From the NCBI GenBank assembly GCA_048886185.1, contig JBHLKY010000017.1, positions 38,559 through 70,558 of the forward strand: a stretch of DNA of 32,000 nucleotides, read 5' to 3'. The notes below the pieces were generated by a model that searched no databases, had not been told where the DNA came from, and saw only the letters and a program-made list of their open reading frames with translations. Numbering within the stretch: the stretch's first letter is position 1; every line of letters starts with the position of its first letter. The position numbers and the translations under genes were made by a program. Origin of the DNA: Candidatus Hermodarchaeota archaeon. Its GTDB lineage: Archaea > Asgardarchaeota > Heimdallarchaeia > Hodarchaeales > Hodarchaeaceae. Positions 1 through 32,000 of this stretch are shown piece by piece.

Positions 1-1
1 T

Positions 2-787
2 CAACCATTTACTATCGGTGGTAGATTTGATAGTGAGCGCGCAGGAGGTTTTCCTCTATCTGTTTCTGGTTTTGCTGGCGGAGGATTTACAGGTGGGGAT
101 TTTAGAAATACTTTAGGAAATATTTATCTTCCCGAGCATTATGCTAAGCTTACTAGTTTTCTGGGAGAAGCAGACGGCGTAACACCAACATCAAGGTCTC
201 CTAATCAGTTCGATAAATATCTTATAAAAACAAGTTATGCTATTGATGATCCAGTAGTTGAAGATCTCGCTAGGAGCATCGAAGAATTTACTAACACCAA
301 AGATAAAGGATATCGGCAGATAATTGGGGACAACTTCATAATCGCGACGGCAACACCCTTATATTCCAAGCTGAAGTCTGAATTGGAAATAATGGAACAG
401 ATGACTAATTTCCTTCAGATTTATGTGAACTTTGGATTAATAATCGGAGCTGTTGGGATGGCTGTGATTTCTGTTAGAAACGTTGCGGAAAGAAAACGAG
501 AGATTGGTATGATGAGAGCTATAGGATTTCCTCGCACACAGGTAATGTTAGCAGCTCTTTTGGAACTATTAGTCCTCGGTATTATTGGTTTGGCGATTGG
601 AGTAGTTAATGGATTGTTTATCAATGTCGGATTCGCAAACATGTTAAATGTTCCTGTTGTTATCCCTTGGGGAACAATAGGGGCATATCTATCCCTCATT
701 ACATTTATTGGTTTACTTGCAGGAGCAGTACCAGGATGGGTCGCGTCGAGAATCCCCGCAGCAGAAGCTTTGAGATATGTAGGTTAA
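2..787 (+). CDS. FtsX/MacB-family ABC transporter permease, C-terminal part (5'-truncated by window edge)
   Basis: Frame is open from position 2 to TAA 785-787 (ORF track only starts at TTG 383). The C-terminus has the FtsX signature (SVRNVAERKREIGMMRAIGF...LLELLVLG...ASRIPAAEALR) with 4 hydrophobic helices, and an ABC ATPase follows directly. Confidence 0.9.
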   Translation, partial: QPFTIGGRFDSERAGGFPLSVSGFAGGGFTGGDFRNTLGNIYLPEHYAKLTSFLGEADGVTPTSRSPNQFDKYLIKTSYAIDDPVVEDLARSIEEFTNTKDKGYRQIIGDNFIIATATPLYSKLKSELEIMEQMTNFLQIYVNFGLIIGAVGMAVISVRNVAERKREIGMMRAIGFPRTQVMLAALLELLVLGIIGLAIGVVNGLFINVGFANMLNVPVVIPWGTIGAYLSLITFIGLLAGAVPGWVASRIPAAEALRYVG

Positions 788-801
788 TTTGGAGGAATTA
801 A

Positions 802-1563
802 ATGTCACACGGAGAAGTAATGATTGTTGATGGAATTAAATTCCAAATTTATGATGAATCACAACCCATTCTTAAAATAAAGGGTCTACACAAAAAATAC
901 AATGAAGGAAAGTCAAATGAAGTTCACGCACTTAGAGGTATCGATCTTGAAGTGAAAAGAGGAGATATGATGGCTATTATGGGCCCTTCTGGGTGTGGGA
1001 AGACCACATTATTGAATATGATTGGACATCTTGACACAAACTCTGGTGGAGAAATCATTATCAATAATATTAATACTAATAAACTCTCTGACGCAAAGAT
1101 GACAGCATTTCGAAGAGATAATATTGGCTTCATTTTTCAGCTCTTTAATTTATTCCCATTCCTTACAGCGGTTGAGAATGTTGAAACCCCATTATTATTA
1201 AAAGGAATAAATTCAGCTATTGCAAGAGAGCAAGCGAAGATGCTCTTACGAGATCTTGGAATGGGTGACCGCTTATATCATGACCCCCTAGAGCTCTCAG
1301 GTGGACAACAACAACGCGTTGCAGTTGCTAGAGCTTTGATTAATGAACCAGCCATAATCTTGGGAGATGAACCCACAGGTGACCTCGATTCAACTACTAG
1401 CGGAGAAGTGATGGCCCTGTTTCGACGAATAAATAGAATTAATAACCAAACATTCGTTCTTGTCACACATAACCGATTTATCGCAGAAAAATGTGACTAT
1501 ATCATCCATATGATTGATGGTAAGATATCAAGTGTAGAATACGGCCCTTTTATGGAGGAATAA
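802..1563 (+). CDS. ABC transporter ATP-binding protein, LolD/MacB type
   Basis: Walker A GPSGCGKT, Q-loop FIFQ, signature LSGGQ, Walker B ILGDEPTG, H-loop VTHN; SD GGAGGA upstream of ATG 802. Confidence 0.95.
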   Translation: MSHGEVMIVDGIKFQIYDESQPILKIKGLHKKYNEGKSNEVHALRGIDLEVKRGDMMAIMGPSGCGKTTLLNMIGHLDTNSGGEIIINNINTNKLSDAKMTAFRRDNIGFIFQLFNLFPFLTAVENVETPLLLKGINSAIAREQAKMLLRDLGMGDRLYHDPLELSGGQQQRVAVARALINEPAIILGDEPTGDLDSTTSGEVMALFRRINRINNQTFVLVTHNRFIAEKCDYIIHMIDGKISSVEYGPFMEE

Positions 1564-1566
1564 TCC

Positions 1567-3393
1567 TTGAAAGTTTACACAGCTGCTTTAATAGATAAAC
1601 CTTTGAGATCTATCAATAGAGATCTAAGTAAAAAAGTTACCTCGGATATTAAAAAGGCCTTAAATGTCAAGGGAAGTGCCATAACAAGTCAAGAATTAAA
1701 TACTTTTCTTTTTACTTCAGGAGAAACGAAAAATGGCACTCTTGATATTGGTGATCTGATTGAAAGGATCGAAAAAGGATCTGTTTATAATCGATTTGTT
1801 AAATATAACAAAGAAAATGAAACCCGTTTCAAACAGCTTCTGAATAATAATCAAGAATTACATGAAACTTCTCAAATTGTCAAGGATTTCATTAAAGAAA
1901 TTAATCCGGGCTTGCCCAAAAAACTGGAAAAAGAGTTAGGAAAAATTAAAACTGAATTACCAAGGATTTTTTGTGAACTCAGTACAAGAAGCTTTATTAC
2001 TCTCTGGGATCTTAATGAAACTCAGGATTATAGGTTTTATTTATCTGGATTTGATTTTCCTGTTTTTACTGGCAAAATGGATATTTCCATGAATATAGGA
2101 GATATAGTTGATCAGATTTTAATAGTCAATTTTTTCATGACATTCTTGAAACCAACAATTCAGCGTTTAGACAAGATGTATTCAATTCTTCACCAACTCG
2201 AACAGGAAATCTTGAAACAACATTATAGAACTAACAACCATAAACTTCAGTCCAAATTCGAACTTTTCCTGCGAATTTTAGTTGCTAAGTTGAGTGCATT
2301 ACAAGAGTTGGATAATCTAATCTATCGAATTTTGAATCTGTTTGACATTCCATTTATGTCCTTAACACAATACAACTTAAAAAGTGACTTTCTTGATTTC
2401 AACACAGAAATTACCAGAATATCAGAGGAGATCCAAGCTGGAAAGTCAAAACTTCATGAGGTTAGTGAGTTCATTCAACGGTGCCAATTATGTATTCGAG
2501 ATTACCTTGATGAAGGAATAAATGGAGTAAAAACAGCGGAATCCATTGAGGAATTTAAAAGCGCATTAACACCTGTGGGTGAATTAAGTGTAGATCTATT
2601 TGTAGAAGCTGAGATACTTAAAATTTGGTCAGATTACTTTGGTTCTGATCTACCATATTTTAGCTTTAATTCTCAATTACTTCATTCAACTGAAACTGAA
2701 GCAGAAGAAATTGACAGAGATGTAATACTTGCAGTAAGAGGCTTATATAAAAATTATAATTTAGGACGTAATACAGTTTATGCAATCAGAGGAGTGAATC
2801 TTGATATAAAGGAAGGGGAATTCGTTGCTATTGTTGGTAGTTCAGGAGCAGGAAAAACAACATTGTTAAACTGCATGGCAAGCTTAGATTCCCCTGATCA
2901 TGGAGCTGTGTATTTCCGTGGCAAAAATCTTCACCGAATGAAAGATTCTGAAAAATCTGAATTAAGATTAAAAGAAATGGGATTTATTTTCCAGAGTTAT
3001 GCTTTATTACCACATTTCAATACCCGAGAGAATGTTACTTTACCAGCAGACTTAGTTGGGGGATTAAGTAAAGGAATTAAGCGACGAATAGAAGATCTTC
3101 TCAAAGGAGTTGGTATTGATCAGCAAGCGAAACAATTTCCAGCACAATTAAGTGGAGGACAGATGCAACGTGTAGCAATCGCTCGCGCTCTCACTAATCG
3201 TCCTACAGTGATTTTCGCTGATGAACCAACAGGTGACCTTGATAGTATGACTGGCACTCAGGTTATGGAATTACTGAAGAAGTTCCATGAAGAAACAAAA
3301 ACAACGATCATAATAATTACTCACGAACAAGATATAGCAGCTTATGCCCAGAGGCAAGTCTTGATGGAAGATGGAATAATTTCACGTCATTAA
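1567..3393 (+). CDS. Fusion protein: unrecognised ~385-aa soluble helical domain + C-terminal LolD-type ABC ATPase
   Basis: C-terminal part (from ~2722) has [29 protein letters not shown]. The N-terminal 385 codons are stop-free with no TM segment. TTG start is supported by GGAGGA at 1555-1560. Confidence 0.88.
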
Positions 3394-3398
3394 TCAAG

Positions 3399-3421
3399 TA
3401 TTTATTTTTCCTCAGTACTTC
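3399..3421 (+). terminator. Possible archaeal oligo-T terminator after the ABC operon
   Basis: T-rich run (tatttatttttcctcagtacttc) immediately after TAA 3393; consistent with archaeal U-rich terminators but weak in an AT-rich genome. Confidence 0.25.
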
Positions 3422-3653
3422 TCTAGATATTTCATATAACTTAAGATGATTACAGCAGTTATGTTTAACACAAAGGGGAAGAAATAGAGAGAGAACAAGA
3501 TTACAGCCCTTTGAATCTTGATTGCGAATAGTCTATCTAGAAAGGCAATTAAATAGCATTGAGGTGTCATTTAGACATAATTGAGTAGTCTTTCACTCAA
3601 ATTCTCAGCCTTACTAATGAATTCATCTGAATCAAGTGAAAGGAGAATATCGC

Positions 3654-4628
3654 TTGAATAACCCGGATTATTTGACACGAATTCATTTGAAAGGTGCCGT
3701 ACCCATAATCTTTGAGAATCTTTTCAAACATTGCCCTACTAGAGAACTTTCTGGGGATTTTTTTGCATCTATTGGTTTCAATAAACCAGGAAAAGAGTTA
3801 AACATTCAAGGTAAAAAAGTTCAAGTACTTCTAATTAATTGTCAAAAATGTAATTGCCAAGATGATTATTCTGATTCAACAGTAGTATTTGTGAAACTAA
3901 ATGACAGAGGGAGCTTCAAGAAACTCAATAGCTATTTTAATTTAACTCAAAAGGTCAATGACAATTATAGACATCAAAGAACTATTATTGGATTGTTAGA
4001 GGAACCAGTGCAAGTTTCTCAAGCTGAAAGAGATGAATTAAGCACTAATAGAAACATAGAATATCATGAAATATCAGTCAATGAAATTGAAGACCTTGAG
4101 AAAATTCTTATTGATATAATAGAAAAGAGTCTTCTTCTTCCACAGTATTTATTAAAAATAGCTTGCTTAGGTTCGGAAAAAAAGACTTCAATCATTCACA
4201 ATTATGTCAAAGATAATTTAACTGCTGATTATTTACCAACATTAGGAGTTGATATTACTAATAAAAGATTAAATGTCCATGGAGTAAGAGTTGATCTAAT
4301 CATTGTTGATACAGCAGAGCAAAAAGACTTTGGAAAATTAAGACCAAATTACTATCGAGGGGCCAATGGTGGTCTGATTTTCTTTGATTTTGAAAGAGAA
4401 AAAAGTTTTAACGCTATCAGGGGGTGGATCAATGAATTTTCTACTTATATCAAAGATCCTATTCCCATCGCTTTAATTGGTATTGAGGGAGAAAGACAAA
4501 GAGTTCCTGTAAATGAAGCCAAGGCCTTAGCACAAGAATATAACATGGAATTTTATAAAATACAAAAGAACAAACCTAAATTAAATGAAATAGCCAAAAA
4601 AATAACTGAAATAATTCTGACCAATTAA
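3654..4628 (+). CDS. Tandem Rab/Ras-like small-GTPase-fold protein, both domains degenerate (pseudo-GTPase)
   Basis: Domain 2 (4146-4625): LKIACLG..KTSII, YLPTLGVD, LIIVDTAEQ, FGKLRPNYYRGANG, FFD...SF..I..W. Domain 1 (~3669-4133) follows the same secondary-structure pattern. Start set at TTG 3654 (AAGGAGA SD at 3640-3646); ORF track uses GTG 3636. Confidence 0.85.
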   Translation: MNNPDYLTRIHLKGAVPIIFENLFKHCPTRELSGDFFASIGFNKPGKELNIQGKKVQVLLINCQKCNCQDDYSDSTVVFVKLNDRGSFKKLNSYFNLTQKVNDNYRHQRTIIGLLEEPVQVSQAERDELSTNRNIEYHEISVNEIEDLEKILIDIIEKSLLLPQYLLKIACLGSEKKTSIIHNYVKDNLTADYLPTLGVDITNKRLNVHGVRVDLIIVDTAEQKDFGKLRPNYYRGANGGLIFFDFEREKSFNAIRGWINEFSTYIKDPIPIALIGIEGERQRVPVNEAKALAQEYNMEFYKIQKNKPKLNEIAKKITEIILTN

Positions 4629-4702
4629 AAGTATGTATACTCTTTCTGATAAAAGAGTCGTTCAACTTATAACAAAACAAATGAATTATTTACTGAATAT
4701 TG

Positions 4703-5803
4703 ATGGATAAAGTTCTGTTAAATAATAAAGGGGTCTCACTCCCATTTAGCGATATACTTCTGATATCATCGTATGCTTTATTTTATCCATTATTTTTGGG
4801 ATTAATATTCATTGTTACAAGTTTCTTCATTGATGATGTCATCCCATTTTACATCATTTTACTTATAGTATCTCTTATTTTATTGGTAATTATTGGCATA
4901 TTCTTTTATAAATCTTATAAAGAACTTCGATTATATGCTACTGAAGTATCTTACGTTCAGTTTCAACCATCATGGCGAGATTTAGTCATCCAGATGATTT
5001 TTCAAATTTATTATATTATATTTCTTGGTTTAATACTTGCTGCATTCTTGGGATCAAGTATGACTGAATTTTTGCCTCAGTGGATGATTTTAAGTGCAGC
5101 ACTGATAATTTCATTAGGATATCAAGGGATCCTAGTCTTTCTATCAATGAACTCAAAAAGAAAATTATTAGCTACAGCTCAGCAACCTGTCAAACCTGAA
5201 ATTGTCGAAAATGTAAAACAATTTCCCAATAGTCATTTGATAAGTATTTTTCGGTTTGCAGATATTCAGCTTGCCTCTCTATTCCTATCAGCTGGTGTTA
5301 TGACTCTCGGATGGAAAAATATCTGTTTAATCTCTCAGTATTTCAATTGGAAACTAACAGATGAGGAGCTCATTGCTGTATTAGGTCATGAAGAAGGACA
5401 TTTGGCAAGATATCATATAAGAACTGCTTATCTTATCATTGGAACAGAGGGATTCCTTCGTACTTTAAGGATTTTTTGTATTATTACAGGATTATTACTT
5501 GTTTTGAATAATTTACCTCTAATCGCGTTAAACTCAAGTTCTTCATTGATTTTTCTCTTTCTATTTGTTTTTATCTTTCTTACATCATCATGTTTAACAA
5601 TAATTCAGCGTTACCGAGTTTATTTACAGGAAATTCGTGCTGACAACTATGGAGGAAATCTAGTAGGTTATGAATTATTAGCTAATACGTTGAAAAAACT
5701 ACCTACTCTGATTCCTGCACCTATTGGAACCCAGCAAATGGATTTTTTAGGATTCCGAATTGCTCTCCTCCGTGAACAAGCTAAACATCTAAAACAAAAT
5801 TAA
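4703..5803 (+). CDS. M48-family (HtpX/Ste24-like) integral-membrane zinc metalloprotease
   Basis: LTDEELIAVLGHEEGH (HExxH), downstream third-ligand motif QEIRADNYG, multiple TM helices. Confidence 0.88.
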   Translation: MDKVLLNNKGVSLPFSDILLISSYALFYPLFLGLIFIVTSFFIDDVIPFYIILLIVSLILLVIIGIFFYKSYKELRLYATEVSYVQFQPSWRDLVIQMIFQIYYIIFLGLILAAFLGSSMTEFLPQWMILSAALIISLGYQGILVFLSMNSKRKLLATAQQPVKPEIVENVKQFPNSHLISIFRFADIQLASLFLSAGVMTLGWKNICLISQYFNWKLTDEELIAVLGHEEGHLARYHIRTAYLIIGTEGFLRTLRIFCIITGLLLVLNNLPLIALNSSSSLIFLFLFVFIFLTSSCLTIIQRYRVYLQEIRADNYGGNLVGYELLANTLKKLPTLIPAPIGTQQMDFLGFRIALLREQAKHLKQN

Positions 5804-5903
5804 AGAAAGGCAAATAAGAGGCTAGATTCCAGAAAAAAACCTTATTATTTCCCATTTCTCAAGATAGTACTTCAATCACCTTTAATCATAATCGTTTACA
5901 TAT

Positions 5904-7445
5904 TTATTCTTTAAAATTACTTCTAAATGAGCGATCCTGAAATTTTAAGGGATTGAAAACTCTGTCAAGAGCATTCCCAATGAACATAAATGCCGTAGCC
6001 ATTAACACGATACATAATCCTGGAGGAATTATAGCCCACCAAGCTCCAATGGATAAACCACCTTCATAATGAGTCTCAGCTAACATGTATCCCCATGAAA
6101 GCCAAGCAGGCAATCGTTTTACTCTCCTTTCAATTTCCTCGTTTCCTCTTTGGATAGGATAATCCATAAAAGACAATCCAGCTTCAATATTGATAGCAGT
6201 TGCCGCGTTCGTGGTAAATTGGACAAAAATTAACCCAAGGATGTTAGGTAATATATAACGAAAGATAATGTACCAATCACTGGCGCCAGCTGCTCTAGCG
6301 GACTCAATATAGAGTTGTTCGCGTTCAACAATGACTCTTGATCGTATAATCCGTGCAGTTGAAGGCCAAATAAAAATTGCGATTAAAAAAGGTAGGAAGA
6401 AAGCAGAGACCTGAAATTGAGACAAAAGTAAGAAAATAATTAATAAACTAGGATATATTAGCAGTAAGTCCACTGTTCCCATTGTCACAGTATCAAATAA
6501 CCCACCACGGTATCCTGCAATGATTCCAGTTATCACACCCATAACTAGGGAGGCTATTCCAGCTAAAAAGGCTACAAAAAACGATACTTGAATGCTGTAA
6601 CAAAGCTGAACAAAAATATCTTGGCCTACGTGATTGGTTCCCAAAAGACCATGGGTTGGACGAGTAACAAATAGTTCAACCAGATCAAACCAAACATCAA
6701 CAGATCCGATCTCAGCTGGATTTGTATATCGATAATCAACACCAAATTCAAGGTTAATGGTCGAATTTGGCTGAAAAACATAAATTAACTGAACAAAAGG
6801 GAGATACCTTTTATATAGCATCCATTCTGAATGATCAGGAGGATGTACACGGAAGTATGTAGTCCAAGCGGGTAAATTACTTCCTTCTGGAATAACTAAT
6901 CTGATGTACGGCGAGATTGATGAAAAGCTTATATCTCCAGTTATATTGATTTTCATCCACCAACTGAGAGTGGCATTGATAGGCATATTATATGGCCATT
7001 GAAATTCTAAGTTTCCTCTAGCATTTCCCTGATAACTAAGAGTGCTATCTTTATCCACAAAAGTGAAGTGTGCTGATCTTCCTCCAGTTATGAAATCTAA
7101 TTTATCATAGTTGAATAACATGACTGAGGAATCTGAAACGTTGAAAGACCAACTATTGCTCCTAAGTTTCGTATCGGTTACAATATTCCCAGAAGCAGGG
7201 ATTAAACTTTTGGGGAGAAACTCAACCCAGTCAGGTGGAAGATTATTTGATGATACATAAGAAGCTAAACCAGAAGGAGGAGGGAAAGCACCATTTTCCG
7301 ATAGGATTGGTACAATTATCCCCATTACCGCGAATAGGAGGAGGAGACAAAACCCAAAAACACCCCGCTTTTCTCTTAGAAAGCTATGAATATAACTCTC
7401 GTATCGCTCCTTCCGACTTTTTCGATATCTGATGTTTTTTTTCAC
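5904..7445 (-). CDS. DppC/OppC-like ABC peptide-transporter permease with large extracellular insert (paralog 1)
   Basis: HGLLGTNHVGQDIF, EAA loop YIESARAAGAS, LPNI, SWG.ML, WW..IPPG, F.FIGNALD..NP; GTG start with GGTG SD. Confidence 0.9.
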   Translation of the reverse strand: MKKNIRYRKSRKERYESYIHSFLREKRGVFGFCLLLLFAVMGIIVPILSENGAFPPPSGLASYVSSNNLPPDWVEFLPKSLIPASGNIVTDTKLRSNSWSFNVSDSSVMLFNYDKLDFITGGRSAHFTFVDKDSTLSYQGNARGNLEFQWPYNMPINATLSWWMKINITGDISFSSISPYIRLVIPEGSNLPAWTTYFRVHPPDHSEWMLYKRYLPFVQLIYVFQPNSTINLEFGVDYRYTNPAEIGSVDVWFDLVELFVTRPTHGLLGTNHVGQDIFVQLCYSIQVSFFVAFLAGIASLVMGVITGIIAGYRGGLFDTVTMGTVDLLLIYPSLLIIFLLLSQFQVSAFFLPFLIAIFIWPSTARIIRSRVIVEREQLYIESARAAGASDWYIIFRYILPNILGLIFVQFTTNAATAINIEAGLSFMDYPIQRGNEEIERRVKRLPAWLSWGYMLAETHYEGGLSIGAWWAIIPPGLCIVLMATAFMFIGNALDRVFNPLKFQDRSFRSNFKE

Positions 7446-7665
7446 TAAAATACACCAAGTTTCAAAGTTTAAAACAAGTTTTGCTTAGTAACAGGAGCGT
7501 TTTCGGGAGTAGAGATTGCTAAATTTCAAATAGATTCATTTACACCTACTTTTATGGGCTTATCCTTTTGTTGAAATTCTGACCTTTTAAAGAATTTTGA
7601 TACAGGTAATTTATCTTCACCTAATGAAGAGATTTACATATAGAATCAGAGAATCTTCAAAATAA

Positions 7666-7691
7666 TGTTTTGTAGAAAGTGCTACAAAACA
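7666..7691. promoter_or_regulatory. Perfect 10-bp inverted repeat, candidate transcription-factor operator
   Basis: TGTTTTGTAG-aaagtg-CTACAAAACA in the divergent intergenic region, 60 bp upstream of the AKR ATG. Confidence 0.45.
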
Positions 7692-7751
7692 CATAACATC
7701 ATTCAAGCAAATGGACTAATGTCAATTATTTGGAACAGATGGTGATAATTT

Positions 7752-8744
7752 ATGGAGTATGTTAAATTAGGTTCAACAGGATTAGATGTATCAAGAATTT
7801 GTTTAGGCATGATGTCGTATGGTGATCCTAGAGTATTAAAATGGTGTTTAGATCTAGATGCGTCACGCCCAATTATTATGAAAGCTTTGGATTTAGGCAT
7901 CAATTTTTTTGACACAGCTAATGTTTATTCTAGAGGACGTTCAGAAGAAATCACTGGTGAACTACTTAAAGAGTATCGTGACGATGTTGTAGTAGCAACA
8001 AAGGTTTTCTTTCCAGTAGAAGGTTTTGTTACTTCACCCAAACCCAATAAAAGTGGTCTCTCAAGATATCATATCTCACGAGCAATTAAGGACTCTTTGA
8101 AGCGTTTAAATATGGATTATGTGGATCTTTACCAGATTCATCGGTTAGATCCCAATATACCAATTGAAGAAATTCTACGCTCGTTAAATCTCCTGATCAA
8201 CAATGGTACCGTTCTTCATATTGGTGCTAGTTCTATGTTCGCATGGCAATTCACTAAGAGCTTATGGTTGGCTGAACGTTATGGATTGGAACCATTCAAA
8301 ACAATGCAGAATCATTATAATCTATGTTATCGTGAGGAAGAACGTGAGATGTTACCTCTCTGCAAAAACCAGGGAATTGGCGTCATTCCGTGGTCCCCAT
8401 TAGCTCGAGGATTCCTTTCAGGAAAGTATACTCGAGAGGGTAACGCAGATGAATATACTAGAGCTCGAGCAGATAGATACCTGAAATCACGTTTTTTTAA
8501 GCCCTATGACTTCGATGTGGTTGAACGAGTTGTAGAAATTGCTCATGAAAAAGATGTCAAACCAACCCAGATTGCACTTGCTTGGTTATTTTCAAAAGAT
8601 TATGTAACATCACCGATTATTGGCATAACAAAAATTGAGCACATTGAGGAAGCAGTTGAAGCACTCGACATTAAATTATCAGAAGAAGAGATTAAACGAT
8701 TGGAAGAACCGTATATACCTCATCCAATAATAGGTCATTCATAA
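7752..8744 (+). CDS. Aldo/keto reductase (YajO/IolS/Tas-like)
   Basis: LGSTGLDVSRICLG, GINFFDTANVYS, VVATKV, DLYQIHR, IPWSPLARGFLSGKY, SPIIG; GGTGA SD at 7741. Confidence 0.95.
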   Translation: MEYVKLGSTGLDVSRICLGMMSYGDPRVLKWCLDLDASRPIIMKALDLGINFFDTANVYSRGRSEEITGELLKEYRDDVVVATKVFFPVEGFVTSPKPNKSGLSRYHISRAIKDSLKRLNMDYVDLYQIHRLDPNIPIEEILRSLNLLINNGTVLHIGASSMFAWQFTKSLWLAERYGLEPFKTMQNHYNLCYREEEREMLPLCKNQGIGVIPWSPLARGFLSGKYTREGNADEYTRARADRYLKSRFFKPYDFDVVERVVEIAHEKDVKPTQIALAWLFSKDYVTSPIIGITKIEHIEEAVEALDIKLSEEEIKRLEEPYIPHPIIGHS

Positions 8745-10282
8745 AAATTATGGCTAAAGGATCGATCCTGAAATTTCAGAGGGTTAAATACTCGATCGAG
8801 AGCATTCCCAATAAACATGAATGACGCTGCTATCAATACGATACATACTCCAGGGGGGATGATGACCCACCAGGCCAGATTGTGAAATCCTGCCTCAAAG
8901 TGAGCTTCTGCTAACATGAATCCCCACGATAGCCAAGTAGTCAATTGTTTAGAGCGTCTATCCAAATCAGGAGATGATAAGCTTTCAATGGGATAATCTA
9001 AAAACGATAATCCAGCTTCTATGTTTATAGCATTGGCAGCATTTGTTGTGAATTCAACAAAGATAAGCCCAAGAATATTGGGGAGAATGTACCTGAACAT
9101 GATATACCAATCACTCGCACCAGAGGCTCTTGCAGACTCAATATAGAGTTGTTCACGTTCTACAATTACCTTCGATCGAATGACTCGGGCAGTTGTTGGC
9201 CAAGCAAATAATGCTATCACATAAGGAAGGAAGAAGAGCGAGATCTGAAATTGAGATGCGAGTAAAAAAATAATGAGTAAGTTAGGATAAACAAGGAGTA
9301 AATCCACCACTCGCATTGTAATGGTGTCAAGTAATCCACCAGCACGATAGCCTGTAATGACCCCAATTATCACACCCATAACCAGAGAGGTCATTCCTGC
9401 TAAGAAGGCTACAAAAAATGACGCTTGGATGCTATAACAGAGCTGTACAAATACGTCCTGCCCTAGATGATTAGAACCCATTAATCCATGTGTTGGACGA
9501 TATACATAAAGTACAACGTTGTCGAACCATATTTCAATAGACCCAACGGCAGCAGGGTTCGTGTACCGAAATTCCACCCCAATTTCGATGTGTACAGTCG
9601 AATTGGGCTGAAGAAGGTAATACAACTGAACCCAGGTGAGGTATCGTGTATATAACATCCATTCAGTGTGCTGTGGAGGAAGTAAAATGAAATTTGTAGA
9701 TTGAGGAGGGATTGAAGCCCCCTCAGGAAGGTGGAGTTTGATATAGGGAGAAAACGAACTACTTATATTCCCAGTCACCTTAGTTTTCATGTGCCATGTA
9801 AGCGAAGCATTAGTAGGTGGGATATAATTCCATGGAAAAAACAGGTCTCCTTTAATGTTTCCTTGATGATTGAGGATAGTGCTATTATCTACGAGAGAAA
9901 AGCGAACTGATCTAGACCCAGTAATGAAATCAGTTGTATCATAATGACTTTCCATGACAGATGGGTCTGAAACATTGAAAGACCAACTATCGGTCTTTGA
10001 AAATTTCGAATCTGGCACAATGTTCCCTGTACCAGGAACTAAACTCTCAGGAAATAATCCAATCCAAATCGGAGGAAGATACTCTGAAGTCACATACGAA
10101 TCCAAACCTCTTGCAGGCGGAAGTGCCCCAATATCGGCTAGAATCGGGACACCAATACCCATTATACCAAAGAAAATAAGCATAAACAGACCGAACATAC
10201 CCCGTTTTTCTTTAGAAAAAGCATGAATCTTCTCTTTAATCCGCTCGTTACGACTTTTCCGGAATTTCATCGTTTTTTTCAC
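8735..10282 (-). CDS. DppC/OppC-like ABC permease with large extracellular insert (paralog 2)
   Basis: Collinear with paralog 1 over its full length. Start set at GTG 10282 because VKKTMKFRKSR and its upstream GGTG align with VKKNIRYRKSR/GGTG of paralog 1 (ORF track starts at 10303). Confidence 0.9.
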   Translation of the reverse strand: MKKTMKFRKSRNERIKEKIHAFSKEKRGMFGLFMLIFFGIMGIGVPILADIGALPPARGLDSYVTSEYLPPIWIGLFPESLVPGTGNIVPDSKFSKTDSWSFNVSDPSVMESHYDTTDFITGSRSVRFSLVDNSTILNHQGNIKGDLFFPWNYIPPTNASLTWHMKTKVTGNISSSFSPYIKLHLPEGASIPPQSTNFILLPPQHTEWMLYTRYLTWVQLYYLLQPNSTVHIEIGVEFRYTNPAAVGSIEIWFDNVVLYVYRPTHGLMGSNHLGQDVFVQLCYSIQASFFVAFLAGMTSLVMGVIIGVITGYRAGGLLDTITMRVVDLLLVYPNLLIIFLLASQFQISLFFLPYVIALFAWPTTARVIRSKVIVEREQLYIESARASGASDWYIMFRYILPNILGLIFVEFTTNAANAINIEAGLSFLDYPIESLSSPDLDRRSKQLTTWLSWGFMLAEAHFEAGFHNLAWWVIIPPGVCIVLIAASFMFIGNALDRVFNPLKFQDRSFSHNFYE

Positions 10283-10509
10283 TAGAAAACACCGATTATT
10301 CAATTAAGATTCTTGTAAAATAGTTGGATCGAACAGAGAGGGAGTAAAGATGTAATATTCCTATTAATCTAAGGACATATTTCAAACGCTTTTATTTATA
10401 CTAAGCTTAAAAAGTCTTCATATGATTGCAATCGCTGTTTTCCAGTATGGGTAAATTTTATCCTCAACTGAACTTAAGTGTTGGCGAGAAGCTGATAATA
10501 ATGGCACTT

Positions 10510-11793
10510 CTAAGATGTAGCAATAACTTCTTGCTTTTTCCTCACTCTTTCATTTCTCAAAATTCTTAGAGCAACAATAACTTGAATTAAAACAAAGAAT
10601 CCTGCAACGAAAAAGGGGATACCGCCTCCGAAGAATCTATATTCGATTAAAATTATTTCTAACGACTGTGAAACAAACAATTCGTAAATCCATGCTCCAA
10701 TAATTGGACCAAATGTAGCACCAACGTTAAATGCTGATTGTATCCGTCCCATTACCTTTCCCCTGACTAATGGAGGGATTTTATCTGCTTGAAACGCACG
10801 ATAAGCTGGAATATAAGCCTGAAAAGCGGTGGAGCGAAATATGAAAAAGATAATTGCCACAATGAGTGTTGTACTTAATGAAACTCCAATAAAAGCAAGA
10901 CCTGTGAAAATCATTCCTACCCAAACAATTTGCATTCTTTCGATTTTATCACTTAATTTTCCTGCTGGATAATTTACCAATAGGGCTATACTTCCGCTGA
11001 TAGTGAAAATAAACCCAATTGTGCCTTCTGTCAAAGAAAAAGCATCAGTCATATGTAGTGTAAATATGGGGATGATTAAACCAATAGAAAAGCCACTTAA
11101 AACTCCTACAAACAAGAAAGATTTTAGATAGGGTGTTATTACTGTATGTTTATCAGTGATCTCATCTGTGATTAATTTCTCAATTGTTTCTTGGTTAAAA
11201 ATATCTTCAATAAAGATAATCACTGATAAGAGAGATGCGAATCCAAGAAGACCAGTGACCGTAAAAGGGACAGTGAATGCTGCTAACGTATCAAGGAAAA
11301 AAATATCTGTTCCAACGGTAAATAATATTCCACCCAGAGCTGGACCAATGATAAATCCAAAATTAAATGTTGTAAAATATTTACCCATCCAAGCACCTCG
11401 ATCTCTCATTGGTACCGAATCAACAAGTAAAGCTTCAGCGGTTGGAAATACTGCTCCTGCAGCAGCCCCTTCAATTATCCTTAAGAAGAATAACCAAAAA
11501 AAATCTCGGGCAAAACCAAGCATAGTTGTGGTTATGGAATAAAAAAGAAGAGCAATAATCAATATTTTTCTTCTACCAACCTTATCTGAAATATCTGGGA
11601 TAATAGCGGATGAAATTGCACGAGCTACCATAAAAATTGAAATTATGACCCCAATCTCGAGGGGACGTAATCGAATTTCGTCAGCAAGCAAGGTAATGAA
11701 TATTGCTAGTAGTCCAAAGCCGATATTTACAATTTGAGAAGCGAAGAGAAGCATATAAGCATTTCTGATCGATATTTTCGGAATCAACATCAC
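10510..11793 (-). CDS. MFS transporter
   Basis: About 12 TM helices; MFS motif A in both halves (DISDKVGRRK, GKLSDKIERM); RIIEG motif B. Confidence 0.92.
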   Translation of the reverse strand: MMLIPKISIRNAYMLLFASQIVNIGFGLLAIFITLLADEIRLRPLEIGVIISIFMVARAISSAIIPDISDKVGRRKILIIALLFYSITTTMLGFARDFFWLFFLRIIEGAAAGAVFPTAEALLVDSVPMRDRGAWMGKYFTTFNFGFIIGPALGGILFTVGTDIFFLDTLAAFTVPFTVTGLLGFASLLSVIIFIEDIFNQETIEKLITDEITDKHTVITPYLKSFLFVGVLSGFSIGLIIPIFTLHMTDAFSLTEGTIGFIFTISGSIALLVNYPAGKLSDKIERMQIVWVGMIFTGLAFIGVSLSTTLIVAIIFFIFRSTAFQAYIPAYRAFQADKIPPLVRGKVMGRIQSAFNVGATFGPIIGAWIYELFVSQSLEIILIEYRFFGGGIPFFVAGFFVLIQVIVALRILRNERVRKKQEVIATS

Positions 11794-11822
11794 TGAATCA
11801 CTTTTTGGAAATTTCCAATTGT

Positions 11823-13073
11823 TTAAAAGACTTTTCGTTTCTTTTTGAGAATTTTTTGGGTTGTTTTTACTGAAAGATTTCTTTGAGACTGATCAATTTT
11901 AATAAAAAGCACAATGACGATCAATGTACCAATAAATGTTATCAAGAGTAGAGGCGAAAAACCAGCAGATTCATTATTTGTTAAAGTTGTTACATTCGAA
12001 AAGATAAAACCAGCAATAGCTGCACTAGGTACACCTCCTAAACGTTGAATGAAAGACAGAATTCCATAATTGGTTGAAACTGCTGAAGGATCTAACTCAA
12101 TAAAACTTAAAATAACTGAAGGTCTCCAAAATGCCACGCTAATGCCCAACATCGCATAAGCAAAAATCAAAACTTCTTCTTGCTGAATAGCAATTGAAAA
12201 AAAGGTCAAAATAATCCACAAAATGCCAGCTATCTCTCCCATTATTAATCCAAAGAGGCGCCCAAAACGATCTACTAATGAACCAGCAGGATATTGAAAA
12301 ATTACAAGGATAACATTTAATGTTAAGTTTAACGTAGCAATGAATGAAACATCAACACCAAAAAGAATAATATAAATGCCATTGGCTATCGATAGAGGCA
12401 GTCCCCACACAAATGTATCAAGAAAGAAGGCAATTGCAGTTAAACGAGACTGTGGATTCTTAAATATATCAATGAAGGGAAAAGAAATCAGATTCTTATT
12501 TGGAGCAACATCACGCAATAATAAGAAATTAAAAATAATTCCAAAAACAAAGAGAATAAAACTAATTTGAAAATAGATAACGAATTCACTGTAAATTTCG
12601 TTCTGAATCATAAAGGAAGCAATTATACCAGCAATAGAAGACGAGTTGTAAACAATGGAATAAGCTAAACCACGTTTTTTGATTGCAGATTCATGAATGA
12701 GTCCTTGTAGAGGGGGATCATAAATACCAATGCCTAGATTGAAAATAATGATACTAATCACTGATATCCATACTTCTGAGCTCCCAATAGAAAGGCCAAG
12801 GATACCTAATATGCTGATAATCTGCCCAACAATAATAAATCTTTTTCTCCCTGAAATATCTGCAGCGAATCCGAGTAGTAGAGGAAGTACAACAGAGAAA
12901 CTTCCGATTGAAATAATATACCCTAAAATTTGAGCTGCTTCAGGAGTAGCACCATATATGTTCAAGAGGTAAGGTTGAATACTTATTACATAAATAGAAT
13001 TGACAAATCCCCACAAGAAGTGAGTCACCGTCAAAGTAATAATGTTCAGATGAAGAAAACTCGGCATTCTCAC
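11823..13073 (-). CDS. MFS transporter
   Basis: About 12 TM helices; motif A ADISGRKR and GSLVDRFGR. Confidence 0.9.
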   Translation of the reverse strand: MRMPSFLHLNIITLTVTHFLWGFVNSIYVISIQPYLLNIYGATPEAAQILGYIISIGSFSVVLPLLLGFAADISGRKRFIIVGQIISILGILGLSIGSSEVWISVISIIIFNLGIGIYDPPLQGLIHESAIKKRGLAYSIVYNSSSIAGIIASFMIQNEIYSEFVIYFQISFILFVFGIIFNFLLLRDVAPNKNLISFPFIDIFKNPQSRLTAIAFFLDTFVWGLPLSIANGIYIILFGVDVSFIATLNLTLNVILVIFQYPAGSLVDRFGRLFGLIMGEIAGILWIILTFFSIAIQQEEVLIFAYAMLGISVAFWRPSVILSFIELDPSAVSTNYGILSFIQRLGGVPSAAIAGFIFSNVTTLTNNESAGFSPLLLITFIGTLIVIVLFIKIDQSQRNLSVKTTQKILKKKRKVF

Positions 13074-13220
13074 TGATTTGGTTCTCCGAAGTCATAAGTA
13101 GTTGGGTAAGCCGATTCTAAGCTCCTAGAACAAGTAATTTTTTATTTGAGGGTGGGAGAGGGGCAGTAATTTCTTTTTTAAGTGGATTATTCTTAGATGA
13201 AAATTCTTGTTTAGATTATT

Positions 13221-14441
13221 TTACCAAACCTGCTTAAGGAGTCGTAAAGCATTACCTCCGATGATTTTAGCAATCTCTTGATCAGAGTACCCATGTTTAA
13301 CAAGCCATCGAGTAATATTAGTCATACACTCAGTTGGATTCTCCATCCCTTGAACATAATCTGGTAATAAATTAACATTTAAATCGCCTGTGTGTCTTGA
13401 ATAATGACCTAATCCCGCACTTTTATATTCATCTTCAACTAGGTGATAATACCCCACATGATCTCCATAGAGGGTATCAGGTCCGCAGCCAACATGATCA
13501 ATACCCATTAACTCAATACAATATTCAAGATGATCCATATAAGTGTTTATGCTAGGAATAGGATGTTCTGTAGTAGCAGTATACCCTGGAGCAGCTTCGA
13601 TTCCTATAATCCCATTTTTTTCACCTAAAGCCTGAAGAACTTCATCTGGGAATAAACGTCTTATTGGTAACAGTGTTCGGGCACCTGCGTGAGAGACAAC
13701 TATTGGCTTTGTGCTGGATTCGATAGTATCCAATGCTGTCTGATCGCTTACATGACTGACATCAATGAGCATCTTTACCTTATTCATCCGAATAATGCAA
13801 TCATACCCAAAATCTGTTAATCCCCCATCACGTAATTCGTTCAAACCAGTACCAAGCATGTTTGATTCGCTGTAATTAAGACCGATTGATCTAATCCCAA
13901 GCCCATATAGAATGTCGATCCGATCCACTTCATTCTCAACACATGAAGCAGATTCTAATACTGCAATCCAAGCTATTTTTCCAGTTTTATGAGCTGTGAT
14001 GATATCTTCTACTTTTTTACAATGAATAACAAAATCCTGATGTGCAATATCACATAATCTTTGTCCCAAATCATGAATCGTATCAGTCCACTTCCATCCA
14101 TGTTTGGAAGTAATGAGTGAACTTCCATTCATCAGATTATCAAACACAGCATCTAAGCTAGAGTGAGCTAGAGCTTCGTAGGCGGTAAATTCTCTCCCCT
14201 CCTTCCACATCTCGATTGATTGGCGTGAATCCTCTGGCATAATCACTGGATGTTCATGAAGATCGATCAGAATATTGTTTTCAAGAATCTCGTCAACCCT
14301 TTCCTCCTCAGATTTTGAAACAGGAACCTTATACGCCCATTCTTCCTTGATGGCTTTTCTCAGTTTGAACGATTTATAATCTGTATCTGGACATAAATAT
14401 TGAAATGCCTTATAACCATTATATTTCTTATTTCTACCCAT
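13221..14441 (-). CDS. Membrane dipeptidase family (peptidase M19, amidohydrolase fold)
   Basis: IDLHEH, GIRSIGL, GLTDFG, MLIDVSH, PIVVSHA, GIDHVGCGPD, IAKIIGGNALRLL; GAGGT SD. Confidence 0.92.
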   Translation of the reverse strand: MGRNKKYNGYKAFQYLCPDTDYKSFKLRKAIKEEWAYKVPVSKSEEERVDEILENNILIDLHEHPVIMPEDSRQSIEMWKEGREFTAYEALAHSSLDAVFDNLMNGSSLITSKHGWKWTDTIHDLGQRLCDIAHQDFVIHCKKVEDIITAHKTGKIAWIAVLESASCVENEVDRIDILYGLGIRSIGLNYSESNMLGTGLNELRDGGLTDFGYDCIIRMNKVKMLIDVSHVSDQTALDTIESSTKPIVVSHAGARTLLPIRRLFPDEVLQALGEKNGIIGIEAAPGYTATTEHPIPSINTYMDHLEYCIELMGIDHVGCGPDTLYGDHVGYYHLVEDEYKSAGLGHYSRHTGDLNVNLLPDYVQGMENPTECMTNITRWLVKHGYSDQEIAKIIGGNALRLLKQVW

Positions 14442-14635
14442 TGGAGTTCATACCTCACGTTTTTCGCAGATTGAGATGTTTGGGTTACTACTAAAAATTA
14501 AACCTTCGACACCAGTGAGTTCAATCCTCAATCATTTGTAACACCTTAGTTACCAAGGAAGTTTTAATAATGACCTCGCTTAAACGTGTCTAGTTATCTA
14601 TCATTGAGGTAGAATCCTAAAGGACGCATCTGAAG

Positions 14636-15502
14636 ATGTCAAATAGAATGTTAACAGTTCTGAAAGCAAATATTACTAGAAATTTACGGATCGATTGGAA
14701 ATATAAGTTGAATTTCATCACAGACTTAGCGTGGCTTGCTGTAGATGTTATAACATTCCTCTTCCTGGGACAAGTCGTCGCTTCGAGTGATATTGATAAT
14801 TTTCTTTATGAAGGCTTGCTAAAAGAATTTTTAGTTGTGGGGGTGATTTATTGGGTTATTTTTACGAGAGCTTATAAAGATGGAGTTTCTGTGATACCCA
14901 ATGAAGCAGCTCTAGGAGCATTAGGATTCATTATAACCAATGATATTACTTTAAGTGATCTAATAGCAGGCCAATTTTCCTCTAGTACTATCAAGACATC
15001 AGTGACTCTCATTATATTCGTGTTACCGATTGTATTCATATTATCAAACATTCCAATTGGAGAAACTACAATTTTGCGACCTCTAATTTTATCTCCTCTT
15101 GAGATTATCATTTTTACCTTATTAATCCTCCTTATCTCCTGGATCTTTATGTTAGGAATTACAATTCTTGCTTCTACTATTAATGTGATTTTTAAAAAGA
15201 GCGGACCATTAACATTTTTACTATCTTATCTCCTCACAATGCTAAGTGGATACTTCTTTCCTCTTGAAGTCCTACGAACATTCGGTTTAGCAGAACTAGA
15301 GCGAGTTTTACATTTAATTCCAACCACAGATATGCTCTATAGCCTACGATCTATGCTAATTATTGGTAAGATTCCTTCTAATATTCTTTTTACTATTATT
15401 GTCAATGGATTTATTTCAGTTGTCTTGCTTACGCTAGCTATGCTCATCATGAGGAAGGTTACACGAAAAGCGGCGTATAGTGGAACATTAGAGTTTTATT
15501 AA
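14636..15502 (+). CDS. ABC-2 type exporter permease
   Basis: 6 TM helices, LSGYFFPLEVL and IPTT...LR motifs typical of ABC-2 permeases; upstream of an ATPase. Confidence 0.88.
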   Translation: MSNRMLTVLKANITRNLRIDWKYKLNFITDLAWLAVDVITFLFLGQVVASSDIDNFLYEGLLKEFLVVGVIYWVIFTRAYKDGVSVIPNEAALGALGFIITNDITLSDLIAGQFSSSTIKTSVTLIIFVLPIVFILSNIPIGETTILRPLILSPLEIIIFTLLILLISWIFMLGITILASTINVIFKKSGPLTFLLSYLLTMLSGYFFPLEVLRTFGLAELERVLHLIPTTDMLYSLRSMLIIGKIPSNILFTIIVNGFISVVLLTLAMLIMRKVTRKAAYSGTLEFY

Positions 15503-15518
15503 GGAGAGATGTTTTACA

Positions 15519-16487
15519 ATGACACAAATTGGCGATCGAGAAATTATCGTAAAAGACATCCATAAATTCTTTGGAGAAAAACACGTGCTAAAGGGAATTG
15601 ATTTTCATTTACCTGATGGAGAGAATTTAGCTATTATTGGGCCAAATGGAAGTGGTAAAACTACGCTTTTGAGAACACTAGCCAGTATTTACCTTCCTGA
15701 CAAAGGCTCCATACGTATTGGTCCTTATGACCTTGTCACTCAAACACCCCAAGCGAGAAGATTATTATCCTATGTTTCTCCCAATCTCTCATTCCACAAG
15801 AAATTAACACTCAGAGAGACCCTTGAGTACTTTGCTGAATTACAGGGTGTTTCATGGAAAAAACAACAAGAATTAATGGATGAAATTGATCTTACAAGAA
15901 TGCTTGATTCTCCTATTGAAGGATTCTCCGAAGGACAAAAGGCTATGACCCGCTTTTTGATCGCACTAATGAAAAATCCCAAAATTCTTGTACTTGATGA
16001 AATCACAGCTACCCTTGACGTTAAGAAAAAAGAATCTATCATTCAATATATTTACGAATTAGACAAAAAACGAGGATTAACAATTCTTTTGATAGATCAT
16101 GATCCCAGTGTTGTTGACCGTCTCTGTGAAAAGTTGTTATTACTGACTCAAGATGGGAAAGTCATGAAATATGGAAATACTTCAAAAATTATCAAACAAA
16201 TTCCATATGCTTATGATGTAAAAGTCGTCCCCCACCCTTCTGTGGACATCAATGAGTTTGTTAAAGAGCTAGGATTTGCTTACAGAATTATGGGTCAGAT
16301 GTGTCAATTTTATGCGGAAACGAAGAAAGAAGTTGATGAAATAACATCAGAATTACTCAACAGGCAAGAAGAAGATATCCTTGAGTTTAGTGTCTCTGGA
16401 TTAAGTATGGAAGATGTTTATTGGCATTGGCTCCTCTTACTGGACATCCCAATTGAGGATAGAACAAAAGAATTAAATTTTGGATAA
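15519..16487 (+). CDS. ABC-2 type (DrrA-like) ATP-binding protein
   Basis: GPNGSGKT, FSEGQ, LVLDE, IDHD, C-terminal SMEDVY; AAGGAG SD. Confidence 0.92.
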   Translation: MTQIGDREIIVKDIHKFFGEKHVLKGIDFHLPDGENLAIIGPNGSGKTTLLRTLASIYLPDKGSIRIGPYDLVTQTPQARRLLSYVSPNLSFHKKLTLRETLEYFAELQGVSWKKQQELMDEIDLTRMLDSPIEGFSEGQKAMTRFLIALMKNPKILVLDEITATLDVKKKESIIQYIYELDKKRGLTILLIDHDPSVVDRLCEKLLLLTQDGKVMKYGNTSKIIKQIPYAYDVKVVPHPSVDINEFVKELGFAYRIMGQMCQFYAETKKEVDEITSELLNRQEEDILEFSVSGLSMEDVYWHWLLLLDIPIEDRTKELNFG

Positions 16488-16678
16488 TTTACCTTTCTGT
16501 ACATTTCTATTTTTATTTTATAATCTCATGATTCTAAAACTCTAAAAATTCTTCTAAACAAAGCAAAGATAATTTTAGAACTCGTAATTATTGCCATATC
16601 CCAAAAATTAATATTTATACAGCCATGATATCTCATGCTGATTAATTCCCTGAATTTTTCTTTCATGAGTGACAATTT

Positions 16679-18013
16679 ATGAGTGAACCAAGAGAAGAAG
16701 CATTGACAACAAGAATTTTGAATCTGCAAACCAAAAGCTTACTTATTCGATATGTGTTTACAGATTTCACTAGGTTAATCGCTTTCAGTATTTCTGGGAT
16801 GTTTATTATCCTATATTTACTAGATACTTTAGAACCAACAGAAGCTGGCATCTTATTTGCTATTAGCTATCTTATAATTGCCTTAATTGACTATCCAACT
16901 GGTGTGCTAGGAGACATCATTGGATATCGCAAAGTAATGATTGTTGCCTACTTTTTTCATATATTATCGTTTATCTTTTTATTAGTCTCGGATTCGTTCA
17001 TTCCTCTTCTAGTTTATAGTGGTCTATCTGCGATCGGGGCATCCCAAGAATCAGGTGCACTGGAATCATGGTTTGATAATAGTTATCATCAACTCGCGGA
17101 TGATCCTGACCGTGAGAAATACAAGTCGTTTCAGGCAAAAAGATCACTAGTTAGCCAGTTTTTATATGGGATTTCATTTGTAATTGGTGGATTAATCGCT
17201 CAATATTTCTCAAGAAAGATTTTATTTGGAGTTTCATTACTTTTAGTTTTGATTGTCTTCATTCTTGTAAGCATCACAGTTAAGGACAGTTACTTGAATA
17301 AAACGGATTTTACTCCAAGAATCTACTTTCAACAATTTTTTTCTGGTTTTAAATTTCTATTTTCACAAAAAGGAATCTTTTTATTTTTTATAGGATCAAC
17401 AGTTATCTGGGCAGCTAATAACAGTATTTGGGTTAATTTTCTATTGTTTCCGACCTATGAAAGCTACGCTGGAGGACAAGATAATTTCACAGCAATGCTT
17501 AGAGCGTTGATGTTCGCATCAGGAGTATTCTGGCAGCTGTTTATTGTTAAATATATCTCTAAGATCAAACGTGTGAAACTGTGGATCCTTATCACAACAA
17601 CATTATCCAATCCAGCATTTTTTTTTCTTGTATATCTCTATTATATCCAGTTCCCGCCTGTTGGACTACAAATTTCACTAATTTTTGGTTTATTTTTAAT
17701 ATTTCAATTACCTGGAATGTGGGAATCACTAGAATTTATTTTAAGAAATCGATTAAATCTGGATTTGGTTCCAGATGAAATAAGGAATGGAATTTATTCA
17801 CTTCTACCTACCTTATCAACTGTGATTGGAATACCTGGAGCATTAATGGGAGGATATGTCTTAAATATCTATGACTTTACAACCGCTATCTTTGTCACAG
17901 GCATCTTTAGCAGTATTGGGGTAATTATCACAGGGATTGGTTTAGCATTGTTACCCAGAATTAGTGAAAGAATGGGGAATTCTAATACCAAAAAGAATTC
18001 TGCTGACCCATAA
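16679..18013 (+). CDS. MFS transporter (putative efflux type)
   Basis: DYPTGVLGDIIGYRK motif A variant, ESGALESW, about 12 TM helices. Confidence 0.88.
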   Translation: MSEPREEALTTRILNLQTKSLLIRYVFTDFTRLIAFSISGMFIILYLLDTLEPTEAGILFAISYLIIALIDYPTGVLGDIIGYRKVMIVAYFFHILSFIFLLVSDSFIPLLVYSGLSAIGASQESGALESWFDNSYHQLADDPDREKYKSFQAKRSLVSQFLYGISFVIGGLIAQYFSRKILFGVSLLLVLIVFILVSITVKDSYLNKTDFTPRIYFQQFFSGFKFLFSQKGIFLFFIGSTVIWAANNSIWVNFLLFPTYESYAGGQDNFTAMLRALMFASGVFWQLFIVKYISKIKRVKLWILITTTLSNPAFFFLVYLYYIQFPPVGLQISLIFGLFLIFQLPGMWESLEFILRNRLNLDLVPDEIRNGIYSLLPTLSTVIGIPGALMGGYVLNIYDFTTAIFVTGIFSSIGVIITGIGLALLPRISERMGNSNTKKNSADP

Positions 18014-18085
18014 GGTTTTACACAATGATAACTTAATAAATGCAAAAATCATTTCAAAAGCTATCAAATTCATGAGAGGTATTGA

Positions 18086-19369
18086 ATGATTTACTGTCCA
18101 TCTTGTGGGAAAGAAATGAATCTCCCGAAGCTACCTAAATTTTGTACTTACTGTGGTGCCGATTTGAGAAACTATACCGAACCCTCAATAAAACCTACTC
18201 AGATCCCTCAAAGAAAGGTTAACAGCAAACCCTCACCCTCATATCGTCCTTCGATTATTATAGCAGGGTGCTTGGTTATTGGTATCATTGTGATAGCTCC
18301 TATCGTGATGATTTTTCTTCTTTTAGGGTCTCTATTCGGGCCCCCCTTAGGCCCAGGTATCGAAATTTATACTGATGCAGATTTTATTAACTACAGCTCC
18401 TCTGGGACAGGAACATCTGAGGACCCTTACATCTTGTCAAATTATACTCTTACGGAGCAATTTATTGGGTTTACGATTCATTCAACAACAAAACATTTTG
18501 TTATCACCAATTGTTCAATCGAAATCTGCTACGAAGGCATTAACGTGGAAAATGTCGCACCTGGAACAGCAAAAATCGTTAGTAATAAGATTACATATGA
18601 TGATTGTTGGGTTTGGGAAACTGGTCCTCACGCTGGAATCACGGTCTATTCATCACCAGGCATAACTATTTCTAATAATACTATTGTCAATGCTGGTTCT
18701 GAGGGAATTCTAATTGTTGATTCAGCAGAATGCCATATTTCTAATAATACTATTTCAGAACAATCGACAGGTATAGGCTTAGAATTTTGTAATTCCTCAG
18801 TTATTGATAATAACAGAGTGTTTTACTGCTATGAAGCTATTACTAGCTTCGAGTCCCATAATGTGAATGTTACCAATAATATCTGTACTGATAATTATTA
18901 TACTTGTATTGTACTTGGAGATTCAGATCACTTACAGATCATTAACAATGTTTGTTCTAATAATACCAGTACTTGGTATTCTTGGTCTACTGGTATCAGG
19001 TTAGAAACATGTAACAACGTTACTATCGCTAATTGTACAATTACTGATTGTTCTCAAGGAATATATATGCCGTCTTCTTCCAACTGCGAAATCTATTACA
19101 ACCGTATTGAATTGAATGCTTTGTATGGTATCGTTATTTTAGATGCATATGAACCAGCTCAATCCAATACAATCTATTTCAACTCATTTATCTTTAATAA
19201 CCAAAAAGGGTTATCTCAGGCATCAGATAATGGAACCTCTAACTATTGGTATAACTCAAGATTAGAACGAGGAAATTACTGGTCAGATTGGACTGGTTCT
19301 GGTTATTATTCCATCGCTGGGACAGCAAACGCATTCGACCTTTATCCACTCTCTTCTCTACCAATTTAA
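18086..19369 (+). CDS. Zinc-ribbon + single TM + parallel beta-helix (NosD/CASH-like) surface protein
   Basis: CPSC...CTYC, Pro/basic linker, TM IIIAGCLVIGIIVIAPIVMIFLLL, G.GT.EDPY, repeated I.NN.I....GI, C-terminal GNYWSDW...D.YPL; GAGGT SD. Confidence 0.85.
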   Translation: MIYCPSCGKEMNLPKLPKFCTYCGADLRNYTEPSIKPTQIPQRKVNSKPSPSYRPSIIIAGCLVIGIIVIAPIVMIFLLLGSLFGPPLGPGIEIYTDADFINYSSSGTGTSEDPYILSNYTLTEQFIGFTIHSTTKHFVITNCSIEICYEGINVENVAPGTAKIVSNKITYDDCWVWETGPHAGITVYSSPGITISNNTIVNAGSEGILIVDSAECHISNNTISEQSTGIGLEFCNSSVIDNNRVFYCYEAITSFESHNVNVTNNICTDNYYTCIVLGDSDHLQIINNVCSNNTSTWYSWSTGIRLETCNNVTIANCTITDCSQGIYMPSSSNCEIYYNRIELNALYGIVILDAYEPAQSNTIYFNSFIFNNQKGLSQASDNGTSNYWYNSRLERGNYWSDWTGSGYYSIAGTANAFDLYPLSSLPI

Positions 19370-19566
19370 GAGTAAATTTTCCCCAGCACAAAAATATTGT
19401 CGTTATCATTAGAATTATTCAACCATACCCGTTCTAGGCTTAAATAAAACAATTTTCTGTCAGGAATAGGAGAATATTAATGATTCAAAAAATTTCACTT
19501 GCTTTAAGGTTAAAAAGTAACTTATATTGGTTTTTACCTATTTTTTTCCTAAAAAATCCATCATTA

Positions 19567-19574
19567 TTTATAAA
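19567..19574 (+). promoter_or_regulatory. Candidate archaeal TATA box for a leaderless transcript
   Basis: TTTATAAA ends 26 nt before ATG 19601, which has no SD; this spacing fits a start site at or near the ATG. Confidence 0.4.
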
Positions 19575-19600
19575 CAACTAATAGATTTTTCTTCTTCAAT

Positions 19601-20428
19601 ATGAAAATAGGCATTTTCTACTTCTCTGCGACTGGAGTAACCAAAGAATATTCTAGATTTTTTGAGAAAGTGTTACGAGCAGAGAATCATGAAGTGGAAC
19701 TATATAATATTCTATTTAAAGAGGTGAGAACAAGAAGAATCGAATTGAATTATGATGGATGTATATTCGGATTTCCTGTGTATGGGGGCCGATTACCAAC
19801 TGTGTGTGAGGAGTGGATTAAATCACTGGAGGGAAATAACTCACGATGCTCAATGTTTTTTACATACGGTGGACGTGCTTTAGAATATGCACATCAGATC
19901 ACTTTCTATTTATTAACCGAAGTAAATTTTAAGGTGGTCTTATCCGCTGAATTTCTTGGAAGGCATTCTTTTAATGTGGCTGATGGGTGGTCTCTTGCTG
20001 CAGATCGGCCCAATAGTGAAGATTATAAGATTGGGAAAGAATTTATTAAAAAAACCTTGGAACTTTTTAATGCAGATTCAATAGAATGGAAAATTGATCT
20101 TTCACGGTTTAATTATAAACCAAAAGTTCAAAAACCAATAAAAGGACCATTTGCAATCTTTCTTCCTAGACGAGTAGATCAACACTGCAGTATGTGCCTT
20201 CGCTGTGAAACTGAATGTCCAACACAAGCCTTTGTTGCAAGTACTGGTCAAGCGATAAATAGACAATGTATTCTATGTATGTACTGTGTCACCATATGTC
20301 CTGATCAGGTAATTGAAGTTGGGAATGCTACATCATTATTTCAACGATTTCAACAAACTCATTCCTTATCAAAAGAAAATGTCAAACAAAAATCTAGTAA
20401 AATAATTTATACAAAAACTCAATCTTAA
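19601..20428 (+). CDS. Flavodoxin-like + 2x[4Fe-4S] ferredoxin (EFR1-type) protein
   Basis: YFSATGVT, GFPVYGGR, FTYGG flavodoxin-like motifs; CSMCLRCETECP and CILCMYCVTICP. Confidence 0.92.
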   Translation: MKIGIFYFSATGVTKEYSRFFEKVLRAENHEVELYNILFKEVRTRRIELNYDGCIFGFPVYGGRLPTVCEEWIKSLEGNNSRCSMFFTYGGRALEYAHQITFYLLTEVNFKVVLSAEFLGRHSFNVADGWSLAADRPNSEDYKIGKEFIKKTLELFNADSIEWKIDLSRFNYKPKVQKPIKGPFAIFLPRRVDQHCSMCLRCETECPTQAFVASTGQAINRQCILCMYCVTICPDQVIEVGNATSLFQRFQQTHSLSKENVKQKSSKIIYTKTQS

Positions 20429-20610
20429 AGTTTCTCCCAGATCTTCTTCAGGGTATTTTCACTGTATTGCTTGACCCAATATTCAATACAATCTTCTAAA
20501 ATTAATCCAGCAATAGCAGAGGGTCTGATTCTAAGAATTTCAGCGTATTCATCTAATTTCTCTCTCACCTCATTGGGAACTCGCACTGAAATGACTGCAG
20601 TCTTGGTCAT
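20425..20610 (-). CDS. Ribbon-helix-helix (CopG/MetJ-like) small DNA-binding protein
   Basis: MTKTAVISVRVPNEVREKLDEYAEILRIRPSAIAGLILEDCI: alternating beta strand followed by two helices. ATG 20610 is preferred over the ORF-track start at 20631. Confidence 0.7.
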   Translation of the reverse strand: MTKTAVISVRVPNEVREKLDEYAEILRIRPSAIAGLILEDCIEYWVKQYSENTLKKIWEKL

Positions 20611-20682
20611 AAAAAACGCCTGTATTAACAAATAGACTTGTGCTATAAGAGTCTTTGTCTTGAGGAAAAATCTCAGAAGAGC

Positions 20683-21447
20683 TTAATTGAGTTCATTGAG
20701 TAATAAGGAATAATTAATTTTATCTATGATTTTCCAGATTGAGCTACTTTGTATAAGTAAAAGGAAACTAAAGACAGGTAATAAAAAAAATTGAGAAAAA
20801 AAAGCTAAGTTGTACAAATCGCTTGAAATAAGGATGCTAATAAACCAAATTAAGTCCCCGAATTGATAAACTAAGAATACAATTAATATAATCATTAAAT
20901 GGGTTAATAGAGCCCGTTCAGCCTTTCGATCTATAAATTTTTCGCGTACCTTGCGTAATCGGATCAGAAGAACAATAATCATTGCGTCAACAAGAAATCC
21001 AAGCATAATGAGCCCAAAGAATGATAGTTCTTCCATAAGCTCAACATCATTATTATTAAAGAGGGAGGCTATTAACCACCCTAAAAACAATGCAGGAATG
21101 ATTGGAATATATTTCTCAATTAAGAAAAGACGATTCGAGGAAAGATTAACATATGTGAAGGAAAATTCTAGTATTGTCAGTAACATGAAAAAGATTATTA
21201 CTATTAACAAATATGGGATTTTCATCATTCCAAGATCCTGAATTGTACTGAACATGGTTTCAGGGAAGAACAATACGAAAAGTCCTGTTACCATTATTGT
21301 GGTTGCAAAAAGAAATAATGTTAAGGTCATATGAAGAAATATCTCATCACGAGCTTTTCTGAATAGAGGAAAAGTGAGGATTGCAGACAGGAATAGAAAA
21401 AAAGAGCTTATTAAAGCACCTAATCCCGCAATAATGATGAATGACAT
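20683..21447 (-). CDS. Uncharacterised 7TM membrane protein
   Basis: Seven hydrophobic segments; basic loops after TM1 (RKARDE) and TM5 (RLRKVREKFIDRKAER) imply N-out/C-in topology. Confidence 0.75.
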   Translation of the reverse strand: MSFIIIAGLGALISSFFLFLSAILTFPLFRKARDEIFLHMTLTLFLFATTIMVTGLFVLFFPETMFSTIQDLGMMKIPYLLIVIIFFMLLTILEFSFTYVNLSSNRLFLIEKYIPIIPALFLGWLIASLFNNNDVELMEELSFFGLIMLGFLVDAMIIVLLIRLRKVREKFIDRKAERALLTHLMIILIVFLVYQFGDLIWFISILISSDLYNLAFFSQFFLLPVFSFLLLIQSSSIWKIIDKINYSLLLNELN

Positions 21448-21656
21448 ACTATCTACTCACTTATGGTAATTTGTTATTCAAATAATCTAACTCTTTTTTT
21501 TGCAATTAGGTTTTTAAATGTGTGTAAGCTTTGTAAGCTATCCTTACATCACTTATTTTGTAGCAGAAAAATACGAAGATTAATTAAAGCTAGTATAAAG
21601 AATGATAACAGATTATTGATTTGATTAAAATCGAATTATGGTGCATGTGATAGATT

Positions 21657-22361
21657 TTGTTGAAAATTGAACAAGTATCTAAACATTATAAAATGGGAGA
21701 AATCATGGTTAAAGCATTAGATGGCATTTCCCTTCATATTGAACAGGGTGAAACCGTAGTATTACTAGGGCCATCAGGGAGCGGTAAAACAACCTTATTA
21801 AATTTAGTGGGAGCGTTAGATAGACCAACAAAAGGACAAATAACGTTTAATAAAGCTAATATAACAAGTTATAATCGACAACAACAATTCTCTTTTCGCC
21901 GAAGAACAATCGGATTCATATTTCAAACATTTAACTTGTTTCCAACATTATCCGCATTAGAAAATGTCCAATATGTCGCAGATTTAGCAAAAATGAAAAG
22001 AAGTAAGGAAAAATCGATTGAGGCCTTAAACGCGGTTGGTTTAGAAGAACGAATACATCATTTTCCCCATCAACTTAGTGGTGGAGAGCAACAAAGGGTA
22101 GCTATCGCTCGTGCCTTGGTAAAGAAAGCTCCCCTTATATTAGCTGATGAACCAACAGGAGAATTGGATTTTAAAACTGGAAAACAGATATTACAACTAT
22201 TATTAGAACAACAAAATACCGATACGACTGTTTTATTGGTAACACACAATCGAGAAATTGCACGGATCACTGATCGAGTTGTAGAGCTGCATTCAGGAAA
22301 GATTGCGGAGGATGGTTCCCCCAAGAATGGGAAGGTTCCGATTGAAGAGCTCGTGTGGTGA
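21657..22361 (+). CDS. ABC transporter ATP-binding protein, LolD/MacB type
   Basis: GPSGSGKT, FIFQ, LSGGE, ILADEPTG, VTHN. Confidence 0.95.
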   Translation: MLKIEQVSKHYKMGEIMVKALDGISLHIEQGETVVLLGPSGSGKTTLLNLVGALDRPTKGQITFNKANITSYNRQQQFSFRRRTIGFIFQTFNLFPTLSALENVQYVADLAKMKRSKEKSIEALNAVGLEERIHHFPHQLSGGEQQRVAIARALVKKAPLILADEPTGELDFKTGKQILQLLLEQQNTDTTVLLVTHNREIARITDRVVELHSGKIAEDGSPKNGKVPIEELVW

Positions 22362-24844
22362 TAAACTTGGTTAATGTTAAACTTCTCCTCCATTGGTCTT
22401 TTCGTGATTTAAAACAGCGAAAAATCCAGGTACTAGCGATCGCATTGATCATTGGATTAGGAACAGGGATTTATACTGGTTTAAGTAGTACAACACCATG
22501 GAGGGAGTATGCATTTGAGCAAAGTAATGAACTCCTGAATATGTTTGATCTTAAAATGACATTTCCAGGAAGTTGGATTTCTCAAAGTGATATTTCTTCA
22601 GCAATCCAAAATTTATCACATAAAGATTGGATTGAATCTCTAGAATATCGCTTGAGCTTTCCGACAACAGTTAATGCTTCTACAGACGATGAGACTATTT
22701 TAGTGAATGGTAGGATAATTGGTATTAATGTGACTAAAGGATCTAAAAATCTAGATGTTAATGGCATTTATGTCACTAATGGTCGTCATATTAAATCTAC
22801 AGAAACTAGTGCAAATGTTTGCCTAGTAGAAAATAATTTTGCTAGTTATTACAATTTAACTCCAGATGATCAGTTAATAACAATTGCAGGAGGTGTTGAA
22901 TTAAAATATATAGGAACAGTACTAACACCTGAATATTTTATGGTTATAGAGGAAAATATGGTTTTTGGCCAATCATCTTTTGCAGCCTTATTTATCCCTC
23001 TGAAAACAGCTCAAGCGATTCTCTACCAAGCCATTCATCTGCCTCCAGGTTATGTAAATGAAGTTTTATTCCTATTGAATTCGGCGTTAACCGAACAAGA
23101 TCACGAAACGTTCTTAATGGAAATAGAAGATTATTTCCAAACTCATTATTCACATTTGAATTATGAATTCATGGAAAAAGAAGAGCATCCTAGTTATAAA
23201 ATGCAGAAAGAAGACATCCCTAGCGATCAAAATATGTATTACATATTCTCCTTTCTTATTCTTATCATCTCAGCTTTTGGGGCATATAACTTAATTTCAA
23301 GAGTGGTGAACTCCCAGCGCCGGCAAATAGGGATAAATATGGCCCTTGGGGTTCCAGCTCGAGCTATAGCGTATAGATACCTTCTATTAAGCCTAGAAAT
23401 CGCGTTAGGAGGTGTAATATTTGGTTATATTATTGCTTTAATATTAGGAAGTAGCTTTGGGAGTGTTATTTATGATCTTATTCCCTATCCTGTTTGGGAC
23501 GAATGGCTTGTAACTGATTTATTCTTACAAGGAACTTTATTAGGAATTCTTATCCCCTTCATTGCTTCCATCATACCTATTATGCGAGCTATCAGGATCC
23601 AGCCAATCAATGCAATTCAAACTCAAGCCAAATTAGGTACTGGAAAAGGTTTTGCTCCATTAATAACACGAATTCATCTTCCTGGTTCAATCTTCATTCA
23701 ATTGCCTTTTCGTAATCTATCACGTAATCTACGAAGAACTGCTTCAACTTTAACAGGGATTGCATTGGCAATATGCGTTCTAATTGCTGTTTTAGGATTT
23801 GTCGATGGTGCAAACTTATTATTAAGAAGTGAAGAGGAAATAATGAAGGGACAGTCTGAAGGACGGATAGATATAATCATGAACAACTTTTATAATGAGT
23901 CATTACCACCTGTGACCAATATTACTGAACATACTGATATTAATATAGCTATTCCGATAATTCAGATTCCAGTTGAAATATATAGTGACCATAATTCATT
24001 TAACATATTTTTACGTTGTTTCAACTTAACAAATCCAGTATGGACTCCTGAAACTATTAATGGTCTTAATTTGAAAAATAGAACGTTGGGCATAATCATC
24101 TCACAGGAAACTGCACGAGACTTGAAAGTAGAAGTTGGAGACCAAGTCATTATCAAACATCCTTTCAGAAAATCAGCATTCGAGTACTCCACTGAGAACA
24201 CAACATTTAGTGTAATTGGAATTCAAAATAGTAAAATCCGTTTTTGGGCGTTTTCTGACATATCGAACAATCGTGTGTTCAATTTAACTGGATTGATTAA
24301 TTCAGTCATGATTCTACCAAAGATAGGAATAACGGAAGCGTCTATTCAGAAAAGTTTTTTTAACCTTCCTGGATACAGTGGCATTCAGTCAGTAACAAAA
24401 CTAGTAAAAGCCTACGAAGAGCTCATTGAGATTTTTAAATCTATCTTTGATGTACTCCAATATGTAGTAATGATTTTAGCGTTATTATTAGTTTATAATA
24501 CCTCTTCTGTCAATATTGATGAACGAACACGAGAATTGGCTACAATGGCTGCATTTGGAACCCCAATCCGAACATCTTCATGGATATTAATGTTAGAATC
24601 AATGATAATGGGAGTTTTGGGCACCTTGACTGGTTTTTTCTTGTTTGCTCCTCTGATCCTTGAAGTGGTTGAAGCACGAGTTGATGAAGCAATGAATGAA
24701 ATATGGTTGACACCCTATCTCTTTCCAGATAGTATTATTCTTCTTCTATTAATAGGAGTTGTACTCGTAACATTGATTCCTCTATTATCAATTCGTAAGC
24801 TGACAAAAATGGACTTAACATCAGCACTTCGAGTGGTAGAATAA
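22355..24844 (+). CDS. FtsX/MacB-family ABC permease (duplicated FtsX architecture)
   Basis: Two repeats of TM + large extracellular domain + FtsX module (QRRQIGINMALG; ERTRELATMAAFG); overlaps the ATPase stop by 7 nt; many N-x-S/T sequons in the extracellular parts. Confidence 0.92.
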   Translation: MVINLVNVKLLLHWSFRDLKQRKIQVLAIALIIGLGTGIYTGLSSTTPWREYAFEQSNELLNMFDLKMTFPGSWISQSDISSAIQNLSHKDWIESLEYRLSFPTTVNASTDDETILVNGRIIGINVTKGSKNLDVNGIYVTNGRHIKSTETSANVCLVENNFASYYNLTPDDQLITIAGGVELKYIGTVLTPEYFMVIEENMVFGQSSFAALFIPLKTAQAILYQAIHLPPGYVNEVLFLLNSALTEQDHETFLMEIEDYFQTHYSHLNYEFMEKEEHPSYKMQKEDIPSDQNMYYIFSFLILIISAFGAYNLISRVVNSQRRQIGINMALGVPARAIAYRYLLLSLEIALGGVIFGYIIALILGSSFGSVIYDLIPYPVWDEWLVTDLFLQGTLLGILIPFIASIIPIMRAIRIQPINAIQTQAKLGTGKGFAPLITRIHLPGSIFIQLPFRNLSRNLRRTASTLTGIALAICVLIAVLGFVDGANLLLRSEEEIMKGQSEGRIDIIMNNFYNESLPPVTNITEHTDINIAIPIIQIPVEIYSDHNSFNIFLRCFNLTNPVWTPETINGLNLKNRTLGIIISQETARDLKVEVGDQVIIKHPFRKSAFEYSTENTTFSVIGIQNSKIRFWAFSDISNNRVFNLTGLINSVMILPKIGITEASIQKSFFNLPGYSGIQSVTKLVKAYEELIEIFKSIFDVLQYVVMILALLLVYNTSSVNIDERTRELATMAAFGTPIRTSSWILMLESMIMGVLGTLTGFFLFAPLILEVVEARVDEAMNEIWLTPYLFPDSIILLLLIGVVLVTLIPLLSIRKLTKMDLTSALRVVE

Positions 24845-24866
24845 AAATGATCTTGTTGGATTAAAA

Positions 24867-25391
24867 ATGAACAACCTTAATTTCTCCTTTTCTTTCATTG
24901 AAAAAAAGATCAGAACAAAAACATTTGGAATATTGACAACACTCAATAAAGATGGAACACCTCATTCAACAGGAGTTCTGTATGGGGTGTCACCACCTTC
25001 TTCCGCGTTTTCATTAATATTTTACACATCAAAAAAATACAAAAAAGTCCGAAACATCAAAAGAAATCCAAATGTTTCCTTTGTAATTCCTTTCTCTCAT
25101 CCTTTTCTCCACTTTACTCCTTCAAAAACAGTTACATTCAATGGGAAAGCTGAATTAGTCTCATTAAATGATAATGAGACAAGATTAATTTTTTCTAAAA
25201 AAAGAATACTCAAATTAATAATGAAACAAAGTCAAATAGAAGAGCAAGAATCCCTCACGTTCATTAGAATTAAACCTAATCCTAGGGTTCTATGTTATGG
25301 GGTTGGTATTAGTGTCTTAAAGCTAAGGAAAGGCCATAAATACGGAGGTTACTCTGTTATAATCCCACAGGAAAGGTTATTTGAGAAATAA
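24867..25391 (+). CDS. Pyridoxamine 5'-phosphate oxidase-like (split-barrel flavin/F420-binding) protein
   Basis: GILTTLNKDGTPHS and FYTSKKYKKVRNIKRNPNVSF. Confidence 0.82.
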   Translation: MNNLNFSFSFIEKKIRTKTFGILTTLNKDGTPHSTGVLYGVSPPSSAFSLIFYTSKKYKKVRNIKRNPNVSFVIPFSHPFLHFTPSKTVTFNGKAELVSLNDNETRLIFSKKRILKLIMKQSQIEEQESLTFIRIKPNPRVLCYGVGISVLKLRKGHKYGGYSVIIPQERLFEK

Positions 25392-25400
25392 TTACATTTA

Positions 25401-26141
25401 TTACTTTTTTGAAAGGAATTCCACTATATATTCAAAACTTGACTGAAATCGGTCTGAAAAAAGGTCAGGTTGAAATCCAGTCCATTCATTGGCTTTAAGC
25501 TCGTCACTGATGATTACTAATGCTGCAGCTTTGACCTCACGAAAAGCTGCAACCGCAAAAGCAGCTGAAATCTCCATCTCAATCGCTATAATGTTATTTT
25601 TACGTAAACGCTTAATTAGATCAAAAGTTTCCCTAAAAGGAGCATCTGTTGTACAGATCTTTCCTTTCGCAAATGAAATTTGTTTAGAAGAGAGGAAGTG
25701 TACTAGATCGTTGGTCATCTGCTCTGATGGCATACTTGGAGAATTAGCAGGTAAATAGTGATAACTTGTCCCTTCTAACCTTAAGGCTTCTTCCACAATA
25801 ATTCTATCTCCAATCTTTGCAGACTGAATTGCCCCTGCTAATCCTAAAAACATTATTTCTTTAACACCTAAAGCAATTAGCTCTTCGAGGAAAATAACGG
25901 TTGCGGGCGCTCCTAAAAGTCCTTGGAAGAAAACTACTTCGTCATCAATACAATATAAATGAGTCCCATAATATAACCTTGGTAATTCATTAATTTTCAT
26001 TCCTTTTCGTTTAACTGGGAGCTCGGGCCGAACAAATGGTGAATAAATTAATTTTGATGGAAGGGGGTAAGCAGCGCGATAGACTTTTATCTCCACAGAA
26101 GGATCAATATACGCTCTTAAGTCACTATCAAAAAAATCCAT
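25401..26141 (-). CDS. Nucleoside phosphorylase (PNP/UDP family)
   Basis: LGAPATVIFLEELIALGVK, FLGLAG, ALRLEGTSYHY, TTDAPFRET, AIEMEISA. Start ATG 26141 is chosen because the ORF-track start (26204) overlaps the divergent gene. Confidence 0.92.
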   Translation of the reverse strand: MDFFDSDLRAYIDPSVEIKVYRAAYPLPSKLIYSPFVRPELPVKRKGMKINELPRLYYGTHLYCIDDEVVFFQGLLGAPATVIFLEELIALGVKEIMFLGLAGAIQSAKIGDRIIVEEALRLEGTSYHYLPANSPSMPSEQMTNDLVHFLSSKQISFAKGKICTTDAPFRETFDLIKRLRKNNIIAIEMEISAAFAVAAFREVKAAALVIISDELKANEWTGFQPDLFSDRFQSSFEYIVEFLSKK

Positions 26142-26189
26142 AACTGAAACCAAATACCTTACTTTATAAATCTTAATAAAGGTGAACTC

Positions 26190-27074
26190 ATGAAACAGAG
26201 ACAATTTGGGGAAACTGGGTATAAGGCATCAATAATAACCTTGGGAGGATGTGCATTAGGATGGTTACATGAACAGGAATCAAAAACAGCTCAGGAACGA
26301 GCTGATAAAGCCATTGAAGAAGTTATAAAGGGAGGTATAAATATAATTGATGTGGCTCCCTCTTATGGCGAAGCAGAGGTAAGATTGTCTCCATGGATGC
26401 AGAAAATCCGGGACAAAGTCTTCTTGGCAGAAAAAACGATGGAAAGAACCAAAGAAGGAGCTTGGAATGAGCTTAACCGCTCACTAGAACGATTAGGAGT
26501 GTCGGATTTTGATTTGTATCAATTTCACGCAGTATCGACTATGGATGAACTGCAACAAATTTTGGGCAAAGGTGGTGCGCTCGAAGCTTTTGAAGAGGCT
26601 AAAGAAACAGGTCTTATAAAGAACATCGGTATCACATGCCACAATGATATGCGAATCCTGTTAAAAGCTCTGAAAACCTATGAAGACTTTAACACGATTC
26701 TATTACCTGTTTATGTCGCTGCAATGGCTCATCCTCATCCAAGTAACGATTTTCAACCTGTTCTAGAGTTAGCTCAGGAGAAGAACGTAGGAGTCATTGC
26801 TATTAAAGCTATCTCACGCCGAAGGTGGACTTTCGCAAAGAAATATGGAACCTGGTACCAACCATTGGATGAACAGCAATGGATCAACGATGCTGTTGGA
26901 TATACACTCTCCCAAGAGGGTGTTGCGACATATTCATTGCCCTGTGATCTCCGATTATGGCCATTAGTGCTTGAAGCTGGAAACAAATTCAAGAAATTAG
27001 AGAAGAGTGAACAGAAAGAGATAATTCAACGTGCAAAGGCTGATAGTTTTAAGCCATTATTTCCTGAAGAGTAA
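26190..27074 (+). CDS. Aldo/keto reductase
   Basis: RQFGETG..S.ITLGG, IDVAPSYG, LAEKT, DLYQFHA, NIGITCH; AAGGTGA SD. Confidence 0.93.
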   Translation: MKQRQFGETGYKASIITLGGCALGWLHEQESKTAQERADKAIEEVIKGGINIIDVAPSYGEAEVRLSPWMQKIRDKVFLAEKTMERTKEGAWNELNRSLERLGVSDFDLYQFHAVSTMDELQQILGKGGALEAFEEAKETGLIKNIGITCHNDMRILLKALKTYEDFNTILLPVYVAAMAHPHPSNDFQPVLELAQEKNVGVIAIKAISRRRWTFAKKYGTWYQPLDEQQWINDAVGYTLSQEGVATYSLPCDLRLWPLVLEAGNKFKKLEKSEQKEIIQRAKADSFKPLFPEE

Positions 27075-27180
27075 GAATGGTATGATCAATCCTAATATTT
27101 TAATTAATTAACTTCTTAAAAGAAATAAAAGGGTAGTTTAGATATACTCAAGATTAAAATGTGTTTGTTAGGAATTGAAC

Positions 27181-28350
27181 ATGGCACCAACTATAATTAG
27201 TTACTTTGGCGTTGGTGTCTTTTTAATCGATTTAATTGTAAGTGGTTTAGTATTCTATAAATTAAGTAGAAGGTGGAGAGAAACCAGAATCACAGTGGTT
27301 TCTTTACTTGCAGTTTTTTACCTTTTATTCATCATTTTCACAATAATAGAATTATTTTTTTTTCTATTAAACTTTAATGATACCGTTGGCTTTTATACTC
27401 AAGAAGGCAATATCTTTGTCTGGTTATTACCTTTCTTTGGAGGAATTTCTGCTGGATTTTTCATGTTATTCATTGATTACTTTGAAAATGAGAGAATAAA
27501 CCCATTTCATGGTTTCATTTATGGAATATTTCTCGGAGCCTTTCTTCTGAATGTGATGCATCAAATAATTCTCCCAGAACTTTTCCCGTTAAATATAGAA
27601 GCCAACACTCTTATTTTATTAATCCTAAATTTCCTTTTTTCGACAAATTTTCCTGTATCATACTTTGTAATTTATGTAATCTTAGTGACATTAATATCTC
27701 TCCGAAGAATTAAAAATAATATTGATGATAAAGCACAAAAGAGACAAGTAACGTTGATGCAGTGGACGATAATTTTATATTACTTTGTCACATTAATCGT
27801 AGTTGCTAGTGCCTATCAGTTGGAAAATATTATAGATCCTGTTACAGTGGTTTTTCTCAAACACATTGCACCTCATATTAATGTTATAATAGGAAGTCTC
27901 CTGATTTATGAGGCGTACGTACACGCACCTGTGGGATTTCTACAATTTCAGCAGATAGAGAAGCTTTTGGTAATAAACCGGTCAGGGCTGTTATTATTCT
28001 CATATGATTTTGCTTTGCCTAAAGAGCAAGAATATACCAGTGAAAGAGATTTATTACTTTCAGGAGGCGTATACGCAATTCTAAATCTGTTTACAGAAAT
28101 GGTTCATGCTAAAAACATTAGGATGATTCATTTTCAAGATAAAAAAATCATGCTTTCCCAAAAAGAGAATTTCATTATCCTATTGTTAGTAGATCGAATA
28201 TCGAGCTTTCTTTGGAGTGCATTAGATTCTTTTGGGAATATGTTTAACCTTAAATACTCTTTAGACAACCAAGAGAAATATGCAATTATTACAAAAAACG
28301 TTTTTAATGATGCAGAACAGTTAATGAAGATTGCTTTTGGGCGAAAATGA
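27181..28350 (+). CDS. 7TM membrane protein fused to a C-terminal longin-like domain
   Basis: Seven TM segments, then IEKLLVINRSGLLLFSYDF...LLLSGGVYAILNLFTEM...IRMIHFQDKKIMLSQKENFIILLLVD...L..F...F..KY, the beta-beta-alpha-beta-beta-beta-alpha-alpha longin pattern (~27952-28347). ATG 27181 fits the AGGA SD better than TTG 27175. Confidence 0.78.
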   Translation: MAPTIISYFGVGVFLIDLIVSGLVFYKLSRRWRETRITVVSLLAVFYLLFIIFTIIELFFFLLNFNDTVGFYTQEGNIFVWLLPFFGGISAGFFMLFIDYFENERINPFHGFIYGIFLGAFLLNVMHQIILPELFPLNIEANTLILLILNFLFSTNFPVSYFVIYVILVTLISLRRIKNNIDDKAQKRQVTLMQWTIILYYFVTLIVVASAYQLENIIDPVTVVFLKHIAPHINVIIGSLLIYEAYVHAPVGFLQFQQIEKLLVINRSGLLLFSYDFALPKEQEYTSERDLLLSGGVYAILNLFTEMVHAKNIRMIHFQDKKIMLSQKENFIILLLVDRISSFLWSALDSFGNMFNLKYSLDNQEKYAIITKNVFNDAEQLMKIAFGRK

Positions 28351-28368
28351 CATTGGAAGGATTTTGAC

Positions 28369-29385
28369 ATGTCTAATCATAAAAAATTAGGATTTACTTT
28401 ATCATACGATTATCTACTCCCATCATTATGCCATGATTTAGTAGCTTTACTTGATAATTCAAATTTCACTCATTTGTTCATTCCTGAAAGATGGGGTCAT
28501 GATGCGTTTACTCAAATAACAGCATTATCACGTTATACTTCCGAGTTGATTCTAGGAACTGGAATCGTTAACATTTTTTCGAGAACTCCCGCAACACTAG
28601 CTCAAACAGCTGCAAGTCTCCATGAAATAACAGAAGGAAGATTTATTTTAGGTTTAGGATTAAGTGGGCCAATTGTTATTCAAGACTGGCATGGCCTAAA
28701 TTATTTTCATCCTTCACCTCTACAACGTACTCGTGAATACTTAGAAGTTCTGCGTTTAATCTTTTCAGGAGAAAGGGTAAATTTTGATTCAGGGAGAATT
28801 TTCTCTCTTAAAGGTTTTAAACTAAGTAGTTTCGATACACCTTTAGATATCCCACTGTTTCTTGCAGCTATGGGATCAAAGAATGTTCAGATAACAGGAG
28901 AGCTAGCGGATGGATGGTTTCCCATCTGGACATCTTATACTGAGATTCCTAGCTCAAAAAAAGATTTGGAACTTGGTTTTCAAAAAAGAAAACCAGAATT
29001 AAGGTCAAAAGAAGAAATGGAGATTGCATCTTACATCCTCACTTGTGCCTCTGATACAGAAAATGCCAAAAATCTCATCCAACGGAATTTGGCTTATTAT
29101 ATAGGTGGAATGGGAACATACTATTATGAGATAATCAAAAGATTTGGATTTATAGAGGAAGCAAATAGAATAAAAGCGGCTTTTCAAGCAGGCGATCGCG
29201 AGGTTGCAGCTAAATCTGTTTCACAGGACATGCTTGACCGTATCACCGTCGTAGGTTCACCTGACTACGTTGTAGCGCGATATGAAGAACTCCGACAACA
29301 AGGAACAACCGTTCCTGTTATCATGTTACCTCATAATTGTACACCAGAGTTAGCAATGGATACAATTGGCGCTTTTAATCAATAA
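28369..29385 (+). CDS. LLM-class (luciferase-like) oxidoreductase, probably F420-dependent
   Basis: PERWGHD, LGTGIVNIFSRTPATLAQTAASL...GRFILGLGLSGP, LAAMGSKN...GELADGW. Confidence 0.9.
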   Translation: MSNHKKLGFTLSYDYLLPSLCHDLVALLDNSNFTHLFIPERWGHDAFTQITALSRYTSELILGTGIVNIFSRTPATLAQTAASLHEITEGRFILGLGLSGPIVIQDWHGLNYFHPSPLQRTREYLEVLRLIFSGERVNFDSGRIFSLKGFKLSSFDTPLDIPLFLAAMGSKNVQITGELADGWFPIWTSYTEIPSSKKDLELGFQKRKPELRSKEEMEIASYILTCASDTENAKNLIQRNLAYYIGGMGTYYYEIIKRFGFIEEANRIKAAFQAGDREVAAKSVSQDMLDRITVVGSPDYVVARYEELRQQGTTVPVIMLPHNCTPELAMDTIGAFNQ

Positions 29386-29422
29386 TTCGGATATTAAATT
29401 TGTGTACAATGAACTCATGATC

Positions 29423-30421
29423 TCAGGAACTCTTTTTAAAAACATCATTGTAATTAAATATTGTGGGCCCTCCCCCTGAATGAAGAAATAGCACATTGTT
29501 ATCTTTTGGGATTATTTCAGTCTTTACAAGGTCAACCAAGCCTACCATGGCTTTTCCACTATAAACAGGGTCAAGAAATATTCCTTCCAGCTTTGCGATT
29601 AATTTTACTGTGTCAATCATCTCTTGATTTGGGATTCCATACCCCTCTCCATAATAATTATCAAGAACTTTTATCGAATCATTTTTAATCGTTATTTTCA
29701 AATCCCATTCTTCTATAAACTCCGAAATAATCCCCTGAACAATTCTATCTAATTCACCTTTTGGTTCTCCTACATTGATTCCCAAAACTTCCAATTCGGG
29801 ATAATAAAGCTCAGTTCCTAAAAGAGTCCCCGCTTGAGTACCCCCACTACCTGTCGCATGAATAAAATGATAAAATGTAATATCTAATTTCTGTGCCTGC
29901 TTTTTGATTTCTGATATACAGTTTATATATCCTAATGCACCAATTTTAGTGGAGCCACCTGTTGGTATAATATACGGTATTTTGCCTTGAGAAATTAACT
30001 CGTTTTCTATTTTTTTCATAACAGATTTTCTATTTGCACTATCTTTAACTCGATGTATCTTCACATCAAGAATTTGATCCAATAGAAGATTACCTGTTGT
30101 AATTTTTGGATCTTCTCCTGATAAAACTAATTCACATTCAAATCCTAGTTTTGTAGCACACGCGGCTGTTTGTAAACAATGATTTGAATGTACAGCCCCC
30201 TCAGTAACAATTACAACTGCTTGGTTTTTCCTCGCATCGGCTAATAAGTATTCTAGTTTTCGATTTTTATTTCCCCCAAAAGCAACACCCGTTAGATCAT
30301 CTCTTTTAATAAAAATATTGGCTCCACCTAGGTATGCTGTTAATCTCTTGAGAGGCATAATAGGTGTCGGTAATATGCAGAGGGGGATTCTTGGGATGGA
30401 TTCGAGATTGAATTCAGGCAT
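29423..30421 (-). CDS. dcyD: D-cysteine desulfhydrase family PLP enzyme (ACC deaminase superfamily)
   Basis: IKRDDLTG...GGNKNRKL (PLP Lys), SNH, TGSGGT, DPVYSGK, FLHSGG. Ser/Ser at the positions where ACC deaminases carry Glu/Leu favours D-cysteine desulfhydrase. Confidence 0.8.
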   Translation of the reverse strand: MPEFNLESIPRIPLCILPTPIMPLKRLTAYLGGANIFIKRDDLTGVAFGGNKNRKLEYLLADARKNQAVVIVTEGAVHSNHCLQTAACATKLGFECELVLSGEDPKITTGNLLLDQILDVKIHRVKDSANRKSVMKKIENELISQGKIPYIIPTGGSTKIGALGYINCISEIKKQAQKLDITFYHFIHATGSGGTQAGTLLGTELYYPELEVLGINVGEPKGELDRIVQGIISEFIEEWDLKITIKNDSIKVLDNYYGEGYGIPNQEMIDTVKLIAKLEGIFLDPVYSGKAMVGLVDLVKTEIIPKDNNVLFLHSGGGPTIFNYNDVFKKSS

Positions 30422-30556
30422 ATTTCAGAGCACCAACTCTCCCCCTTAAATTACTTGTTGTGAGCGTCCACATTACCAAGTTCGAAGAAGATTGATTTTT
30501 TAATTCCTTGTAAGTAAGGTGAAAAATGGTTACCACTGCCTATCGAAGAATGTATC

Positions 30557-31477
30557 ATGGAAAGTCAGAAAATCGAAGATACTCTCTCTGAATCTCTTTT
30601 TGAGTATCGAACTGTGGAAAGAAATAGACTCCTATTATCATTATTCATCACCTCCTTCACCATGTTTATTGAAGTTGTTGGTGGACTTCTCACGAATAGT
30701 TTAGCCTTGATTAGTGATGCAGGACATATGTTCACACACAGCTTTGCTATCGGAATAAGCTTGGTGGCAATAATATTTGCACGAAAACCTCCCTGTCATC
30801 ACAGAACTTATGGATTATACCGAACAGAAGTCTTGGCTGCCTTTATTAACGGATTATTTCTATTATTAATTGTAATCACGTTATTTTATGAAGCCATGTT
30901 AAGGATCATTAATCCATTGGAGATTCTTGCCACTGAAATGTTTGTAGTTGCACTAATCGGTCTTACTGTTAATCTAACAAGCATTGCTATTCTTCAGGGA
31001 AGTGATAGGAGAGATCTTAACATTAAAGGGCTCTTTTATCACATCATTGGAGATACTGCATCTTCAGTTGGAATTGTGATTGCAGCAATCGTGATATTTT
31101 TCACGGGCTGGAGCTTTATAGATCCGCTTGTTAGTTTTTTTATCTCTGTGATCATTGCAGTATGGGCTGTGGGAATTTTAAGGGATAGTGCTAGGATTTT
31201 ATTAGAGATGGCTCCTAAGGGTCTAACAATTGATATTATTACCGATGAATTAAAAAATCGTTTTCCTGAAATCGAGGAGCTATTTAATGTACATCTATGG
31301 ACAATAACATCTGAAATGTTAGTCTTTTCTACCCATCTAAAACCTCGCAATCCAGATATATCCTCTAGTGACCAAGAAGAATTAATTTCTGGAATAAGTC
31401 AGTTTTTACAAGAAAATTTCAATGTTATTGAATCTACTATACAATTGAATAACAAAGCTCAGTATTGTGAAGACTAA
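30557..31477 (+). CDS. Cation diffusion facilitator (CDF) metal exporter
   Basis: EVVGG..TNSLALISDAGH, TYGLYRTEVLAA, NIKG..YHIIGD, DPLVS, HLW. Confidence 0.94.
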   Translation: MESQKIEDTLSESLFEYRTVERNRLLLSLFITSFTMFIEVVGGLLTNSLALISDAGHMFTHSFAIGISLVAIIFARKPPCHHRTYGLYRTEVLAAFINGLFLLLIVITLFYEAMLRIINPLEILATEMFVVALIGLTVNLTSIAILQGSDRRDLNIKGLFYHIIGDTASSVGIVIAAIVIFFTGWSFIDPLVSFFISVIIAVWAVGILRDSARILLEMAPKGLTIDIITDELKNRFPEIEELFNVHLWTITSEMLVFSTHLKPRNPDISSSDQEELISGISQFLQENFNVIESTIQLNNKAQYCED

Positions 31478-32000
31478 GCATTCTTTTTTCTACGAAAGGA
31501 AATTAGGCAATAGATAGGTAGCAATACAATAACAACCACAAATCCAGGAGCAGATGTTGGTTCAGATATTCCCTCTGTTGACTCAGAGGATATCTCTGGT
31601 TGAGTTGACTCTTCAATAGGGCTTAGATTCATTGTTCCAGATCCTTTTGTACTATGTTTTATGTCAAAATCGTCAGATGGTCCCATTGCCCAAATGATAT
31701 CATAAATACCAGAAGTAGGGATGTCGTTATCATATTGATCACCAGTTATTAAAAGCCTAGAAAATTCAATGGTTGTTATTCCAGAACTTTCTGATCCATC
31801 GAAAGACAAAATATCTGTAGTTCCACCCTGATCAGTATCTGCTGGGTGAGGCCCGTTGATTCCAGTTGAATACGCATCTATTATCTCAACTGTCATCCCA
31901 TCAGCTAAAACCCATCCAAAGACCATATCAGCATCTTTCATAGCGGTTGATGGATTAAACCCTATCGCTACCCACCCTGTCGTAGCCCCAATGATACCCA
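31474..32000 (-). CDS. DOMON-domain surface protein with PGF-type C-terminal anchor (5'-truncated by window edge)
   Basis: The frame stays open to the window edge and reads GATTGWVAIGFNPSTAMKDADMVFGWV (DOMON strand motif); then IEFSRLL.TGD..D, IIWAMG, H; Ser/Thr/Glu linker; APGF-TM-RRKK tail. Confidence 0.88.
   Translation of the reverse strand, partial: GIIGATTGWVAIGFNPSTAMKDADMVFGWVLADGMTVEIIDAYSTGINGPHPADTDQGGTTDILSFDGSESSGITTIEFSRLLITGDQYDNDIPTSGIYDIIWAMGPSDDFDIKHSTKGSGTMNLSPIEESTQPEISSESTEGISEPTSAPGFVVVIVLLPIYCLISFRRKKNA

Follow-up and report, generated by a model that had tools for sequence, protein, structure and literature searches.

The 32,000-nucleotide stretch of DNA analyzed here (the window; C17:38559-70558) belongs to a genome of 4.84 Mb that is 96% complete and yields 63 Pfam Ras matches. 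On its + strand, the open frame at 3636-4628 (330 codons) encodes a protein made of two consecutive Ras-superfamily folds, referred to below as the tandem protein, with an N-half and a C-half. Translation from an in-frame GTG at 3636 gives a form of 330 aa (P0001), while translation from a TTG at 3654 gives a form of 324 aa. The TTG is likely the start of the gene. A Shine-Dalgarno-like GGAG lies 8 nt before it, the database forms P0088 and P0089 (324 aa) start there, and the starts of the relatives P0005 and P0006 correspond to it. The features of the locus are given below; residue numbers here and throughout are those of the 330-aa form P0001.

3642 to 3645, + strand: Shine-Dalgarno-like GGAG, from direct reading of the sequence
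3654 to 4628, + strand: coding sequence of the putative tandem pseudo-GTPase, 324 aa from the TTG, from the ORF list and translation
3669 to 4130, + strand: N-half (aa 12-165), a degraded G-domain fold, from AF2, Foldseek, VIA-align, a profile search, and hhalign
4146 to 4625, + strand: C-half (aa 171-330), a G-domain fold of Rab-like type that lacks a canonical nucleotide pocket, from Pfam, a PDB sequence match, and VIA-align
4170 to 4190, + strand: G1 remnant GSEKKTS, two residues short of GxxxxGK[ST], with the Lys-Thr pair kept
4215 to 4256, + strand: switch I/RabF1 region NLTADYLPTLGVDI, including the G2 Thr (T202)
4308 to 4364, + strand: G3 and switch II/RabF2-F4 region DTAEQKDFGKLRPNYYRGA, with Glu in place of the G3 Gly (DTAEQ)
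4482 to 4493, + strand: IEGE at the G4 position, replacing NKxD (NKCD in Rab3B), from alignments
4551 to 4568, + strand: FYKIQK at the G5 position, replacing ETSAK, from alignment

An ABC ATPase gene ends at 3393 and is followed by a 260-nt intergenic gap before the tandem frame, so the tandem gene probably has its own promoter. Downstream, an M48-type peptidase gene begins at 4700, 72 nt after the frame. The order FtsX-ABC-ABC (608 aa) upstream of the tandem gene is found in the window and at L010, L011, and L013, and the M48 peptidase downstream in the window and at L013; at L006 and L012 neither of these neighbors was seen. A SelR gene has been inserted in between at L010 and L013, and the tandem-type gene is preceded by a gap of 240 to 330 nt. 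FtsX-ABC-ABC upstream with an M48 peptidase or an aldo-keto reductase downstream is a feature of the closer relatives only and is rearranged among them. An operon or other functional linkage with these neighbors was considered and rejected, since, given the rearranged order, the SelR insertions, and the upstream gaps, we read the shared arrangement as residual synteny of close kin. A 52-aa minus-strand ORF at 3412-3570 was discarded as spurious because the call at the same place in L010 gives an unrelated product.

Two G-domain folds and the state of their motifs

The whole tandem protein matches Pfam Ras (PF00071) with 113.1 bits against a cut-off of 21.6, and the signal comes from the C-half (aa 183-325; Ras 1.2e-32, Roc 1.3e-15). 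By sequence, the closest solved relative of the C-half is Rab3B (E 1.6e-20), followed more weakly by Rab3D and Rab21, and VIA-align superposes this half on solved Rabs with Z scores of 20 to 22 and an rmsd of 2.1 to 3.0 Å over 155 to 165 residues. RabF-type motifs, identified by eye on the alignments, are LGVDI (F1), IIVDTAEQ (F2), and YYRGA (F4), and they fit the archaeal Rab-like consensus rather than any eukaryotic Rab subfamily.

A preliminary description, made from the letters alone, had proposed two Rab/Ras-type domains that have lost their GTP-binding motifs, the first more eroded than the second. The strings that it quoted are all present in the + strand translation of 3636-4628: RIHLKG (15-20), ASIGFNKPGKELNIQGKKVQVLLI (44-67), VVFVKLNDRGSFKKL (83-97), VSQAERDEL (127-135), and EYHEIS (142-147), followed in the C-half by GSEKKTS (179-185), YLPTLGVD (199-206), DTAEQ (225-229), LRPNYYRGA (235-243), and IEGE (283-286). 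The loss of G motifs in the C-half was borne out by alignment. In the P-loop, LGSE--KKTS stands against IGNSSVGKTS of Rab3B, a two-residue gap; the remnant has lost the second Walker Gly and contains a Glu (E181), and both NKxD and SAK are absent. In the AF2 model, strand beta1 ends at 179 and helix alpha1 begins at 182, two residues after the strand. The absence of a C-terminal Cys had also been noted. The observation is correct, the last Cys being residue 177 and the C-terminus, EIILTN, lacking a prenylation Cys motif, but it is uninformative and carries no weight because archaeal Rab-like proteins all lack this residue (PMC4915359). Canonical Asgard Rab-like copies lack it just as the tandem protein does.

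The fold of the N-half was confirmed by prediction. AF2 modeled this half alone (15 sequences) with a pLDDT of 90.6 and a pTM of 0.86, and its strands and helices run in G-domain order from beta1 to alpha5. A Foldseek search of the PDB with this model returned Rab1, Rab11, and Rab8 (E 2.4e-7, TM 0.57 to 0.65), and VIA-align superposed it on Rab and Ras structures with Z scores of 12.4 to 13.2 (133 to 148 residues aligned, rmsd of 2.7 to 4.6). In these predicted models, both halves show the G-domain fold, a six-stranded sheet with five helices in G-domain order, although the N-half lacks helix alpha2. The P-loop position of the N-half is occupied by hydrophobic residues (GAVPIIF), the G4 position reads TIIGLLE, and the G5 position EYHEIS; a G3 equivalent is absent.

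Some properties of the N-half would be expected if a Rab-like domain had been fused with an alpha/beta module of Rossmann-like type that is unrelated to G domains. On its own, it matches Pfam Ras only at aa 81-164 and with 16.9 bits (E 0.0049), under the cut-off of 21.6. In its model, a short loop, CQKCNCQDDYSD, takes the place of the switch II helix, so that alpha2 is missing, and beta1 and beta2 are separated by an additional short strand and helix. Such a fusion is nevertheless extremely improbable, the least credible of the alternatives considered here. When 1000 structural neighbors were re-aligned, all had a Z of at least 8, and the best 50 of the 1000 were all Ras-superfamily G domains, with a top Z of 13.2. 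From 1.84 billion representative proteins, a profile built from seven N-halves retrieved eight at E < 1e-30, five of which are full-length family members (322 to 382 aa), and next came bona fide Ras and Rab proteins that matched end to end, such as P0052 (E 4.6e-10, query 7-167 to target 4-175), itself a Pfam Ras match at 1e-45. Finally, hhalign aligned N-halves with C-halves collinearly over 153 columns at a probability of 96.4% (E 1.1e-9). The two halves are thus homologous, and the N-half is a G domain that has degenerated.

For the full chain, AF2 with an alignment of ten relatives gave a pLDDT of 82.3 and a pTM of 0.78, with the order beta1-alpha1-beta2-beta3-beta4-alpha3-beta5-alpha4-beta6-alpha5 in each half. 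The high pTM of this two-domain model suggests that the N-half packs against the C-half in a defined way. Runs of at least three residues with a pLDDT below 50 occur only at the N-terminus, at aa 194-202 (switch I), and at aa 229-232 (switch II). The low confidence of the switch regions fits flexible elements that may become ordered on a partner. Fold searches with the whole model found no solved chain spanning both domains.

Conservation, selection, and descent of the family

The family set consisted of eleven full-length relatives (those named are P0003-P0008, P0040, P0041, P0043, and P0044) and the partial sequence P0009. Those relatives of the protein that carry an organism name all come from Hodarchaeales/Hodarchaeota metagenome-assembled genomes (MAGs), which places the source of the window among the Asgard archaea of this group. 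The full-length relatives show 37 to 66% identity in the C-half. A shortened P-loop is present in 11/11 full-length relatives and in P0009, with the deletion amounting to one residue instead of two in P0006, and neither NKxD nor SAK was found at the aligned positions in any of them. The change from DTAGQ to DTAEQ at G3, listed in the preliminary description, holds for the tandem protein but is not family-wide. Glu occupies the G3 Gly position in P0001, P0003, P0004, P0008, and P0040 and Ser in P0006, P0041, and P0043, and the Gly is retained as DTAGQ in P0007, P0009, and P0044 and as DTAGE in P0005. Other residues of the former pocket are well kept. Across the 11-sequence family alignment, K183, T184, D225, and T226 do not vary; T202 and A227 reach at least 90% conservation, and most members have Q229. 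K183, T184, T202, D225, and T226 correspond to the phosphate and Mg ligands of a working GTPase.

Conservation is uneven along the C-half. Measured as mean top-residue frequency, it is highest in the G3/switch II segment (0.88) and second highest in switch I (0.84), which supports the proposal that the switch surfaces have been retained; it is lowest at the G5 position (0.43) and in helix alpha5 (0.42). Selection was estimated from three independent close pairs, P0003/P0091, P0004/P0094, and P0005/P0095 (dS of about 0.14), because dS between more distant orthologues is saturated (1.1 to > 3, or undefined). Per pair, dN/dS was 0.17 to 0.27 for the whole gene, 0.21 to 0.42 for the N-half, and 0.11 to 0.17 for the C-half. 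The pooled values were 0.23 (Fisher P = 9e-19), 0.32 (P = 5e-7), and 0.15 (P = 2e-14), respectively. Both halves of the tandem family are under purifying selection.

N-half orthologues (> 190 bits) were found in 4 of the 22 genomes of the GTDB genus to which the window belongs, with two copies in one of them. The 378 other genomes sampled yielded none, whether from the two remaining genera of the order or among 376 further genomes of the phylum. More divergent members of the family come from metagenome contigs. Since just 4/22 genomes of the genus carry it, the gene is dispensable for most relatives. This patchiness, together with the somewhat higher dN/dS of the N-half, is what a decaying duplicate might show, whether a pseudogene in the making or the lineage-specific wreck of a tandem Rab gene. 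We regard that explanation as very improbable. Every relative found, including those with as little as 37% C-half identity, has an intact reading frame, both halves show dN/dS values well under 1 in three independent pairs, the motif state is common to all members, and both halves are modeled with confidence. No relative in the family has an intact G1-G5 set, and motif loss that is shared by relatives under purifying selection is therefore not lineage-specific decay.

Within its own genome, the C-half is closest to a canonical Rab-like paralogue of 178 aa, with 48% identity (G000:C6:207322-207762, equivalent to L018 1492-2028). This paralogue has GSGSVGKT, DTAGQ, NKKD, and SAK, and its switch sequences, NYLPTLGVDITTK and DTAGQEFFGKLRPSYYRGAS, are almost the same as those of the tandem C-half; DTAEQKDFGKLRPNYYRGA of the tandem protein is nearly identical to DTAGQEFFGKLRPSYYRGA of the paralogue. 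It belongs with P0014, P0017, and P0020 to the canonical Asgard Rab-like lineage typified by YLPTLGVDIT and DTAGQEFFGKLRPSYYRGAS, which shares with the C-half its fold and nearly all switch, interswitch, and RabF residues. Members of this lineage are single-domain proteins of 178 to 188 aa with GSGSVGKT, DTAGQ, NKKD, and SAK, whereas the tandem protein has a two-residue P-loop deletion, no G4 or G5, and an extra degraded G domain. The canonical genes share a conserved operon with genes for a gelsolin-domain protein and an MglA/Arf-like GTPase, whereas the tandem gene stands alone. Complex prediction for the tandem protein and the gelsolin-domain protein encoded beside the canonical paralogue scored 0.37, 0.00, and 0.00 in three runs, values that have no bearing on binding either way.

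In a motif table of 46 relatives, few have the full motif set (the canonical copy of the same genome, P0014, P0017, P0020, and P0029). The majority no longer have G4 and G5 and keep a P-loop of full length, in which the second Gly is often replaced (GSGDVQKT, GSGSVEKT, and GSPSSNKT). A maximum-likelihood tree places the canonical members at its base and gathers all forms without G4 and G5 in one clade of 38 rows (support 88/90), with the tandem C-halves inside it. Sister groups within this clade include some with canonical P-loops (GSGSVGKS in P0018 and GSWDVGKT in P0012) and with DTAGQ kept. The tandem C-halves are not monophyletic in the free tree, and their monophyly is not rejected by the AU test (P = 0.115). 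On the sequence evidence, the C-half is a descendant of one canonical Rab-like lineage of Hodarchaeales. Its decay looks stepwise, the motif distribution suggesting that G4 and G5 were lost first in a large clade and that the two-residue P-loop deletion followed in the tandem family.

Single-domain forms of the same clade are encoded by the same genome at L016 1489-2055 (minus strand, 188 aa) and L015 1432-1965 (177 aa), and P0057 and P0059 are likewise single-domain members. These Asgard forms are Rab derived, have lost their G motifs, and have a switch II of the LRPSYYRGAS type, but the two-residue P-loop deletion and the N-half are specific to the tandem family and are not found in them. 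Other tandem forms exist as P0010/P0011, P0055/P0061, and a 332-aa frame in G057 (G057:C259). The N-half profile search did not retrieve any of these as orthologues, and they look like separate families. Five frames of about 330 aa with Ras hits in the same genome (L001-L005) were examined as possible tandem paralogues and rejected, being Arf/Rag-like GTPases with longin/roadblock-like C-terminal domains.

Nucleotide pocket, binding face, and known pseudo-GTPases

We consider it most likely, with a probability of roughly 60%, that the tandem protein is a stand-alone pair of homologous Ras-superfamily folds without a workable guanine-nucleotide pocket, a pseudo-GTPase of the class i type that binds without switching. 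By its predicted models and alignments, it combines a GTPase fold with degraded G motifs, as class i pseudo-GTPases do in the Stiegler and Boggon classification (PMC5593906 Table 2), and we infer that nucleotide binding, whose biochemically shown absence is the other mark of that class, has been lost. Binding without nucleotide switching is the most likely mode of action because the face formed by switch I, the interswitch, and switch II, with its RabF motifs, is the part preserved best. As an adaptor or a competitor, the tandem protein would expose an unchanging Rab-like surface to the partners that its canonical relatives bind, and the N-half would be a second, family-specific module for binding or stabilization, packed on the C-half. 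The adaptor or competitor role and the choice of partner are speculative.

The residues that remain in the pocket speak against a dead site. K183, T184, D225, and T226 have stayed invariant and T202 nearly so among C-halves with just 37 to 66% identity, Q229 is mostly kept, and several relatives have an intact G3 Gly. A phosphate-containing ligand could still be bound because these phosphate and Mg ligands are retained. Through K183/T184, T202, and D225, the C-half might hold a nucleotide without base specificity, or phosphate and Mg2+ alone; it would then be a permanently loaded switch that cycles slowly or not at all, of class ii or atypical like the Rnd proteins, with the N-half as a built-in regulator. 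The sister groups point the same way. Since they lack G4 and G5 and keep full-length P-loops and DTAGQ, loss of NKxD and SAK did not at once release the phosphate ligands from constraint. Even so, we judge retention of such a ligand possible but unlikely. The backbone amides of the Walker A loop, GxxxxGK[ST], wrap the beta-phosphate, and a shorter loop is not known to us from any functional P-loop NTPase. The loop of the tandem protein is two residues short, with alpha1 in the model starting two residues after beta1, the second Walker Gly is gone, E181 lies in the remnant, and Glu replaces the G3 Gly. Guanine recognition is impossible because G4 and G5 are completely absent. A conserved Lys/Asp salt bridge occurs in nucleotide-free complexes of GTPases with GEFs, and by analogy the retained Lys and Asp could form a bridge of that type instead. 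It is mainly on account of the P-loop geometry that we favor reading the retained ligand residues as part of an internal network.

Class i pseudo-GTPases, which do not bind nucleotide, include pG1 and pG2 of p190RhoGAP, CENP-M, and the fungal dynein LIC (PMC5593906 Table 2), and the N-terminal domain of AAGAB is a further example (PMC12490416). The tandem protein resembles, in architecture only, pG1-pG2 of p190RhoGAP, the known case of two consecutive pseudo-G domains; in both proteins, two successive Ras-like folds have all or most of their G motifs degraded, and a role in scaffolding or interaction is presumed. In pG1, an extended alpha1 occludes the phosphate cavity (PMC5593906), a loss of the cavity by change at the P-loop/alpha1 junction that the position of alpha1 in the tandem model recalls. 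The differences are considerable. The p190 domains are eukaryotic and lie within a large multidomain RhoGAP, whereas the tandem protein is archaeal, free-standing, and only 324 aa long, and it arose independently, and much more recently, from a Rab-like paralogue. Unlike pG1, it has also kept, in its C-half, the Lys, Thr, Thr, and Asp phosphate ligands and a switch sequence of Rab type. No p190RhoGAP chain was among the PDB sequence and fold matches listed for the tandem protein, lists that were dominated by Rabs. CENP-M and AAGAB are G-domain folds that serve protein-protein interaction without nucleotide binding, the type of function proposed here, but they are single pseudo-G domains of eukaryotes, whereas the archaeal protein has two. 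The interface that AAGAB uses for its partner is not the switch face (PMC12490416), whereas in the tandem protein the switch face is the conserved one.

Descriptions of pseudo-GTPases exist for eukaryotes, and one summary adds bacteria (PMC12490416). We found no paper that joins Asgard archaea with pseudo-GTPases or pseudoenzyme GTPases, and tandem, pseudo, or degenerate GTPases go unmentioned in the survey of Asgard small GTPases by Tran et al. 2024 (PMC10933270). The phyletic range of the family is narrow, one genus and metagenomic relatives. The protein is small and soluble-looking and has an intact paralogue as a natural control, and it would thus make a convenient bait for effectors and regulators of Asgard Rab-like proteins.

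Asgard small GTPases are studied as forerunners of the switches of eukaryotic trafficking and signaling. In the present case, a canonical Rab-like lineage appears to have spawned selected switch-less derivatives, some of them tandem, in which the partner-binding face was kept. A broader and doubtful extension is that Hodarchaeales repeatedly turned one Rab-like switch into nucleotide-free mimics, single-domain forms and at least three separate tandem ones, whose frozen switch faces would compete with or scaffold the partners of the canonical GTPase. Were such mimicry real, the tandem protein would be a decoy that is constitutively "on" or "off", and pseudo-enzyme control of a circuit of small GTPases and the cytoskeleton would have a prokaryotic precedent. 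If switch-less derivatives do act on the partners of their canonical relatives, then regulation by "dead" paralogues, typically a layer of eukaryotic signaling, would already be operating in the closest archaeal relatives of eukaryotes.

Pseudo-GTPases related to the tandem protein

Two pseudo-GTPases with a single domain are encoded elsewhere in the same genome (G000).

L016 1489-2055, minus strand (G000:C46): single-domain Rab-derived pseudo-GTPase, 188 aa
L015 1432-1965, plus strand (G000:C12): single-domain Rab-derived pseudo-GTPase, 177 aa

Both group within the clade of the tandem protein. Their P-loops read GNHTQLQT (L016) and SHPEELVS (L015), and NKxD is absent from both. Some members of the clade without G4 and G5, the database proteins P0012 and P0018 and their relatives, have a fully canonical P-loop (GSWDVGKT, GSGSVGKS) and retain the switch I Thr and DTAGQ, while NKxD and SAK are missing. 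These are candidate phosphate-binding proteins whose base specificity would be altered or absent.

Additional tandem Ras-like proteins of 322 to 349 aa with degraded motifs are represented by the database pairs P0010/P0011 and P0055/P0061 and by G057:C259:1304-2215 in another genome. None of these was recovered as an orthologue by the N-half profile of the tandem protein family. Therefore, the tandem pseudo-GTPase architecture seems to have more than one origin in the Hodarchaeales.

Surroundings of the tandem gene

Two features precede the tandem gene in the window.

1567-3393, plus strand: ABC ATPase gene
3412-3570, minus strand: 52-aa hydrophobic ORF in the intergenic gap

The ABC ATPase, whose gene follows genes for an FtsX permease and a normal ABC ATPase, carries an N-terminal extension of roughly 400 aa without a Pfam match, and this form, of 608 to 611 aa, is conserved at three loci of relatives (L010, L011, and L013). 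The 52-aa ORF is probably spurious, because its product shares no similarity with that of the 52-aa ORF placed by gene callers at the equivalent L010 site.

In several proteins of about 290 to 330 aa, an Arf/Rag-like G domain precedes a longin/roadblock-like C-terminal domain; one of these proteins is encoded some 9 kb upstream of the window.

L001-L005 (G000:C17:27500-30500, C6:87000-90000, C30:9500-15500, C4:29000-32000, C14:4000-7000): Arf/Rag-like proteins with a longin/roadblock-like domain

Gene row of the canonical Rab-like paralogue

L018 516-2819 (G000:C6, about 206337-208640): three-gene row with the canonical Rab-like paralogue

This tight row is also kept in two other assemblies (L028 3023-5335; L029 155-1488). 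Its first gene encodes a 317-aa protein with an N-terminal gelsolin repeat, a Pro/Thr/Ala-rich linker, and a conserved C-terminal domain that has no Pfam match. The Rab-like GTPase gene follows after a 22-bp gap, and the third gene encodes a 250-aa MglA/Arf-like GTPase (motifs FWGPTLAGKTT, TVPGQ, and LNKMD). The row may constitute a small-GTPase/actin-regulator module.

Follow-up and report, generated by a model that had tools for sequence, protein, structure and literature searches.

In eukaryotes the longin fold is used for docking small GTPases, but longin domains also work independently of GTPases, as they do in SNAREs and in AP complexes (sigma and mu cores). The lysosomal SLC38A9-Ragulator-Rag system physically links a polytopic membrane protein to a platform of the roadblock/longin type, on which small GTPases are handled. 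Sensor modules of the HisKA_7TM type normally drive histidine kinases.

Asgard archaea possess dozens of eukaryote-like small GTPases together with longin and roadblock proteins, and operons seldom reveal how these pair (PMC10933270). Fusions of longin and roadblock domains to GTPases have been reported in this group (Tran et al., 2024, PMC10933270; Liu et al., 2020, 10.1101/2020.10.19.343400). They involve the same superfamily and the same group of organisms as the protein described here; in those fusions the partner domain is a GTPase, whereas here it is a putative membrane sensor. Longin domains fused to two-component domains have also been described, with no mention of 7TM in the accessible part of that text (Liu et al., 2020, 10.1101/2020.10.19.343400), and the word "transmembrane" has 0 occurrences in PMC10933270. 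Both domains of the present protein are of known kinds, and Asgard longins and the longin-GTPase and longin-two-component fusions are already published. For the pairing of a 7TM domain with a longin domain, no description was found in the literature covered, subscription journals lying outside that coverage.

The gene for this pairing is located in a 32,000-nucleotide stretch of DNA from Candidatus Hermodarchaeota archaeon (contig JBHLKY010000017.1, positions 38,559 to 70,558; hereafter the window). An earlier sequence-only reading had described its product as a receptor-like 7TM protein with a longin-like tail, wired directly to a small-GTPase regulatory module in a manner analogous to GPCR-type signalling.

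Gene, family and distribution

The 7TM-longin gene (P0001) occupies window positions 27181..28350 on the + strand (389 codons plus stop), as delimited from the list of open reading frames, the translation and the starts of orthologs. It is a single intact frame with alternative starts at 27175 (TTG) and 27181 (ATG) and a stop ending at 28350. The N-terminus M-A/T-P-x-I-I-S is common to all orthologs (alignment A1), and because every ortholog opens with M-A/T-P the start is placed at ATG 27181, giving a product of 389 aa. AGGA is found 9 nt upstream of this ATG. The upstream intergenic region (27075..27180, +; 106 bp) is AT-rich as read from the sequence and likely contains the gene's own promoter. 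Across this spacer lies an aldo-keto reductase (AKR) gene, and a gene for an LLM-type oxidoreductase starts 19 bp past the stop; the neighbours, which include a CDF transporter, are metabolic and transport genes.

A chance reading frame is ruled out by the homologs. A word-based search returned 44 of near length with 27-86% identity, an exhaustive search gave 82 cluster representatives (50% identity; mostly 350-410 aa), and the count across Asgard genomes that the sequence-only reading had proposed yielded a match (E<=1e-5) in 243 of 400, nearly all free of internal stops. Clear orthologs are present in 20 of the 21 genomes of the same genus. Beyond the genus, matches cover mostly the last helices and the tail, in open frames of ~360-410 aa. 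Conservation within the family is highest in the linker and longin domain, and the membrane part diverges faster. Gene order around family members is conserved only within the genus.

The homologs that carry a name are from MAGs of Hodarchaeales and Heimdallarchaeota, and going by the named matches, the architecture is restricted to Asgard archaea. In the ESM Atlas, three clusters of the same shape (134, 79, and 70 members) are assigned to Promethearchaeota. Shorter family forms consist of one or two helices and the longin tail. In one metagenomic protein (P0105, 381 aa) a soluble longin at aa 10-148 is fused to a region named by its source as SAM-dependent methyltransferase. Neither Pfam nor NCBIfam has a model for the 7TM-longin family, and an NCBIfam search with the protein itself returned no family.

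The seven-helix membrane domain

The full protein was modelled with AF2 from a 32-sequence alignment (pLDDT 78.8, pTM 0.73). In the model, the membrane domain (aa 5-247; 27193..27921, +) is composed of TM1 (5-35), TM2 (38-63), TM3 (78-103), TM4 (108-130), TM5 (143-180), TM6 (184-213), and TM7 (220-247), with a kink in TM5 at the conserved STNFP. A hydropathy count on 56 family members gave seven TM segments in 37. Among these 37, the TM1-2, TM3-4, and TM5-6 loops together carry a mean of 9.9 K/R, and the N-terminus with the remaining three loops a mean of 2.7. By the positive-inside rule, this imbalance places the N-terminus outside and the longin domain in the cytoplasm. An extracellular tail was considered and rejected on the same loop statistics, which put the C-terminus inside. 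The 7TM-longin product is an integral membrane protein of seven helices with its N-terminus outside and a cytoplasmic C-terminal longin domain.

The most basic loop, both in this protein and family-wide (mean 4.9 K/R), is the cytoplasmic TM5-TM6 loop RRIKNNIDDKAQKRQ (aa 175-189; 27703..27747, +), delimited from the family alignment and K/R counts; it has 6 K/R and a Q-x-x-Q motif found throughout the family. Helix number, topology and basic loop are all as the sequence-only reading had them, and it was also right that no kinase, cyclase or other output domain is present, none being found in the protein by Pfam or NCBIfam. Polar residues are conserved within the helices (E57, N124, N156, and H232). 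The extracellular loops are short (~8-21 aa) and an ectodomain is absent; whatever is sensed would thus be a small ligand or some property of the membrane.

A lead to the relatives of this domain came from language-model look-alikes (0.83-0.86), in whose clusters 10-36% of members are HisKA_7TM; these scores fall under the tool's mark for more than a lead and served only to choose the profile test. For this test, the profile of 56 N-terminal domains of the family was set against that of 15 true HisKA_7TM domains collected in Asgard genomes, including one in this genome. Alignment by hhalign gave 87.4% probability and a score of 44.4; its 166 collinear columns stretch from TM1 as far as the basic TM5-TM6 loop, where the family Q-K-K-Q is aligned with the K-Q of the HisKA_7TM loop. 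Reversed profiles gave at most 15.5, 20 block permutations at most 31.4, and the control families Asgard HlyIII and Asgard bacteriorhodopsin 14.3 and 11.5, respectively. The profile-profile probability for HisKA_7TM (87-91%) is specific with respect to these two control 7TM families. The same alignment was obtained from two non-overlapping subsets of the family (56% and 90%); the 12 closest orthologs by themselves give no HisKA_7TM profile signal, and none of the 56 N-terminal domains matches Pfam HisKA_7TM (PF16927, cut-off 28.6 bits) at E<=0.1. From the profile comparison, the membrane part is probably distantly related to the HisKA_7TM sensor module of prokaryotes.

True HisKA_7TM sensors occur in 1-3 copies per genome in the same genus. 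That of this genome, at C7:79237-79911 (-), scores 178.7 bits and lies within a frame of 614 aa.

The longin tail and the small-GTPase question

The membrane domain is joined to the tail by a short and almost invariant juxtamembrane linker (aa 248-258; 27922..27954, +; alignments A1 and A2), which contains G252, the invariant L254, and Q255. Its motif reads FLQFQ here and FLQPQ in the wider family, and FLQ-x-Q is retained in the forms with one or two helices and in the soluble forms. The cytoplasmic longin domain follows at aa 259-385 (27955..28335, +) in the order b1 b2 a1 b3 b4 b5 a2 a3. In the full-length model, the strands are at 259-266, 271-276, 315-318, 321-327, and 331-337, and the helices at 288-309, 342-359, and 372-385. 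The tail folded alone from an 82-sequence alignment (A2) has pLDDT 86.7 and the order b-b-a-b-b-b-a-a (strands E10-17, E22-27, E66-68, E73-78, and E82-88; helices H31-59, H93-117, and H123-137, in domain-model numbering). Both models have a five-stranded sheet between helices in longin order, and the order of secondary-structure elements is the stated distinction of longin from roadblock (PMC10933270).

The whole model gave no Foldseek match at E<=1e-3, and the tail had to be split off before such matches appeared. With the tail, there are 38 at E<1e-3, mostly longins and some roadblock light chains, AP sigma subunits being at the top; of the domain-by-domain Foldseek comparison proposed earlier, the half concerning the tail returned longin, and the whole model returned nothing at that threshold. 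The tail superposes on solved longin domains across the entire domain, the nearest structures being the Rab-binding first longin domains of Fuzzy and Mon1-Ccz1, and TRAPP Trs23. A roadblock/LC7 identity was rejected, neither model having a helix before b1 and roadblock chains aligning over 87-106 residues only (model ~6-113), with the C-terminal helices left out. Profilin and PAS identities were rejected by fold. On the predicted models, the assignment to the longin fold is firm, which bears out the ~130-aa longin-like domain of the sequence-only reading.

Assignment to any single named longin family is not firm by profile. Of the longin-type Pfam models (Sybindin, Longin, Fuz_longin_1, and Clat_adaptor_s), none scores the protein above its curated cut-off; Sybindin matches it at 18.3 bits, below its cut-off of 25. 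Among the 82 family members, matches at E up to 0.1 are to Sybindin (11), Fuz_longin_1 (10), Robl_LC7 (8), and Intu_longin_1 (5), the best longin-type match being Fuz_longin_1 at E 6.3e-6; against PDB, the profile of the longin family finds yeast Trs23 at E 0.02.

The longin profile matches 26 ORFs in this 4.84-Mb genome. These paralogs rest on profile matches, pairwise BLAST of the tail against them being too weak. Three MFS_1 transporters of ~550 aa (C19:76467-78113 and C19:78296-79972, in tandem, and C7:63660-65312; Pfam and profile) end in the same longin family at the cytoplasmic C-terminus (profile E 5e-17 to 5e-24), making them candidate fusions of transporter and longin. Its presence there makes the tail a general cytoplasmic add-on for membrane proteins, and the idea of the longin as a receptor-specific output did not hold. 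A single ORF at C17:28818-29765, 8.8 kb before the window start, encodes an Arf-type GTPase (Pfam Arf 6.5e-37 at aa 5-170) followed by longin (aa 186-286, E 6.6e-10). Two tandem TPR proteins of ~745 aa (C34:1418-3652 and C34:3796-6036) have longin near the C-terminus. At C8:117330-119981 (+) and C8:120052-122667 (-), two convergent longin genes have 3' ends ~70 bp apart; one product carries a HerA/DUF87 ATPase domain, and Pfam finds nothing in the other, which has 871 aa. The genome also encodes a probable second multi-TM longin form (369 aa) and free-standing longin proteins of 145-156 aa. The ESM Atlas likewise has a TPR-plus-longin cluster.

About 69 loci of the Ras/Arf type are found in this genome, and the nearest is no closer than 22.7 kb to the 7TM-longin gene. 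A Rab-like gene of the window matches Pfam Ras at 4182-4610 (+) with 3.5e-28, inside a tandem Rab-like ORF at 3636-4628 (~330-335 aa). Seven family neighbourhoods, drawn from different lineages, contain no GTPase gene within 5-8 kb. Genome-wide, the distances from the 26 longin ORFs to the ~69 Ras/Arf loci are not significantly shorter than those from random places (P 0.2-0.33). In Asgard archaea GTPases and their regulators rarely share operons (PMC10933270), and the missing GTPase neighbours are therefore weak evidence. The sole trafficking-type neighbour in the seven neighbourhoods is a Robl_LC7 gene beside a distant 7TM-longin member (P0119), to which it is convergent (L077:6312-6695, -). 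Just one close pairing of a longin gene with a GTPase gene was seen in the genome: a Rab/Ras-like GTPase (C6:106167-106661, -; Pfam Ras 5.2e-48) with a 567-aa longin protein 332 bp upstream (C6:106993-108696, -).

The proposed wiring to a small-GTPase module thus found no backing in gene neighbourhoods or in proximity; the longin-Rab structures and the Arf fusion are indirect hints. Three further observations count against a GTPase client: AP sigma subunits head the Foldseek list, the tail is also found on MFS, TPR, and HerA-like proteins, and no residues were assignable to catalysis or to GTPase contact. A link between the 7TM-longin protein and a small GTPase is possible.

Proposed role and comparison with known systems

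The reading tentatively preferred is a HisKA_7TM-like sensor that would signal through the linker to a longin platform at which a small GTPase would most likely dock. The bundle would sense a small ligand or a membrane property, the longin domain standing where the kinase would be. A change in the helix bundle would travel via TM7 and the FLQ-x-Q linker into the longin domain, which would serve as a docking platform fixed at the membrane. Its likeliest client would be one of the ~69 Ras/Arf-type GTPases, recruited to or regulated at the membrane, and the tail may pair with a second longin copy or with a free-standing longin protein. A complete receptor-to-GTPase relay in one polypeptide, where sensing would switch the longin domain and thereby recruit an Arf/Rag- or Rab-like GTPase or change its nucleotide state, is quite unlikely.

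The tail may also be a general assembly module, given its fusions to MFS, TPR, and HerA-like proteins. In its strict form, that of a GTPase-independent membrane scaffold pairing with itself or with longin, roadblock or V4R (Bet3-like) partners and having no nucleotide switch, this explanation is somewhat doubtful. It would account for 26 longin ORFs of many architectures, the free-standing ones included, and it fits the AP sigma subunits, which are structural cores, heading the Foldseek list, the Robl_LC7 neighbour of one family member, and an Asgard cluster in which the same fold is fused to V4R. However, the structures that match best over the full length are longins that bind GTPases, one ORF of this genome joins the same longin family to an Arf-type GTPase, and a scaffold role is compatible with GTPase docking. 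A two-copy complex prediction of the tail (A2) scored 0.02 against a mark of 0.42, which counts neither way for pairing. The membrane part could alternatively be a transporter or channel with the longin domain as its cytoplasmic regulator, information then passing from cytosol to membrane as in regulated permeases and transceptors. This appears unlikely: three MFS_1 proteins of this genome carry the same longin at their cytoplasmic C-terminus, conserved polar residues lie inside the helices, an ectodomain is absent and the gene lies amid metabolic and transport genes, but there are zero matches to transporter families in Pfam or NCBIfam, the sole remote profile signal leads to a sensor module, and the bundle superposes on receptors and rhodopsins.

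This superposition is about equally good on every GPCR class and on microbial rhodopsins, and the 7TM part therefore looks like a generic fold. That it is a true homolog of eukaryotic GPCRs, from a family ancestral to GPCR signalling, is very improbable, although a preprint of 2026 labels Asgard-eukaryote structural clusters as GPCR (10.64898/2026.10.28.762692). The match list is flat, with a designed soluble GPCR-like fold tying for first place and microbial rhodopsins at 13-13.9, and helical bundles attain such Z through arrangement alone, as the tool warns. The Foldseek TM-scores of the whole model are 0.3-0.4 with rmsd 7-9 A. No Pfam 7tm family matches the protein at E up to 10 or any of the 56 members at E up to 0.1, and the specific profile signal falls to HisKA_7TM. 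Against PDB sequences, phmmer returned just chance matches to photosystem II D2 helices (E 0.08 or weaker).

The 7TM-longin family provides a defined bait, one 140-residue tail against the ~69 GTPase loci of one genome. Should a GTPase partner be found, the coupling of membrane to GTPase via longin platforms would predate eukaryotes and would have been wired first to prokaryote-type sensor modules. If none is found, the family would still mark the longin domain as a cytoplasmic add-on in general use on Asgard membrane proteins (7TM, MFS, and few-TM). A true relay would offer an archaeal way for GTPases without lipid anchors to reach membranes, and a functional forerunner of eukaryotic receptor-coupled GTPase signalling.

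Compared with known systems, the HisKA_7TM kinases share with the 7TM-longin protein seven helices and a cytoplasmic output domain after TM7; they carry HisKA/HATPase, whereas the 7TM-longin protein carries longin instead. Eukaryotic GPCRs are alike in having 7TM in N-out/C-in orientation, in the basic character of their third cytoplasmic loop and in a partner-binding end on the cytoplasmic side, but there is no sequence relation and the fold match appears unspecific. Coupling differs as well, since GPCRs act via loops that bind a heterotrimeric G protein and the 7TM-longin protein would act via a covalently attached platform. The GPCR-type parallel drawn by the sequence-only reading survives as an analogy; the membrane part looks more like kin of the HisKA_7TM module than of GPCRs.

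The nearest longin systems are the tri-longin Rab exchange factors (Mon1-Ccz1, Fuzzy-Inturned/CPLANE, and BLOC-3) and the TRAPP subunits Trs23/TRAPPC4 and Bet5/TRAPPC1. These proteins are soluble and either have three tandem longins or are subunits of multi-protein complexes that act as heterodimers, whereas the 7TM-longin protein has a single longin domain on a 7TM part, the remainder of its AF2 model being membrane helices. In the longin SNAREs (VAMP7, Sec22b, and Ykt6), an N-terminal longin is followed by the SNARE helix and one C-terminal anchor; in the 7TM-longin protein the order is reversed, there are seven helices, and there is no SNARE motif. The comparison with SLC38A9-Ragulator-Rag concerns how the parts would work. 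There, separate proteins are held together by LAMTOR1, whereas the 7TM-longin protein is one polypeptide, and the MFS-longin paralogs of this genome fit the logic of that system.
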